Assembly: GCA_037574385.1 (NCBI GenBank)
Contig: GCA_037574385.1_4529.1
Source of the DNA: a phage
Length of the DNA: 64,000 nt
Reading direction: 5' to 3' (one strand)
Positions 1 through 64,000 of the stretch are shown piece by piece (positions within the stretch are counted from its first letter, which is position 1; each line of letters starts with the position of its first letter). A model generated the notes under the pieces. It had not been told where the DNA came from. It worked only from the letters and a program-made list of their open reading frames with translations, and searched no databases. Position numbers and translations under genes: made by a program.

Positions 1-234
1 ACTAATACGACCATTGGTACCTCTGTTTCTAAATGTCCTGACAATACACCGATAAAAATTTGATCAGTGTGCTCAGGGTCACGAAAGTTTTTAAGAGGTT
101 CCATAGCAATATGGAATGCACCTGGGAATACTCGATTCAATTCGTCAATCACAGCTTCGTTAAAAACATCATCTGCCGGGATAACATCTTCAACTACTAG
201 TTCTTGACCATTAAAGCGAAGCATAGATTTCATA
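1..234 (-). CDS. Hypothetical protein, 5' part only (continues beyond window start)
   Basis: ATG near 234 preceded by SD GAGGAAA and an early-promoter module; open frame runs to position 1 (MKSMLRFNGQELVVEDVIPADD...). Not in ORF track because no stop in window. Confidence 0.5.
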
Positions 235-262
235 ACGTTTTCCTCATGTTGTTGATGGGATG

Positions 263-292
263 ATAGTATCACACATCCATGTGTTTGTAAAC
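263..292 (-). promoter_or_regulatory. Early promoter module (PeSL-like): -35 GTTTAC, 18-nt spacer, -10 TACTAT
   Basis: - strand reads GTTTACAAACACATGGATGTGTGATACTATCATCCCATCAACAACATGAGGAAAACGTTATG. Confidence 0.55.
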
Positions 293-2379
293 TATCCTTG
301 GACAAATTTAAACGGAACCGATTCCAAATCCATTAAAGATGCTAACAGTTTCAATCCTTTAGGTGCACTGTTTATTTCTACGAATGAGGCAAAAGATACC
401 GGCTCATCTGATTCGATTTCACCCGTCATAGCAACCACCTCGCCTGTTTCCATGAGAACATCACCGTCGTAAATGACTGCTTCATCCAACTGGTCAGAGG
501 ACATGACTTCGGCTTGAATAAATTTAAGGTTGGATTCTAAACCTGCACCAGTGTCAGATGACGCATCTGTAATTTTATTTATCTGCAAGAGAATGCCTCT
601 AGGCAAAATAATTTCTTGCTCATTAGGGTGATTACTCAACTGTCCTGGATAAATCACGTTAACTTTATGAGCACCATCAATAGCCCATCCAACGTTAACA
701 CGGATTTGTTCTGGTGCATGCATAGCTGTTCTTACTTGACTAGGAGAAATAGTAACACCTTCGTCATTATTGTCAATGTTAAGCTCTTTGCGAACTTCTT
801 CAGGAGCAAGTCCAAGGGCAACGTTTTCTTTAAACCCGCCAAAAATAATAGGAGCTAATGAAGTAGAAACATAGTTTCTGAAGTAGAATACCTTATTTTT
901 AACCATTGCTTCATAAATAGGCATTCTGATAGACTGAGCTCTATACAACGTTAGTCCTTCAGGTAAACGGTCTCCGTTTAAAAACGCTGAATCAAGACCA
1001 TCAATAGCGCGTTTAACTTCATCTTCATCTGCAACATCGTAAAAATCTGGTTTATAACGTCCTAACAACATATTATTGATATCGGTATACGCAGAAGAGG
1101 CATATTCACGAATAGCTCGTTTTTCAGCAACAGAGTATTGTTTAGGGTCCCGATTCATTGTTATATTAAAGGTGCCTCTAGCCGATTCTCGTGCATAAGT
1201 ATACATCACATTAGACAAGAACGCTGATTTACGTTGTTTCCAAGTTTTTTCAGATACTTCAGCTAAAACGTCGTCAGCCAGTTGGAAATTATCTCGTCTA
1301 AAATCTTCAAACCATTCGTCTTTAATAGAGTCTGCAATTTCGTTTGCAGCTTCAACAAAAGCAGCTAATGCTTTAACAGATGTTGTTTTTTCGGTTTTAA
1401 TTTTCTTAGCAAACTTTTCTAAAGTTGGCTTAATAACACTACCATAAGAAACTTCATCAGCAAATCTAAAGGATTCATCAATACGATTATAAATCTTATT
1501 TTCGATATCAGCAACTAAAGTGCCTTTTGCTGTGGATGATGCTTGGGCTAGTACGATTTCATATGCTTCAGGAAGTAATTCGGCTGTAGCTGGGCCACTA
1601 ACTTCTTTAGCAGAATTTTCGTATTTCTGGAATAACTCACCTTCTTGGCGGTCAGCTTCTAAAGATTGGCTTGCTGCAATAGCACGACGAGAAATTTTAG
1701 TATGAGCAATAACAGGCTTATCTTTACGTTTTTCTTCTACAGCAGCAATAGAACCAGCGATAGCAGTTTCTTTGGTGACCGTTTCGCCGGTCTTTTTACT
1801 CACATAAACTTCGCCAACATCAGAATCTACTTTCGTGTACAACTCTGTGTTAATGTTAGGGATGCCTTTAATATCTTCAATGTTGGCATTTTTACGAACC
1901 ATCATCACATAGGTGTGTTTACCTGTGAATTGATACATTGCAGACAATACTTTAAAACGACCACCAGTTTTAGTAGAAACTAAACGAGCAAGAAGAGTTT
2001 GAAGCTGCTGACCACGTCCTTTCAATTTCTTGGTAGGGAATCGGAACAGAACTGCATCCATACGAAGAGCTTTAACCTGTTCATATACTGTATTGAAAAT
2101 GGTGTTGATTGCATCAATAGGAGCAGGACCAAGGCCATTTTTCAATTCAGCGAGATTACCCTTTTCAGACAGACTCATAATAACAACATGAGCATATTTA
2201 TCGCCAAGTTTAACTTGTTTTACAGCGTCGCCTTCAGAAAGGTAAGAGAATAAGCGAACTACGATGTTTGTATCGATATCACCAATTTTCCAGACTTGTG
2301 GAACTTTAGCTTTAGGGTTCAAATTGACGACAGGAAGACTGCCTTCAGATTCAAACACTTCATTTAATTGTTCAGACAT
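292..2379 (-). CDS. alt: Alt-like ADP-ribosyltransferase (packaged internal head protein)
   Basis: 695 aa; size and sequence character match T4 Alt (682 aa); lies immediately downstream of DNA ligase as in T4. Confidence 0.8.
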   Translation of the reverse strand: MSEQLNEVFESEGSLPVVNLNPKAKVPQVWKIGDIDTNIVVRLFSYLSEGDAVKQVKLGDKYAHVVIMSLSEKGNLAELKNGLGPAPIDAINTIFNTVYEQVKALRMDAVLFRFPTKKLKGRGQQLQTLLARLVSTKTGGRFKVLSAMYQFTGKHTYVMMVRKNANIEDIKGIPNINTELYTKVDSDVGEVYVSKKTGETVTKETAIAGSIAAVEEKRKDKPVIAHTKISRRAIAASQSLEADRQEGELFQKYENSAKEVSGPATAELLPEAYEIVLAQASSTAKGTLVADIENKIYNRIDESFRFADEVSYGSVIKPTLEKFAKKIKTEKTTSVKALAAFVEAANEIADSIKDEWFEDFRRDNFQLADDVLAEVSEKTWKQRKSAFLSNVMYTYARESARGTFNITMNRDPKQYSVAEKRAIREYASSAYTDINNMLLGRYKPDFYDVADEDEVKRAIDGLDSAFLNGDRLPEGLTLYRAQSIRMPIYEAMVKNKVFYFRNYVSTSLAPIIFGGFKENVALGLAPEEVRKELNIDNNDEGVTISPSQVRTAMHAPEQIRVNVGWAIDGAHKVNVIYPGQLSNHPNEQEIILPRGILLQINKITDASSDTGAGLESNLKFIQAEVMSSDQLDEAVIYDGDVLMETGEVVAMTGEIESDEPVSFASFVEINSAPKGLKLLASLMDLESVPFKFVQG

Positions 2380-2419
2380 AGTGTTTTCCTTTTAGTAATA
2401 ATTTATATTTATGCCAAAA

Positions 2420-2435
2420 AGAGCCCGAAGGCTCT
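2420..2435 (-). terminator. UUCG-tetraloop hairpin (AGAGCC-UUCG-GGCUCU)
   Basis: Perfect 6-bp stem with UUCG loop on the - strand transcript, just after an ORF stop. Confidence 0.5.
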
Positions 2436-2644
2436 TAATCCACAATCGGGAGCAAAGTACGATAAACTTCAAAATTAGGGCCTTTTTCGTACCCATTAAC
2501 GTTATCTACGAAAACCCGATACGAATTTTCATTAGGAAAATCTAATATAATCTGAGAGCAAGAGGTGGAAACATCTCCACCATCCTTCTTAGCTACAATA
2601 ACTGTTTCTAAATAAGCTTTCATTATAAACCTGTCTGGGACCAC
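2435..2644 (-). CDS. Hypothetical small protein
   Basis: 69-aa ORF between ligase and alt; start probably an internal Met (MKAYLE) because the tracked start overlaps the ligase 3' end. Confidence 0.4.
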   Translation of the reverse strand: MVPDRFIMKAYLETVIVAKKDGGDVSTSCSQIILDFPNENSYRVFVDNVNGYEKGPNFEVYRTLLPIVD

Positions 2645-4116
2645 GGTCCAAATACGTCTTCAAACGAATCCGCTTCTGTTTTATCAAAACGGAACCCTTT
2701 AATAATTGGAAGGAAAATACCTACAGTACCTTCACGGCCTTTAGAATGAACCCAACCATTACATTCGCAATCAGCAATACGTCCGATCAATTTACCTTCA
2801 CGAGCTTCGGTCATTAATCGTTCACGGTCTAAATCATGACGCTCGTCTAAAGGAATAAGAACCTTTACACCGTCAACTGTTTTATGAGTTGTATCTTTAA
2901 AACCTGAACCACAATCGGTTGTAATACGACGACAACGTGATACGAGTTCGACACCGCCTAATTTGTTAGGGTCTTTAGAGTGTTCATAGTATCCTACAAC
3001 TTCTAAAGCGATATCAATAACTTCTTTAAATTTAATTAGGTTCTTAGAGCGTTTGTTTTCCCAATATGAATCACGGTTTTTAAGGATAATACCTTCAAGA
3101 CCTTGGTCAACATATTTTTTATAAACCACTTTAGCTTCATCAAGATTACGAACTAACTGGTTTTCGATAGGTTCAATTCGTTTAAAGCCTTCAGCCATAT
3201 TTTCAAGAGCAGCAAAACGAACATCGTATTTCTGACCTTTAATTTTGCCATCAGAATAGACTTCATCTAAAGGAACATAGTCCCAGGCTTGAAGAACCAT
3301 ACCTTCCGCTTCTTTAGGAGAAATAGTCCCTTGAAGAGATTTATTTGCTAAACCATTTGAAGTGCTACGGTCTGCAACTTGTACTTCTTCGGATTCTTCA
3401 TTATCACCAAATAAGAACGACAGGTCATTTCCTGAGCTCACAGCCTTTTTAATATCAAATGAATGATAAACTAATTCACCATCAATTAAAACCCCATTAG
3501 GGTGTCTTTCACGAGCTTCTTTAGTCATTTCCATTAGTTCATCTGCTAATAGGGTAAGACCATGGTATTCGTTACCGGCGCGAGAAAAGAATTGAACACC
3601 ATCATCGCGAACTTCAGCGAAACAACGAGCACCATCTGCTTTTAATTGGGCAAATGCGGGCCATTTAATATTTTTAGTAATCAATTTCTCATCATATGCA
3701 GATGCTAACATCTGTGGTTGCAATTGAATAAGACCAGGCCACACCTTATTCGCGATAGACACTGAAGCACCTACTTCAAGGTCGCGCATCATTACACGAC
3801 GAAGGACTTCTACATCATCAGGTTTACCATCAGCGATATAACCCATGAGCTCTTTAATTGCAGCATTACCAGTGAGTTTACGAGTGGCTAATGTGAACTC
3901 AATAAAATCCAACATGTCATCTAATTCAAGAAGACCATATGCTTGGGACCTTTCACCTGGTCCTGGCCATTTCTTAATATAATACTGGATACCACGTGCA
4001 TATGTTAAACGATACACACGTTCAAGTAATTTGTTGTCCTTATTTTTCTTAAGGATTTCCTGTTTTGTTTTAGTAGAACCGATCGCAGCTATTTGGTTTA
4101 AAATATCTAAAATCAT
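2623..4116 (-). CDS. 30: ATP-dependent DNA ligase
   Basis: 497 aa; adenylation motif KADGAR (KxDG); strong overall resemblance to T4 gp30 (487 aa). Confidence 0.85.
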   Translation of the reverse strand: MILDILNQIAAIGSTKTKQEILKKNKDNKLLERVYRLTYARGIQYYIKKWPGPGERSQAYGLLELDDMLDFIEFTLATRKLTGNAAIKELMGYIADGKPDDVEVLRRVMMRDLEVGASVSIANKVWPGLIQLQPQMLASAYDEKLITKNIKWPAFAQLKADGARCFAEVRDDGVQFFSRAGNEYHGLTLLADELMEMTKEARERHPNGVLIDGELVYHSFDIKKAVSSGNDLSFLFGDNEESEEVQVADRSTSNGLANKSLQGTISPKEAEGMVLQAWDYVPLDEVYSDGKIKGQKYDVRFAALENMAEGFKRIEPIENQLVRNLDEAKVVYKKYVDQGLEGIILKNRDSYWENKRSKNLIKFKEVIDIALEVVGYYEHSKDPNKLGGVELVSRCRRITTDCGSGFKDTTHKTVDGVKVLIPLDERHDLDRERLMTEAREGKLIGRIADCECNGWVHSKGREGTVGIFLPIIKGFRFDKTEADSFEDVFGPWSQTGL

Positions 4117-4382
4117 TTGATGTCCTCGATTTTGGTTACGGTTCTATTATAAGCCACTTCATCTAGAAGCGATTTCAGCGTTTTCTGATAAGTGGTAATC
4201 CGTTTACCGAGTCCTTCAACATAATATTCTGAAATGTAGATAAACCCTTGTTCAACACACTCTTTAAATATTTCTGCGTCTTTTACTGAACGAAACAACG
4301 GCCAGTCTCGAAAGAACATGTTAACGTGACCGTAGTCACGTATGGTATTTTTGCCATCTGTAATATCATGAACTACAAACAT
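4113..4382 (-). CDS. Hypothetical protein
   Basis: 89-aa ORF overlapping ligase start by 4 nt (translational coupling). Confidence 0.5.
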   Translation of the reverse strand: MFVVHDITDGKNTIRDYGHVNMFFRDWPLFRSVKDAEIFKECVEQGFIYISEYYVEGLGKRITTYQKTLKSLLDEVAYNRTVTKIEDIK

Positions 4383-4391
4383 AATTAACCC

Positions 4392-5210
4392 TTAACAATT
4401 TATAGTCCATTTAGACGAATCTAAAGGAAAGTTTTGAATCGTCCACCATGGCTGCATATCGGTTGGTCCTGGGGTTCGCCAGGTATATGGAGTACGTGTT
4501 GTCGAGGGGCCACCAATTTGATTAGGCCATGCACCTGGACTTGTTGCACCAGATTCTTTAAGCAAATCCGCCAATCGTTTTAAAAGGTCTTCACGATCTG
4601 AATCCGAATTATGCTCGGGTGGAACCAAACGAGATTCAATATCATCCCACGTGTGTACACGTTGTGCAGTACGAGGAATATCATCACGTTCACCACGGGC
4701 CAACCAATAAATCGGTACATTAAGAATTTCTGCCGCATGGTCACAATGATGAGCTAAATCGTCAACGTAACAAATTACGTTATATTTTGTTTTAGCTAGT
4801 TCGAATAATTGTTCCTTTGAAGAATCATGACCACACATCATTACTTCAGAGAAAGCGCCTGGGAACAAAGCATTCAAATTAAATTGTCTATTCAATCGAG
4901 CATCAATTGAATCACCTAACGCCGTTACGGCTACAAAATTATAGTCTTCTTTTAGTTTATTGATAACTCGAAGAGCATCCGAATAAGGCGCTAAGTAACG
5001 AATAAAATCAGAGCGATTATATTTTTCTATTAATTGTTTACCAAGGTTATCGTCGGTATTGAATAGTTTACCAGGAGAAATAAATTTTTCGTCCTGAATC
5101 ATTTTTAAAATATGTTCTAATGGAAGATTATATTTTTGGGCAAAATAAGGAAGTCCAGATTGCCAGCTTAAACATACACCATCAATATCAGTCAAAATAG
5201 TAGGCTTCAT
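4392..5210 (-). CDS. HAD-superfamily phosphatase-like protein with Pro/Trp/Thr-rich C-terminal tail
   Basis: 272 aa; HAD motif I ILTDIDGV near N-terminus and a DD motif (ICYVDDLAHH); 4-nt overlap with the downstream NADAR-like gene. Confidence 0.6.
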   Translation of the reverse strand: MKPTILTDIDGVCLSWQSGLPYFAQKYNLPLEHILKMIQDEKFISPGKLFNTDDNLGKQLIEKYNRSDFIRYLAPYSDALRVINKLKEDYNFVAVTALGDSIDARLNRQFNLNALFPGAFSEVMMCGHDSSKEQLFELAKTKYNVICYVDDLAHHCDHAAEILNVPIYWLARGERDDIPRTAQRVHTWDDIESRLVPPEHNSDSDREDLLKRLADLLKESGATSPGAWPNQIGGPSTTRTPYTWRTPGPTDMQPWWTIQNFPLDSSKWTINC

Positions 5211-5674
5211 AAAGAGTCTCTTAATAGGTTTAACACATCAATAAATTCAGCTTCAGTTAGTATTGTATCATCTTTTGTTAGGTGGCTGGCCATGCTATGC
5301 TTCAAAATTTTTCCTTTAGAGGCTTGTAAGGCATCGCGAAACCCCTTGTTTTGGATCGCTGCTTCAAAATATGCATTTGTGTATAATTCTTTCCACGCTT
5401 CAGAGTATCTTGAAAATGGAACTCCTAACCAGAAGAGAGTCCCATAGTCCTGAGCTCTTGCATAAGACCTTCCAGCTTGCTGTGCAGCCAATCCAGACAA
5501 CCCAAATATACGTCTTTGATGTTCAACATTTTTCACCTTACATCCTTGGAGAAATCCTTCAAGACCTCCGAATTGAATACCATCCATGACAAAAGGCCAT
5601 TGGGCGAAATTACTTAATGCACATGACGGCCATTTGAAATTACTTCTTATTTCTAATTCAGACATCTTTAACAC
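5207..5674 (-). CDS. NADAR / YbiA-like (DUF1768) domain protein
   Basis: 155 aa; LSNFAQWPFVMDGIQFGGLEGFLQGCKV aligns with E. coli YbiA FSNFAAWPIKVDGKTWPTSEHYFQAQKF; further matches downstream (RRIFGLSGLAAQQAGR). Confidence 0.65.
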   Translation of the reverse strand: MLKMSELEIRSNFKWPSCALSNFAQWPFVMDGIQFGGLEGFLQGCKVKNVEHQRRIFGLSGLAAQQAGRSYARAQDYGTLFWLGVPFSRYSEAWKELYTNAYFEAAIQNKGFRDALQASKGKILKHSMASHLTKDDTILTEAEFIDVLNLLRDSL

Positions 5675-5864
5675 TTATAATTTCAACATCAGCCCAATGA
5701 CCATAACCAGGTATACGGTCTTCGATAGATAAATTTCCGTCATTTTTAGGCATTTTAATTGACGTAATGTATGGTTCTAAACGGTTTTCTGCATAATATG
5801 GAAAAACGTCTGTTACACGATAAGTAACTTCAATCATTTCCGTACCAAACAATTTCTTAAGCAT
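5658..5864 (-). CDS. Hypothetical protein
   Basis: 68-aa ORF in gene-dense - strand array. Confidence 0.45.
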   Translation of the reverse strand: MLKKLFGTEMIEVTYRVTDVFPYYAENRLEPYITSIKMPKNDGNLSIEDRIPGYGHWADVEIISVKDV

Positions 5865-5868
5865 TTTA

Positions 5869-6156
5869 TTAGAACCTCATCTGAAAGCCATGTGATTTAA
5901 CATTACCGCCGCCAATATCAGAAATGTTAATTTCACTTGCAATCGAAGGATCGATGTCAATTTCACGATTAAGTTTAGTGATAGCTAAAGTATCATGCCC
6001 ATTTACTGTACGAAACTCCAAAGGACATACTACGTTGACATAGTGTTTAATTGACTCGCTAGTAGGTTGCAAATGGGCCGGAAGGTCTTTAGGTGCTTTA
6101 GAGAAAACAACTTCACAAAAGTTTTTGCGGGTATCAAAATAAGTGGTCATAAACAT
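5869..6156 (-). CDS. Hypothetical protein
   Basis: 95-aa ORF; SD GAGGAAA upstream; UUCG hairpin just upstream of its RBS. Confidence 0.5.
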   Translation of the reverse strand: MFMTTYFDTRKNFCEVVFSKAPKDLPAHLQPTSESIKHYVNVVCPLEFRTVNGHDTLAITKLNREIDIDPSIASEINISDIGGGNVKSHGFQMRF

Positions 6157-6173
6157 AATATTTTCCTCAATAG

Positions 6174-6189
6174 GGAGCCGAAGCTCCCA
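6174..6189 (-). terminator. UUCG-tetraloop hairpin (GGGAGC-UUCG-GCUCCC)
   Basis: Perfect 6-bp stem, immediately followed by the SD of the next gene. Confidence 0.5.
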
Positions 6190-6195
6190 GTTAAA

Positions 6196-6561
6196 TTAGA
6201 TATCGAATTCATTAAGAACTACATCAAAGATTGCTTCGAGATGTTCAGGTTTAGCTCGGTTACTCAGGATATGACGAATCCAAGTTTTAACCAAAAGTTT
6301 ACGATTGACACCGTTCCAGCAAGGATGAGTACCTAAATCACGCTGACGGAAATCATCATCTAATGCAATTTTGAAGTTGGAACCTTCCATCGTGATTGAA
6401 ACCGTGATGCCATTTTCAAATCGCATATAAACGTAATTAGGAGTCATGCACTGTTCGATTTCACAAACTGTACCGTTTTTGTGTTTCCATAAGCAAATAA
6501 CTTCAGAAGAACCAGCGATACCGTTAGAAACATATTTACGTTCGAAGTTGATGTAGTTCAT
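6196..6561 (-). CDS. Hypothetical protein
   Basis: 121-aa ORF with own PeSL-type early promoter and SD GGAGAATAAAATG. Confidence 0.55.
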   Translation of the reverse strand: MNYINFERKYVSNGIAGSSEVICLWKHKNGTVCEIEQCMTPNYVYMRFENGITVSITMEGSNFKIALDDDFRQRDLGTHPCWNGVNRKLLVKTWIRHILSNRAKPEHLEAIFDVVLNEFDI

Positions 6562-6602
6562 TTTATTCTCCAGATGTTTAAGTTGTTTGTTGGTACAGGT
6601 CT

Positions 6603-6631
6603 ATAATAACATAACCTGTACCAAAGTAAAC
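6603..6631 (-). promoter_or_regulatory. Early promoter module with 9-bp inverted repeat flanking -10
   Basis: GTTTAC-N17-TATTAT; arms GGTACAGGT / ACCTGTACC on either side of the -10; SD GGAGAATAAAATG downstream. Confidence 0.55.
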
Positions 6632-6635
6632 TGTT

Positions 6636-7004
6636 TTATGCAACTTTAATCCAATTGTCTAAATTTAAAACACCTTTGGCTTTCATTTTTTCGATAAGGT
6701 TATCTGCTGTAATGCGTCCATTTTGATACCATGTAACATCTTCAGAGTAACCAGTTTCTTCGTCAACATATGTTTCTGAACGAATTTTACCGGTAATAAT
6801 AGTTTTTAATTCGTATGTGTCACCTGTGAAAAAGTTTGCTAACACAATTTTCCAAGAGAAATCATTTGAAGGACCTTCAGGGGTCATACAACCTACGATC
6901 TCAAATTGCTCTTTGTATAACATCCATTGGAATTCTTTAATTTCGATAGCTTTATAACCGTCGTGGTCTTTACATTCGATGTATGAGTTCAGATTGATTT
7001 TCAT
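6636..7004 (-). CDS. Hypothetical protein
   Basis: 122-aa ORF with own PeSL-type promoter and SD GGAGAATAAAATG. Confidence 0.55.
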   Translation of the reverse strand: MKINLNSYIECKDHDGYKAIEIKEFQWMLYKEQFEIVGCMTPEGPSNDFSWKIVLANFFTGDTYELKTIITGKIRSETYVDEETGYSEDVTWYQNGRITADNLIEKMKAKGVLNLDNWIKVA

Positions 7005-7045
7005 TTTATTCTCCAGTTTGTTTTATTGATTAGGTGGTACAAGTC

Positions 7046-7075
7046 TATAGTAACACATCCTACAGGAGAGTAAAC
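7046..7075 (-). promoter_or_regulatory. Early promoter module (PeSL-like)
   Basis: GTTTAC-N18-TACTAT followed by AGAC and SD. Confidence 0.5.
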
Positions 7076-7110
7076 ATCTTTTTAAACTTTTTCTGCCCTA
7101 AACACACAAA

Positions 7111-7130
7111 AGGGAGACCGAAGTCTCCCT
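7111..7130 (-). terminator. UUCG-tetraloop hairpin (AGGGAGAC-UUCG-GUCUCCCU)
   Basis: Perfect 8-bp stem after the small basic protein gene. Confidence 0.5.
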
Positions 7131-7134
7131 AAAA

Positions 7135-7311
7135 TTATGCAACAACCTTTCCAAAACGAGAAGCATCATCTCGAAGAACTGCACGTGCTCTGCGCATGAT
7201 CTTCTCAACTGTTTGATTAATACGAGAGTTCGACCCACGCTTGTATCCAGCGCGTTTAGAATCACCGACTTTCTTTTCAACTGCTTTCTTTGCTTTAGTT
7301 TGTTTTGCCAT
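7135..7311 (-). CDS. Small lysine/arginine-rich basic protein (58 aa)
   Basis: Hand-called: MAKQTKAKKAVEKKVGDSKRAGYKRGSNSRINQTVEKIMRRARAVLRDDASRFGKVVA; followed by UUCG hairpin. Preferred over overlapping track ORFs 7098..7280(-) and 7213..7398(+). Confidence 0.5.
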   Translation of the reverse strand: MAKQTKAKKAVEKKVGDSKRAGYKRGSNSRINQTVEKIMRRARAVLRDDASRFGKVVA

Positions 7312-7683
7312 TATAAATTCTCTTTAAATGAAAATGCAGGACTTATTGACATTGCCTGCTCAAGCCCTCAAGGGGAACATAGGTTTTTGGATATTTAACG
7401 ACCAGGATAACCATAAACCCGTCATCATACCTTATAGCTCTTATCTGTTGCACACCGTTAGCTTAAAGGTTCCGGGTTCGATTTCTCGAGGATAAGATAT
7501 ATACTGATGGATATATAGGCCTTGAGGCGTACTCCCGATTAGCCATCACCTCGGGGTAGCATGCACTTACCGCTATAAGAACAACATTCAAGAGGTACAC
7601 CGTAAAATTGTCGGGGCGGTACTTCTAAAACATACCGATTCGCAAATCGATAATCAGACAATTCGACGGCTCCTCGATTTAAC

Positions 7684-7932
7684 TTACTTCAGGGTAATAA
7701 CAAAATGACGAACTGCTTTACGAGCTGCTGAAGCCAGAGGCTTAGCATATTTCAATTCATCTTTCTGAGCCAGGATATCACGAAGATCGGCCTGTGCTGG
7801 ATTCAGATGTTTGAAATATCGCAGGATTTCCAGTGCTTCGGCTTCAACATCAATTGACGCGCCGTAGTTTTCGTGGCCATTATTCCATGCATGGCGTTGC
7901 AGTTCAAGAGCGTGTTGTAATTGTTTAATCAT
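7684..7932 (-). CDS. rIII: rIII lysis-inhibition accessory protein
   Basis: 82 aa, same length as T4 rIII; adjacent to gene 31 as in T4. Confidence 0.7.
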   Translation of the reverse strand: MIKQLQHALELQRHAWNNGHENYGASIDVEAEALEILRYFKHLNPAQADLRDILAQKDELKYAKPLASAARKAVRHFVITLK

Positions 7933-8048
7933 TTTAAATTCTCAATTCGAGATAATATTTAGTAGCCACGTTCGTCTGAATTTCACCTTCTTTCGACAGG
8001 TCTCTCAGTTGTAGGCTACCGCTTAGAAGAGTGTTCTCTTCATATAGT

Positions 8049-8056
8049 TATTTATA
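8049..8056 (-). promoter_or_regulatory. Candidate late promoter (TATAAATA) upstream of rIII
   Basis: Exact TATAAATA on - strand, but about 115 nt from the rIII start. Confidence 0.3.
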
Positions 8057-8389
8057 TCACTTATAAAGACACGGAATAGCTTTATAGTGGCATGTTACGA
8101 ATTTCTGTTTAATTTCTTTAGGTTGTTTAAGACCTAAAGCCACAAATGGATGTGGAACATTTCGAATTTGTCCAACTGGTAGTGGAGTCAAATCACCGAC
8201 TTCAACAAAACCTTCAGGAACATCAGGACCTACAGAATGAACTACACATAGTTCAGGAACTTCACCTTGAACACGTTTACCAATCACAAGTCCTGATTCG
8301 GTAACTTCTTCATCACCTGCTTGAGCGGGTTCAGAAACCAGAATGACATATTCACCAACAGCACGAATTGGGAGTTGTACTTCAGACAT
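8057..8389 (-). CDS. 31: Gp31 co-chaperonin (GroES analogue) for capsid protein folding
   Basis: 110 aa; near-identical in character to T4 gp31 ([33 protein letters not shown]). Confidence 0.85.
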
Positions 8390-8399
8390 CTTATTTCCT

Positions 8400-8435
8400 T
8401 GTTGTTTGACGATAGATTAATAATACCATACTATT
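8400..8435 (-). promoter_or_regulatory. Candidate MotA-dependent middle promoter for gene 31
   Basis: - strand ATATGCTTTACAAATAGTATGGTATTAT: MotA-box-like TGCTTTA about 11 nt upstream of -10 TATTAT. Confidence 0.4.
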
Positions 8436-8446
8436 TGTAAAGCATA

Positions 8447-8743
8447 TTACATAAGAAGCAAACGTTCCACCGGAGTACCATCAACCGAAATTACTTTATC
8501 AAGGCGGAAAGAACGCCACTGACCTAACTTGGTATCGAATGCTCGAACTGATTCACGAGGTTCATAACGAACTTCTGTTGCCGGATTGTTATTTTCGTAT
8601 TTGACTTCAAGTTCGTCGCGCGAAGCAAACATCGTACGAACATCACCGTTAGCCTTTTCAAATACAACACAATGAACGCCTACAGACAGAATAGTTTTAA
8701 TACGTTCACGAAGAACCATAGTTTCTTGTTCAGTTAAAATCAT
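8447..8743 (-). CDS. Hypothetical protein
   Basis: Tracked ORF 8447..8755 starts with GTG; likely true start is ATG at about 8743 (MILTEQET), 2 nt after the cd stop. Confidence 0.45.
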   Translation of the reverse strand: MILTEQETMVLRERIKTILSVGVHCVVFEKANGDVRTMFASRDELEVKYENNNPATEVRYEPRESVRAFDTKLGQWRSFRLDKVISVDGTPVERLLLM

Positions 8744-8744
8744 A

Positions 8745-9326
8745 TTATTCACCACAAAAGTTTCGGATTTGTTCCCAATTCAGAGAACGAAGATTATTAC
8801 GAGAGTACTGAATTACTTCAATACCAGCTTGTTTTAGAATATCTGCCCAATTTTCAGGAGATCTGTCATATAATTCTGCGTATACAACCTTTTTAATACC
8901 TGACTGCGTAATAGCTTTAGTGCAATCAGGACACGGAGAAAGCGTCGTATATAACGTAGCACCTTCAATAGAATTACCTTTACGAGCGGCAAACAAAATT
9001 GCATTCAATTCTGCGTGGATTTCATTATTAGCAGACCATGCACTATGAGCAGCTCGATGTTCTTTAGCTAAAACAAAATTATCTACCCGTCCAAATGCTG
9101 TAGTGCCTTCTTTATGACCAGCAATGATGACAGGACTCGGCTTGTTCTTCAACCAACCTTGTTCAGTAGCATGGTCACAACAGTTTATACCACCTGCCGG
9201 GCTACCGTTATACCCAGTAGAAATGATACGTCCATCTTTTTCAATGACGGCACCTACTTTCCATGAACAACATTTTGATTCTTGAGAAATCAGATATGCA
9301 ATCTGAAGGTATGTGCTAGCTTTCAT
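8745..9326 (-). CDS. cd: dCMP deaminase
   Basis: 193 aa (T4 Cd 193 aa); zinc-binding motifs HAELNAI and SPCPDC. Confidence 0.85.
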   Translation of the reverse strand: MKASTYLQIAYLISQESKCCSWKVGAVIEKDGRIISTGYNGSPAGGINCCDHATEQGWLKNKPSPVIIAGHKEGTTAFGRVDNFVLAKEHRAAHSAWSANNEIHAELNAILFAARKGNSIEGATLYTTLSPCPDCTKAITQSGIKKVVYAELYDRSPENWADILKQAGIEVIQYSRNNLRSLNWEQIRNFCGE

Positions 9327-10318
9327 TATTGAACCTTATTAATATAAGTTAACAGCTCTTTAGTTTGTTCCCAACTGATGCACGCATCGGTAACGGAAAC
9401 GCCATAGGACATATTATCAGAAATTTTTTGATTTCCTTCATGTAGGAACGATTCTATCATAATTCCTTTGACCAAATCATTAGCTGCTAAATTTTTACCA
9501 ATACCAATTTGATTGCTATAATGCCCATCAGCGTTTGCATGGCTACAGTCAACCATCACATAATGATTCAGACCTACTGCCCTTGCTTTGTTAGAAGCTT
9601 CTTGAATATCAGAAGAATGATAGTTCGGGCCGTTGGTCCCGCCACGCAATACGATATGCGTATTCTGATTACCTTCAGCTTCAACAATGCCTACAGTACC
9701 ATCGACGTCCATACCCATATACCGATGAGGCCAGGCGGCACTATACATCGCGTCTGTAGCTACTTTAATAGAACCATTGGTTGCGTTCTTAAAGCCTACG
9801 CACATCGGTAGACCTGAAGCAATTTCACGATGTGTCTGACTTTCAGTCGTACGGGCGCCAATAGCAACCCATGAGAAAATACCAGAAAGATACTTAATCG
9901 TGAATGGGTCTAATACTTCAGTTGCTAATGGAAGTCCCATACGTAGAAGTTTACGACACAATGTTCGTGCAACTATAAGACCGTGGTTCATATCAAAACT
10001 TCCGTCAAGATATGGATCATTTACAAGACCTTTCCAACCTACGGTAGTTCGAGGCTTTTCAAAATAAACGCGCATCACTAACAGAACATTAGGAAGACGA
10101 GTTTGAAGTTCAGCCAGACGTTTGCCGTATTCAACAGCAGCAATAGGGTCATGAATTGAACAAGGACCTACAACAATAAGTTTGCGTGGGTCTTCACCGT
10201 TCATAATCGAATTAACTTGTTCGCGATGAGAAGCCACTTGTGATGCGTAAGCTTCCGACAAAGGAATAATCTCAGCCAGTTCTTTTGGAGAAATAAGTTT
10301 TCCGACGACAGGTAACAT
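9326..10318 (-). CDS. 3-deoxy-D-arabino-heptulosonate-7-phosphate (DAHP) synthase, class I AroG-like
   Basis: 330 aa; long colinear matches to E. coli AroG: VVGPCSIHDP, VMRVYFEKPRTTVGWKGLVNDP, IGARTTESQTHRE, GFKNATNGSIKVA, ESFLHEGNQ, ITDACI. Confidence 0.8.
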   Translation of the reverse strand: MLPVVGKLISPKELAEIIPLSEAYASQVASHREQVNSIMNGEDPRKLIVVGPCSIHDPIAAVEYGKRLAELQTRLPNVLLVMRVYFEKPRTTVGWKGLVNDPYLDGSFDMNHGLIVARTLCRKLLRMGLPLATEVLDPFTIKYLSGIFSWVAIGARTTESQTHREIASGLPMCVGFKNATNGSIKVATDAMYSAAWPHRYMGMDVDGTVGIVEAEGNQNTHIVLRGGTNGPNYHSSDIQEASNKARAVGLNHYVMVDCSHANADGHYSNQIGIGKNLAANDLVKGIMIESFLHEGNQKISDNMSYGVSVTDACISWEQTKELLTYINKVQ

Positions 10319-10438
10319 AACAATCCTTAGGAGATATAAACAGATTCTGATTCAACAATACCTTTAACCGGATTAGACAGGTTAAGTTGGTAGTGCTCAG
10401 ATTTATGACCATTCTCGATAGTAATGAGATAGCTCTCA

Positions 10439-10675
10439 TTATAGTGTTCCATATACTCGAGTTGCTTCAACAAGACCATCACTGCCTAATTTAAGATTAG
10501 TAATTTGGTCACCATCTTTAGGATTAACGATTATGAGAAAAGAACGTGGAGATTCTTGAATAACTCGTAATGTTGCATCCTGGAAACGTTCAGACACTTT
10601 ATTGATGAGTGCTTGAGCAAATTCTTTTACTTTAATCTGAAATTCGTGTACTGTAATTGGATTTTCACTTAGCAT
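10439..10675 (-). CDS. Hypothetical protein
   Basis: 78-aa ORF; SD GAGGAAATTGAAATG. Confidence 0.5.
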   Translation of the reverse strand: MLSENPITVHEFQIKVKEFAQALINKVSERFQDATLRVIQESPRSFLIIVNPKDGDQITNLKLGSDGLVEATRVYGTL

Positions 10676-10702
10676 TTCAATTTCCTCATTGTTGGTAGAG
10701 TC

Positions 10703-10732
10703 ATCATATCACAACTCTACGGTGTTGTAAAC
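10703..10732 (-). promoter_or_regulatory. Early promoter module with inverted repeat around -10
   Basis: GTTTAC-N18-TATGAT; arms GTAGAGT / ACTCTAC; leader CAACAATGAGGAAATTGAAATG. Confidence 0.5.
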
Positions 10733-11008
10733 TTAAATTGCAAAACATTTAATTTCTTGTGAATCGAAATCAACTTCACACTGAATTACTAGTTCAGCAT
10801 CAAGACCAAACACAACAATCACATGAGCCGAGCTGGGCAACAATGTAACAGACACAGAATCCACTTGGTCAGGCACTAGTGTATTCAAAACGTAGAGTAG
10901 TTCAGAGTGGACCTTAAGCTCGGTAGCAGTATCCAGCTTATCAAAGAAATGATTTGCGATAATCTGACTAAAAACGACCTTTACAATTTCAGAATATTTA
11001 GGGAACAT
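10733..11008 (-). CDS. Hypothetical protein
   Basis: 91-aa ORF in cd-pseT hyperplastic region. Confidence 0.45.
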   Translation of the reverse strand: MFPKYSEIVKVVFSQIIANHFFDKLDTATELKVHSELLYVLNTLVPDQVDSVSVTLLPSSAHVIVVFGLDAELVIQCEVDFDSQEIKCFAI

Positions 11009-11015
11009 AATTACC

Positions 11016-11240
11016 TCAGTGTACAGTATTTACTTTAACTCGAACAACAAATTGCTCGGTCGGTTCGCCTACAGGAACAAACTCTATATGATATTCGCCT
11101 TTGTAACGAGTATTCAGGTCGTTACGAATTTCGGTAAGCTTGTTGATTAATGTAGAACTCATATTAAGTCCTACTAGTTTACGAAGCATTTTGTATGCTT
11201 CATCTTCGATTTCATGATGTTTATCGTACATAATTTTCAT
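11016..11240 (-). CDS. Hypothetical protein
   Basis: 74-aa ORF. Confidence 0.45.
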   Translation of the reverse strand: MKIMYDKHHEIEDEAYKMLRKLVGLNMSSTLINKLTEIRNDLNTRYKGEYHIEFVPVGEPTEQFVVRVKVNTVH

Positions 11241-11411
11241 TTAACCATTCAATTGTCTGGTCGACGTTATCAAATATACCACCGTCCAAACGTTCTTCAT
11301 GCTCATAGTCCAGCACATCAATACCGAACTGTCCATTTACTAAAGGCCAGGCTACAAACAAATATTCTTTATGCTGTTCGATGGCCTCAATCACTTCATA
11401 TAATCGTTTCA

Positions 11412-11412
<1 letters not shown>
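11221..11412 (-). CDS. Hypothetical protein
   Basis: 63-aa ORF abutting pseT stop. Confidence 0.4.
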
Positions 11413-12498
<1,086 letters not shown>

Positions 12499-12499
<1 letters not shown>

Positions 12500-12798
12500 T
12501 ATTTTATTCCTAAGAAAGCTTCAAGAATACGAATGTTATGTTCGCGCCGGTCTTTATTAATTTCAGCAACGTTTTTATTAATTGACGTACTTCTAACGTT
12601 TGAAGAAATAAATTTAATCATATGACTTTTGAGTTGTTGCAAATCCAACCCTTTTTCTTTAGCAGCTTTACGAAGAGCTTTACCTGCTTCGTCTAGGGCC
12701 TTTGCTGCATCTTTATCATAATTGACAAGTGACATTCCACGGCAGATATCAATATACTCATCTGACCGTTTGATATAATTCTCTAGTAATGTTTTCAT
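12499..12798 (-). CDS. Hypothetical protein
   Basis: 99-aa ORF with PeSL-type early promoter (GTTTAC-N18-TATAAT) directly upstream. Confidence 0.5.
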
Positions 12799-12826
12799 TT
12801 AGATTTCCTCAATTATCCATAGGAGC

Positions 12827-12856
12827 ATTATACTCTGCTCCCGAGAGTTTGTAAAC
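12827..12856 (-). promoter_or_regulatory. Early promoter module
   Basis: GTTTACAAACTCTCGGGAGCAGAGTATAATGCTCC; near-identical to the module upstream of ndd. Confidence 0.55.
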
Positions 12857-13080
12857 TATTTTACTAAAGATTCAATATACTCATGAAGAGCTTTAGTCGC
12901 TACTGCCCACTTGTTCTGATATTCATTTTTCAGATTAGCACGAGACTGAACTAACAAGCGGTCGTTAGTCGGAGGCAAAGATTCTAATCGTTGAATCTGA
13001 CGGCCATAAATCATAGCCGCCATTTCAGAGTCATAGATAAGTCCTTTAAGGTATTCATGCTGTTCTTTAGTCATTGACAT
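12856..13080 (-). CDS. Hypothetical protein
   Basis: 74-aa ORF. Confidence 0.45.
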   Translation of the reverse strand: MSMTKEQHEYLKGLIYDSEMAAMIYGRQIQRLESLPPTNDRLLVQSRANLKNEYQNKWAVATKALHEYIESLVK

Positions 13081-13361
13081 TTTTCCTCTTTTAAACCACT
13101 ACGATAATAACATAACATAGTCTTCTGGTCATGTACATATCTTTTTACGTCGTTTAACCAGATACGAAATTCTTGAGAGTCTTCAAATGGCATTCCAACC
13201 CATGGATTACCATCAATAACCTTTACCTGCCATTTCTGGTTATATTCAACAATAGATTCAGGCCATTGCGGATGTAAAGTTTCTTTAGGGCTTAAGGGCA
13301 CATCTTGGGCACATCCAGCCAAAATGCCAATAGATAATACAACTGCGGTTAATTTAATCAT
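13071..13361 (-). CDS. Outer-membrane lipoprotein, o-spanin candidate (Rz1 equivalent)
   Basis: 96 aa; signal peptide with lipobox LAGC; immediately downstream of and 4-nt overlapping the i-spanin candidate; T4 spanins (pseT.3/pseT.2) map to this neighbourhood. Confidence 0.55.
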   Translation of the reverse strand: MIKLTAVVLSIGILAGCAQDVPLSPKETLHPQWPESIVEYNQKWQVKVIDGNPWVGMPFEDSQEFRIWLNDVKRYVHDQKTMLCYYRSGLKEEKCQ

Positions 13362-13714
13362 TCTGAGAGCTTCCTGAGGTCTTCTGCAAAGGAATCGAAG
13401 GACCTGTTGATTTGTTTTTCAACCAATCCTGGTTTACTTGCCACCACGTTCTTCTTCTTCGAATCCTTACGGAGCTTTTCATTTTCAGCCTTAAGTTGGT
13501 CAACTAAAACACGGTTCTTATAAGTCATTTCTTCGATTGACTGATATTGAACTTTGAAGTCGTCTAATACTTTAGCATTGTTTTTAGCAGTCTCTTTAAC
13601 AGAAGCCAATTCAGTATTCAACGAATCAACTTTGTTGTTTAAGACAACTATTGTTACAGTAGAAACTAGAGCAAAAGCTGCTACTATAGCATAAATCGGA
13701 TTTACTTTAAGCAT
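13358..13714 (-). CDS. Inner-membrane-anchored coiled-coil protein, i-spanin candidate (Rz equivalent)
   Basis: 118 aa; N-terminal TM segment (IYAIVAAFALVSTVTIVVL) followed by charged coiled-coil-like periplasmic region. Confidence 0.55.
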   Translation of the reverse strand: MLKVNPIYAIVAAFALVSTVTIVVLNNKVDSLNTELASVKETAKNNAKVLDDFKVQYQSIEEMTYKNRVLVDQLKAENEKLRKDSKKKNVVASKPGLVEKQINRSFDSFAEDLRKLSE

Positions 13715-14202
13715 GTTTTAATAATCTCAATGATTTCATCTCGGGATAATCCATTGATAAGAACGGTTTTCAAACCATCACACTGGATTTTGTACGATTC
13801 AAACAATACACACAACTCTTCTGCTGTATGATACGGGCTTGAAATTCCGAGGCGGTTGAATTTGTCGGTAAGAGGGTCGCAAATAATGTAGAATTTTATA
13901 CCTGCGATATGTACGTTTGGTTGACTAATATTAATGAACACATTAGCGTCATATTTAGTCAAATTGTTTTGAAGAAATTCTACCATGGCATTAACTGCTT
14001 CCGGCATCGCTTCGCGTTTCTCTTCGGCGTATCGAGTGGAATACTCTTTTTGTTTTACTTTCTTTTTAAGATTTTTGGCCAGTGTAACACGGAGGTCAGT
14101 AAGATAACCAACTGGACGTCCTTTCTTAAAGACTCGGATTCCGTCAGTTGTGTCTCCAAAAGCGGTTACGACCATATCGTTAGTAATCAATTGCATATTC
14201 AT
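13702..14202 (-). CDS. Hypothetical protein; positional candidate for Alc (host transcription terminator)
   Basis: Tracked ORF 13702..14265 runs through the gene 63-proximal promoter; probable start is MNMQL at about 14202 after SD GAGGAGAAAATT, giving 166 aa (T4 Alc 167 aa). Identity rests on size and position only. Confidence 0.4.
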   Translation of the reverse strand: MNMQLITNDMVVTAFGDTTDGIRVFKKGRPVGYLTDLRVTLAKNLKKKVKQKEYSTRYAEEKREAMPEAVNAMVEFLQNNLTKYDANVFINISQPNVHIAGIKFYIICDPLTDKFNRLGISSPYHTAEELCVLFESYKIQCDGLKTVLINGLSRDEIIEIIKTCLK

Positions 14203-14233
14203 AATTTTCTCCTCGTGTTGTTGATAAAAGCCA

Positions 14234-14262
14234 TAGTAACACCTTCCTTGGTGTTTGTAAAC
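14234..14262 (-). promoter_or_regulatory. Early promoter module
   Basis: GTTTAC-N17-TACTAT then ATCAACAACACGAGGAGAAAATTATG. Confidence 0.5.
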
Positions 14263-14264
14263 CA

Positions 14265-15398
<1,134 letters not shown>

Positions 15399-15399
15399 T

Positions 15400-15445
15400 C
15401 AGTTAGTTTTTTTAAATTGTACCACAATCCTTGTGGTATGTAAAC
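15400..15445 (-). promoter_or_regulatory. Early promoter module upstream of gene 63 (coordinates approximate)
   Basis: GTTTACATACCACAAGGATTGTGGTACAAT with palindrome CCACAAGGATTGTGG in the spacer. Confidence 0.5.
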
Positions 15446-15855
15446 TACTTTTTCTTATGTTGGATATTCCAAGGCGGGTTGAACTTTTTGATAAAAAGTG
15501 GTTCTTCAAGGTCCATTGTTGCGATGGTCATTGAACCAAGTTCATTGGTGACTGAAAGGTCAAAACATTGGCGGGCCCAGAATTCAACCTTTTTGCCTTG
15601 CATTAAGGCATCCAAAATCATAAGTGATTTTCTTGAATCTGAAGTCTGGTCTTTTCGATTTATGGCTGTTCGATAATAGTTAATGCGTTTCTTTAAATTC
15701 TTGGTTTTACCAATATACACAAGTTCGTCATCTATAGCAATAGCGTATATGACATTTTTCTTATTAGGGGCATCAATGGTTTTAATTGTTGCATCTTCTA
15801 ATAGCTCCAATTCTATATATTTAATAAAGGAATATTCGGCGGCAATATCTTTCAT
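15445..15855 (-). CDS. denA: Endonuclease II (GIY-YIG family)
   Basis: 136 aa, same as T4 EndoII; GIY-YIG-like motif YAIAIDDELVYIGKTKNLKKRINYY; located between gene 63 and nrdB as in T4. Confidence 0.8.
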   Translation of the reverse strand: MKDIAAEYSFIKYIELELLEDATIKTIDAPNKKNVIYAIAIDDELVYIGKTKNLKKRINYYRTAINRKDQTSDSRKSLMILDALMQGKKVEFWARQCFDLSVTNELGSMTIATMDLEEPLFIKKFNPPWNIQHKKK

Positions 15856-15863
15856 AATAAAGT

Positions 15864-15877
15864 GGGACCGAAGTCCC
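15864..15877 (-). terminator. UUCG-tetraloop hairpin between nrdB and denA
   Basis: GGGAC-UUCG-GUCCC. Confidence 0.45.
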
Positions 15878-15881
15878 GTCC

Positions 15882-17057
15882 TTAGAAATATTTTTTGTAT
15901 GAATTGATTACATTTTGGTCTACATCATTATCAATTTGTGCAACAAGATAAGAACTGATTTCAACTTCCTGAGGAGCTGCTTGAACTAAATCAGAGTTCA
16001 GATATTCACGAATCCAAGGATACGGATGTTTGGTCGGAGCATCAGTAATTGGACACGGCAAACCACACTGTTTCATACGAGACACAGTCAAGTAATCAAC
16101 AAAAGCACACATACTCTGTGTATTGATACCTGGACATGTACCGTCTTTAAAGAGGTGCGCAGCCCATTCCTTCTCTTGACTATTTACTTCCATAAAAATG
16201 TCAACTGCTTCTTGTTCACATTCTTTAGCAATTTGAACCCACTCATCGCCGTCAGTACCAGATTGAAGTTGACGGATAATGTACTGAGTACCCTTAAGGT
16301 GGAGTTGTTCGTCACGAGCAATGAACTTCATAATCTTTGCATTGCCTTCCATAATTTCCATATTTTTATGGAAGTTGAAAGTACATGCAAATGATACGTA
16401 AAAACGAATAGCTTCTAAGGCGTTGATAACGTGCAAACAGAGATAAAGAGATTTCATTAGCTCACGCTTGGCGTTAAACATTATTTCTTCGTACATCTCA
16501 ATATCATTCTGCTGGCATGAGCCTAGTGAATACTCATAATTTTCCTTAGCATTTTCCCAATGGCGAGTCTTGACTAGAACATCATCATAATATTTACCTA
16601 TTGATTCAGCTCGTTTCATGATTGCTTCGTCTAATACAATTTCATCAAATACCTTAGATGGATCGGTATAAAGATTTCGCATAATATGAGTATATGAACG
16701 AGAGTGAATAGTTTCACTGAATGTCCATGTTGCAACCCATGTATCTAATGAAGGGTCAGAAATAAGTGCCATAAGTACCGCAGATGGGGCCCTGCCTTGT
16801 ATAGAATCTAATAATGATTGATACTTAAGATTGTTTGTAAAGATGTCCTGTTGGAACTGAGGAAGCTTATTGAACTGCGCAGAGTCCAACATCAAGTTTA
16901 CCTCTTCTGGGCGCCAGAAAAACGACAATTGCTTTTCAATAAGTTCTTCGAAAACTTTATGACGCTGAATATCATACCGTGCGAGGCCAAGACCAGAACC
17001 AAAGAACATCGGTTCATTCAAAACATCGACTTGTTGCGTGTTAAAAACTGTACTCAT
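15882..17057 (-). CDS. nrdB: Ribonucleotide reductase class Ia beta subunit (uninterrupted)
   Basis: 391 aa; contiguous ORF with no intron; position and size match T4 NrdB. Confidence 0.85.
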   Translation of the reverse strand: MSTVFNTQQVDVLNEPMFFGSGLGLARYDIQRHKVFEELIEKQLSFFWRPEEVNLMLDSAQFNKLPQFQQDIFTNNLKYQSLLDSIQGRAPSAVLMALISDPSLDTWVATWTFSETIHSRSYTHIMRNLYTDPSKVFDEIVLDEAIMKRAESIGKYYDDVLVKTRHWENAKENYEYSLGSCQQNDIEMYEEIMFNAKRELMKSLYLCLHVINALEAIRFYVSFACTFNFHKNMEIMEGNAKIMKFIARDEQLHLKGTQYIIRQLQSGTDGDEWVQIAKECEQEAVDIFMEVNSQEKEWAAHLFKDGTCPGINTQSMCAFVDYLTVSRMKQCGLPCPITDAPTKHPYPWIREYLNSDLVQAAPQEVEISSYLVAQIDNDVDQNVINSYKKYF

Positions 17058-17112
17058 TATATTTTCTCACTTAGTTATTAACTCATCCATGAGTAAATTA
17101 TAATCAAAAGTC

Positions 17113-19368
17113 TTAAAGCTTACAAGCAGAGCAATCTTCGGCTTTAGGTGTTTCTAATTCATAGTCATCTGTACCTGACCCATCACGAGTGTTATGATAG
17201 TAGAGATTTTTTCCGCCAAAGTACCAGAAGTAAAGCAGATCGTCAAGCATTACTGACATTGGCACTTTACCTTTCTCAAATACTGTCGGGTCATAGTAAG
17301 TATTAGCAGAAGCAGATTGGCACACCCATTTCAACATGATAGCAACTTGGGTCAAATAAGGTTTATTACCTTTCTTAGCAAGTTTCCACGCGTAGTCGTA
17401 AAGACTCATGTTATGTTCGATATTAGGAACAACCTGACGGAAGTTGCCTTCTTTAGATTCTTTAATACTTACAGGTCCACGAGGTGGTTCTATACCGTTT
17501 GTGCTATTTGAGACTTGACTGCTTGATTCGCATGGCATGAGAGCACTAAGTGTACTGTTACGAATTCCATGTTCTTTGAGTTCAGCTCGAAGTTCTTCCC
17601 AGTCACAGACGTAGTTCGGGGCTGCGATTTGGTCAATCTTTTTATTGTACCAGTCGATAGGTAATTCGCCTCTAGACCATTTAGTGTCTGAATAATACTC
17701 ACAAGGTCCTTTTTCTTTGGCGAGTTTGATTGAAGCTTTGATAAGGCCATATTGCAATCTCTCAAACAATTCATGAGTCAAATCGTTAGCGTCTTCATAT
17801 GAAGCAAAGTTAGAAGCTAACCATGCAGCATAGTTCGTCACACCAACACCGAGATTTCGACGCTTTTTAGCTTTTAAAGCTTCTGGAACCGGATAATCTT
17901 GATAGTCTAACAGGTTATCAAGTGCACGTACTTGTACTTCAGCAAGTTCATTAATTTTATCTTGGTCTTGCCAATCAAATTTATCTAATACAAAAGCAGA
18001 TAACGTGCATAAACCAATTTCAGCATCAGGACCATTCACATCATTAGTTGGAATAGCGATTTCACAGCATAAGTTACTCTGACGAATTGGAGCTTTTTCA
18101 CGAATAAACGGAGTGTAGTTATTCGTGTTATCAACAAACTGTGGATAAATTCGAGCAGTACCAGAACGTTCAGTCATGAACAATTCAAAGAGTTCTAGTG
18201 CTTTGATTCTTTTCTTTCTGATTGTTGGGTCTTTTTCAGCTTTCTCATAAAGCTCACGGAATTTATCTTGATCTTCAAAGAATGAGTAATATAGTTCGCC
18301 TGACATTTCGTGAGGGCTAAATAAAGTAATATAATCATTTTTACCAAGGCGTTCCATCATAAGGTCATTAATCTGAATTCCGTAGTCCATATGTCGAATA
18401 CGGTTTTCATCCACACCTTTGTTATTTTTCAGAACCAACAGGTTCTCTACTTCTAAGTGCCACATCGGATAATACGCCGTAGCAGCACCACCACGAATAC
18501 CACCTTGAGAACAAGATTTTACTGCAGTTTGGAAATGTTTCCAGAACGGAATAACACCCGTATGTCGAACTTCACCCATACCGATCTTAGAACCTTCTGC
18601 ACGAAGCATACCAACGTTGATACCGATACCAGCTCGTTTAGAAATATATTCAATAATTGATGCTGAAGTTTTGTTAATAGATTTTAATGAATCACCGGCT
18701 TCAATAACTACGCAACTAGAGAACTGGCGAGTTGGAGTACGAGCACCTGCCATAATTGGGGTTGGCAATGAAACTTGATGAGTAGAAACAGCATCATAAA
18801 AACGAATAATATGTTTCAAACGGTCATGAGTTTCGTCTTGATGTAAGGCCATACCAATAGCCATGATAGCAAACTGTGGAGTTTCATAAATCTTCCCAGT
18901 TGTTTTATCTTTAACTAGGTATTTTTCTTTAAGCTGCATAGCACCAGCATAAGTCAGATCAAAATCTCGCTCATGTCTAATCCGAGAATCAAGATAAATG
19001 ATTTCTTCTGCAGAATATCTAGACAACAACTCAGGATCGTATTTGCCTTCATTAACACAATACGAGATATGGTCGATAAAAGCAGGAGGTTCAAACTGTC
19101 CGTATACATCTTTACGAAGCGCAAACATTAATCCTTTAGCGGCAACATATTGATAATCAGGTTCTTCAACAGAAATCGAGTTAGCTGCAACTTTAATACA
19201 AATCTTCTGGATATCTTTAGTGCTCATCCCATCAACCAGATGAGTCTTAATTTCTTCATATAATTCGTATGGGTCTATTTGTGTTCCTTCACATTGCCAA
19301 GTTAATACTTGAATAATTTTCTGTGCATCAAAATTTTGGGATACCCCACTGCTCTTAGTTACTTGCAT
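17113..19368 (-). CDS. nrdA: Ribonucleotide reductase class Ia alpha subunit
   Basis: 751 aa; ATP-cone N-terminus, conserved catalytic core; position matches T4 NrdA. Confidence 0.9.
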   Translation of the reverse strand: MQVTKSSGVSQNFDAQKIIQVLTWQCEGTQIDPYELYEEIKTHLVDGMSTKDIQKICIKVAANSISVEEPDYQYVAAKGLMFALRKDVYGQFEPPAFIDHISYCVNEGKYDPELLSRYSAEEIIYLDSRIRHERDFDLTYAGAMQLKEKYLVKDKTTGKIYETPQFAIMAIGMALHQDETHDRLKHIIRFYDAVSTHQVSLPTPIMAGARTPTRQFSSCVVIEAGDSLKSINKTSASIIEYISKRAGIGINVGMLRAEGSKIGMGEVRHTGVIPFWKHFQTAVKSCSQGGIRGGAATAYYPMWHLEVENLLVLKNNKGVDENRIRHMDYGIQINDLMMERLGKNDYITLFSPHEMSGELYYSFFEDQDKFRELYEKAEKDPTIRKKRIKALELFELFMTERSGTARIYPQFVDNTNNYTPFIREKAPIRQSNLCCEIAIPTNDVNGPDAEIGLCTLSAFVLDKFDWQDQDKINELAEVQVRALDNLLDYQDYPVPEALKAKKRRNLGVGVTNYAAWLASNFASYEDANDLTHELFERLQYGLIKASIKLAKEKGPCEYYSDTKWSRGELPIDWYNKKIDQIAAPNYVCDWEELRAELKEHGIRNSTLSALMPCESSSQVSNSTNGIEPPRGPVSIKESKEGNFRQVVPNIEHNMSLYDYAWKLAKKGNKPYLTQVAIMLKWVCQSASANTYYDPTVFEKGKVPMSVMLDDLLYFWYFGGKNLYYHNTRDGSGTDDYELETPKAEDCSACKL

Positions 19369-19394
19369 ATATTCCTCAGTATAGGTTGATAGAC

Positions 19395-19425
19395 ATTACT
19401 CCAAACGGGATAGTATTTATCCCGT
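19395..19425 (-). promoter_or_regulatory. 9-bp perfect inverted repeat in nrdA leader
   Basis: AACGGGATA-AATAC-TATCCCGTT between a TATAAT-like element and the nrdA SD. Confidence 0.4.
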
Positions 19426-19455
19426 TAATTTATTATACACTTTTAAACTGAAGCG

Positions 19456-19710
19456 TTAATTATTCTTAGCAATAATTTCTTTGTATTCTTTAGGTGTCAA
19501 GACCGTGATATTGAAATAAACCAACGGTTCTTTTTCCATACCGTAACCACCACAAAATTCACGATATTCATAAATTCGTTCATGTGAATAACAAACGAAT
19601 CGTTCACCTTTAACTGTGATTTCACTATTTGGTGAAGGGATATCCAGTTCACTTGGATTTTTCATTTCAAAAATTGTGGTGCCATATGAATTAATAAAAC
19701 GTAAAATCAT
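19456..19710 (-). CDS. Hypothetical protein
   Basis: 84-aa ORF between td and nrdA. Confidence 0.45.
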   Translation of the reverse strand: MILRFINSYGTTIFEMKNPSELDIPSPNSEITVKGERFVCYSHERIYEYREFCGGYGMEKEPLVYFNITVLTPKEYKEIIAKNN

Positions 19711-19711
19711 T

Positions 19712-20572
19712 TTATACCGCCATTTTAGCTTTGATAGCTGGATGTGATTCGTAATTTTTAAGAATAAAGTCTTTAGGACGAAGTTTTAATACGTATTCGA
19801 TTTGTTCTTCGGTTGATAGATGTCTAAATTTGTATGGTAATCCGTTAATAACTAATTCACACAACTCTTTAGGTTCACGACGTAAAACTTCTTTGCATTG
19901 CTCTACGTGGTTGCTGTAGATATGCGTATTGCCGCCTGAGAACACTAAATCACCCGGGATAAGGTTACACATCTTCGCTACAATATGCGTCAAGGCAGCG
20001 TACGAGGCAATGTTGAACGGCAAGCCCAAGAAAACATCAACACTTCTCTGGTACCATTGTAAATCAAGATAACCATTACGCACATTGAACTGATAGAACA
20101 TATGGCAAGGAGGAAGAGCCATTTGATTTATTTCGGCCGGATTCCAGGCAGAAACAATTTGACGACGATCAGTTGGTAATTTTTTAATACGGTCGATTGT
20201 TTCAACTAATTGGTCCACACCACCGAAATCACGCCATTGTTTACCATATATAGGACCAAGTTCACCACTATGATAACCAAGGTCTTTTGCCTGATTTTCG
20301 TAATTATCGTCCCAAATAGTTTTACCTTCAATTAGACTACCATGAGTACGAAGACGTAATTCATTAACATTAGTAGAACCTGACATGAACCACAGTAACT
20401 CGGCAATACAAGCTTTCCATGCTAATTTCTTAGTTGTTACTGCAGGGAATCCTTTAGTCAGATCCCAACGTAATTTAGTTCCGAACAGGGCAATTGTTCC
20501 TGTGCCTGTACGGTCGTCTGTTTCGTAGCCATTTTCTAGGATATCATTAATCAGGTATTGGTATTGTTTCAT
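19712..20572 (-). CDS. td: Thymidylate synthase (uninterrupted)
   Basis: 286 aa in one ORF (T4 td is split by a group I intron); ThyA-like motifs and close match to T4 Td. Confidence 0.9.
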   Translation of the reverse strand: MKQYQYLINDILENGYETDDRTGTGTIALFGTKLRWDLTKGFPAVTTKKLAWKACIAELLWFMSGSTNVNELRLRTHGSLIEGKTIWDDNYENQAKDLGYHSGELGPIYGKQWRDFGGVDQLVETIDRIKKLPTDRRQIVSAWNPAEINQMALPPCHMFYQFNVRNGYLDLQWYQRSVDVFLGLPFNIASYAALTHIVAKMCNLIPGDLVFSGGNTHIYSNHVEQCKEVLRREPKELCELVINGLPYKFRHLSTEEQIEYVLKLRPKDFILKNYESHPAIKAKMAV

Positions 20573-21156
20573 TTATATACGCTCTCAGTAATTTCGGTGA
20601 GTTCATCGATTCTGTAGTAATGAGATTCTACCATAGAACGTTGAAGCATAATATCTTGGATGAAATCTTTATCAAGTTGAACGTCTGAATTAACACGACA
20701 TTTCTTAATGATTTTAGTCATAACAATTTCATCAGCATAAGGCAATGCTTGTTTAAGTAGAGCAGGACCGCCGATAACCGAGACATCGACATGTTCAGTA
20801 GAAAGTTTAAACGGTACGTCGGTTGAAGGGCTTAACAAGTTAATTTCACTACCCATTACCAAGGTAATAAATTCTGCTTGGGTGATATAGAACCGTGCAA
20901 GTTCATCAGTTTTAGTCCTAGGCAGTTTTCTGGCCATATCAGTGACAACCACATGAGTACGATCTGGTAGTAGACGAGGTAATGATGCAAAAGTCTTAGC
21001 ACCCATAACCAATACAGTGTTTTTAGTGCGAGCAACAAAGTTACTCATATCTTGTTTGATATGCTTCCATGGAAGTCCATCACCTAATCCAAAAGCATAT
21101 TCCAGATTATCATCAACTGTTTTAGTCGGAGCACACGCGAATACTAATTTAAGCAT
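20569..21156 (-). CDS. frd: Dihydrofolate reductase
   Basis: 195 aa; 4-nt overlap with td; position as in T4. Confidence 0.8.
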   Translation of the reverse strand: MLKLVFACAPTKTVDDNLEYAFGLGDGLPWKHIKQDMSNFVARTKNTVLVMGAKTFASLPRLLPDRTHVVVTDMARKLPRTKTDELARFYITQAEFITLVMGSEINLLSPSTDVPFKLSTEHVDVSVIGGPALLKQALPYADEIVMTKIIKKCRVNSDVQLDKDFIQDIMLQRSMVESHYYRIDELTEITESVYK

Positions 21157-21158
21157 TT

Positions 21159-21407
21159 TTATTTCCTCAGATTTTTCTTAACAACTTTCCAATCAGCTTT
21201 AAACAATTCAACGTCAGAGTGGTGAATCCAGAATCCTGCACTTTCGCCGTCTTCGTAGAGTGGACATCCGTCACATTCTTCGTTCCAACCCATTTCACGT
21301 AAAGCTTCTTCAGCTTGTTCAAGGAGTTCAGCATCTTTACCAACGACGTTGAAGTACCATTTACCTTTAACTTCAGAATCTTTGATGCTCTGACGTTGTA
21401 ATCTCAT
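21159..21407 (-). CDS. Hypothetical protein
   Basis: Tracked ORF 21159..21470 starts with GTG and covers a promoter; probable ATG start (MRLQRQS) at about 21407 after SD GAAGGAGAA. Confidence 0.45.
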   Translation of the reverse strand: MRLQRQSIKDSEVKGKWYFNVVGKDAELLEQAEEALREMGWNEECDGCPLYEDGESAGFWIHHSDVELFKADWKVVKKNLRK

Positions 21408-21469
21408 TTTATTCTCCTTCACTTTTGATTTGATAGGGCTACTATAACATAACCCTATCTGATTATACA

Positions 21470-21862
21470 CTACTTTTTAAAAGTTTTTTGCAAAAGTTTG
21501 ATGATTTCGTCGACGTTGGTTTCATCTACGATACAATGGATTTTTGTTACACCTAAAGTTATACCTTCGTTAGTAGGTTGAGGCTTTACTAAATCTACCT
21601 CAGTAAAGTATTTGAACTCGTCAGGATAAATCTCAAAATAAGTTTCAATTTCACCACCGGCAGAACATACAGTACCATCTTCCATAGTTACACTTACTAC
21701 GTTTGGCGTATCATTATCATAATCAGGTTCCATTCCGTTTACAACAAAACTAGGCCCATGGAGTTCAATCAATTTTAACATCTTAGCGTTATTGTGTGGT
21801 GCTTCTTGAACAAAGTCGTCTTTAAATAAAGGGTTAATGATATAAGATTTTCCGATTTCCAT
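21470..21862 (-). CDS. Hypothetical protein
   Basis: 130-aa ORF with PeSL-type promoter and SD upstream. Confidence 0.5.
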   Translation of the reverse strand: MEIGKSYIINPLFKDDFVQEAPHNNAKMLKLIELHGPSFVVNGMEPDYDNDTPNVVSVTMEDGTVCSAGGEIETYFEIYPDEFKYFTEVDLVKPQPTNEGITLGVTKIHCIVDETNVDEIIKLLQKTFKK

Positions 21863-21890
21863 TTTGATTTCCTCATGTTGTTGATAAGTC

Positions 21891-21920
21891 TATACTAACA
21901 CATCCAGGGAAGAAGTAAAC
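21891..21920 (-). promoter_or_regulatory. Early promoter module
   Basis: GTTTAC-N17-TAGTAT-AGAC...CAACAACATGAGGAAATCAAAATG. Confidence 0.45.
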
Positions 21921-21951
21921 AACTTTTTCGGTAATTTACAGATACTCAAAA

Positions 21952-21969
21952 GGGAGACCGAAGTCTCCC
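21952..21969 (-). terminator. UUCG-tetraloop hairpin after gene 32
   Basis: GGGAGAC-UUCG-GUCUCCC directly after the gp32 stop. Confidence 0.55.
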
Positions 21970-21975
21970 GATTTA

Positions 21976-22878
21976 TTATAGACCGGCTAACAGGTCATCG
22001 AGGTCACCATCATCAGAGGATGAGGTAGAGCTCATGAAGTCATCTTCAGTTTTTGCAGAACTAAAGGCTTCCATGTCTTTATCAAAATCGTCAAGGTCAG
22101 AAGCAACTTTATCTGCAACAGAAGCTGCTGCGGCTGCTGCACCACCAAGAGCGGCAGTACCAAGAACCTTAGCGAAAGATTCATTTAATTTTTCAAAAGA
22201 TTTGAACTGGTCTTTAGCCGTCAAAGTAGTAAGGTCTACCATCTGGTCATACAGTTCTTTCTGGAATGCTTCGTCATTAATACGAGGAATTTCAGATTGA
22301 CCCAAGAATTTAGATTCGTCATAGTTGCTAAAACCGGAAACCTGCTTAGCTTTCAGAACGAAGTTAGCACCTTCAAACGGACAAGTAACATCAACTGGAG
22401 TTTCACCCATTTCGGTATCAACAGCAATCATTGCATTGATTTTGTCCCAAATCTTTTTACCGAAACGATATTTAAATACTTTACCTTCGTTATCTGGAGC
22501 TTGAGGGTCTTTAACAACCAGAATATTAGCCCAATAGGAAGTTTTACGTTTCAGTTGAGAATATTCAGTTTTGTTGGTATTGTACAGGTCATTTTTACTA
22601 ATGTACTGACATACAGGACAAGAGTCGTAATCACCATGTGTAGAAGAGCAATTTTCAATATACCATTTACCATTTTTCTTGAAACCGTGGTTAACAAGAA
22701 TTGCAAATGGTAGTGCATCATCAGTTTTTGCTGGCAAGAAACGAATTACCGCTTGACCATTACCTGATGCATCTAGCTTCAGCTTCCATTCGCCTTTATC
22801 TTCTGAAGAGAAACCTTTGTTACCGTTCAGTTTAGCCATTTGAGCAGCGAGGTCAGCAGTAGATTTACGTTTAAACAT
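21976..22878 (-). CDS. 32: Single-stranded DNA-binding protein gp32
   Basis: 300 aa; near-identity to T4 gp32 N-terminus ([35 protein letters not shown]) and acidic C-terminal tail. Confidence 0.95.
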
Positions 22879-22994
22879 TATATTTACCTTTATTTAGATT
22901 ATTTAATTTATTTACAGTTGGTTGCTACGACACTTATACCTCGTAGCTGGTATGATTTATTTATAAAGTAATTTTAACACACAAGAAATAAAGC
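22879..22994 (-). promoter_or_regulatory. Gene 32 leader/regulatory region: late promoter TATAAATA, hairpin and AU-rich unstructured leader
   Basis: - strand TATAAATA at about 22958..22965; inverted repeat GCTACGA/TCGTAGC; long A/U-rich tract before the start codon, consistent with the known gp32 translational autoregulation site. Confidence 0.45.
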
Positions 22995-23648
22995 TTAATA
23001 CTTACATGATTTGATTGTTTCTATGAACAATTTCTTAGCAGCATTTCCATCGATTTGAAGTATTTTTCGATATGCCTTTAATTTGGTAGAATAATTTTGC
23101 CAGACTAAATTGTCAGTAAGTTCGTCATGCTTATCTATAATATTCAAGAATGAATCCAACAACAAGAAGGTTTCAAACGAAATTATATTGCTTTGTAGCA
23201 ATTTAAATATGTAGCTCGACTGAACTTTATTATTATAATCAAATATCTCTTGAAGCGCACTAACTTCCACTTTCTTACTGAAATAGTAGATGTTACGTAC
23301 ATCTTCAGCAAACGTCTCCTTGGCCTGTTTGAGACGTCCAATATATTCCCTATAGAAAACTAATGCATCAGCGTCTGATATCTCACCAATCCATGCATCT
23401 TGGTTAGCAACTAAGTTACTGATGAATATCAAAGTGAGTTCCTTTAACTTATATTTCTCTGCTAGTTTCTCAAAGAAATATTTATCTCGGCGTTTTTGAT
23501 ACGCATTATCCGAAACACGCATGCACCAGTTATATTTGATTACGTCATACCGACCATTAAAATGTTGTTTGCACATCAAGTATAGTTTGTATACCGATTT
23601 TCCGTTAATATAACGTTCTCCATCAGGAGGCATGCGTATTTTAATCAT
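22995..23648 (-). CDS. 59: Helicase loader gp59
   Basis: 217 aa, same as T4 gp59; close match throughout (YKLYLM.KQH.NG.YDVIKYNWCMRVSD). Confidence 0.9.
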   Translation of the reverse strand: MIKIRMPPDGERYINGKSVYKLYLMCKQHFNGRYDVIKYNWCMRVSDNAYQKRRDKYFFEKLAEKYKLKELTLIFISNLVANQDAWIGEISDADALVFYREYIGRLKQAKETFAEDVRNIYYFSKKVEVSALQEIFDYNNKVQSSYIFKLLQSNIISFETFLLLDSFLNIIDKHDELTDNLVWQNYSTKLKAYRKILQIDGNAAKKLFIETIKSCKY

Positions 23649-23983
23649 AATAAGAAATCTAACGTATTAGTTTTTTCACCACGAGCAACTGATGGGCGAA
23701 GCATGTTTTCGTCAATTGCTTCACTTGTAATTTTTTCAACAATTCCTGTAGGAATAAATTTAGCAAATTGTGTTTCTGGAATAGAATTTTCTTCCAAGAA
23801 AGCAGTTGTTGCTTCTAAATAAGACATACCAAATTGTTCAACCATGGATTCGATAATGAATCCGTTTTCTTGACGGTCAAGCAATTTAGCGATATCATCT
23901 TTATCGTGTTTTACTGCTAATTCTTGTTCAGATAAACCGGCCTCATCAACCGGTTTAATATCACTTAGTGAAAACTGTGTCAT
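23645..23983 (-). CDS. 33: Late transcription co-activator gp33
   Basis: 112 aa, same as T4 gp33; position between 59 and dsbA. Confidence 0.6.
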   Translation of the reverse strand: MTQFSLSDIKPVDEAGLSEQELAVKHDKDDIAKLLDRQENGFIIESMVEQFGMSYLEATTAFLEENSIPETQFAKFIPTGIVEKITSEAIDENMLRPSVARGEKTNTLDFLL

Positions 23984-24248
23984 AAAGCTCGACTACCTCT
24001 TCGTTTTCAGCTTCAAATTGGTCACGAGCATCTTTATGATAAAGAGCTAACAAACGATTAAACATTTTTCCATCGACGCCAAGCTCTTCTTTAGCACGAG
24101 TACGAATGTCTTTAATCAGTTCATTATAACCAGAAATTTTAAGTTTGTTATCGGAAGCTTCCTTGACTAGTTTAGCCAGTTCTTCACCATGCACATCTTG
24201 ATTAAATTCAACTGCTTCTTTCTTAGCCATGTTTACCTCAGAATTCAT
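23961..24248 (-). CDS. dsbA: dsDNA-binding protein DsbA (late transcription enhancer)
   Basis: 95 aa; position between 33 and rnh as in T4. Confidence 0.5.
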   Translation of the reverse strand: MNSEVNMAKKEAVEFNQDVHGEELAKLVKEASDNKLKISGYNELIKDIRTRAKEELGVDGKMFNRLLALYHKDARDQFEAENEEVVELYDTVFTK

Positions 24249-25155
24249 TAATTACACTTGTTAATTTAGAAAGTCCAGATTTTACAAAGTACGAATAAAT
24301 CTTGCCTTTAGGTTGTGGTTTATATGAGTTATAATACTCTATAATGGTTGAAGCAATATTATCAGGGATATAATCAAAATCAATTAGAACCAAATTTTCT
24401 TGGTACCGTTTATATTCTTCTGCACTTAATAATACTTCAGCTTGAGAACGGTCATTAGCAATTGCTTCAATAATCGTTGTTTTCATGCTTGGAGTTCGTT
24501 CGCCTTCAACTCGAGTAAACCAGAAATCACCACGAACTCGAACAGACGCAACACCATCTTTACGGTCGCCTTTAAGAATTTTAGTCATGCAATCAATTTC
24601 GGCAGAACCATTCTTAATTTTAACCCATTTTTTCTGCGGTGGCGACCACTGTTTAACGTTAGGGTATTTGTGTAATTGTGTAAAGTCACCATCTGATGCA
24701 ACAATACACACCTTATGACCGGCTAATGACAAATATTTAGTTAATACACCGATATGGTCATCTGCTTCGTATTTGTCAATATCCATTACAACGTATGGCA
24801 TATATTTCTTAATCTCATCAACGACTTGATGGAGTGCAGTAAAATATCCTTCCCAATCCCACTTTGAAGCTTCACGATCGGTTTTACGATTTTTCTTATA
24901 ATAGTAAGCAAAGTCGCGTCGCCAATACCCAGAAGTAGCGTTATCCATGCACAATACAAATTTTGTATAACCTTGCTTACGGAACATCACTACGTTTTTA
25001 CGAATTGAATTCAAGATTACATGGCGAACCATCGGAACAGTAATTTTATCACCGTCTTCAAAGTTGTTTAATGCAGCTGCTAATGCAATGTTACTAAAGT
25101 CTGCAAGTGCAATACCTTCTTTGTAATCTTCATCCAACATCATTTCTAAATCCAT
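24238..25155 (-). CDS. rnh: RNase H / 5'-3' flap exonuclease
   Basis: 305 aa, same as T4 RNase H; divergently oriented from gene 34 as in T4. Confidence 0.8.
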   Translation of the reverse strand: MDLEMMLDEDYKEGIALADFSNIALAAALNNFEDGDKITVPMVRHVILNSIRKNVVMFRKQGYTKFVLCMDNATSGYWRRDFAYYYKKNRKTDREASKWDWEGYFTALHQVVDEIKKYMPYVVMDIDKYEADDHIGVLTKYLSLAGHKVCIVASDGDFTQLHKYPNVKQWSPPQKKWVKIKNGSAEIDCMTKILKGDRKDGVASVRVRGDFWFTRVEGERTPSMKTTIIEAIANDRSQAEVLLSAEEYKRYQENLVLIDFDYIPDNIASTIIEYYNSYKPQPKGKIYSYFVKSGLSKLTSVINEF

Positions 25156-25188
25156 ATGAACCTCTTGTTCAGTTAGTCAACTTGGACT

Positions 25189-25217
25189 ATAGTAACATAC
25201 TAGTTCGAAAGCGTAAA
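25189..25217 (-). promoter_or_regulatory. Early promoter for rnh (divergent from gene 34 late promoter)
   Basis: ATTTACG-N18-TACTAT-AGTCC on - strand in the rnh/34 divergent intergenic region. Confidence 0.4.
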
Positions 25218-25243
25218 TAGTCTTTTACTCATTTATAAATAGT

Positions 25244-25251
25244 AAAATAGA
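25244..25251 (+). promoter_or_regulatory. Late promoter (TATAAATA) for gene 34 operon
   Basis: Exact TATAAATA about 25 nt upstream of gene 34 ATG, followed by SD AAGAGGA. Confidence 0.6.
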
Positions 25252-25275
25252 ACACATAATGATAAGAGGACTACC

Positions 25276-28200
25276 ATGGTTGACATCAAACGTAAGTTCA
25301 GGGCCGAAGATGGTCTTGACGCAGGCGGTGATAAGATAGTTAACGTTGCGCTTGCTGACCGCACAGTTGGCACCGATGGCGTGAACGTTGACTTTTTGGT
25401 GCAAGAAAACACCGTACAGAATTATGACGAGACGCGCGCGTATACAAAAGATTTTATTGTTCTTTATGATAATCGTTTTTATCAAGCTTTAAACGATATT
25501 CCAGCTCCGGCAGGCCCTTTCTCTTTGGCTAAATGGAAGGCAACTCGTACAGATGCAGAATGGATTACAGTTCAAGGCGGAGATTTCCAATTATCAGTAG
25601 GTAACTCTATCGCGGTTGATACTTCAGCTGGCACTGATATTAATTTCACTTTGCCTCAAAATCCTTTAGATGGCGATACAGTTATTTTGTCTGATATTGG
25701 TGGTAGAGTAGGCTATGTAAAAGTTCAAATTACTGCAGAGGCTCAAAGTATTGTAAACTTTAGAGGACAACAGGTTCGTTCAGTTTTAATGACGCACCCA
25801 AAATCTAAAATGGTCTTCATTTTTAGCAACCGCCTATGGCAAATGTATGTTTCTGATTACGAACGTAATGCAGTCACAGTAACTCCTGCTAAGCCATATC
25901 AGGCGCAACCTAATGATTTTATCATTCGACGTTTTACATCAGCCGCTCCTATTAATATTACATTGCCTCGTAATGCTAATAATGGCGATATTATTAATTT
26001 AGTTGATTTAGACAAATTAAACCCATTATATCACACAATTGTCAAAACTTACGATGAAACAACTTCTATACGAGAAGCTGGTGTTCATGTAGCAGAAGGA
26101 CGTAATACTGCGGAAGCATTCTTTGTTTATGATTCTGCTAATAGCTTATGGCGTGTTTGGGAAGGTGACCAGAAATCTCGTTTACGTATAGTTCGTAATG
26201 ATACTGATTTACACCCTAATGAAGAAGTTCTTGTTTTTGGAACTAATAATGATACAATCTCGACGGTAAATCTTACTTTGCCTACAGATATTTTGTCTGG
26301 CGATACTGTTAAAATATCGTTGAATTATATGCGTAAAGGGCAAACTGTAAAAATTAAAGCTGCTGAAGGCGATACAATTGCTAGCAGTATTTCTTTATTA
26401 CAGTTCCCAAAACGTTCGGAGTATCCACCTGATGCACAATGGGTTTCTGTTAGTGAGCTGGAATTTAATGGTGATACTTCGTATGTACCTGTACTTGAGT
26501 TAGCTTATATAGAAGATTATTCATCTGAAACAAAATATTGGGTAGTTCAACAAAACACCGTAACCGTCGAACGAGTCGATGCATCGAGCAATACAACTAG
26601 AGCTCGTTTAGGTGTTATTGCGCTTGCTTCTCAAGCGCAAGCAAATGTTGATTTAGAAAATGCTCCTGGTAAAGAACTGGCTATTACTCCGGAAACATTA
26701 GCAAATCGTACAGCAACTGAAACTCGTCGTGGTATTGCTCGTATTGCAACAACTGCACAAGTTAACCAGAATACCGATTTTGCATTCCAAGACGACTTGA
26801 TTATTTCTCCTAAGAAATTGAACGAACGTACAGCAACTGAAACCCGTAGAGGTGTTGCTGAAGTTGCAACTCAGGCTGAAACTAATGCTGGCATAGATGA
26901 TACCACTATTATTACTCCTAAGAAATTGGATGCCCGTCAAGGTTCTGAAGTTTTATCTGGTATTGTAAAATACACATCTACGACTGGTACTACAGCTGCT
27001 ACTATTCGTGGTAATGCTGGGACTAACGTTTATAACAAAGCTGTAGATAATTTAACTATTTCTCCAAAGGCTCTTGACCAGTATAAAGCTACCCCTACTC
27101 AACAGGGCGCAGTAATTCTTGCTATTGAAAGTGAAGTTATCGCTGGCGAATCACAAGCTGGTTGGGCTAATGCTGTAGTGACCCCTGAAACTCTGCATAA
27201 GAAAACTTCTACTGATGGGCGTATTGGTTTAATTGAAATTGCTACGCAAGCAGAAACTAACACTGGAATTGATTATACTAGAGCAGTAACGCCTAAGACG
27301 TTAAATGATAGGAAAGCTACGGAAGGATTATCCGGCATAGCCGAAATTGCTACGCAAGTTGAATTTGATACTGGAACTGACGATACTCGTATCTCGTCTC
27401 CACTGAAAATTAAAACTCATTTTGATTCTTCTGACCGTACCAGTGTTAATTCTGATTCCGGACTTATTGAAGAAGGAACCTTGTGGAACCATTATACTCT
27501 TGATATTTCTAAAGCAAATGAAACACAACGTGGTACACTTCGCGTAGCAACCCAAGCAGAATCTAATGCAGGAACTTTAGATGATGTTCTTATTACTCCT
27601 AAAAAGCTTTTAGGGACTAAGTCCACTGAAACGTCTGAAGGCGTAATTAAGGTTGCTACTCAGGCTGAAACTGTAACAGGAACTTCTGCTAATACTGCTG
27701 TATCTCCTAAGAATTTAAAATGGATTGTCCAGAATGAACCAACATGGGCTGCTACTACTGCAATAAGAGGTTTTGTTAAAACTTCATCAGGTTCAATTAC
27801 ATTCGTTGGTAATGATACAGTTGGTTCAACACAACCTTTAGAATCATATGAAAAAAATAGCTATGCGGTGTCACCATATGAATTAAACCGTGTACTTGCT
27901 AACTATTTGCCATTGAAAGCTAAAGCCGTAGATAGTAATCTGTTAGATGGTCTAGATTCTCTTCAGTTCATCCGTAGAGACATCGACCAGACGGTTAATG
28001 GTTCTTTAAGTCTTACTAAGCAGACCAACCTGAGTGCTCCTTTAGTATCTACAAGCACTGCTTCTTTTGGGTCCGAAGCATCTGTTACTCGTAGATTAAC
28101 TCTTAACGACTCTAGCGGTTCTGAAATAGTTTTCACTAAAGGAACCCAATCTCTTAGTAATAAAGAGAATTTCGTTGTTAGAGCATGGGGTAATAGCGCT

Positions 28201-29109
28201 ACAGATGGTGCCCGTGATACAGTATTTGAAGCGGGTGACGAAACAGGATACCATTTCTATTCTCAGCGCGCTTCTGATAATAAAGTATCATTTAATATTA
28301 ATGGAACACTTTATTCAACAGGCATTGTTTCTACAAATGGATTAAATGTTACAGGTGTTTCTACCTTTACCGGGCCTATTAGTGCTACAGGCGAAATTGT
28401 TTCTAGTTCTCCTATTGCATTCAGAGCTATTAACGGTAACTATGGTGTTATGCTTTATAATGCTGGTGACAGTTCTTATATTGCATTAACTAACTCAGGT
28501 GACCAGACCGGGACGTTTAATAACTTACGCCCGATCACGATTAACAATGCCACAGGATTAGTTCGTCTTGACAATGGTGTTCAAATCACAAGTGGTGCAA
28601 CAATAACTACCGGTGGGTTAACTGTAAATAACAGAATTATTTCTAACGGCGTTAAAACTGCCACGGTTTATACCGATAAACCAACAGCTTCTACTGTAGG
28701 TTTTTGGTCTATTGACATTAACGATTCTGCTGTATATAGCCAATTCCCTGGATATTGGACGCGTGATAACAAAGGTAACCGTGACCAAGAAATTAAATAT
28801 CCTGGTACTTTGACTCAATTTGGTAATAGCTTAGATTCGCTTTATCAGGATTGGATTTGTTATCCTACTGGTGCAAATGGTGGTAGTATTCGATATACTC
28901 GTACCTGGCAGAAAAATAAAGATGCTTGGACCTCATTTGCAATGGTATTTGATAGTGGCAACCCACCTTCACCTAGCGATGTCGGTGCTATCCCATCCGA
29001 TAATGCTGTGATTGGAAACCTTACTGTTCGAGACTTCTTACAATTAGGAAATGTGAGAATTGTTCCAGACCCGGTTAACAAAACCGTTAAATTTATATGG
29101 GTTGAATAA
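25276..29109 (+). CDS. 34: Long tail fibre proximal subunit gp34
   Basis: 1277 aa; internal tandem about 40-aa repeats (TATETRRG-A-IAT-AQ/E..); first gene of the + strand fibre operon with late promoter TATAAATA upstream. Confidence 0.85.
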   Translation: MVDIKRKFRAEDGLDAGGDKIVNVALADRTVGTDGVNVDFLVQENTVQNYDETRAYTKDFIVLYDNRFYQALNDIPAPAGPFSLAKWKATRTDAEWITVQGGDFQLSVGNSIAVDTSAGTDINFTLPQNPLDGDTVILSDIGGRVGYVKVQITAEAQSIVNFRGQQVRSVLMTHPKSKMVFIFSNRLWQMYVSDYERNAVTVTPAKPYQAQPNDFIIRRFTSAAPINITLPRNANNGDIINLVDLDKLNPLYHTIVKTYDETTSIREAGVHVAEGRNTAEAFFVYDSANSLWRVWEGDQKSRLRIVRNDTDLHPNEEVLVFGTNNDTISTVNLTLPTDILSGDTVKISLNYMRKGQTVKIKAAEGDTIASSISLLQFPKRSEYPPDAQWVSVSELEFNGDTSYVPVLELAYIEDYSSETKYWVVQQNTVTVERVDASSNTTRARLGVIALASQAQANVDLENAPGKELAITPETLANRTATETRRGIARIATTAQVNQNTDFAFQDDLIISPKKLNERTATETRRGVAEVATQAETNAGIDDTTIITPKKLDARQGSEVLSGIVKYTSTTGTTAATIRGNAGTNVYNKAVDNLTISPKALDQYKATPTQQGAVILAIESEVIAGESQAGWANAVVTPETLHKKTSTDGRIGLIEIATQAETNTGIDYTRAVTPKTLNDRKATEGLSGIAEIATQVEFDTGTDDTRISSPLKIKTHFDSSDRTSVNSDSGLIEEGTLWNHYTLDISKANETQRGTLRVATQAESNAGTLDDVLITPKKLLGTKSTETSEGVIKVATQAETVTGTSANTAVSPKNLKWIVQNEPTWAATTAIRGFVKTSSGSITFVGNDTVGSTQPLESYEKNSYAVSPYELNRVLANYLPLKAKAVDSNLLDGLDSLQFIRRDIDQTVNGSLSLTKQTNLSAPLVSTSTASFGSEASVTRRLTLNDSSGSEIVFTKGTQSLSNKENFVVRAWGNSATDGARDTVFEAGDETGYHFYSQRASDNKVSFNINGTLYSTGIVSTNGLNVTGVSTFTGPISATGEIVSSSPIAFRAINGNYGVMLYNAGDSSYIALTNSGDQTGTFNNLRPITINNATGLVRLDNGVQITSGATITTGGLTVNNRIISNGVKTATVYTDKPTASTVGFWSIDINDSAVYSQFPGYWTRDNKGNRDQEIKYPGTLTQFGNSLDSLYQDWICYPTGANGGSIRYTRTWQKNKDAWTSFAMVFDSGNPPSPSDVGAIPSDNAVIGNLTVRDFLQLGNVRIVPDPVNKTVKFIWVE
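26690..27720 (+). repeat. In-frame tandem repeats (about 40 aa / 120 nt unit) inside gene 34
   Basis: Protein motif TATETRRG(I/V)A-(I/V)AT-A(Q/E)-N-(G/T)-D recurs at least six times with ITPKKL-type linkers. Confidence 0.6.
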
Positions 29110-29117
29110 GAGGTTAT

Positions 29118-30242
29118 ATGGAAAAATTTATGGCAAGGTTTGGACAGGGATACGTCCAAACGCCATTTTTATCGGAAAGCAATTCAGTTAGATTTAAACT
29201 AAGTATAGCGGGTTCATGCCCGCTTTCAACAACTAATCCGTATATTTTGTTCCAAAATGAGCCTTTAGGGTTGCAGTCTTTTGGTATTGGACTAAATGTT
29301 AGGGTAATAAATCCGGAAAATGGAACTATAGTTGATAGTAAATTATACAATTTTGCGCCTACAAATAATGCAACTTCAGCTGCATTTATTTCGTTTGTTA
29401 ATACATACGCAGATAATTTCATTTTCGCATTTATTTCTAATAACAAATTTAATTTGCCGCCAGAAATAATTGAATGGTTTAAAGCTGCTGGGAGTTCAGT
29501 TATACCGTCAATTGAAGTTGCTAGTCTTGTTGATATTTCATATTCAGCGTTTTATGTTTCAGGTAAAAATACTATTGCATTAGAACACATAAAATACAGT
29601 AATAAGAAAACAATTTCGGATTACTCAACTCCATTAGATATTGTATATGACTCTATTGCTGATATAGGTGCTACCGGCTATCCTAGACGTACATATGAAG
29701 CTCTAGAAACGTTTTTATCTCCTGTTGGAGGAACTAACAATGAAATAAAAAGGGTGCCTACATCATCCCTTGTTACTCCTATCGCAAACTATGGATTAAA
29801 GCCTACAGATTTTCTTTATTTGAAATTTCAATTAATGGCTGATGAAGCATTACTAGAGGAAGGAACCACAAGACTTTCAATTCGTTTCTTTAAGTCTCCA
29901 TCTAGCTCTCCTATATCGTCTAAAGATATAAACTTTGACGGAACTGCTGGTGAATGGAAGCTATATGAAGAATACGTTGAAATACCAGCTGAAGCCGATG
30001 GCTTTACAGTATATTGTTACCGTACGGCCCCAGTCGGTCAAGGTGGACTAAGAAATGTTATTTTTACTGAAGTATCATGTAACGGAAGTATAGCAAAACC
30101 TGCCGAGTTTGGCCTAAATGGTATTCGTGCTAATTACATCGATGAATCATTAACCGGTAATGATATAATGGACTTGCCTACTCAGTTATCTAACGACACA
30201 GGTAAGGTATTTGGGCAGGAATTTAAAGAGTACACAGAATAA
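29118..30242 (+). CDS. 35: Long tail fibre hinge protein gp35
   Basis: 374 aa; position and size as T4 gp35. Confidence 0.75.
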   Translation: MEKFMARFGQGYVQTPFLSESNSVRFKLSIAGSCPLSTTNPYILFQNEPLGLQSFGIGLNVRVINPENGTIVDSKLYNFAPTNNATSAAFISFVNTYADNFIFAFISNNKFNLPPEIIEWFKAAGSSVIPSIEVASLVDISYSAFYVSGKNTIALEHIKYSNKKTISDYSTPLDIVYDSIADIGATGYPRRTYEALETFLSPVGGTNNEIKRVPTSSLVTPIANYGLKPTDFLYLKFQLMADEALLEEGTTRLSIRFFKSPSSSPISSKDINFDGTAGEWKLYEEYVEIPAEADGFTVYCYRTAPVGQGGLRNVIFTEVSCNGSIAKPAEFGLNGIRANYIDESLTGNDIMDLPTQLSNDTGKVFGQEFKEYTE

Positions 30243-30265
30243 AGGAGGCTTCGGTCTCCTTTTCG
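30243..30265 (+). terminator. Intrinsic terminator-like hairpin after gene 35
   Basis: + strand GGAGGC-UUCG-GUCUCC followed by UUUUCG. Confidence 0.5.
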
Positions 30266-30267
30266 CG

Positions 30268-30275
30268 TATAAATA
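30268..30275 (+). promoter_or_regulatory. Late promoter (TATAAATA) for gene 36
   Basis: Exact TATAAATA about 27 nt upstream of gene 36 ATG, after the gene 35 terminator hairpin. Confidence 0.6.
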
Positions 30276-30301
30276 CTTTAATATTAATAAGGAGACACGA
30301 A

Positions 30302-30958
30302 ATGGCCGATTTAAAAGCCGGAAGTACAGTTGGTGGTTCCGTCATATGGCATCAAGGCAATTTTCCTTTAATGCCAGCTGGCGATGACATCCTATATAAA
30401 ACATTTAAATTATACACTGAATATAACAAGCCAAAAGCGGCTGATAACGATTTCGTATCTAAAGCAAACGGCGGGACATATCTCAAAAAGGTAATCTTTA
30501 ACGAAGGTGTTGCAGTCAAAACAGCTGATGACCAAACGAATGGTATTTTTTCTGGTGGTGGTGACGCCGCGACATTCGACCAAACAAACATGGATATTGT
30601 TTCGTGGTATGGTATTGGGTTTAAATCATCTCAAGGTACCGGTGAAAGAACTGTTGTAATTGATACTCGCACCGGTAATATAAGTTCTAAAGGCGTTATT
30701 GAAGCATCTCAATTCAGAGCCACAACGTTAGCACCTTTAAATAATTACGACCTTACTCGCAAAGATTATGTTGATAGTCAAATAAATACAGTTAATGCTA
30801 ATGCAAACAGTCGTGTACTCCGTTCAGGAGATACGATGACCGGCGCGCTAACAGCCCCAAACTTTTTCTCACAGAATCCTGCATCTCAACCCGCGCATGT
30901 TCCACGATTTGACCAAATTGTTATTAAGGATTCTGTTCAAGATTTCGGCTATTATTAA
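30302..30958 (+). CDS. 36: Long tail fibre distal connector gp36
   Basis: 218 aa; preceded by TATAAATA late promoter and SD AAGGAGA. Confidence 0.75.
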   Translation: MADLKAGSTVGGSVIWHQGNFPLMPAGDDILYKTFKLYTEYNKPKAADNDFVSKANGGTYLKKVIFNEGVAVKTADDQTNGIFSGGGDAATFDQTNMDIVSWYGIGFKSSQGTGERTVVIDTRTGNISSKGVIEASQFRATTLAPLNNYDLTRKDYVDSQINTVNANANSRVLRSGDTMTGALTAPNFFSQNPASQPAHVPRFDQIVIKDSVQDFGYY

Positions 30959-30966
30959 GAGGACTT

Positions 30967-33900
30967 ATGGCTACTTTAAAACAAATACAATTTAAAAGAA
31001 GCAAAACTGCAGGAGCACGTCCTGCCGCTTCAGTATTAGCCGAAGGTGAATTGGCTATAAACTTAAAAGACCGTGTACTTTTTACCAAAGATGACCAAGG
31101 AAATATTATTGATCTAGGTTTTGCTAAAGGCGGTAGTATTGACGGGAATGTTATTCATACAGGCAATTATAACCAAACCGGCGATTATACTTTAAATGGC
31201 GTCTTCACTCAGACTGGTAATTTTAATTTAACTGGTATTGCTCGAGTAACTCGTGATATTATCGCCGCTGGGCAGATTATGACTGAAGGCGGAGAACTTA
31301 TTACAAAAAGTTCAGGTACAGCACATGTTCGTTTTTTCGATAACAATAGCCGCGAACGTGGAATCATTTATGCCCCGGCTAATGATGGTTTAACTACACA
31401 AGTACTTAATATCAGGGTTCAAGACTACGCCGCTGGTGATGAAAGCACCTATGCATTTTCGGGCAGTGGACTATTTACTTCACCTGAAGTATCAGCATGG
31501 AAATCTATTTCGTCTCCACAAATTCTGACCGACAAAGTTATTACAAATGGGAAGAAGACAGGCGATTATGACATCTATTCATTATCAAATAACACTCCAT
31601 TGGCAGAAAGCGAAACGGCTATTAACCACCTCCGTGTTATGCGAAATGCTGTAGGAGCAGGTATTTTCCACGAAGTTAATGTTAATGACGGAATAACCTG
31701 GTATTCCGGAGATGGCTTAGACACTTATCTTTGGTCGTTTACCTGGTCCGGTGGATTGAAAGCCGGTCATTCTATCGCTGTAGGTCTTCCAGGCGGTCCA
31801 AAAGGATATTCTGAATTAGGAACGGCCTCAATTGTTCTTGGTGATAATGATACCGGATTTAAGTGGCATCAGGATGGATATTTCCATACAGTAAACAACG
31901 GAACAAAAACTTTCATTTACGGTCCTGCGGAAACACAAAGCCTTAGAAAAATGGTTATGGGTTATTCTCCAGATGGGCTTCTTATGACAACGCCACCGAC
32001 AGAAAACTATGCTTTGGCCACTGTTGTTACTTACCATGATAATAACGCATACGGCGACGGTCAAACTCTTTTAGGTTATTACCAAGGTGGTAATTATCAT
32101 CATTATTTCCGCGGTAAGGGTACTACAAACATTAATACTCACGGCGGTTTGTTGGTTACTCCTGGTAATATTGACGTTATTGGCGGTTCTGTTAATATAG
32201 ATGGTAGAAATAATTCTTCTACACTAATGTTTAGAGGCAACACAACAGGATACAGCTCGGTTGATAATATGGATATTAAAGTTTGGGGTAATACGTTTGT
32301 TGATCCAAGCGGAGGTACCCGTAAAAACATTATGGAAATTTCTGATGCAACTAGCTGGATGAGCTATATTCAAAGACTTACTACTGGCGAAGTAGAAATG
32401 AACGTTAATGGTTCATTTGAATCATCTGGTGTTACTGCTGGAGATAGAGGAGTTCACACAACAGGTGAAATTTCATCTGGAGCAGTGAATGCTCTTCGTA
32501 TTTGGAACGCAGATTATGGAGCCATTTTTAGACGTTCAGAAGGCAGTCTTCATATTATTCCAACTGCTTATGGTGAAGGTAAACACGGTGATATCGGTCC
32601 ACTTCGCCCGTTTAGTATGGCTTTAGATACTGGTAAAGTTACTATTCCAGATTTACAATCAAGTTACAATACGTTTGCTGCGAATGGCTATATTAAATTT
32701 GTTGGTCATGGAGCAGGCGCTGGTGGTTATGATATTCAATATGTTCAAGCAGCTCCTATTTTCCAGGAAATTGACGATGATGCTATAAACAAATATTATC
32801 CTATTGTTAAACAGAAGTTTTTAAACAGTAAAGCTGTTTGGTCTTTAGGTACTGAAATTAATTCGGGTACATTTGTTTTACACCATATCAAAGAAGATGG
32901 TTCACAAGGCCATACATCAAGATTTAACGCTGACGGTACAGTTAACTTCCCGGATAACGTTCAAGTCGGTGGCGGTGAAGCTACTATTGCTCGCAATGGT
33001 AATATCTGGTCTGATATCTGGAAAACGTTTACTTCTGCCGGTGATACTACAAATATTCGCGATGCTATTGCGACTCGTGTTTCGAAAGAAGGCGACACGA
33101 TGACCGGCAAATTGACTTTATCTGCAGGTAACGATGCCCTTGTTTTAACTGCAGGTGCTGGTGCTTCATCACATATCCGTAGTGATGTAGGTGGTACAGG
33201 TAATTGGTATATAGGCAAAGGCGGTGCCGACAATGGTCTAGGTTTTTACAGTTACATTACACAAGGCGGTGTATACATAACAAATACCGGTGAAATATCG
33301 CTTTCTCCTCAAGGACAAGGAACATTTAATTTTAATAGAGACCGCCTTTATATAAATGCTAGTCAATGGGTTGCACATAAATCTGGCGCTTGGGGCGACC
33401 AATGGGGCTTAGAAGCTCCTGTATTTGTGGATTTTGGCTACGTCGGTAATGATAGTTATTATCCTATTATCAAAGGAAAATCAGTTATTACTAATGAAGG
33501 ATTTGTATCAGGCGTTGATTTTGGTATGCGCCGTACCCCTAATATGTGGGCACAAGGTATTATCCGTGTAGGCAACCAGGAAAACGGTTCAGACCCACAA
33601 GCCATCTATGAATTCCACAGTAACGGTACTTTTTATGCCCCTAGCCTACTTAAGAGCAATAGAGTATCAGCAGGTGGCGGTGACCCCGTATGGGCCGGGC
33701 CATGTATTGTTCTTGGCGATAATGACACAGGTCTAGTTTGGGAAGCAGATGGTATTTTCAACGCATACGCAAACGGACAAGGCGTGTTTAGTTTTAGAGC
33801 TGGTCTCGCACAAACATTTGGTAACGTATCTTTAAACGTTAACGCAGGTATGTATGTTCGTGATAACATTGATGTTAACGACGTTTATATCCGTTCTGAT

Positions 33901-34215
33901 ATTCGCTGTAAGTCAGAAATTAAGCTTATTAAGAACGCTCAAGAGAAATCTAAACTCTTAGGCGGCTATACTTATCTGCTTAAAAACTCTGTTACAGACG
34001 AAGTTAAACCATCTGCAGGTTTAATTGCTCAGGAAGTTCAAGAAGTATTGCCTGAACTTGTTTCTGAAGATAAAGAGACCGGACTGCTTCGTTTGAACTA
34101 TAACGGTATTATTGGTTTAAATACTGCCACTATCAACGAGCATACTGACGAAATCAAGGAATTGAAATCTGAAATTGCTGAGTTGAAAGCATTAATTAAA
34201 TCATTGATAAAATAA
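30967..34215 (+). CDS. 37: Long tail fibre distal subunit gp37 with C-terminal intramolecular chaperone domain
   Basis: 1082 aa; C-terminus carries the SD-R-K auto-cleaving chaperone-type motif (SDIRCKSEIK ... GLIAQEVQEVLPELV ... coiled-coil tail). Confidence 0.8.
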   Translation: MATLKQIQFKRSKTAGARPAASVLAEGELAINLKDRVLFTKDDQGNIIDLGFAKGGSIDGNVIHTGNYNQTGDYTLNGVFTQTGNFNLTGIARVTRDIIAAGQIMTEGGELITKSSGTAHVRFFDNNSRERGIIYAPANDGLTTQVLNIRVQDYAAGDESTYAFSGSGLFTSPEVSAWKSISSPQILTDKVITNGKKTGDYDIYSLSNNTPLAESETAINHLRVMRNAVGAGIFHEVNVNDGITWYSGDGLDTYLWSFTWSGGLKAGHSIAVGLPGGPKGYSELGTASIVLGDNDTGFKWHQDGYFHTVNNGTKTFIYGPAETQSLRKMVMGYSPDGLLMTTPPTENYALATVVTYHDNNAYGDGQTLLGYYQGGNYHHYFRGKGTTNINTHGGLLVTPGNIDVIGGSVNIDGRNNSSTLMFRGNTTGYSSVDNMDIKVWGNTFVDPSGGTRKNIMEISDATSWMSYIQRLTTGEVEMNVNGSFESSGVTAGDRGVHTTGEISSGAVNALRIWNADYGAIFRRSEGSLHIIPTAYGEGKHGDIGPLRPFSMALDTGKVTIPDLQSSYNTFAANGYIKFVGHGAGAGGYDIQYVQAAPIFQEIDDDAINKYYPIVKQKFLNSKAVWSLGTEINSGTFVLHHIKEDGSQGHTSRFNADGTVNFPDNVQVGGGEATIARNGNIWSDIWKTFTSAGDTTNIRDAIATRVSKEGDTMTGKLTLSAGNDALVLTAGAGASSHIRSDVGGTGNWYIGKGGADNGLGFYSYITQGGVYITNTGEISLSPQGQGTFNFNRDRLYINASQWVAHKSGAWGDQWGLEAPVFVDFGYVGNDSYYPIIKGKSVITNEGFVSGVDFGMRRTPNMWAQGIIRVGNQENGSDPQAIYEFHSNGTFYAPSLLKSNRVSAGGGDPVWAGPCIVLGDNDTGLVWEADGIFNAYANGQGVFSFRAGLAQTFGNVSLNVNAGMYVRDNIDVNDVYIRSDIRCKSEIKLIKNAQEKSKLLGGYTYLLKNSVTDEVKPSAGLIAQEVQEVLPELVSEDKETGLLRLNYNGIIGLNTATINEHTDEIKELKSEIAELKALIKSLIK

Positions 34216-34220
34216 TAAAA

Positions 34221-34240
34221 GGGCCTTCGGGCCCTGGAGG
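34221..34240 (+). terminator. UUCG-tetraloop hairpin after gene 37
   Basis: + strand GGGCC-UUCG-GGCCC, followed by SD GGAGG of gene 38. Confidence 0.5.
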
Positions 34241-34245
34241 TTTTT

Positions 34246-35025
34246 ATGGCAGTAGTAGGAATACCTGGTTGGATTGGAACATCAGCAGTGGCTGAAACAG
34301 GTCAACGTTGGATGTCAGCAGCTTCTAGAGAATTACGTCTAGGGAACCCATCTTGGATGTCACAATTCGCTGGACGTTCAAGAGAAATTATTCACACTCT
34401 TGGAGCAGACCATAACTTTAATGGTCAATGGTTCCGTGACCGCTGTTTTGAAGCCGGTGGCGCTCCTATAGTGTTTAATATCACAGGCAACTTAGTATCA
34501 TATTCTAAAGACGTTCCTTTATTCTTCATGTATGGTGATACTCCTAACGAATATGTTACTTTGAATATTCATGGTGGTGTTCATATGTGGGGCCGAGGTG
34601 GTAATGGTAGCGTAAATGGAAGCCCAGGCACTAATGGCGGCGACGTAATCCAAAATGATATTGGTGGACGACTTCGCATTTGGAACTATGGCGTTATTGC
34701 ATCAGGTGGCGGTGGCGGGGGTGCAGTGTCGTTAAAGAATAGCTGGGATGCGTATGCTACAGCTGGTGGTGGCGGTGGCAGGCCATTTGGTCTTGGCGGC
34801 GGCGGTGTTAATTGGCCTGGTGGCAATGCTAGTTATGACGGTCCAGGTGGTGGCGGTAATACAAGTCAATTTGGTGGCGGCAATGGCGGTGATGCTGGGG
34901 GTGCTGGTGGTGACGGATGGGGCAGTCACTTATCTAGATCTGGGGGTGGTGCTCCTGGTAGAGCAGTATTCGGAAGTTCACCTTCATGGGGTGCTACAGG
35001 CACAATCTACGGCTCCTGGATTTAA
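34246..35025 (+). CDS. 38: Tail fibre tip adhesin gp38 (T2-type, glycine-rich motifs)
   Basis: 259 aa; multiple poly-Gly blocks (GGGGGG, GGGGG, GGGG) separating short variable segments, as in T2-family gp38 adhesins. Confidence 0.75.
34660..34960 (+). repeat. Glycine-codon-rich low-complexity segments in gene 38 (GGTGGCGG-type repeats)
   Basis: Poly-Gly runs encoded by repeated GGT/GGC; this also explains the spurious overlapping ORFs on both strands here. Confidence 0.6.
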
Positions 35026-35044
35026 ACGATAATACCTCTCAATT

Positions 35045-35052
35045 ATAAATAT
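35045..35052 (+). promoter_or_regulatory. Late promoter (TATAAATA) for holin t
   Basis: Exact TATAAATA immediately upstream of SD GGGAGG and the t start codon. Confidence 0.6.
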
Positions 35053-35058
35053 TGATAA

Positions 35059-35730
35059 ATGGGAGGTAATATGGCAGCACCAAAAGTATCATTTTCGCCT
35101 AGTGATATTTTATTTGGGTTGCTAGACCGCATTTTCAAAGATAACGCCTCTGGAAATATTCTTATTTCCAGAGTTGCTGTTGTAGTTCTTTTGTTCCTAA
35201 TGGCACTAATATGGTACAAAGGGAGTATTTTTATGGATTATTACGTGAGGTCGAAATATGATACTTACACAGAAGTAATTCAAAAAGAAAGAAATACACG
35301 ATTTGAATCTGCGGCTTTAGAACAACTACAAATAGTCCACGTCACATCAAGGGCGGATTTTAGTTCGGTGTATTCTTTCAGACCTAAAAATCTAAATTAT
35401 TTCGTCGACCTTATTGCGTATGAAGGTAAGTTACCTAGCACAGTAACTGAAAAATCTATGGGAGGATTTCCTGTCGATAAAACTACAGCAGAATATTCGG
35501 TCCATTTAAGTGGACTTCACTTTACTTCTAAAACAGATTTTGCTTTCTTACCTACCAAATCAAAAACTCCGGAACTGGCATATATGTATAGTTGTCCTTA
35601 CTTCAATTTGGATAACATATATGCTGGAACTGTTTCTATGTATTGGTATAAGGGGTCGGATGTGTTAAATGAAGAACGCTTGGCAGCAATATGCAACCAA
35701 GCAGCAAGGATATTAGGGCGGGCTAAATAA
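35059..35730 (+). CDS. t: Holin T
   Basis: 223 aa; close match to T4 T holin (SFSPSDILFG.LDR.FKDNA.G, YMYSCPYFNLDNIYAGT, AARILGRAK). Confidence 0.9.
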   Translation: MGGNMAAPKVSFSPSDILFGLLDRIFKDNASGNILISRVAVVVLLFLMALIWYKGSIFMDYYVRSKYDTYTEVIQKERNTRFESAALEQLQIVHVTSRADFSSVYSFRPKNLNYFVDLIAYEGKLPSTVTEKSMGGFPVDKTTAEYSVHLSGLHFTSKTDFAFLPTKSKTPELAYMYSCPYFNLDNIYAGTVSMYWYKGSDVLNEERLAAICNQAARILGRAK

Positions 35731-36003
35731 TTAGTTGTTAGAATACATCGTCAAATGGCGATAAATATTTTCAAAACCTTCATTGAATTCACTAATCAGT
35801 GTTTTCTTTTCTTCGGCAGTTAAATTTGTAATTAGTTTTCTGAACGAATTCTGATTTAGCTGCCGACCATCTTTTTTAATTCCAATCTCATTCAAGAATC
35901 CGATGAAATTTGCTCGGTCTTCAACAATATCTTCCCTAGAGAATTTAATCAAAATAGAAGCAATAGTAATAATTTCACGTACGATTTCAATGTCTTTATT
36001 CAT
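35731..36003 (-). CDS. asiA: Anti-sigma-70 factor AsiA
   Basis: 90 aa, same as T4 AsiA; near-identical sequence (VREIIT.ASILIKFSREDIVE.RANFI.FLNEIG). Confidence 0.9.
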   Translation of the reverse strand: MNKDIEIVREIITIASILIKFSREDIVEDRANFIGFLNEIGIKKDGRQLNQNSFRKLITNLTAEEKKTLISEFNEGFENIYRHLTMYSNN

Positions 36004-36009
36004 AACGTT

Positions 36010-36065
36010 TTATTCATTCCATTTGGTTGATACGAGTATAGTACCATTATCAGTGTTGATTGTAA
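36010..36065 (-). promoter_or_regulatory. Early promoter module upstream of asiA
   Basis: GTTTACAATCAACACTGATAATGGTACTATACTCGTATCAACC...ATG. Confidence 0.5.
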
Positions 36066-36250
36066 ACAGCTTTTTCTACACTTTTAACGTAATCAATGTA
36101 GTCTTCCTGTTCATACGAGTGTAAGGCCAAGAACGTGGCTAATAGTTCATTATAGACTAAAGCCTCACGCTCACGTTCTGCCTCTACTACGTTCTGAAGA
36201 TTATGGCTCATATCATTCCTTATAACTATCAATGTAGTCCTGTATGTCAA
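36050..36250 (-). CDS. Hypothetical protein
   Basis: 66-aa ORF between asiA and the arn candidate. Confidence 0.4.
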   Translation of the reverse strand: MTYRTTLIVIRNDMSHNLQNVVEAEREREALVYNELLATFLALHSYEQEDYIDYVKSVEKAVYNQH

Positions 36251-36500
36251 AGAATGACATTTCGTATTCTAGGACATTAAGAGCCCGTTCTTCAGTATAG
36301 TCAGAACCAAAGACGATAGTGATTTCACCAGGCTTCATATGATTGAAATCGACACTAAAAGGAATACGAGAACATACTTCGTCTGCCATATCTGCAACAA
36401 CACTACGATATACTTCTCGGTTAACCTGATAAAGCTCTGCAAGTTCTTCACAACGAATAACAAGTTCAGTGGCAGGATTTTCTTTGATTTTAGTAAGCAT
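36213..36500 (-). CDS. Acidic small protein; positional candidate for Arn (anti-restriction, McrBC inhibitor)
   Basis: 95 aa (T4 Arn 92 aa), strongly acidic; lies between asiA and motA as arn does in T4. Identity unverified. Confidence 0.4.
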   Translation of the reverse strand: MLTKIKENPATELVIRCEELAELYQVNREVYRSVVADMADEVCSRIPFSVDFNHMKPGEITIVFGSDYTEERALNVLEYEMSFFDIQDYIDSYKE

Positions 36501-36574
36501 AGTCTTTACCCTTATGTTTTTGTTTGCGTTTAGATTGAAGTTCTGATTTCTTCTTGTCCTTATGGACAGAAGCC

Positions 36575-36802
36575 TTATTGAAATCGTGTTTTGCTACAAG
36601 ATTGTTCATAATGATTTATAACCTCATTTAAACATTTATCGGTAAAAGAAAACTTTTTAGCCACAGAACATTCGATAATGTGCTCTTTCAAATCTTTAGG
36701 GTCGGTATAACCCATCTCAGTAATAAAGTGGCGAATTAAAGCTTTATTCTTATCATTAACAGAATTAAAATAATCTGCTTTAGAATCAATTATTCTCATC
36801 AT
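36575..36802 (-). CDS. Hypothetical protein
   Basis: 75-aa ORF. Confidence 0.45.
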   Translation of the reverse strand: MMRIIDSKADYFNSVNDKNKALIRHFITEMGYTDPKDLKEHIIECSVAKKFSFTDKCLNEVINHYEQSCSKTRFQ

Positions 36803-37067
36803 CTAATTTCCTTAATTGATATTGCAGCGAGCTAATAATTTCTTCGTTCATTTTAATATACATGTCACGCAAGAAAGGTTTTAACCCTTCACGAATAATT
36901 GCTAATGTGTCACCTTTACATAGATTGACCAAATAAGGGTGATCTAAAGCGTCCCAACCAGGCTGATTAGCATACATGCCATAGTTTTCTTCCATCATAT
37001 GATTAAGACGTTTGATATCTTGGATACGTGATTCAATAGCATCTTTCTGGAGTTGTTTAATATTCAT
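36786..37067 (-). CDS. Hypothetical protein
   Basis: 93-aa ORF. Confidence 0.45.
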   Translation of the reverse strand: MNIKQLQKDAIESRIQDIKRLNHMMEENYGMYANQPGWDALDHPYLVNLCKGDTLAIIREGLKPFLRDMYIKMNEEIISSLQYQLRKLDDENN

Positions 37068-37528
37068 TAATAAAGGTCCTCTGAATAAAGTTCTTTCTCA
37101 CTTCCACCACGTTCAATACGTACCTGTCCAGCATACGTTGCAATAATCATTGCTTCTTCACGAGTCCAGTAATTAGAGTATTGGTCAATAAAGCCTTGGT
37201 CGTCGCCACAAACTTGTTGCGAGACTAATTGAGGACCAACTATATCAAGTACTTCAGCCATATCTTTAGAGTAATGACGAACTCCAGGAATAACCAGAGT
37301 TCCACCACTCTTCAATTTAAACCTATTAGCTGCACATACTATAACACGTTGAACTTTTTGGTCATTGTTCCAATAGCACGTTTGCCAACAGATTTCAGGA
37401 ACTTCATTCATTATATCATCAGCAGAATAATTATAACCGTAGGACTGGAATTTTTCTGCTAGACTTTCAGGAGTCTCACGAGACAAGGCTAAATCTAATA
37501 GCTCTAAGCGTTCTTTAAATGATTTCAT
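37067..37528 (-). CDS. Hypothetical protein
   Basis: 153-aa ORF, Cys-containing (CWQTCYWNN ... VCAAN ... VCGDD). Confidence 0.5.
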
Positions 37529-37854
37529 TTAAACCATTCCTTAATACGTTGCCAAATAGATTTTTGTGCTTGTTTATTTACACCAATCGAACGAATAACC
37601 GGTTGTGACTGCTGATATTCTTTATAATCTTCTTTATAGATTTCGTAAGCTGCATCAACAAATGAACTGATCGCTGCCATGTAGTTTTTACGAAGGCCAA
37701 ATGGCGCATCATTATTTTCACGAATAACCATATATTGGCCTGCTTTAATCTTTACAATTGTCCCTAAATAAGCCCCGTGGTACCAAATATCCCATCCTTC
37801 CTGAGTAGGTTCTGCACATTTACGAAGTTCGTTAATAATATTCAGCTTATTCAT
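37525..37854 (-). CDS. Hypothetical protein
   Basis: 109-aa ORF, 4-nt overlap with downstream gene. Confidence 0.5.
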
Positions 37855-37864
37855 TATGTATTCC

Positions 37865-38497
37865 TCACAGTACGTTAGTTACAAGGGTAATGATTTCTTT
37901 GGACACATTAGGGAAGTCAATGTAAGTATATTTACCACCGATCTTAATCTTAACATCATTTTCAAGAGAAGTAAACAGCTTTGATTCAGCTTCTGACATG
38001 TTGTATGCAAAGATTCTAAGAGCGCCATCTCGTCGAATTTCAATTTGGCGAATACCTAGAACTCGTTTTGCAAATCGAACTTCCAAGTTACTACGGTTTT
38101 CACCAATTTCTTTAACTTCAACTTTATCTTTAATATTTTCAAAAACAAAGTTTGCTAATTCATGCATTTCAGGAGTAACTCCACGTGCTTTTCTAGTGTT
38201 ACGTTTCTGAAGAAGTTCTGGAGCATTTTCTTGAGCAAATAGGTCTGCAGCTTTTTGGATAATATCCATTGCTTCGCCGGTTGCCACAAGTCCATCACCG
38301 GATTTTTCGACTAAACCTTTCTTAATCAATACACCAATGTTAGAGTTAACAACTGATGCGTTGTATTCTGCTTCCAGAGCTTCACGGACATTGGCAGCAG
38401 TGGTGAAGTTGTTCTTAATGATATAAACCATTATTGCCGCAGTTTTTTCATTCAGAGCGTTTTCAGAAGCTTTGATGATGTAAGTAACTTTAGACAT
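37865..38497 (-). CDS. motA: Middle-transcription activator MotA
   Basis: 210 aa (T4 MotA 211 aa); N-terminus MSKVTYIIKAS..LNEKTA and NSNIGVLIKKGLVEKSGDGL match T4 MotA. Confidence 0.8.
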   Translation of the reverse strand: MSKVTYIIKASENALNEKTAAIMVYIIKNNFTTAANVREALEAEYNASVVNSNIGVLIKKGLVEKSGDGLVATGEAMDIIQKAADLFAQENAPELLQKRNTRKARGVTPEMHELANFVFENIKDKVEVKEIGENRSNLEVRFAKRVLGIRQIEIRRDGALRIFAYNMSEAESKLFTSLENDVKIKIGGKYTYIDFPNVSKEIITLVTNVL

Positions 38498-38536
38498 TTT
38501 ATTTCTCCAATTTGGTTGTTTTGTTTTGATAGGTCT

Positions 38537-38565
38537 ATAATATCACGTTTGAAGCACGTGTAAAC
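38537..38565 (-). promoter_or_regulatory. Early promoter module upstream of motA
   Basis: GTTTACACGTGCTTCAAACGTGATATTATAGACCTATC; inverted repeat CACGTG..ACGTG in spacer. Confidence 0.5.
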
Positions 38566-38574
38566 TGTTTTATG

Positions 38575-38609
38575 AGAAAAAAAAATGCACAAAAGGGAGC
38601 TTCGGCTCC
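38575..38609 (-). terminator. Intrinsic terminator after gene 52 (hairpin plus U-tract)
   Basis: - strand GGGAGC-CGAA-GCUCCC followed by UUUUGUGCAUUUUUUUUUUCUC. Confidence 0.55.
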
Positions 38610-38686
38610 CTAATCGTGATTGTCCAACCAATACAGCCAAATCACTAGTGCAGCTATTGCACCGAGAAATCCTAAGGCTAAGGCAC

Positions 38687-40012
38687 TCAAAGTGCCTCCA
38701 AGTCTTTAGTGTACTCTGTCACAACATCGGTAGACTTCCAATACTCATTTTCTTCTTTCTTAGCTTTAGCTTCTTCTGCTAGTTTACGTGCTTCATCGGA
38801 AGTGATATGGAAGATGTTAAGACCTACCAGTTTATCAACATGTTCTTTATACATTTCGATTTGTGCTAGCTCTTCAGTCAAAGCTTTACGAGTCTTGCCC
38901 TGAATCACAATTTCACCACTGATAACTTTTTTGATGAAGTGTGCCTTAGCAAAAGCAAGTTTAAATGCTTTTTCAGATTCAAGGATTTTGTTGTCAATAC
39001 GTTTCTGAACGTAAGTCTTACGGACTTCAACAAAATCTTTGATTAAGTCTACTACATTATCGTAGACCGCTAATTTACCTTTTTCATTAATCACTGTGAT
39101 GTTTTGTGAACGACGTTCGATGAGACTAAAATCTTTCATGATTTTTTCATGACGTAGCTCTTCATCGTCTGGAAGCGAGTACTCTTTACGGAACTTCACC
39201 TTAAACCCAAATCCATGTTCACCACAATCATCTTCCCATGAGATTAGACCTTTATCTTCTAATGGGTCAAGAACCTTACTCACATACGTTTCACGGTCGA
39301 ATTTATATGGGATTTCAGTTATCTGCATTTGAGTACGAGATGTGAACTTATATGTTCCGTGAATCTCATAACGCCCATCAACTTCATGTACTTCACCACG
39401 GAATTCCGGGAATTCAACTTTTGGCTTAGTGACATTTTTACCTTGAAGAGCTTGTAATACAGCCTTTTTGACTGATTTAAAACTATGAGGCAGAATATTT
39501 GTTGCATAACCGGTTGCAATACCGGAGACACCATTCAAAAGAACTGTCGGAATAATAGGAAGATAGAATTTTGGTGGAATATGTTCTTTATCTTCATGAG
39601 TTGGAGCATATTCGGTATCTTTATAGACATTATAGAAATTTTTGCTTACACGAGCAAAAATATAACGAGATGCCGCAGCTTTTTGGACTGTTCTAGAACC
39701 AAAGTTGCCTTGGCCATCTAACAGTGGATAGTTGTTGTTCCATGTGTTAGCCATTAATGCACCTGCATCTTGTGCAGAAGATTCACCATGGTGATAACCT
39801 AAATCTGCAACACCACCCGCAATTGACGCAAGTTTATGAAATTTTTCTTTATTACCACGAGCCAAATCTAACGCACGATGGACCACAAAACGTTGAACCG
39901 GCTTAAATCCATCAATCATGTTTGGGATTGCACGGTTTTCAACGGTGTACATCGCATATGCTAAGGCTTCGTTATCAATAATACTTTTTAGATTACGAGA
40001 ATTCAATTGCAT
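38687..40012 (-). CDS. 52: DNA topoisomerase II medium subunit gp52 (GyrA-like)
   Basis: 441 aa (T4 gp52 442 aa); GyrA-like N-terminal region; position next to motA. Confidence 0.8.
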   Translation of the reverse strand: MQLNSRNLKSIIDNEALAYAMYTVENRAIPNMIDGFKPVQRFVVHRALDLARGNKEKFHKLASIAGGVADLGYHHGESSAQDAGALMANTWNNNYPLLDGQGNFGSRTVQKAAASRYIFARVSKNFYNVYKDTEYAPTHEDKEHIPPKFYLPIIPTVLLNGVSGIATGYATNILPHSFKSVKKAVLQALQGKNVTKPKVEFPEFRGEVHEVDGRYEIHGTYKFTSRTQMQITEIPYKFDRETYVSKVLDPLEDKGLISWEDDCGEHGFGFKVKFRKEYSLPDDEELRHEKIMKDFSLIERRSQNITVINEKGKLAVYDNVVDLIKDFVEVRKTYVQKRIDNKILESEKAFKLAFAKAHFIKKVISGEIVIQGKTRKALTEELAQIEMYKEHVDKLVGLNIFHITSDEARKLAEEAKAKKEENEYWKSTDVVTEYTKDLEAL

Positions 40013-40016
40013 ATTT

Positions 40017-40157
40017 TCACCATATTAATGAACGAATAACCATTATAACATCTGAAATGAAAAGCACTACTTGGATTAGTCCAAACATCACACCGTAGTA
40101 CAGAACCGTAAGCAACAACAAGAGCCCGAAGGCTCCTGTTAAGATTTTCTTAATCAT
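40017..40157 (-). CDS. Small hydrophobic membrane peptide (46 aa)
   Basis: Hand-called: MIKKILTGAFGLLLLLTVLYYGVMFGLIQVVLFISDVIMVIRSLIW; start overlaps stop of the upstream small ORF (TAATG). It contains a UUCG hairpin in its coding sequence, so it may instead be non-coding. Confidence 0.35.
   Translation of the reverse strand: MIKKILTGAFGLLLLLTVLYYGVMFGLIQVVLFISDVIMVIRSLIW
40122..40135 (-). terminator. UUCG-tetraloop hairpin (lies within candidate small ORF)
   Basis: GAGCC-UUCG-GGCUC on - strand. Confidence 0.35.
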
Positions 40158-40303
40158 TACTCGCCTTTTAATACGTTAAGAAGAGCTAAGACTGCTAAGG
40201 TACCTTGTGATACGGCCTGTTGAAATACTGTTGTTTCGCCCGTAACTAAAGTGTTAACGAATAAAAACGACCAACACAGCAATGCAATAATCCATGCTAC
40301 CAT
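40157..40303 (-). CDS. Small hydrophobic membrane protein (48 aa), ac-like by size and position
   Basis: Hand-called: MVAWIIALLCWSFLFVNTLVTGETTVFQQAVSQGTLAVLALLNVLKGE; SD GAGGT upstream; T4 has the small membrane gene ac between ndd and 52. Confidence 0.45.
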   Translation of the reverse strand: MVAWIIALLCWSFLFVNTLVTGETTVFQQAVSQGTLAVLALLNVLKGE

Positions 40304-40355
40304 TTTAATTACCTCAAAAATAAATTAAAGGCCTAACTTAATAGGTCCGTATAAA

Positions 40356-40802
40356 TTAGTAACTCTGCAGAATGAATTTGAAATTATCAGCCAGAAGACG
40401 GTTCATTTCAGTGAGTGTTTGATATTCTGACGTATGGTTGCGAGTGAATGCCAGAGCCAATTGACCTTTACCATAACCAGTGGTCAGTGGTTTCATGTTC
40501 TTAGCTGCAACAAAGATTACATCATATTCAATATTGTTAGTGCCCATGGTACGGGCTAGTTGCGAACGGCCTTGACGAATGTGAGAAAGAATTGCATCCA
40601 ACCCTTGTTTAGAACGTTGACGTCCTACAAAGAATCGTGCTGCTACTTGACGCCAATCAGATGAACCTTTAACAAAGAAGTAAAAACCTTCACGAGAACG
40701 AAACTCTTTAGAAACTTCAGAACCATATTCACCATTACGAACTACTGCAACAACTTCACCGCCAACTGCCAGAAGGTCTTTACGAGTTAAATATTTGGTC
40801 AT
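40356..40802 (-). CDS. ndd: Nucleoid disruption protein Ndd
   Basis: 148 aa (T4 Ndd about 151 aa); C-terminal region ([28 protein letters not shown]) matches recollection of T4 Ndd; position near gene 52. Confidence 0.65.
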
Positions 40803-40846
40803 GCTAATTTCCTCAATTGATTAATGTTTTTGTAATCCATGAGAGC

Positions 40847-40876
40847 ATTATACTCTGCTCTCAAGAGTTTGTACAA
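40847..40876 (-). promoter_or_regulatory. Early promoter module upstream of ndd
   Basis: TTGTACAAACTCTTGAGAGCAGAGTATAATGCTCTC; GAGAGC/GCTCTC flank the -10. Confidence 0.55.
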
Positions 40877-40878
40877 TT

Positions 40879-41078
40879 TTATTCGGTCATATCAGAACGT
40901 TCAAAAAGCTCTTCAACAGTTAAACATTCGGTGTCATCCTCAATAAAGAATCGGGTCCAACACGTTGGGGCGATGCAGTTATGAGTTTGTCCAGCTATAG
41001 AAGCTACACGAATAAGCTGCTGACCATTATTCAGGACAAATTTTTCACCAATTTCAACATCTTTAAAAAGCTTAGCCA
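40879..41078 (-). CDS. Hypothetical protein
   Basis: Tracked ORF 40879..41139 uses a TTG start through the promoter; probable start MAKLFKDVEIG after SD GAGGAA (about 66 aa). Confidence 0.4.
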
Positions 41079-41139
41079 TTTTGTATTCCTCATGTTTAAG
41101 TAGGACTACTATACCATAATCATACCGTGATGTAAACAA

Positions 41140-41250
41140 TTAAATTACATTAAAATATGTTAAAGCCAACCATGTTCCAGTGAACGAACATGCAATGTAA
41201 AAAACCGTATCACAAATTGTTTTTAGTACAATAAGAAGTGCATTTTTCAT
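41140..41250 (-). CDS. Small hydrophobic peptide (36 aa)
   Basis: Hand-called: MKNALLIVLKTICDTVFYIACSFTGTWLALTYFNVI; start overlaps upstream stop (ATGA coupling). Confidence 0.4.
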   Translation of the reverse strand: MKNALLIVLKTICDTVFYIACSFTGTWLALTYFNVI

Positions 41251-41333
41251 AAGTACCTCAATGCAATTGAAAATATTATACAAATCATAGGGATACTAAG
41301 CAACCATATTCCGATCCACATTTTAGAGCTCAT
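41247..41333 (-). CDS. Small hydrophobic peptide (28 aa)
   Basis: Hand-called: MSSKMWIGIWLLSIPMICIIFSIALRYL; ATG overlaps stop of 41330..41593 (ATGA coupling). Confidence 0.4.
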   Translation of the reverse strand: MSSKMWIGIWLLSIPMICIIFSIALRYL

Positions 41334-41593
41334 ATCTCAACTTCCGCGAGTTCCATATATCCTTTGCTGATAACCTCTTTAAGGTCTTTAGAAAGAATAA
41401 CATCAAAATGGTCGTTCATATGTCCATTAACCAGACGAGTTATTTCGGCTTCAGATGACATATAAGGCACGTCTGAGTCCCAATGAGATAGACCTAAATG
41501 GGTATAAATCATCCCTTCGTCGTCTGCGGTGTTGTACATTGAAACAAACTCACCTGTCACTTTATGTTTTGCGTAGAAAAATTTAAATTTCAT
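41330..41593 (-). CDS. Hypothetical protein
   Basis: 87-aa ORF. Confidence 0.5.
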   Translation of the reverse strand: MKFKFFYAKHKVTGEFVSMYNTADDEGMIYTHLGLSHWDSDVPYMSSEAEITRLVNGHMNDHFDVILSKDLKEVISKGYMELAEVEI

Positions 41594-41661
41594 GATGTTA
41601 TCCTCTTTTAGATAGGACTACTGTATCATAGTCCTACTTAGTTGTAAACACTTTTATGAAA

Positions 41662-42282
41662 TTAAAGTTGAAGATACCACCCGTTGTAGTTGCTCTTGCG
41701 GACGATTTTCTTTAGGTCTTCATGGTCTCCCACGAACTTTATAGAATAAGAGAAGACGTCAGGTGAGGTTTCTTTGACATTCAATATAATAATACAGTCT
41801 GCAACTCGATGATTCAGGAATGGCCCTATGTTGATTCCGTTGCCACCCGGATAATCACCACTGTATCCTGTGGTAACAGAAATCCATTTAGAATCCATCT
41901 GATGTGTCTTGACTTCTACACGAATTCCACAATATTTAGGATGGGCTAACACGTCCCATGCATATGTGTACGGGTCTTCTACGTCTTCATTACCTTTATT
42001 AACATATCCGTCTAGCCAATTTGCTACTACATACTCTGCAAAGACTGCAACCTTACAACGTCGAACTACATCTTCTTTGTTTTGGTCTGGATTTTGGCTC
42101 AATGAATATCGAGCAGTGTCAGCAATCTTCACCTTCATTTCACTAGTCAAAAACTCATTCGACAGGATAAATGTCGGAAGATTCTTCAGTCTCAATAGTC
42201 CCAAGTTCGTCTTTACCATAGATACCTCTGATGTGTAGTTCGCCAAAATAAATGCGGTCTCCTTCTTCAAGATAGTTAGCAT
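41662..42282 (-). CDS. Putative PD-(D/E)xK-type nuclease; positional candidate for endonuclease IV (denB)
   Basis: Contains D...EVK (AWDVLAHPKYCGIRVEVKTH); sits between ndd and rIIB where T4 has denB. Start uncertain: the tracked start overlaps the upstream gene and internal Mets are possible. Confidence 0.4.
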   Translation of the reverse strand: MLTILKKETAFILANYTSEVSMVKTNLGLLRLKNLPTFILSNEFLTSEMKVKIADTARYSLSQNPDQNKEDVVRRCKVAVFAEYVVANWLDGYVNKGNEDVEDPYTYAWDVLAHPKYCGIRVEVKTHQMDSKWISVTTGYSGDYPGGNGINIGPFLNHRVADCIIILNVKETSPDVFSYSIKFVGDHEDLKKIVRKSNYNGWYLQL

Positions 42283-42442
42283 CTACCGGCGGGATTTCAA
42301 TAACAACTTCGTCGCATTCTAACCAGCCGTAGTGTGCATCACCAGGATGTTTTACCAATTTAGCACAATAAACTGATTTACACTTATGATGACCACGAAG
42401 ATTAGCAATTTTGGATTCTGATACGTCAAATGGATGAATCAT
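42155..42442 (-). CDS. Hypothetical protein
   Basis: Tracked ORF 42155..42493 probably starts at internal ATG (MIHPFDV) just after the rIIB terminator hairpin. Confidence 0.45.
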   Translation of the reverse strand: MIHPFDVSESKIANLRGHHKCKSVYCAKLVKHPGDAHYGWLECDEVVIEIPPVDANYLEEGDRIYFGELHIRGIYGKDELGTIETEESSDIYPVE

Positions 42443-42461
42443 AATTACCCCTAAAGAAAAA

Positions 42462-42477
42462 GGGGACCGAAGTCCCC
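42462..42477 (-). terminator. UUCG-tetraloop hairpin after rIIB
   Basis: GGGGAC-UUCG-GUCCCC just after the rIIB stop. Confidence 0.55.
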
Positions 42478-42482
42478 AATTA

Positions 42483-43418
42483 TTATTCTGCAAACAATTC
42501 AGTAACGTCTGAAATTACTTCATAACGACAAGTACGCATCTTAGCATCACCATAGTCAACTGGGATGGATACAACATCACGTGGATGAACTTTAACCTTA
42601 ACAACTTTATCTGAGCTTGAACCAAAGTGGCGAATATAAGATTTAGCACAAACGTGGAGACCACGAGAACAGGTTTGAGTATCATCGTCGTTAACTCGAG
42701 TACGAGGCATTGAAACAACTTTACCTGGGGAGTTATCAAATGTACCACTATAGCAGTCTAAATAGTCCTTACGAACTACTTTCCACGCGTAGAAATGCCC
42801 ATCTTCAGTGATTTCAATATCATTTGCAACCAAGAAGTCGAATAAACGTTGTACAGCTTTTTCGCTCGGGTTTTCTAACAGGTTTTCAAGGAACGGCAGA
42901 TAGAATTTAAAGTCTTCGCCTTTTTCCATGGAATCAATAATACGATTAACCAGACCTGAACGAATTTCTATACCTTGATAAAATAAACTACCACCTTCAA
43001 TAGTAACATTACCGTCAACAAACTTAGTAATAGCTTTCTTGACGTTAATAAGTTCAACAGCTTTACTAAGGTTTCCTGCGACCAGATTAGCTTTAATTTC
43101 TTCAAAATTTGCATGACTTGATGGGGTCGCATTGTATGCTACGCGTCCTTCAATGATTGAAATAAATTTAGATGACGCGTTCCATACGATTTCTGGACGA
43201 TGTCCGCCGATAATAGGTTCATCATTTTCTGGGATCTGTTCTTCGTCTTCAAATTCAGCTGCTTTCTCTTCAGCTTTAAAATTCTTAACAATCTTACGAA
43301 GAGTATCTGTTGAAATGTCGAAGTAATCGGCAATTTCTTTACGAGTCCATTTGCCCGATTCAACCAGGCCGTAAGCTTCTAACTGTTCTTCTTGGGACAA
43401 GCATTTAATATTGTACAT
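42483..43418 (-). CDS. rIIB: rIIB membrane-associated protein
   Basis: 311 aa (T4 rIIB 312 aa); N-terminus MYNIKCL as in T4; followed by rIIA. Confidence 0.85.
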   Translation of the reverse strand: MYNIKCLSQEEQLEAYGLVESGKWTRKEIADYFDISTDTLRKIVKNFKAEEKAAEFEDEEQIPENDEPIIGGHRPEIVWNASSKFISIIEGRVAYNATPSSHANFEEIKANLVAGNLSKAVELINVKKAITKFVDGNVTIEGGSLFYQGIEIRSGLVNRIIDSMEKGEDFKFYLPFLENLLENPSEKAVQRLFDFLVANDIEITEDGHFYAWKVVRKDYLDCYSGTFDNSPGKVVSMPRTRVNDDDTQTCSRGLHVCAKSYIRHFGSSSDKVVKVKVHPRDVVSIPVDYGDAKMRTCRYEVISDVTELFAE

Positions 43419-43427
43419 AATGTTTCC

Positions 43428-45641
43428 TTATTTGGCCGCTTCCACGGCCTTCATGAATTTAACGATTTGAGCGACTTGTTCTTTAGAAAGAGTACCACGT
43501 CGTCCCATGTATTCTGACACAATATGATAATTGGTTTCGAATTCAATAACCATTTTATCATCATTATCGTAAGCATTATCTTTAAGCTTATCGAAAATTT
43601 TAGCACACAATTCTAACTTTTTATTCAGTTCTCTGTTAGTAGCACCTGAGAATCGATTCCATCCCCAACGATTATTTACCGTTGAGAGTTTTGCAAAATC
43701 TTTACTGATTTCTTTGTTTTTAGAGCTAAAATACTTACTAAGGAAGTTAAGCTCTTCGTTACGAGTAATATGATTCAAATAAGGCTGTGCTCTACGACTT
43801 GGTGATACATACTCATCATAATCCACTTTATCAATTAGCGTAATATAGTCATTAATTGATTTTTCGAACAAGCATTCTACTTCGCCAAGTTTACGAACTT
43901 TCTTAGCAATCTGTGGACGAACTACAGTGAACTCTTTAATACCTGACAAATCAGCAATACGGGTCAAGAAATTGGAGTCATAGTTCAACCAACCTTTATC
44001 TGCGTCAAGACATTCAGCATTAGAACGATTACGAACTATAGCATAACCTTGGATTTCATCTGCTTCACTTGCTGGAATAAAGAGGTCTTCTGATACCCAA
44101 ACATCGTTTTCATTCTTAAAGAATCGATGAGCACTTGGCGATTTAGGACGAGGCTCATTAGTCCGTTTCCTGACTTCAATCCATGGCTTAACGATTTGTA
44201 AAAGCTCTGAAGTCTTGTACATGTTAATGTTGTCGCCGTCAAAGATAACTTTAAGGCGTTCCAGAAGTTTCATTGCATCTTCGTCTGTAGGGTCAACGAA
44301 TAGTACGCTTTTACCAAAACCGCGTGGAACTTTACCGGTTAATTTAACCTCGTCTTTAGACATTTCAATTGAATTAAGAGCTCGCATTAATGGAACGCGT
44401 CCCTTAACGTCGTCAATAACAATTTCAACGTTTTTAATGTTAATGCCAATCAGGCTGTTAATTGAAATAGTTGATGATGAGCTACCACTTTCACGAATAC
44501 GACGAAGACGAGGGGATTCAACGATATCGTATACGACGCCAAGATTACACCACTCAGGCCCCATTTTAAAACGTTTATACAACTCAGAATAAGTTAGTTG
44601 TTCTTTAGAGTATTTCAGTGATTCAATATTAGACCCAGCCTTTTCCATGTATTTACGAGCGGTATAGCCAAGAGAATCAATTTCACGGAACACATGACGT
44701 GGGTATTTACAATCAATCCATTTCTTAGAATCTTCAGCGAACAATTTAGCATCGATTTCTGCAACGCGTTTATGGATATTTGCTACTGTACGTTTATCAA
44801 ACGACAATGCTTCACGAGACGGAGCTACATCTAGTTCACCCATAGGGAATTTAATATAAGCTGTAGTGCATCGTGTCATCATCCATGTTTGTTCTTTAAT
44901 AACACTTCCGATTGGATAAACAATACCACCATAAACAGCCATGATATTACCACGTTCACCCCGTGGAGCTTCCTTGGCCAAATATACATCGTCAAATTCT
45001 GGGAAGTATTTAATATCTTTAACACCACGAACTTCTGCTATATCACCTAAAGGACGCATAACATATGCAATTTCAGATGCGAACTTTTCAAAATCTTCTG
45101 GGTTAACCGGTACGACTACTTCTACACCCGTACGGTCATCAGGACCCATCTTATCTACAAAGGTTGGCTTAATTTGAGGACCCGTGTCATCTTGGTAGAT
45201 TACGTAACCACGAACTTCACCGTTGTGATAAGACGTAAGGTTAAACGTATCGGTATATGCTAGCGGAGCTTTAGAGCCGAGCCCGAATCCACCAATGAAA
45301 TCGTTGCTCGATGTTTTAGTTGAAGCAAAATATGAGTTATAGATTCCTGGCTCTTCGTCATTACCTCGAATAGTGAAATCACTCATACCAGGACCAAAGT
45401 CTCGAACTACAAAACGTGGGTCTAAACGACCTGGAGCCTGAACAATAAACTTATCAGTGCAACCGTTAAGAATTTGTCCATCAATACAGTTTGTGATTAA
45501 TTCACGTACACAAGCCAATTCTTTGTTTGTATAAAGGTCATTAGACAAAATCTTATAAACTTTGCTATTGCCTTGAATAGTGAATGCTGTACTCTTACCG
45601 CCTGAACCAATAATCGTTTCTTTAGCCGTTTCAATAATCAT
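43428..45641 (-). CDS. rIIA: rIIA protein (GHKL ATPase-like)
   Basis: 737 aa (T4 rIIA 725 aa); adjacent to rIIB. Confidence 0.85.
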   Translation of the reverse strand: MIIETAKETIIGSGGKSTAFTIQGNSKVYKILSNDLYTNKELACVRELITNCIDGQILNGCTDKFIVQAPGRLDPRFVVRDFGPGMSDFTIRGNDEEPGIYNSYFASTKTSSNDFIGGFGLGSKAPLAYTDTFNLTSYHNGEVRGYVIYQDDTGPQIKPTFVDKMGPDDRTGVEVVVPVNPEDFEKFASEIAYVMRPLGDIAEVRGVKDIKYFPEFDDVYLAKEAPRGERGNIMAVYGGIVYPIGSVIKEQTWMMTRCTTAYIKFPMGELDVAPSREALSFDKRTVANIHKRVAEIDAKLFAEDSKKWIDCKYPRHVFREIDSLGYTARKYMEKAGSNIESLKYSKEQLTYSELYKRFKMGPEWCNLGVVYDIVESPRLRRIRESGSSSSTISINSLIGINIKNVEIVIDDVKGRVPLMRALNSIEMSKDEVKLTGKVPRGFGKSVLFVDPTDEDAMKLLERLKVIFDGDNINMYKTSELLQIVKPWIEVRKRTNEPRPKSPSAHRFFKNENDVWVSEDLFIPASEADEIQGYAIVRNRSNAECLDADKGWLNYDSNFLTRIADLSGIKEFTVVRPQIAKKVRKLGEVECLFEKSINDYITLIDKVDYDEYVSPSRRAQPYLNHITRNEELNFLSKYFSSKNKEISKDFAKLSTVNNRWGWNRFSGATNRELNKKLELCAKIFDKLKDNAYDNDDKMVIEFETNYHIVSEYMGRRGTLSKEQVAQIVKFMKAVEAAK

Positions 45642-45653
45642 ATTTTTCTCTCA

Positions 45654-45854
45654 TCACAAGTTACGTTTAAAAATTTCTGCTACTTCAAGAAGTTCTTCTT
45701 TAGTAGCTGTATCGGTTTGTATTTTATATCGAATTTCTTTAAAGCGTTCTTTAAAGGACTCTGCTGACTCGATATCAAAAAATCTTTGGATAAGCCGGAA
45801 TTCCCGGAGCACTGCTTTATCAAAAAGTTCCAAGTCCACGTTATATGTTCTCAT
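45654..45854 (-). CDS. Hypothetical protein (rIIA.1 position)
   Basis: 66-aa ORF immediately upstream of rIIA. Confidence 0.5.
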   Translation of the reverse strand: MRTYNVDLELFDKAVLREFRLIQRFFDIESAESFKERFKEIRYKIQTDTATKEELLEVAEIFKRNL

Positions 45855-45879
45855 AATATTCTCTTCAGTAGATTCCTAG

Positions 45880-45930
45880 GGCACTATTACTAAAGACCAT
45901 ATAATCTATCATCTTATGTGTAATAGTGCC
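45880..45930 (-). other. 11-bp perfect inverted repeat (GGCACTATTAC / GTAATAGTGCC) separated by about 29 nt
   Basis: Lies between the glycosyltransferase stop and the rIIA.1 start; loop contains a TATAAT-like element. Confidence 0.45.
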
Positions 45931-45946
45931 TCAGGCGATTCAGGAT

Positions 45947-47047
45947 TTACGCTGTGAAGATTTTATCCCACATTGCAACAACTGCATCTCGGTTATACTT
46001 CTTCCATACTGCTTCAGCACGTTTAACTCGAGCTTCGTATGTGTCAGTGAATTCTAATACAGCTTTTGTGTAAAGCGCAACTACTTCTTTCTTAGGAGTA
46101 GAGGAATCAATTTCTACACGCACAGTATCTGGGTCATATTCGAATGTCGCATGCGGATAATCCTTAAAAACTAACTGAATTACAGGGACACCTTTAGAAA
46201 TGGCTTCAATAGAACTATTCTCTACCGTACCTGTGTCAGGACACGTATTAATAAGTGCTTTAGCTGTTTTAAGACGTTCCATAATTTCACTGTGTGGAGC
46301 ATCAATAATAACAGGATACTTAGCCGGTGGTGCCCATTTACTAGGACAGTATCCTGCGCCATTTTCGCCTAGTGCTTTAATCGCTTCAAGAGCAACATCA
46401 GTACGACGCATTTTAGTGTCATAACGTTGTGCACTAATAATCAGATCAGTCGCCGGAAGAACTTCAGGTTTCTCATTCAAACAAATAACCGGATAATCTT
46501 CGGCTTCAAACAACGGATTTGCTCGCCAATAATCATAATCAATTTTGTCAGTCAGACCTGAAGTCATATAACAATATTTGCGTTCAAATTCACGGAAGGC
46601 TTTAGTAGGAGCATAACTCTTACCACCGTTCTTATGAATTTGAATAGTCTGGTCCCAAATTTGAACAATGCCACGAGATACCGGCTCAAACGGTGTTGCC
46701 ATAAAATTCTTATGAACTTTAGAGAGACCTGCGTCTTTAATTGCCTGAACGGTTAGTTTAGTCGGTTCCATTGTAACAACGAAATCGTACTCATTAATGC
46801 CGGCTAGTTCAACAATCTTACGAGCCATAGTATAACTCATACCTAGACTGAATTTAGTCAGATGACCAACAGGATGATGATTAACCTTCCAATCACCAAA
46901 CGTGTCATTATCAAAGCCGATATAATCAATATCAGCACCGATGGACACAAGATATTTCAACACATTTAAATGTACTGCTTCAAGACCACCTTGTACACGT
47001 TCTGGGTTAAACGGGACTGCGCGAGATGGGATAAACATAACTTTCAT
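45947..47047 (-). CDS. GT-B fold glycosyltransferase (GT4-like); candidate DNA hypermodification enzyme
   Basis: 366 aa; N-terminal MKVMFIPSRAVPFNPERVQGGLE and C-terminal TCPDTGTVENSSIEAISKGVPVI resemble GT4 donor-binding motifs; sits where T4 carries gene 60/mobA. Confidence 0.6.
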   Translation of the reverse strand: MKVMFIPSRAVPFNPERVQGGLEAVHLNVLKYLVSIGADIDYIGFDNDTFGDWKVNHHPVGHLTKFSLGMSYTMARKIVELAGINEYDFVVTMEPTKLTVQAIKDAGLSKVHKNFMATPFEPVSRGIVQIWDQTIQIHKNGGKSYAPTKAFREFERKYCYMTSGLTDKIDYDYWRANPLFEAEDYPVICLNEKPEVLPATDLIISAQRYDTKMRRTDVALEAIKALGENGAGYCPSKWAPPAKYPVIIDAPHSEIMERLKTAKALINTCPDTGTVENSSIEAISKGVPVIQLVFKDYPHATFEYDPDTVRVEIDSSTPKKEVVALYTKAVLEFTDTYEARVKRAEAVWKKYNRDAVVAMWDKIFTA

Positions 47048-47074
47048 AATTAAGCCTTATTAAAATTAAAATGA

Positions 47075-47090
47075 AGCTCCCGAAGGAGCT
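47075..47090 (-). terminator. UUCG-tetraloop hairpin after gene 39
   Basis: AGCUCC-UUCG-GGAGCU overlapping the gp39 stop. Confidence 0.5.
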
Positions 47091-48907
47091 TAGGACATCC
47101 ATTCTTTACGAAGTTCTGAATCATCACCCAACAACATTTCAAAGAGTTCTTTCCAATTTTCAGGAAGTTTAACTACGTCGTACACAGGGTTTTGAATCAT
47201 TTCACGATATTCTGACTTTTCAAGGGAGCCCAATCCCTTGATGTATCGAATACTATGCTTAGGCAGTGTATCTTTAGCTTCTTCATACTCAGCTACAGTA
47301 TAAAACCATTTTTGAGTTTTGCCGATTTGTGCAATAATTACAGGTGTTTTAACAAAGCGAATACGTCCTTGTTCAAACAATTCAGGCCAATTACTAAAGA
47401 AAGCAAGCAAAGCCGGATAGATACTTCCAAGACCGTCATGATCGGCATCGGTCATAATTGCAATATTACGATAGTTCGTATTCTCTGCCTTTTCACCAAG
47501 AATAAGACCTGTGATAGCACAGATATCAAAGAGCTCTTTGTTCTTCATCATATCGGCATATGACATACCCCAGCTATTCATCACCTTACCACGTAATGGG
47601 AATCCGCCGTGTAGTTCACGGTCACGAACATCAATGAGATATCCAATTGCCGAATCACCTTCTGTTAAAAACAATGTCGTATCTGCATCTTTACCGCATT
47701 GGTTAGCTTTAATATGCTTATGAACCTTAGCTTTAGTTGCCTTTTTAGCTGCTTTAGTTTCTGCAGCCTTTTCTGCTGCCAATTTACGAGCTAATGCTGC
47801 TTCAACAATAGGCATAATCAAGGCTTCGTTTTTAAGAAGTGCCTGAGCAATTTTCTTAGCATCTAATTGGATATGATTACGAATATCACCATACGTTGAC
47901 GTTAAACGTTCTTTAGTCTGAGAATCAAAACGCATGTTGCTCATGTCTCTAATAAACATCAACATTGTGAGACATTCTTTAACACGAGCTTTAGTGACTT
48001 CAATACCCTTATATTTCTTTTTAATACCCGGCAAAAGATGTTCGCAAATATCATCCATTACACATTCAACATGATGACCACCATTTTTAGTATGGATGTT
48101 ATTCACATAAGTTAAATGACGGAAGCCATCCGGTGATGTTGTGAATGCTATAGAGACTTTATCATTTTCTTGAATGATGTTATCTTCACCAAATTGTTTA
48201 GCAAATCGTTTAAAATTGCCATCAACCTTTTTACCATTAAATGTGAACTTGATATCAGGATAAACGACTGCCAATGTTTGAAGTCGGTCTAAAGTAATAT
48301 CTAAATAAATTTGAGATAAATTATGCTCTTCAAATGAAGTGAAATCAGGAGTGAAGATTACTTTAGTGCCTTTACCTTTAGATTTCTTAGAAGACCATGA
48401 TTTGTTTTCCATTCCGTTTGAACAGTTAACAGTGATTTCATTTTCGCCATCTGACGTGATGCCTGTAAACAACGTAGAGAAGATATTAGTTAAACTACTC
48501 CCGACGCCGTTCATACCACCTGTCTTGCGTTCAGAGTCGTCACCAAAGTTACCACCGGCCTTTGGAATAGTCCAGGCTGCTACAGGCCCAGGAATTTGTT
48601 CACCCGTTTGGTCGGTAACTAAACCTTGAGGAATACCACGTCCGTTATCTTCCACTGAAACTTGATTATTTTTAATTTGCACATCAATTTTATTTGCAAA
48701 CTTAAATGATGTACGAATAGCTTCATCAACCGAGTTGTCAATAATCTCATCGATTAATTTAACCAGACCAGGAACATATTCAACTTGTTGATATTTACCA
48801 AACAAAAAACGCTCATGTGCTTCTTTAGCTGAAGAACCAATATACATACCACTACGTTTCTTAATATGTTCTACATCTGACAGTACCTTAATTTCATTTT
48901 TAATCAT
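47090..48907 (-). CDS. 39: DNA topoisomerase II large subunit, fused gp39+gp60 (GyrB-like)
   Basis: 605 aa in one ORF; GHKL ATPase N-terminus (DNSVDEA, GRGIP) plus Toprim region; T4 splits this into 39 (516 aa) and 60 with a translational bypass. Confidence 0.85.
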   Translation of the reverse strand: MIKNEIKVLSDVEHIKKRSGMYIGSSAKEAHERFLFGKYQQVEYVPGLVKLIDEIIDNSVDEAIRTSFKFANKIDVQIKNNQVSVEDNGRGIPQGLVTDQTGEQIPGPVAAWTIPKAGGNFGDDSERKTGGMNGVGSSLTNIFSTLFTGITSDGENEITVNCSNGMENKSWSSKKSKGKGTKVIFTPDFTSFEEHNLSQIYLDITLDRLQTLAVVYPDIKFTFNGKKVDGNFKRFAKQFGEDNIIQENDKVSIAFTTSPDGFRHLTYVNNIHTKNGGHHVECVMDDICEHLLPGIKKKYKGIEVTKARVKECLTMLMFIRDMSNMRFDSQTKERLTSTYGDIRNHIQLDAKKIAQALLKNEALIMPIVEAALARKLAAEKAAETKAAKKATKAKVHKHIKANQCGKDADTTLFLTEGDSAIGYLIDVRDRELHGGFPLRGKVMNSWGMSYADMMKNKELFDICAITGLILGEKAENTNYRNIAIMTDADHDGLGSIYPALLAFFSNWPELFEQGRIRFVKTPVIIAQIGKTQKWFYTVAEYEEAKDTLPKHSIRYIKGLGSLEKSEYREMIQNPVYDVVKLPENWKELFEMLLGDDSELRKEWMS

Positions 48908-48956
48908 GTTGTCTCCTCGTTATGAAGGTATTCTATCATCCGAAATCTAAAGCAAA

Positions 48957-48972
48957 AAGGGCCGAAGCCCTT
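48957..48972 (-). terminator. UUCG-tetraloop hairpin
   Basis: AAGGGC-UUCG-GCCCUU. Confidence 0.45.
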
Positions 48973-49396
48973 ATTTAAATTTAATTTTCTGAAGTGCATC
49001 AATTGCAGCCAAACGCCCTTGTTCACTTTTAACTGTAATGACCACATCGCCTGATACGATCACCGAACCATCAACAAATTCTATAGAGTCTTTTTTGAAA
49101 TCGACAGCTGTATCTGGTTCCGGAACTTCTTCAAAGAATTTAAATTCTGCACCATAAATCAGAATATCACCTTGCATACTATGAATAGTTCGGCCATAAT
49201 CGCCTACGGCTTCTACAGCAATCATTGAAACACCGTAACCAATCATCTCTTCCACAATAAAATCTTTAGACAATAAAGTAGTATGCAGATTAGTATTAAG
49301 ACGTTTACCAGTCGTATTAAGAATTCTCAAGAAATTATCTTCCTGTCCTTTGATAATACGGTATTTCTTGCCAATTTCAAAACCTTTAAAAGCCAT
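48971..49396 (-). CDS. Hypothetical protein
   Basis: 141-aa ORF. Confidence 0.5.
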   Translation of the reverse strand: MAFKGFEIGKKYRIIKGQEDNFLRILNTTGKRLNTNLHTTLLSKDFIVEEMIGYGVSMIAVEAVGDYGRTIHSMQGDILIYGAEFKFFEEVPEPDTAVDFKKDSIEFVDGSVIVSGDVVITVKSEQGRLAAIDALQKIKFK

Positions 49397-49401
49397 AATT
49401 A

Positions 49402-49578
49402 TCCCTTCTTAAGTAAGTCGTAAAAACCACCGTTCACATGTTTAGGAGCAGAAACCCGACGAGTAGACAGACGATGACATTCAGGGCAAACATCGTTTTC
49501 TCGTTCAGAAATCCTTTTAATTTTTTCATATTCATGACCACAATCTTCAGATTGACATTTATAGTCGTATAACGGCAT
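49402..49578 (-). CDS. FmdB-family zinc-ribbon protein (58 aa)
   Basis: Hand-called: MPLYDYKCQSEDCGHEYEKIKRISERENDVCPECHRLSTRRVSAPKHVNGGFYDLLKKG; CxxxC...CxxC pattern; SD AGGAAT upstream. Confidence 0.55.
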
Positions 49579-49580
49579 TA

Positions 49581-50009
49581 TTATTCCTTAAAATGTGTTT
49601 TCAACATTTGATACAAAGACCATGCCTGGTCGTTATTTTCGATAGTAATCGTCATCACCGGAAATTCGGTCAATTCATCAAGTTCTTCAGAGTCTTGCTC
49701 TTCAGACGCTTGATATGGATTTCCAACTTCATCAAAAAACTCTGCTTCACTAGTAGAGAGCCAGATAAAGTTTTCATCAAGAATATCACCACCAGTTGCG
49801 TATCCAACCATGCCAGTAGATGTCACAATTTTAGTAGGTCGACCAAGATGGTCAACATCTAATACTTTAAATGGTTCCATGCCAAGACGTCGTGCATAAA
49901 TCCCATTATCAGTGTGGTTTTTAATAAACTCTTCTTGGACACGTTTATCTTTAAATTGGTACCATGAGTTAACGCGGAATTTATTAGCCATTAGTAAGTT
50001 TCCTTCCAA
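49581..50009 (-). CDS. Hypothetical protein
   Basis: 142-aa ORF. Confidence 0.5.
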
Positions 50010-50263
50010 TAAGTTGTACCATTTTCAGTGATTTCACGGAAGATACCATAGATAGGCATTTCATCACCGAGTTTTTCGTAAACGTAAACCACTTCAGTGT
50101 AGCATAAAAATTCAGTCCAGTTTTTCTGTACAACAACTAAATCAGGATTAAACAGAACATCTTCAAACTCATCGATGTTTGAATCAGTAGTTACGTTTTT
50201 AATGATTTGACGTTTCATAATATTCTCCTCTTGTTTTGATAGGTCTATAGTATCATAGACCAT
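49991..50263 (-). CDS. Hypothetical protein
   Basis: 90-aa ORF with PeSL-type promoter upstream. Confidence 0.5.
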
Positions 50264-50275
50264 AGTTGTTGTACA

Positions 50276-50800
50276 TCATTTTAGCAAAATAAAATCAACT
50301 TGTTCTGCCAATGAACGTCTGAACATTAATTGACAACTTCCGAGGATGAAATCAGGTGCTTCATAGACCGCGATGTAGTATCCTTTAGCTTTCAAGAGTT
50401 CAACATCTACCTGGTCATCAAACCATGCATAAACCGCGTCAACACTTTCAAATCCAAAATAGAACCCTTGAGCCCAATCTTCACTCAATTCAAATGTGTG
50501 CTCAATTCTATAGTATCTTAAGATATTTTGTTCAAGGAGTTTATCTTCATTTACTGTAGGACGATTAGGGACATTATAGTTGTCGCCGTGATGGTAGAAA
50601 TTACCTGAGAGTATTCCATGTTTATCAAGGAACTCCCATGTTTCTTCAGAGTTGTCGGTGCCCGACCAACCGTAAGGTGAGCGAGGTTCTTTATTCCAAG
50701 AGGTTTCCCAAATTCTGACGGCTTTACCGTCTTCGATGGCAATTCCTGGTAATGATTCACGTTGAGTACAAAAACTACGTTCTACGCGGTAAACTAACAT
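50276..50800 (-). CDS. Hypothetical protein
   Basis: 174-aa ORF with PeSL-type promoter upstream. Confidence 0.5.
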   Translation of the reverse strand: MLVYRVERSFCTQRESLPGIAIEDGKAVRIWETSWNKEPRSPYGWSGTDNSEETWEFLDKHGILSGNFYHHGDNYNVPNRPTVNEDKLLEQNILRYYRIEHTFELSEDWAQGFYFGFESVDAVYAWFDDQVDVELLKAKGYYIAVYEAPDFILGSCQLMFRRSLAEQVDFILLK

Positions 50801-50859
50801 ATTATTCTCCTCTGGTTGATACGGTTATAATATCAAAACCAGAGGAGAAGTAAACAACT
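50801..50859 (-). promoter_or_regulatory. Early promoter module with 11-bp inverted repeat pairing spacer to SD region
   Basis: GTTTACTTCTCCTCTGGTTTTGATATTATAACCGTATCAACCAGAGGAGAATATAATG; arms CTCCTCTGGTT / AACCAGAGGAG. Confidence 0.5.
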
Positions 50860-51279
50860 TTATGCGAAAGCAGCCGGGCTATATTTTTTAATTTGGAATT
50901 CAGGAACTACCATGAACTGACCAGCGAAAACGATGTTATAAAGCTTAACACCATCTTCTACCCAACGGTCGCTAATAAATCCGGCGATTTGCTTAGTTTT
51001 CCATGGCGTTCCATCGGTTGCCGCAGCAATAGTGAATTCGTGGTCTTTTTCAACAGAAACTGATCTGCATAGTCCCCATTTGAACGCTTTTTCTTCTGGT
51101 TCAATGAATTGGCTTGAGACGTAGCCAATGTTGCCATCAGCATCACGAACTTTAACTTGATGTGGACTAAAGAGTCCACAACTTACAGAAAGAACTTCAA
51201 CCAACTTCCCAGCAACTTTAGAGCGAGAAGCAACAGATACATATACGTAATCACCAATAGAGAGATTTGCAATATTCAT
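50860..51279 (-). CDS. Hypothetical protein, paralog family member 1
   Basis: 139 aa; shares N-terminal SRSKVAGKLVEV and C-terminal GFISDRWVEDGVKLYNIVFAGQFMVVPE with the next two genes. Confidence 0.55.
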   Translation of the reverse strand: MNIANLSIGDYVYVSVASRSKVAGKLVEVLSVSCGLFSPHQVKVRDADGNIGYVSSQFIEPEEKAFKWGLCRSVSVEKDHEFTIAAATDGTPWKTKQIAGFISDRWVEDGVKLYNIVFAGQFMVVPEFQIKKYSPAAFA

Positions 51280-51288
51280 AATAATTCC

Positions 51289-51774
51289 TTAAGCTTTACG
51301 AGGAGACACATAACGAGTGATTTCGGATTCTTTAACAACTCTGAAGTCACCTAAGAATACGATATTGTATAACTTTTCACCATCTTCAACCCATTGGTCA
51401 CTAATGAAGCCACACATAGTATCAGTTTTGCTTGGATAACCGTATTCATCGATGAAGTCAAATTCTTTATCAGTCTGGAATTCAACGCCTTTGCAAAGGG
51501 CCCATTTGAACTGTACATTATGCTCTGTGGATTCAACTTTTTCTCTTGAAGCAAAAGCACTACTCACAGGCGTTTCCAAGAACTTTGCACGAACATAAGC
51601 AAATTTGGTTTCCTGTGTCCCAAAACTAGGAATAATACGAACCTTTACCTCAGAATCTTCATCTTTAACGCCTTCTTTAAGTTGAATACTTACAACTTCG
51701 ACCAATTTTCCTGCGGCTTTAGAACGAGATTTGTTAGATACGCGAACGATTTCACCAATAATACCAAGATTCAT
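51289..51774 (-). CDS. Hypothetical protein, paralog family member 2
   Basis: Tracked ORF 51289..51837 over-extended; probable start MNLGIIGE at about 51774; shares SRSKAAGKLVEV and GFISDQWVEDGEKLYNIVFLGDFRVVKE. Confidence 0.5.
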   Translation of the reverse strand: MNLGIIGEIVRVSNKSRSKAAGKLVEVVSIQLKEGVKDEDSEVKVRIIPSFGTQETKFAYVRAKFLETPVSSAFASREKVESTEHNVQFKWALCKGVEFQTDKEFDFIDEYGYPSKTDTMCGFISDQWVEDGEKLYNIVFLGDFRVVKESEITRYVSPRKA

Positions 51775-51836
51775 AATTTCTCTCTCTTTGTTTAAATTGA
51801 ATTCATTATACTCCATCCATCCTTGGATGTACAACA

Positions 51837-52331
51837 TTAATTAAGGATATTAACCACAGCACTACGTGGAACTACACTAAAATCACCTGCATGAACAACG
51901 TTCAGAAGTTCAACACCGTCTTCAATCCACTGGTCAGTTACCCATCCATTTACTGGACCTGCGAAAGGACGTCGAATTGAAACATATTTACACAGCAAAT
52001 CAGTAGGCTCAATAGGCTTAATCAGAGTACCGTACATACAAGCGATATCCATATCAATACAGATGTCTTTAACGGGTTCTACTTCTTCAATCAACAGTTC
52101 AAAGTCTGTGCTTGGAAGGGCGGTAGTGGAAATTGTACCATATGAATTTTTAATTTCTAAGAATAACCAAGGGCCTTCAGCTTGTTTGATGAAGTTAACA
52201 ATAGTGAAACTATTGCCTTGAGTGGCACCTAAAATTTCACAAAACTTTTCGTAAGCTCGCACTGAAGCACTGTACCAGTTGATTTGTTTTTCGTCTTTCA
52301 GGATGTAAGTAGCCGTAGTATTGATATTCAT
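51837..52331 (-). CDS. Hypothetical protein, paralog family member 3 (divergent)
   Basis: 164 aa; C-terminal GWVTDQWIEDGVELLNVVHAGDFSVVPR aligns with members 1 and 2. Confidence 0.5.
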   Translation of the reverse strand: MNINTTATYILKDEKQINWYSASVRAYEKFCEILGATQGNSFTIVNFIKQAEGPWLFLEIKNSYGTISTTALPSTDFELLIEEVEPVKDICIDMDIACMYGTLIKPIEPTDLLCKYVSIRRPFAGPVNGWVTDQWIEDGVELLNVVHAGDFSVVPRSAVVNILN

Positions 52332-52397
52332 AATGTTTTTCCTGTTTGGTTAAGATAGAAAGATTATACTCCAACCATCCTTGGTTGTAAACTGATT

Positions 52398-53075
52398 TTA
52401 TCGCTGTTTTACACTTAACGGGTCAGGATTCTCAGGGACATCTTCAAGGCCAAGCGCATAACGCTGAGCATATTTTAACATCAAAATATCTTTAGCACAA
52501 TCATGAATACTATCATGGGCAATGAATCCTTTTAGCGTACCCATAGGTAATGGACACATACTTAATCCTCGCGTCAACGAGTAAGCTTCGATTGCCGTAC
52601 GAATATCGCGTTGAGCCCAGAATTTAACCGGTTCTAATTTATCAGTATCAATATCTGGTTCAAGAACACCTTCATCACGATAGAGGTCACGAATCAAATC
52701 GACCAAGATCGGGAAGTCAAAGCTCATACCACGGCACCACATCTGTGATTTCCATTGGTCAACTTTATTAGCTCGACAATAATCTAAAAAGATTTTAATG
52801 CCTTCAAGCGTAGTGACATCGTCTTCAGACGGAGCCAGGTTTTTACGTGCTTCTGCTGATTGTTCTTTCCACCATTTCATAGTGGATTTAGCGAAAACTC
52901 GCTTCCCTTTTTGAGAAGCTAAATTAAATTTAATTCGCTTACCTCGTTGAACAAGTTCTTCAAATGTTTCAACAACTTCAGGGTCCGAATTATATGCAAT
53001 AACCGCAAGGTCAATAACAGCCGCTTTTGATGTATTGCCGAATGTTTCAAAATCTATAATAACATCAGTGCTCAT
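52398..53075 (-). CDS. dexA: Exonuclease A (DEDD 3'-5' exonuclease)
   Basis: 225 aa (T4 DexA 227 aa); Exo I motif VIIDFETFG; immediately upstream of dda as in T4. Confidence 0.7.
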   Translation of the reverse strand: MSTDVIIDFETFGNTSKAAVIDLAVIAYNSDPEVVETFEELVQRGKRIKFNLASQKGKRVFAKSTMKWWKEQSAEARKNLAPSEDDVTTLEGIKIFLDYCRANKVDQWKSQMWCRGMSFDFPILVDLIRDLYRDEGVLEPDIDTDKLEPVKFWAQRDIRTAIEAYSLTRGLSMCPLPMGTLKGFIAHDSIHDCAKDILMLKYAQRYALGLEDVPENPDPLSVKQR

Positions 53076-53084
53076 AATTTTCTC

Positions 53085-54398
53085 TCAAATAAAATGGACG
53101 TCAAAACGACCACGAGTCGTGCCGACATACAATAACTGTTTAGCTAATTCTGAATCGGCATAATGGATACAAGGTGTATAAACAAAGGCTGTGTCAACAG
53201 ACATACCCTGAGCCTTATGGAAGGTTGATACTGGTAGTGCCTTCACCTTAGTGAACATACGTTTAGCATCCCAGAATTCGCTCCATGGAGCTTTACCACC
53301 TTTATTCCAGAATTTGTATGTTTCTGCAGTCTTAGCCAAAAACAAATTGAATTTATAAAGCTCTTCTTCAGAAGAAATAACCTTTATATCTTCGCGGATG
53401 TATTCTTCATCATCCCCATATGTTTCTACTGTAAGATTCCAGTATCGTATCATATACTCGCCAGAAACACCACGTGCTTTAACGAATGTAGACGTTTCTA
53501 CAGCATCTCGAATACGAACGAATTGCCCGTTATTGAAAAGCATTTCGGTCATATTTTTGCCATCTAGCTTATATGTCTTAGTAAATGGCTCTTGTAGAAC
53601 AATGACCTCGTCTTTAATAAATGGCTTTTCTGTTTCAAGAAGTTTTCGGCGAATAATTGAATTCAACTTATCCACCGACTTATTTGTGAATGCCATCATT
53701 CGATTTTCGAAAAGGTCTTCAGGAGTTTTAACGACGTTAAAATAGTTCATCATATACGATTTAAGGTCTGTATATCCATGAACACCGTGCCCATCAACTA
53801 CTTTATCATAAATCCATTTGCCATTACGAATATCGGTCGCAACATCAATAATTGGTGCATTGCTACGTTTAACTTCTGTAAGGTTGCATTGCACGAAGTC
53901 TTTGTGAGTGAAGAAAGGACTTAGATACGCAGTTGATTCGCCGGGGTCCACTGGACGAATCTGACATCGGTCACCAATTCCAATTACTGTACACCATTTA
54001 GGGATACTAGCTAACATTATTTTAAACAGAGAACGGTCACACATTGACGCTTCATCAAATAACAGTACACGACACAAGGCTAAGTCGGGAACCTTTTTCT
54101 GTTCAAATAATACGTTTTCTTCGTATGTAGTTGGGTTGATTTTAAGAATGCTATGAATAGTCGATGCTTCTTGTCCAGCAAGTTTGCTTAGAACCTTTTT
54201 AGCAGCGTGTGTTGGTGCTGCTAAAATAATACCTGATTCTCCAGAAGAAATAAGGGCTTCAACGATGAATCTAGTAAGGGTTGTTTTACCTGTACCCGCA
54301 GGTCCATTAATAGTTACGTGATGTTTCTTTTCTTTAATAGCTTTCATAACAACGTTGAAGGCGTTTTTCTGGCCTTCAGTCAAGTCATCAAATGTCAT
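53085..54398 (-). CDS. dda: Dda DNA helicase (SF1B)
   Basis: 437 aa (T4 Dda 439 aa); Walker A GPAGTGKTT; near-identical N-terminus MTFDDLTEGQKNAFN.VMKAIKEKKHHVTINGPAGTGKTTLT. Confidence 0.9.
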   Translation of the reverse strand: MTFDDLTEGQKNAFNVVMKAIKEKKHHVTINGPAGTGKTTLTRFIVEALISSGESGIILAAPTHAAKKVLSKLAGQEASTIHSILKINPTTYEENVLFEQKKVPDLALCRVLLFDEASMCDRSLFKIMLASIPKWCTVIGIGDRCQIRPVDPGESTAYLSPFFTHKDFVQCNLTEVKRSNAPIIDVATDIRNGKWIYDKVVDGHGVHGYTDLKSYMMNYFNVVKTPEDLFENRMMAFTNKSVDKLNSIIRRKLLETEKPFIKDEVIVLQEPFTKTYKLDGKNMTEMLFNNGQFVRIRDAVETSTFVKARGVSGEYMIRYWNLTVETYGDDEEYIREDIKVISSEEELYKFNLFLAKTAETYKFWNKGGKAPWSEFWDAKRMFTKVKALPVSTFHKAQGMSVDTAFVYTPCIHYADSELAKQLLYVGTTRGRFDVHFI

Positions 54399-54706
54399 CG
54401 TAAAGTCCCTGCAATTGGAATACTAACAATACGGCCAGTATCTAGAATTCGTTGATACAATCTTTGCGTCTCTGCATCTAGTTTAACGTGTTTCATTTCA
54501 AGCTTATTAAACCAGAACTTACGCGGAGTTTCGACCATTCTTAGAACTCCCATTTTTAAATCTGTTTTATACTGTGTTTTCAAAGTATCGAAAACTTTAT
54601 CTGCAATATCCTTTCTAAAAAATACTGCAGGACGATATTCATCAAGAGGAACCGGGACAGTAAATCCTTCCATATCTCGATAAACTATTGCATATACATA
54701 AACCAT
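54395..54706 (-). CDS. Hypothetical protein (dda.1 position)
   Basis: 103-aa ORF, 4-nt overlap with dda. Confidence 0.5.
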   Translation of the reverse strand: MVYVYAIVYRDMEGFTVPVPLDEYRPAVFFRKDIADKVFDTLKTQYKTDLKMGVLRMVETPRKFWFNKLEMKHVKLDAETQRLYQRILDTGRIVSIPIAGTLR

Positions 54707-54708
54707 AA

Positions 54709-55455
54709 TTAACCTTTAACCAATTGGAATAATGATGCGCTAAGTGGTAAGCCACGTTTCAATTTTAATTTACCAATGAAACCAATCTTTTCAAAACGTT
54801 GCAAACCTTGGATAACTTTATCATATGTATCGAAAAGCGATTCAGCGTCAGTTAATTTAGTTTTAGTTTTCCAGTCAGAGCCTTTAAGAAGAACGTTGAG
54901 TTTAGTAAGTTCATGGCCTTCTGCTTGGTGTGAACCATTAATGCGTGCTTTCAAAGCAACAATTCTAAGTTTAGATTCGTTAGATAAAGGTTGATTTTTC
55001 ATCATGTTCGCCATATGCTTAACACGATTTTCACGTTTTGCTCGGATTTTTAAAATAGTACCATAAACCTTTTTAATTTGGGCCCATTTCTTCTCGTCGA
55101 GATTAAGTTTCTCTACTTTACGGACAGAAGGATTAGCGATACGTCTTGCAATGGCATCACGTTTCTCAATAAGTTCTTCTAATGTTAAATCAGAACGAGC
55201 CGTGTTATATTTTTTCTTAACTGGGATAACATTACCTTTAATGTAGCCGATATCGTTATCAAAACGTTCTAAGGATAATTTCTCACCTTCAACAGAGTTA
55301 TTGAAAGATTCACCTGAGTAAGCGCAGACCTTTTGATCAAGAATGTTTTTAAGGTAATTAAAGTCTAAGTTAAAATCCTTAGAGCGTCTCTTCGCAGAAG
55401 CTCTGGTGTGGTCAAGACGACGATTGATTTTGTTAATTTTATTATTTGATAACAT
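54709..55455 (-). CDS. Hypothetical basic protein; positional candidate for Srd
   Basis: 248 aa; lies between dda and the Mod ADP-ribosyltransferase where T4 has srd; contains a Cys/His-bearing segment (CAYSGESF ... ERFDNDIGYIKGNV). Identity by position only. Confidence 0.35.
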   Translation of the reverse strand: MLSNNKINKINRRLDHTRASAKRRSKDFNLDFNYLKNILDQKVCAYSGESFNNSVEGEKLSLERFDNDIGYIKGNVIPVKKKYNTARSDLTLEELIEKRDAIARRIANPSVRKVEKLNLDEKKWAQIKKVYGTILKIRAKRENRVKHMANMMKNQPLSNESKLRIVALKARINGSHQAEGHELTKLNVLLKGSDWKTKTKLTDAESLFDTYDKVIQGLQRFEKIGFIGKLKLKRGLPLSASLFQLVKG

Positions 55456-55608
55456 AATATTTTCCTCTGTCTTACGGACGTTAGGTCATTTAGCTGATAA
55501 GCTTATAATATCATGCCCTCAGGTAGTGTACACTCTTTTTTTCGTAAAATGCTTTAATTTTTTATGTGTTATAATGGTTCTGAGTTCCATCCGGTTATTC
55601 CAATCCAG

Positions 55609-56217
55609 TCAGTAACTGACAATAGTCAGATTCCAGATTGTATAATTTCCATCTTGAATAATAGAATCTACACGCAGTGTAGTCCCTATAGGGAGCATAA
55701 ATTCACATTCGTCAGATATAAGTCTAGCATTAGACCGTCTTGTCGCTTCAGGGAAAGCTCCATTGAACTCACAAGACGGCGCAGCCAGAATCATATTAAG
55801 CATATGTTCACGGAAGTTGAAAGCAAATGGTGCATCTTTGATGCAGAACATATTAAATGTTCCATAAAAATTATATGAAGCAAAGTTACGTGCTACACCG
55901 AACACCGGGCTGAAGCTCATTACTCTGTCAAATTTAATAATACTACCAACGCCTTTATCATCAAGTGTGGCCATAGTTTTCTTAGAGATTCCACGATACA
56001 TTGTCTCAGGAACAGAAGACGACCAATTTCTACGAACAATTGCACTTAAATCTTGTTGGATGCTATCAGGCTTGTTTTCCATACACTGCCACAGTATACT
56101 TTGTTCAATGTCGCTGAATTGACTATCAATTTCGTACTGCAATACATCTTGATATTCGGGGTTTTGAGCACGACGAACCATTTCTTCAATTTCACACTCG
56201 TTATACGGCATAAACAT
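55609..56217 (-). CDS. Mod-type ADP-ribosyltransferase (ModA/ModB family)
   Basis: 202 aa (T4 ModA 200 aa, ModB 207 aa); ART R-S-E signature: YRGIS, SFSPVFG, and E-x-E (DECEF). Only one copy is present. Confidence 0.7.
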   Translation of the reverse strand: MFMPYNECEIEEMVRRAQNPEYQDVLQYEIDSQFSDIEQSILWQCMENKPDSIQQDLSAIVRRNWSSSVPETMYRGISKKTMATLDDKGVGSIIKFDRVMSFSPVFGVARNFASYNFYGTFNMFCIKDAPFAFNFREHMLNMILAAPSCEFNGAFPEATRRSNARLISDECEFMLPIGTTLRVDSIIQDGNYTIWNLTIVSY

Positions 56218-56274
56218 TTAGGTTTCTCCTGTGGTTGATAAAGGTATAGTATCATCGTCGGTAGAGTTTGTACA

Positions 56275-56409
56275 CTAAAAATTCAACATTTTCAAATGAA
56301 TGATTTTGTATAATCGAGATAAAGGGTCATATTCTAAGTCTTCAATTTCCACAATCTCAAATCTAGAGATACTTGAGACCATGTACTCTTGTTCAGATTG
56401 ACATGTCAT
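56275..56409 (-). CDS. Small protein (44 aa)
   Basis: Hand-called: MTCQSEQEYMVSSISRFEIVEIEDLEYDPLSRLYKIIHLKMLNF; strong SD TGGAGGT and PeSL-type promoter (GTTTAC-N17-TATGAT) directly upstream. Confidence 0.45.
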   Translation of the reverse strand: MTCQSEQEYMVSSISRFEIVEIEDLEYDPLSRLYKIIHLKMLNF

Positions 56410-56419
56410 GATAGACCTC

Positions 56420-56466
56420 CATTTAAAGATAAGCCTATCATAACACGAGAGGAGGGAATGTAAACT
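56420..56466 (-). promoter_or_regulatory. Early promoter module upstream of 44-aa ORF
   Basis: GTTTACATTCCCTCCTCTCGTGTTATGATAGGC...GGAGGTCTATCATG. Confidence 0.45.
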
Positions 56467-56629
56467 ACTTTTTAAGCTTTCCGACTAAAGGTCCATCAGG
56501 GCCAGGTTGTTCTAACATGAATGGTGATGCTTTAAGAAGCAATGCCAACCCTTTCACCATTCGATACCATATCTCAAAGTCCTTTTTCTTGGTTTCCACT
56601 AAGAATTGCTCTTTCAAATGCTCTTTCAT
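56462..56629 (-). CDS. Small protein (55 aa)
   Basis: Hand-called: MKEHLKEQFLVETKKKDFEIWYRMVKGLALLLKASPFMLEQPGPDGPLVGKLKK; ATGA overlap with upstream ORF stop; SD GGAG. Confidence 0.4.
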
Positions 56630-56817
56630 TTCCAAGGACTCCACGGTGGTGGGTCGTCATAATAAGAGGCAAGGTCTTTCAGGGCTTCAACAGGTAAACT
56701 AAAGCCATGTCGTTGTATAATACTATCTAGTTCATCAACAAGTTCACTACGATGCACTTTAGGAGCCTCAACTTCAGGCTCATCAAACATACTCATCAAG
56801 TCCATATTATTCACCAA
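56626..56817 (-). CDS. Hypothetical protein
   Basis: 63-aa acidic ORF. Confidence 0.45.
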   Translation of the reverse strand: MVNNMDLMSMFDEPEVEAPKVHRSELVDELDSIIQRHGFSLPVEALKDLASYYDDPPPWSPWK

Positions 56818-57271
56818 GATAAAAACTAGCCGGTTCAGAGAATGTTTCTAGTGCTACACCTTTTGTCTTAAAAAATTTCCAAATAGCTCGTTGCAAATGG
56901 GTTAAATCTGCTAATGATGTAATAAAGTATTTTTTGGCAAAATACTTATGGTCTCGCTTTTCAAACAGGTCTAAACGCTTTTCAGGATTCACATAAACGG
57001 CATTTTCTGTAGATTCATACCCTAAATCCTTTATGCCTTCTTCAAGACTAAACGGAGAATTTTTAGAATGAGTAATAGCTCCAACTCGCTCTACACGAAT
57101 TTTGTAACCTTTAGGAATCTGCAATTTGCAGAATTCTTCTACGATATATTGCGGATTATTTAGACTTTTGTTAATGAGAATAGCTATTTCTAGCGGAGTC
57201 TTATCTTCTACTGGTATATGTTTAAACGACTTGGCTTCAAGCAAATACATTTTAAATAGCATAGCATCCAT
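56807..57271 (-). CDS. Hypothetical protein
   Basis: 154-aa ORF in the mod-soc interval. Confidence 0.5.
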   Translation of the reverse strand: MDAMLFKMYLLEAKSFKHIPVEDKTPLEIAILINKSLNNPQYIVEEFCKLQIPKGYKIRVERVGAITHSKNSPFSLEEGIKDLGYESTENAVYVNPEKRLDLFEKRDHKYFAKKYFITSLADLTHLQRAIWKFFKTKGVALETFSEPASFYLGE

Positions 57272-57477
57272 TATAATTTCCTCAATGGTTCACCCATATA
57301 AAGTTTTACAATACGTTCGCCTTCATCTTCGACGAGCTTTTCTTCATGTTTCTGGAATTCTTTAGCCATATTCTCTTCAAGAACATCCAGCCAATCTTCT
57401 GGACCGACTCCATCATTCAAGCTTTTAAACCATTTTACTATTCTGTTCATTCGCAGCTCCCTGAGCTTGAACCACAA
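57271..57477 (-). CDS. Hypothetical protein
   Basis: 68-aa tracked ORF; true start may be internal Met (MNRIVKWF) at about 57450. Confidence 0.4.
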   Translation of the reverse strand: MWFKLRELRMNRIVKWFKSLNDGVGPEDWLDVLEENMAKEFQKHEEKLVEDEGERIVKLYMGEPLRKL

Positions 57478-57770
57478 TCAGAATAACTTGACCCAGAATC
57501 ACCAGGCCAAGACGATACGTATGAATGATTATAACTTGAAGAGCTTGAAGCATTAACCTGTTTTGTTTTTGGACGAATAACTTCTTCCATCATTCCGTCA
57601 CCGATATATTCCCAACTTTTTTCGTGTGTATCAGGAATAGGCATCATACCTTCGCCTGGTTTAACAGCAAATAACTTCTTCAGTATCGTAAGCATTAATT
57701 GTTCCTCGAACAAAACGAACACCACCATCATCCCAACGGATTTCGGCATTAAATTTGACGTCTTCACCAT
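57447..57770 (-). CDS. Hypothetical Ser-rich protein
   Basis: Tracked 107-aa ORF overlaps 57661..57888; likely starts at an internal Met (about 57647). C-terminus is Ser-rich (SSSSSYNHSYVSSWPGDSGSSYSDCGSSSGSCE). Confidence 0.35.
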   Translation of the reverse strand: MVKTSNLMPKSVGMMVVFVLFEEQLMLTILKKLFAVKPGEGMMPIPDTHEKSWEYIGDGMMEEVIRPKTKQVNASSSSSYNHSYVSSWPGDSGSSYSDCGSSSGSCE

Positions 57771-57888
57771 CCATCATGAATGAGTGTACGACTACATCAT
57801 CGTAATATCCAAGACCGTATTTCAACGAAACTTCTTGAGCAATCAAAGCACCTAATGTGTTATTAGGTTTAATCCAACGATTTAACAT
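57661..57888 (-). CDS. Hypothetical protein
   Basis: 75-aa ORF with PeSL-type promoter and SD AGAGGAGAA upstream. Confidence 0.5.
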   Translation of the reverse strand: MLNRWIKPNNTLGALIAQEVSLKYGLGYYDDVVVHSFMMDGEDVKFNAEIRWDDGGVRFVRGTINAYDTEEVICC

Positions 57889-57954
57889 ATTGTTCTCCTC
57901 TTGAGTAGGTAAGAATATCTTAACACAGTTTTTAGTGGTTGTAAACTCTAGAAA

Positions 57955-57985
57955 CGAAAAAAAAAAGGAATCCCGAAGGATTCCT
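57955..57985 (-). terminator. Strong intrinsic terminator after soc
   Basis: AGGAAUCC-UUCG-GGAUUCCU (8-bp stem) followed by a 10-nt U-tract. Confidence 0.7.
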
Positions 57986-57993
57986 TAAATTAT

Positions 57994-58230
57994 TTAACCG
58001 CTTACTGGTGTAGGGGTAAACATTGCGGCGTTCTTAGTTTTCCAAGTTGCTGCATCAGAAACGACATCAGAATAAGCTGCCTTTTCTGATGGAAAGATTT
58101 GGTAATGAGAATCTGCAATCCGATGTTCGTTTGAATAAATCTCAAACGGAACAGAAACTTCCATACCTTTAACTTCTTTACCTTCACCAGCTGGATGCGT
58201 GAAGGTTTTGATATTAACGAAACCACCCAT
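57994..58230 (-). CDS. soc: Small outer capsid protein Soc
   Basis: 78 aa (T4 Soc 80 aa); GFVNIKTF, HYQ.FPSEKAAYS match T4 Soc; followed by strong intrinsic terminator. Confidence 0.75.
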   Translation of the reverse strand: MGGFVNIKTFTHPAGEGKEVKGMEVSVPFEIYSNEHRIADSHYQIFPSEKAAYSDVVSDAATWKTKNAAMFTPTPVSG

Positions 58231-58271
58231 AATAAACTCCTTTGTTGTTTAATTACAGGTGTATTTATAAC

Positions 58272-58553
58272 TTACAATTTAGCAGCTTGGACTGCTTTAT
58301 TGGCTTCAGTCATTTTAGCTAGATTTTCAGCAGTAGGATTAGCAATGTATTCGGCTGTAGCTTGAGCAAAAACATTATGAGTTTCGATTACATTTTTAGC
58401 ATTTTCAGTATTCATATCAATTTCTTGTTTAGATAAATTTTTTAGTTGATTGGCTAAGAGTTCTACAAAGATTTCAACATTAGCGTTTTCAATTATAGCA
58501 TTAATATGCTTCTTACGAGCTTTCTTAAGCTGACGTTTATTTAAACGAGACAT
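58272..58553 (-). CDS. Hypothetical basic/alpha-helical protein
   Basis: 93-aa ORF abutting gene 56. Confidence 0.45.
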   Translation of the reverse strand: MSRLNKRQLKKARKKHINAIIENANVEIFVELLANQLKNLSKQEIDMNTENAKNVIETHNVFAQATAEYIANPTAENLAKMTEANKAVQAAKL

Positions 58554-59089
58554 TAATAACCTCGGTCCTGACGAGCAAAGTTCTCGGCGTTTTTCAGGTA
58601 ATACAGTTTAAAGATTTCTTCTGCAGTCAGTCCAAGGCCATGGAACATATTCAGAACAAAGTGGAGGATATCAATCATTTCGAATTTAATTTCGAGCTGG
58701 TCTTCAGGAGACAACTCATCAATACGACGATTACGGAATTCAGCATGTTGTACTTTCCAAGGCTTCCATACACTGCTGGCAGCTTTTTCACCATTGCTCA
58801 TACCACCAAGTGAAGTCAGCAGTTCACGGAATTCATCATCAATATAATCTTTCTGATTACGCAGCCAATCAACAACATCGCCAGCAGTGGCCAATTCATC
58901 AGGATGTTTGTTATGTTCAGGCTTGTCATTTGCCAGACGAACCTGTAAAGATTTCTGCATATCAAGCATAACTTGCAGTGGGTCTTTATCTTCGTGAATC
59001 AGAGCATTAAAATAAGCTTCTTCTGCTTTATCAACACCAGAAATAAGTTGTGAACATTCGTTAAAGTGTGCCATTATTTTTCCTTTCAA
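58553..59089 (-). CDS. 56: dCTPase/dUTPase gp56 (MazG-like nucleotide pyrophosphohydrolase)
   Basis: 178 aa (T4 gp56 171 aa); MAHFNEC, DPLQVMLDMQ, DELATAGDVV, SPEDQLEIKFE, IFKLYYLKN, NFARQDRGY match T4 gp56. Confidence 0.85.
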   Translation of the reverse strand: MKGKIMAHFNECSQLISGVDKAEEAYFNALIHEDKDPLQVMLDMQKSLQVRLANDKPEHNKHPDELATAGDVVDWLRNQKDYIDDEFRELLTSLGGMSNGEKAASSVWKPWKVQHAEFRNRRIDELSPEDQLEIKFEMIDILHFVLNMFHGLGLTAEEIFKLYYLKNAENFARQDRGY

Positions 59090-59163
59090 TTCAGTAATAA
59101 GTGAGTTAATTCTAACATTAATTTTATAAAGCGTAATAAATAATAGGTAACTAAGGAGATATT

Positions 59164-59361
59164 ATGTTTAAACTTCCATCGTTAATCAACGCTATTAAAG
59201 GCAATAAAAAGAAAACTGCTATCGCTGCAATAGTTGTAGGCGGCATTATTTCATGGAACTTCGGGATTGCACCATTGTTAGTTGCCCATGGTGTTATAGT
59301 TCCTTCTGTTCCATTGGATACTGTAGTTGATTTGGCCTTTGCTATTATAGGGCTTGTTTAA
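59164..59361 (+). CDS. Small membrane protein (65 aa), + strand
   Basis: Strong SD AAGGAGAT 5 nt before ATG; two hydrophobic segments; convergent with and 4-nt overlapping the gene 61 stop; occupies the 56-61 interval where T-even phages carry dam. Confidence 0.5.
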   Translation: MFKLPSLINAIKGNKKKTAIAAIVVGGIISWNFGIAPLLVAHGVIVPSVPLDTVVDLAFAIIGLV

Positions 59362-60380
59362 ATCTTCGAATAACGAGATAATCTCATTTTAGCATGCAAC
59401 CCACTTGAAATATTCTGTTTCATATATTCTAAAATTTCTTGTGGTGTTGCATTTTCTTTCATTACCATATCATTCACATCCTTTGATCTCCATGGAGCTC
59501 TATCCCAGAACATAACACGTTCGCCTGCATCTACTAATCGCTTCATACGAGCTATAGTATCCGGATGCCTAGGTTCATTATCCATTACCCATACCCGACG
59601 TTCTTTAAATGGTACCACATCTAAATCTATTGAGCCGCCTGTAATAGCGATTGCATTGGGTATGAATAAACTATCAATAGGGCCTTCCATTACCCAGACG
59701 TCTCCTTCCTTAACACGTTCAACACCATAAATTTTTGTTGCAGACTCAAACGCTTTAATAGTGATATATTTCTGAGGAGCATCTTTACGAAGTGCACGTC
59801 CTTGGAATGACTCGGCCTTCCCGTCTTTATTAAAAATAGGAATCACTAAACGTGGTTCAGGAATCTCTTTCTTATACGTACCAGGTTGAATTTTGTTAAC
59901 CAATTTAGGCCATTCTAATGTGAACCATAATCTGTTCCACGATTCTTTAGGAATACACCGAGACTTAACATATTTCACAATAGGATGCTCTTCAGGCAGC
60001 TTGTCCAGACGAGAACAAGACGGCAAAGAATTTATAGTCTTTTTCTCCGGTTCTGGTTTATGTTCAGGAACCTTTTCAATCTTTGGTTCCATTCTAGCTT
60101 TTTCTTTACGAACTTCCATTAGATATTCACGATAAAGATCTTCGTCATACTCTTTTAAGTATCCGGAAATTGTATTATGATATTGACAGTTATAGCAATG
60201 CACATTACCTGGAGTACCGCCATAATACCATCCGCGAGCTTTCATTGCATCTGTCTGAGAGTCGCCACAAACTGGACAACGAAACGTTAATTTAAATGTG
60301 CTTGAATTATTGATTTGTCTAAAACGAGGTAGGTGAGAAAACGCACGATAAGCAAATTCATTATCTATCCATTCAGCCAT
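59358..60380 (-). CDS. 61: DNA primase gp61
   Basis: 340 aa (T4 gp61 342 aa); N-terminal zinc ribbon CPVCGDS...CYNCQYH; Toprim-like core. Confidence 0.85.
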   Translation of the reverse strand: MAEWIDNEFAYRAFSHLPRFRQINNSSTFKLTFRCPVCGDSQTDAMKARGWYYGGTPGNVHCYNCQYHNTISGYLKEYDEDLYREYLMEVRKEKARMEPKIEKVPEHKPEPEKKTINSLPSCSRLDKLPEEHPIVKYVKSRCIPKESWNRLWFTLEWPKLVNKIQPGTYKKEIPEPRLVIPIFNKDGKAESFQGRALRKDAPQKYITIKAFESATKIYGVERVKEGDVWVMEGPIDSLFIPNAIAITGGSIDLDVVPFKERRVWVMDNEPRHPDTIARMKRLVDAGERVMFWDRAPWRSKDVNDMVMKENATPQEILEYMKQNISSGLHAKMRLSRYSKI

Positions 60381-60419
60381 AGTATTCTCCAGAGGCCTTA
60401 AATTAATAAGGCCATCATA

Positions 60420-60914
60420 TCACAACTTATTGATATTTACTTTAATTCGCTTTCTTTTCTTGGAAGGAATTTGTTCTGGACCTTTATTTACGACTGCACC
60501 TGTAGTTGTTCCTGATGCAATAGCTTGAGGACTGCCACCTGAATCACCAGCCACCATATCCTCAAATAAAGGGAGTTCTTTAAATATTTCTTTCTGCTGT
60601 TCTTCTGTAATGTTATAGCGGGATGCTACAGCACTCCAGGCAGACATCATTGAGGCCATTCCATTAAGACCCGGAACAGTGCTCATCATTCGCTTCATTG
60701 AACGAACTGAAGCATGAAAAGGTGTATAAGCCGCTTTCTCTTCAGGAGTGGAAGGACGTTTAAGAACACTTCCACGTTCGTCGATGATTTTGGCTTCATA
60801 CGCTTTCCATTCGGTAAAAGGTTTTTGCATTAGACGAATAAACTTATATGCATAAACTGAATCTATTGCAGTGTTAATAATACCCATAGGTACCTCCTGA
60901 GTATATTTAATCAA
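60420..60914 (-). CDS. Hypothetical protein (61.1 position)
   Basis: 164-aa ORF downstream of primase. Confidence 0.5.
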   Translation of the reverse strand: MIKYTQEVPMGIINTAIDSVYAYKFIRLMQKPFTEWKAYEAKIIDERGSVLKRPSTPEEKAAYTPFHASVRSMKRMMSTVPGLNGMASMMSAWSAVASRYNITEEQQKEIFKELPLFEDMVAGDSGGSPQAIASGTTTGAVVNKGPEQIPSKKRKRIKVNINKL

Positions 60915-61104
60915 TCACAAAGATCGCTTTATCACCGTTCGCATCTGTGACTTCATATGTAGTGTCTTCATAGTGTGGAATATTCCAAATTACACCGTCA
61001 TTAGCTTTTACGCTAATATGACATTGGTGTTTTGAAACAACTTCATAATCTTCAAAACTTGTAAAAACACTAATTTTAGAACCAGTGCAAATTGCAGTAG
61101 TCAT
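60907..61104 (-). CDS. Hypothetical protein
   Basis: 65-aa ORF. Confidence 0.4.
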   Translation of the reverse strand: MTTAICTGSKISVFTSFEDYEVVSKHQCHISVKANDGVIWNIPHYEDTTYEVTDANGDKAIFVID

Positions 61105-61105
61105 T

Positions 61106-61765
61106 TTAACCTCGATTCATAAATGCATTAAATATTTGGTCATCAACAGAAATTTCTAATTCGACTTCAATTGCTTCAGCCTTTTCTTCAGGTGGTAATT
61201 CGTATCCACACACTACAATTTTTTCATCGATATCAAAATATACAGAAGCAATATGATTAATGTTATTTTCAGTTAAGTCTAAATCAACATCAACATCTTT
61301 TTGACCTACACTTAAAGGATAACTAATACGGGTTATTTTATTATCTTTAACAAAGAGTCCACCAACATACTCTGTACTACGTTTGAAGTTTACACGTTTC
61401 CGAATTGAAAGATATGATGCATCTTTACCGTGAGCTCGGCTCATAGGACATAATGAATAACTAGAATAAGAGATATCAAATCCTACGCCTTCAACATGTG
61501 CCAGAGTATCATGAGTAAACCAATTATAGTCGTATGCCAAATCCATTAAATTATAATATGTGAACGGAACTGGATTAACGTCATACGTTGTACCTTTAAA
61601 ATCTGCCCAGGCAACGATTTCGTTATCTTTAACAATTACAAAAATTACACCAATATGGTATCCGTTATTATTTTCATTCGGCGTTATATTATAACATTGT
61701 GCATTAGGAAATTTACCATATTTAAATGGCGCGTTTTTGTGCATATAATAAATCATATTATTCAC
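61106..61765 (-). CDS. Hypothetical protein
   Basis: 219-aa ORF. Confidence 0.5.
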   Translation of the reverse strand: MNNMIYYMHKNAPFKYGKFPNAQCYNITPNENNNGYHIGVIFVIVKDNEIVAWADFKGTTYDVNPVPFTYYNLMDLAYDYNWFTHDTLAHVEGVGFDISYSSYSLCPMSRAHGKDASYLSIRKRVNFKRSTEYVGGLFVKDNKITRISYPLSVGQKDVDVDLDLTENNINHIASVYFDIDEKIVVCGYELPPEEKAEAIEVELEISVDDQIFNAFMNRG

Positions 61766-62051
61766 CTGTGATTTCGGTTACGATATCTTTGTTATCGAAA
61801 TTAGGGTCACAATACAAAACATAGTTGTACTGCATGATACCGCCAGACTTAAGTTGTTCAACAACTTTATTAACCATATTAGGACGGTCTCGTTTAGTGA
61901 TGTTCATGATATCAGAGAAGATTTGTTGTTCAACATCTTCTTGATTTGCAGTCATTGACCACTCACAGAGGTCTTTATCATAACCTGCTGTAACTGGAGC
62001 TGGTGCACATGATACTGCAAGTAAGATTGCTGCCAATGATAACTTTTTCAT
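61758..62051 (-). CDS. sp: Spackle periplasmic protein (gp5 lysozyme inhibitor, superinfection exclusion)
   Basis: 97 aa, same as T4 Sp; signal peptide; AGYDKDLCEWSMTA, DIMNI.KRDRP, LKSGG.MQYNYVLYCD match T4 Sp. Confidence 0.7.
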   Translation of the reverse strand: MKKLSLAAILLAVSCAPAPVTAGYDKDLCEWSMTANQEDVEQQIFSDIMNITKRDRPNMVNKVVEQLKSGGIMQYNYVLYCDPNFDNKDIVTEITGE

Positions 62052-62114
62052 TTTAACTCCTTAGTTGATTTGATAGGACTACTATACTATAGTCCATCTA
62101 TAATGTAAACAAGT

Positions 62115-62363
62115 TTATTCTTTTTCGCGAATAATAATTACTTGTTGAGGCTGCTGAGCAGATTTCTTTTCGGCAACGATAGACCAAATTAAAGTTCCAA
62201 TCCAACCAACCATCGTCCAGTTAAAGAGCAAAGATACAAAGAAGATTGCTGTTGTGCTTTTTGTGCCACGAATAAGTGCGATTACCCAAGGCAACATGTA
62301 AATGATGATTGAACCAATACCTGCGATTAAAACTGCTACTGAACTAGCTACGAATAATTCCAT
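62115..62363 (-). CDS. Two-TM inner-membrane protein
   Basis: 82 aa with two long hydrophobic segments and charged C-terminus; directly next to sp. Confidence 0.5.
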   Translation of the reverse strand: MELFVASSVAVLIAGIGSIIIYMLPWVIALIRGTKSTTAIFFVSLLFNWTMVGWIGTLIWSIVAEKKSAQQPQQVIIIREKE

Positions 62364-62424
62364 GTTAATTTCCTCTTGATTTGTTATGTTTATAGTATCT
62401 TGTTTTAACTTTGGCGTAAACCAA

Positions 62425-62793
62425 TTAATTAAATTTGTTTAAACGTTCAATACACTGGACGTAGTTATTCGCGATTTGTTTCTGGGTAGGCTCTTTACCA
62501 GTTGTTTCAATATAGCGAATGAATGCGATTTCAGTAGCCTGTAAGCAATGTTCTTTAACGCGTTGTTCTTTTGTCAATGCTACAGTATCAGAATCACGAT
62601 AACGTTGAGCATGGGCATCAGCTTGAATCATTCGATTACCTACAGTAACCGGGTCTTCCACTTCAACTTTAGGTTGGTTGTACTGTTTAACATTCGGGTT
62701 ATAAATCAATTGGCCAACATTATTAGGGATAAAGCCGTGAGCACCACATCCAGTTAATCCGAATACCATTGCTAAAGCGATTAATTTTTTCAT
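62425..62793 (-). CDS. Putative lipoprotein
   Basis: 122 aa; signal peptide with lipobox LTGC. Confidence 0.55.
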   Translation of the reverse strand: MKKLIALAMVFGLTGCGAHGFIPNNVGQLIYNPNVKQYNQPKVEVEDPVTVGNRMIQADAHAQRYRDSDTVALTKEQRVKEHCLQATEIAFIRYIETTGKEPTQKQIANNYVQCIERLNKFN

Positions 62794-62864
62794 TTCAATT
62801 TCCTCTGTAGTTGATAAAAAGATAGTAACACAGTATGTGGTGCTTGTAAACAGTTATTTTAAAA

Positions 62865-63074
62865 TTATCGAAAATCAGCTTCAAAAACTTTCTCGTCATT
62901 AATAAATGCTTTAACAAGTGCACTGTTCACTTCGGCGAGTTGTACCGCAACCCACTCGATTTCTTCACGATCACCTGATAACATGATATCTTTAGTGAAC
63001 ATCTCACCACTTTTAAACCAGCCAATAAAAGTAATTTTAGTTAATTTGCTCATATTTCCTCGCAAAATGCCCAT
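62865..63074 (-). CDS. Hypothetical small protein; weak positional candidate for Dmd (RnlA/LsoA antitoxin)
   Basis: 69-aa tracked ORF (about 62 aa from internal Met MSKLTKITFIGWF); size near T4 Dmd (60 aa) and in the 61-41 interval; identity unverified. Confidence 0.3.
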   Translation of the reverse strand: MGILRGNMSKLTKITFIGWFKSGEMFTKDIMLSGDREEIEWVAVQLAEVNSALVKAFINDEKVFEADFR

Positions 63075-63367
63075 TCAGCGTGATAAACTGTAGCACCTTT
63101 AGTATCGTTCATTTGAACTACGTCTACCGGAGAAATTACTCGATAGAGACGTGGTTCACCTCCATAAGAGCGTGCTGCTCGTCCTGCATAAATCTTTGCT
63201 AAACCGATATCTTCAGTAAAGAATACACGATTCAAGTTTTTCTTACGTCCAGTTTCAGACAGAACTCCTGTTTCTTCAGGAGGACAAAGCATGTTTTCGA
63301 TGTTAGCTGAACTACTTGAACCGTGATAAAAAATCTTAAATTCTGCTTTACAATCGATGGTTTTCAT
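63050..63367 (-). CDS. Hypothetical protein with H-G-S / Y / E pattern
   Basis: 105 aa; FYHGSSS, KIYAG and YHAEW elements occur in the order seen in H-Y-E class ADP-ribosyltransferase folds, but the protein is short; tentative. Confidence 0.4.
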   Translation of the reverse strand: MKTIDCKAEFKIFYHGSSSSANIENMLCPPEETGVLSETGRKKNLNRVFFTEDIGLAKIYAGRAARSYGGEPRLYRVISPVDVVQMNDTKGATVYHAEWAFCEEI

Positions 63368-63422
63368 TTTGTTCTCCAGTAGTTGATAGGTCTATAATAA
63401 CACAACTACTGGAGAAGTAAAC
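63368..63422 (-). promoter_or_regulatory. Early promoter module with 14-bp inverted repeat pairing spacer to SD region
   Basis: GTTTACTTCTCCAGTAGTTGTGTTATTATAGACCTATCAACTACTGGAGAACAAAATG; arms TTCTCCAGTAGTTG / CAACTACTGGAGAA. Confidence 0.5.
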
Positions 63423-63797
63423 TTAAAAACGTAATTTAGATATATCTGCGTTGATTTCGTTTTGGTTTGCGTCGTATGCAATTAAACGAACCGCTTTAGA
63501 TGGGTCATTCAATGCATAGAAATGATGGAACATTGCTCGAACGATATCACCATTTACGAGTTCTACCTGGATAGGAGAACCTTTTTCTAGTTGGAAATGT
63601 TCATAAGCTTTGATGGTTCGCAGATAATCAAGTTTTTGATTTCCGGCTCCAACAATTTGTACGATACGTTTGCCCATGTTTTCCATACGAGATACAATAG
63701 TTTTAGGAGCAAGAATAACGTAGGTTGCCAACGGAGAAACTACTTCAACAGTTGTGTTTTCGGTGATTGCAGTAAAAATTGCTTGAGACATATTCAT
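63423..63797 (-). CDS. Hypothetical protein
   Basis: 124-aa ORF with PeSL-type promoter upstream and UUCG hairpin after the gene 41 stop. Confidence 0.5.
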   Translation of the reverse strand: MNMSQAIFTAITENTTVEVVSPLATYVILAPKTIVSRMENMGKRIVQIVGAGNQKLDYLRTIKAYEHFQLEKGSPIQVELVNGDIVRAMFHHFYALNDPSKAVRLIAYDANQNEINADISKLRF

Positions 63798-63862
63798 AAT
63801 GTTTTCCTCTTGGTTGGTGTAAGTACATCATATCATGCCTAGAGGAAGATGTAAACCCCGAA

Positions 63863-63880
63863 AGGAGACCGAAGTCTCCT
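63863..63880 (-). terminator. UUCG-tetraloop hairpin after gene 41
   Basis: AGGAGAC-UUCG-GUCUCCU just after the candidate gp41 stop. Confidence 0.5.
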
Positions 63881-63893
63881 TTTTATTAAAATT

Positions 63894-64000
63894 TTAACTC
63901 ATTGGCTAAGCTATCTAGGTCAGCACGTGTTGCTTTGGCTTTACCTACGCGTTCCGTACGATTCACCTCTGCCTGACGCATCTGAGCACCTGCGTTTTCA
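63894..64000 (-). CDS. 41: Replicative DNA helicase gp41, 3' end only (continues beyond window)
   Basis: Open frame ending ...RADLDSLANELKF-stop at about 63894; identity inferred from synteny (61 cluster then 41). Confidence 0.45.

Follow-up and report, generated by a model that had tools for sequence, protein, structure and literature searches.

T-even bacteriophages are the textbook case of viral ADP-ribosylation, represented by Alt, ModA and ModB. Whether such a phage carries yet another protein of the ADP-ribosyltransferase (ART) kind, and what it might do, is the question raised by a small open reading frame at the end of the DNA analysed here, a stretch of 64,000 nucleotides (the window) from an RB69-like T-even phage (genus Mosigvirus). 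Over its last 3 kb, the window shares 98.7% identity with Shigella phage ESh27 and 97.8% with RB69. A first-pass annotation, made from the letters alone, had very tentatively proposed that the reading frame encodes a minimal ART with the H-Y-E triad of PARP/DarT/Tpt1-like enzymes, in the same window as alt and mod and next to dmd.

A conserved phage gene upstream of dmd

The open reading frame, as given by the ORF listing, has an ATG start, lies on the minus strand and encodes a 105-aa product, MKTIDCKAEFKIFYHGSSSSANIENMLCPPEETGVLSETGRKKNLNRVFFTEDIGLAKIYAGRAARSYGGEPRLYRVISPVDVVQMNDTKGATVYHAEWAFCEEI (Table 1). The motifs FYHGSSS, KIYAG and YHAEW, on which the annotation had relied, are present in that order, at residues 13-19, 58-62 and 95-99. 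The neighbourhood was also described correctly: dmd lies directly downstream, and both alt and modA are in the window. The genes of the locus are all on the minus strand, in the order gene 41, ORF041c, the ART gene, dmd, imm.1, imm, sp and AdfA/gp61.2. The upstream neighbour, ORF041c, gave only two homologue clusters, an AlphaFold2 pLDDT of 36 and no family matches. The stop codon of the ART gene and the ATG of dmd share the sequence ATGA at 63050-63053, and dmd is, by this overlap, predicted to be translationally coupled to the ART gene.

The reading frame is a genuine gene and not a chance ORF, since its product matches PHROG 2110 (phrog_2110, unknown function) end to end (E = 5e-60), RB69 has an annotated orthologue (RB69ORF040c, a hypothetical protein), close homologues form 122 clusters (48-98% identity), and tblastn with the protein finds matches in 610 phage records. 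The phages recorded are those of Escherichia (216), Klebsiella (116), Acinetobacter (68) and Aeromonas (62), as well as of Enterobacter, Cronobacter, Vibrio and others. A few relatives in GenBank or UniProt already bear the name "(putative) ADP-ribosyl transferase", namely those of Pantoea phage Phynn and of Acinetobacter phages Konradin, Berthold and ZZ1.

Comparison with ZZ1p0068 (P0151) of Acinetobacter phage ZZ1 (68% identity, E = 1e-44, 93% coverage) assigns the protein, by sequence similarity, to the published p0068-like ART family, which takes its name from ZZ1p0068. The survey that described the family (Iyer, Burroughs, Anantharaman & Aravind 2022, Viruses 14:1977) counts it among the commonest viral ARTs, places it in the H-Y-[EDQ] clade, and predicts that the pair of p0068 ART and Dmd in Escherichia, Shigella and Salmonella phages is a toxin-antitoxin system. 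The arrangement in the window, ART and then Dmd, is the same, and the locus shows the published family context of phage early genes with Dmd downstream in enterophages. The family and its pairing with dmd are, then, already known as a computational prediction; our literature search found no experimental study of p0068-like proteins.

Table 1. Coordinates of the features discussed, numbered from the first letter of the window
Feature	Position	Strand	Description
ART gene	63050-63367	-	CDS; 105-aa p0068-like protein with predicted ART fold (RB69 ORF040c orthologue)
F13-Y-H15-G-S17-S-S	63311-63331	-	strand 1; NAD-binding-type HG[ST] motif; aligns with Arr H19-G-T21
E38-T-G40-R41	63245-63256	-	long loop between strands 1 and 2; E40-A-G-R43 in Arr-ms, E-D-G-R in Arr-2
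F49-F50-T51	63215-63223	-	strand 2; F49 aligns with Arr Tyr49; T51 invariant
K58-I-Y60-A-G	63182-63196	-	helix after strand 2; Y60 essentially invariant
N87-D88	63104-63109	-	semi-conserved polar pair nearest Arr D84-P-N under ungapped extension; equivalence putative
Y95-H-A-E98-W	63071-63085	-	earlier candidate catalytic Glu; not conserved
Promoter	63394-63421	-	predicted sigma-70-type, T4-early-like; (G)TTTACT, 16 nt, TG-TATTAT
RNA hairpin	63372-63416	-	14 bp; dG -21.5 kcal/mol, z -4.97
Gene 41 (helicase), 3' end		-	precedes ORF041c
ORF041c	63423-63797	-	upstream neighbour of ART gene
dmd	62865-63053	-	62 aa; Pfam Dmd E = 2.6e-19; ATGA overlap with ART gene
imm.1	62425-62793	-	after dmd
imm	62115-62363	-	after imm.1
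sp	61758-62051	-	after imm
AdfA/gp61.2	61106-61765	-	anti-DarT factor; after sp
alt	292-2379		Pfam ADPrib_exo_Tox E = 6e-28
modA	55609-56217		95.5% identity to RB69 ModA

A predicted ART fold related to Arr

We modelled the protein with AlphaFold2 from a 150-sequence alignment (pLDDT 93.8, pTM 0.83). The model begins with a strand (residues 13-18), followed by a long loop, a second strand (48-51), a helix (54-68) and then four further strands, and it contains the split beta-sheet core of ARTs. When the model was compared with the PDB by Foldseek, Arr (9iaf) ranked first, followed by Tpt1, cholera and pertussis-like toxins, and ParT. Among viral structures in BFVD, the fold matched its own family, a phage protein of 94 aa annotated as a rifampin ADP-ribosyl transferase, polyvalent proteins, ARTs of Bacillus phage G and another phage protein, annotated as a putative RNA 2'-phosphotransferase. 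Structure prediction followed by Foldseek returned an ART fold and not an unrelated one; judged from the model, this is a single-domain protein of about 100 residues. The ART fold first suggested from the motifs is upheld by the confidence of the model together with a profile match to Arr.

That match emerged only at the level of the diverse family. Searched by sequence against the PDB, NCBIfam and PADLOC, the single protein gave no matches, and a 25-sequence profile of close homologues gave none against the PDB; the profile of diverse domains alone reached Arr. Built from 33 such domains, it matched Arr-ms (2HW2/9IAF) with E = 6.8e-5 and Arr-2 with E = 0.002. Consistently, the Pfam Arr-ms model (PF12120) gives the window protein a low score (E = 0.083; 13.5 bits, below the 25-bit gathering cut-off) and recovers 5 of 25 family members (E as low as 2.6e-6) as well as 28 of 54 multidomain relatives (E as low as 1.8e-9). 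Alignment of the family with Arr-2 by hhalign gave a probability of 96.2% (the first 90 residues of the Arr-2 sequence used agree with the alignment from the PDB search). Together these profile comparisons show homology with Arr. The same procedure with E. coli KptA gave a probability of 4%, too low for us to assert a relationship with Tpt1 at the sequence level. Among characterised proteins the closest kin are, thus, Arr, on both sequence and structural grounds, and the NAD+-binding lobe of Tpt1/KptA, on structural grounds only; they take the place of the PARP/DarT-like relatives that had been proposed.

The protein nevertheless differs from each of the systems it resembles. It is about 40 residues shorter than Arr (PF12120; PDB 2HW2, 9IAF, 9IBA), lacks both the D84-P-N catalytic motif and the rifampin-binding C-terminal region, and has Phe at the position of Tyr49. 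Unlike Tpt1/KptA, which have a two-lobe architecture, it is a single 105-aa domain without the N-terminal RNA-binding lobe and the R-H-R-R tetrad, and sequence similarity to them is not detectable. The anti-CRISPR mono-ADP-ribosyltransferase AcrF11 (PDB 6KYF) is 23% identical to it in the structural alignment. Alt, ModA and ModB of T4 are likewise phage ARTs, and they target components of the host as infection begins, but they are larger, fall into the R-S-E clade (Alt/VIP2 and Mod families) and show no specific similarity to the protein. Alt is made late and packaged in the virion.

Active-site residues

Conservation was analysed in two sets, 103 domains from a library clustered at 50% identity and 150 T4-like sequences. 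Invariant or nearly so in both are H15, G16, S/T17, P29, P30, T33, E38, R41, K43, N44, F49, T51, A57, Y60, A61, R63, G69, G70, G91 and A100. Strand 1 carries the H-G-[ST] motif of the ART superfamily. In the HMMER alignment to Arr-ms, H15 falls on His19, F49 on Tyr49 and T51 on Thr51, and E38-x-G-R41 on E40-A-G-R43 of Arr; E38 is the sole invariant acidic residue of the family and lies in this E-x-G-R loop, which is common to Arr. In Arr, the loop connecting the first strands makes up the NAD+ site, His19, Tyr49 and Asp84 are the key residues identified by mutation, and the catalytic Asp84 is part of a 100%-conserved D-P-N motif (PMC6092378). The alignments show that a NAD-pocket-like set of residues is conserved in the phage family: H15-G-S/T17, E38-x-G-R41, F49-x-T51, Y60 and R63.

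The H-Y-E triad of the first-pass annotation stands in part. Its His holds: H15 and G16 are invariant in 103 of 103 diverse domains, and position 17 is always Ser or Thr. Its Tyr is conserved, yet is borne on a helix. The strand-2 Tyr of the triad is absent, and F49 occupies the position aligned with Arr Tyr49, where Phe is found in 101 of 103 domains of the wide family and in all 150 of the T4-like set. A second aromatic 11 residues past the strand-2 aromatic occurs in diphtheria toxin (Tyr65) and PARP1 (Tyr907), and Y60 would be this second, helix-borne aromatic rather than the strand-2 Tyr, and it is a candidate for stacking against nicotinamide. The Glu of the triad falls. Position 98, in YHAEW, is Glu in 50 of 150 close homologues (otherwise Asp in 34, Ala in 26, Ser in 15, Lys in 10 and Asn in 9) and in the family at large chiefly Pro, Asp or Ser; E98 is rejected as the catalytic residue because it is not conserved. 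We found no invariant acid after residue 53 and hence no conserved catalytic Glu in the C-terminal strands; E103 is conserved within the T4-like subfamily only.

Nor did we find a conserved acid at the position of Arr Asp84. Alignments to Arr stop at residue 84-85 of the phage protein, and nothing aligns past Arr residue 83 or so, which leaves the C-terminal rifampin-binding region of Arr (about 87-143) without a counterpart. Ungapped extension of the alignment puts Asp84 on M86, in a column that is always Leu, Ile or Met, and the catalytic Asp of a D-P-N motif is missing from the protein. In the polar pair next to it, residue 87 is Asn in 60% of the wide family and in 100 of 150 T4-like sequences, and residue 88 is Asp in 29% and in 118 of 150, respectively. 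The active-site signature is, as the alignments stand, best written as H-F-(no conserved acid) plus E-x-G-R and Tyr60. The apparent lack of a conserved catalytic acid and the Phe at the Tyr49 position are new here. They set our results apart from the 2022 survey (Iyer et al. 2022), as we see an invariant Phe on strand 2, no conserved Glu, Asp or Gln at the Asp84 position, and a Dmd pairing found in one lineage.

The domain as a module of polyvalent proteins

A profile search of 1.84 billion representative proteins returned 253 relatives. Many are stand-alone proteins of about 100-150 aa, and elsewhere the domain is a module of proteins of up to 3924 aa. Pfam analysis of 54 multidomain relatives (194-3924 aa) found ART-PolyVal in 8, NUDIX in 3 and DUF7178 in 3, and one case each of a lambda-type portal, tape-measure, LPD23, CHAP, 2H phosphoesterase, GNAT, ddrB-ParB and Toprim domain. 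The domain, thus, behaves as a module of polyvalent proteins, of which the window protein is the stand-alone form. Such proteins, known from phages and conjugative elements, are believed to enter the recipient cell along with the DNA and to start acting there immediately (PMC5512222), and the domain matches agree with this published class of virion-delivered proteins. The domain seems scarce in bacterial genomes: in the species-representative set we found four loci, one of them probably on a phage contig, with a back-translated search pattern that was narrow and kept this number low.

An early promoter, a hairpin and the adjacency to Dmd

A predicted promoter, whose -10 hexamer ends 26 nt ahead of the ATG, precedes the ART gene (Table 1) and would be shared by ART and dmd. 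The same element is kept in related phages, just past the terminator hairpin of gene 41. Promoter-like sites within 120 nt upstream of the ART gene occurred in 19 of 41 distinct upstream regions, compared with 18% of other ORFs in the same loci and 12.5% of random 120-mers, an enrichment that is supportive and not a formal test, given the kinship among the upstream sequences. T4 transcribes dmd and tifA as one unit from an early promoter that precedes dmd (PMC9391042); in phages of the RB69 type, the ART gene appears to lie between this promoter and dmd.

The promoter overlaps an RNA hairpin, the stability of which was reached by none of 200 shuffled sequences. Its 3' arm contains the Shine-Dalgarno sequence GGAG (63374-63377) and its loop the -10 hexamer, and the long stem is specific to RB69-type phages. 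A transcript from the ART promoter would start about the 3' arm and so leave the ribosome-binding site free, while in transcripts reading through from ORF041c or gene 41 the hairpin would mask it. By analogy with known translational control in T4, we infer that the hairpin may regulate translation of the ART.

Gene neighbourhoods were then compared among 51 distinct IMG/VR loci, together with RB69 and the window. Dmd followed the ART only where the ART was at least 89% identical to the query (loci L001-L010 and the window). In loci L011-L014 the ART gene comes directly after gene 41, with unrelated small ORFs downstream that encode either a secreted protein of 188 aa or acidic, Cys-rich peptides 41-46 aa long. 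In Pseudotevenvirus-type phages of Klebsiella, Enterobacter and Cronobacter, the ART is near srd and rnlB and is followed by a hydrophobic protein of 55-60 aa, and in Acinetobacter and Aeromonas phages its neighbours are different again; the remaining lineages likewise show different neighbours, or none. Conversely, T4 has dmd directly after gene 41 without an ART. Dmd was found in 799 phage records, of which about 573 are T4-type; the Klebsiella, Acinetobacter and Aeromonas phages that carry the ART belong to genera absent among the top genera listed in the Dmd search. ART and Dmd, thus, do not stay together across lineages, and the majority of ART carriers lack a neighbouring dmd. New here are this lineage-restricted adjacency and the arrangement of early promoter and hairpin.

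These comparisons bear on the toxin-antitoxin system predicted in the survey, in which the p0068 ART, perhaps acting on RNA, would be a type II toxin that Dmd binds and neutralises. Dmd is a proven antitoxin-like inhibitor of RnlA and LsoA. The two genes share the ATGA overlap and one predicted promoter, and a toxic product under tight control would fit with a hairpin that hides the ribosome-binding site of the ART when transcription reads through from upstream. ATGA overlaps are, however, common in T-even early regions. Moreover, the adjacency is confined to one lineage, most Dmd records are of the T4 type, T4 itself having no ART beside dmd, and the domain occurs in polyvalent proteins that have no Dmd partner. 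Since each gene is common alone, the distribution argues against an obligate pair and for a shared early transcription unit, and we reject an obligate ART-Dmd module on the grounds of its lineage-restricted adjacency. A toxin neutralised by Dmd is improbable, and the idea is kept alive by the finding that Dmd lies beside a different, Mod-like ART in some Klebsiella phages (Iyer et al. 2022).

Discussion

We favour, with a probability of roughly 0.6, the reading that the p0068-like protein is a NAD+-using mono-ADP-ribosyltransferase that modifies some component of the host within minutes of the start of infection, as an effector of takeover or counter-defence. It would bind NAD+ through the conserved pocket residues and transfer a single ADP-ribose to its target, and it would be co-produced with Dmd from a locus with several counter-defence genes of T-even phages (Dmd and AdfA in the window; tifA in T4 and RB69). 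In this region Dmd acts against RnlA and LsoA and AdfA against DarT, Sp and Imm mediate superinfection exclusion, and TifA inhibits ToxN. The suggested role in counter-defence is one of guilt by association.

The acceptor may not be a protein, since the kin of the family act on other molecules, Arr on a small-molecule hydroxyl and Tpt1 on an RNA phosphate, and since the family lacks the catalytic acid of protein ARTs. We regard a non-protein acceptor as possible, with the odds clearly against it. AcrF11 is an example of a small phage ART, also of the stand-alone kind, whose target is a defence protein. A more specific form of this proposal, which we hold to be unlikely, is that p0068-like proteins are sisters of Arr that work without a catalytic Glu or Asp on a terminal RNA or DNA phosphate or a small-molecule immune signal, in first-minutes counter-defence alongside Dmd against RNase-type abortive-infection toxins.

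Among the rival explanations, we rank the Dmd-neutralised toxin discussed above first, followed by an inactive binder, a Tpt1-like RNA-end enzyme and, last, a rifamycin-inactivating Arr. With Phe in place of the strand-2 Tyr and no conserved acid at the Arr Asp84 position, the ART could be a binder and not an enzyme: an inactive fold holding NAD+ or a molecule derived from ADP-ribose, which might soak up NAD-derived immune signals, or might inhibit a host defence based on an ART or NADase or serve as a decoy for it. The other NAD-pocket residues are strictly conserved, fusions exist with NUDIX and 2H domains, which act on derivatives of ADP-ribose, and the 2022 survey argues that ADPr-related domains of phages mostly counter soluble ADPr derivatives. 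However, E38 and R41 are invariant, as expected for catalysis, and the characterised close structural neighbours, Arr, Tpt1 and AcrF11, are all active transferases. Tpt1-type ARTs, in addition, function without a catalytic Glu. An inactive binder, therefore, seems to us quite improbable.

A third explanation, which overlaps with that of a non-protein acceptor, takes the protein for a Tpt1-like enzyme that ADP-ribosylates or removes a terminal or 2'-phosphate at RNA ends, and so, with Dmd, serves repair or protection against host RNase toxins (RnlA, LsoA, ToxN, anticodon nucleases). The structural neighbourhood of Tpt1 is confined to the NAD lobe, with neither the N-terminal RNA-binding lobe nor the Arg-His-Arg-Arg tetrad present, and the hhalign comparison with KptA gave no sequence-level similarity. 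The protein is, moreover, about neutral (14 acidic and 13 basic residues by manual count), and the fusion to a 2H domain is a single case. We consider such an enzyme distinctly improbable. Finally, a true Arr orthologue inactivating rifamycin-type antibiotics for the host is very improbable and is rejected: Arr is the closest sequence family and Arr genes have been reported in some actinophages, but the catalytic D84-P-N motif and the substrate-binding region are missing (the alignment stops at residue 85 and the protein ends at 105, without the C-terminal 40 or so residues of Arr that include the rifampin contacts S99, G129 and V140), Tyr49 is replaced by Phe, and a lytic phage would gain little from antibiotic resistance of its host.

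T-even-like phages, known for Alt and the Mod proteins, would on these results carry a third, unrelated and much smaller ART-fold protein, found in 610 phage genomes, nearly all of them from phages of Gram-negative hosts. Placed beside Dmd, it is a plausible, uncharacterised factor of counter-defence or takeover, and the value that remains is experimental: the target of the ART, and any involvement of Dmd. Should p0068-like proteins prove to be sisters of Arr with a non-protein acceptor, they would represent a third, mechanistically distinct ADP-ribosylation activity in T-even-like phages, and the interest of the family would rise sharply if modification of a non-protein target were demonstrated.

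Early-type promoters around the ART gene

The early-type promoter of the gene for the 105-aa p0068-like ADP-ribosyltransferase-fold protein (ART) is nested within a 14-bp hairpin, which pairs the Shine-Dalgarno sequence of the gene. ART mRNA produced by read-through would be translationally masked, while mRNA from the promoter-proximal start would be open. The long stem of the hairpin is not kept outside RB69-type phages. Sites with the pattern TTTACA-17-TA..AT and an upstream TG precede both imm.1 and ORF041c, and this short region, therefore, seems to be made up of several separate early transcription units.

Features of the window discussed in the text
Feature	Position	Strand	Description
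ModA	55609-56217	-	intact, 95.5% identity to RB69 ModA
modB remnant	56278-56400	-	41 N-terminal residues, 95% identity
gp61.2	61106-61765	-	Pfam AdfA (anti-DarT factor A), E 6e-120
Site 5′ of imm.1	62822-62850	-	TTTACA-17-TA..AT, upstream TG
Promoter and hairpin of ART	63372-63421	-	early-type promoter within 14-bp hairpin
ORF041c	63423-63797	-	124 aa, phrog_10668
Site 5′ of ORF041c	63827-63855	-	TTTACA-17-TA..AT, upstream TG; own early-type promoter

Neighbours of the ART gene

ORF041c, judged from its sequence relatives, is a narrow ORFan: its homologues formed two clusters only among 5.8 billion proteins, family searches returned no match, and it was seen in RB69-type loci only among the loci compared. 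AF2 modelling of this protein was unsuccessful (pLDDT 36).

The window lacks tifA (gene 61.4, encoding the ToxN inhibitor) at positions 62794-62864, between dmd and imm.1. In RB69, gp61.4 sits between these two genes, whereas in the window imm.1 directly follows dmd; the RB69 megablast match is broken in two, with ~205 bp absent. Sensitivity to ToxIN may be higher in the phage of the window than in RB69.

Other T4-like lineages have an ORF different from dmd directly 3′ of ART (ART-carrying loci L012-L014, 4295-4450, and L015-L025, 4315-4490). The adjacent ORF in these loci follows ART with a 0-nt gap or an ATGA overlap, and its product is one of two kinds: an acidic, Cys-rich peptide (41-46 aa; CxxC...CxxC) or a hydrophobic protein (55-60 aa).

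A 70%-identical ART is encoded by NZ_JBHSCL010000010.1, a contig within a Flagellimonas marina genome assembly. The length of the contig, 178,077 bp, is that of a T4-like phage genome, and the contig probably represents a phage or a contaminant and not bacterial chromosome.

Other ADP-ribosylation genes and domain fusions

The window encodes an intact ModA. The phage appears, from its gene content, to lack functional ModB, because modB is reduced to an N-terminal remnant.

A distance of 1.3 kb separates the ART-fold gene from AdfA, the predicted counter to a host DNA-ADP-ribosylating toxin.

Among relatives of ART, P0223 (954 aa) carries the p0068-like domain, a lambda-type portal and a 2H phosphoesterase in one polypeptide. 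The domain is joined with ART-PolyVal and NUDIX in P0173 (1955 aa), and is adjoined by ART-PolyVal in P0165 (3735 aa). Polyvalent proteins that combine two different ART domains with domains processing ADP-ribose derivatives hint at a soluble ADP-ribose chemistry.
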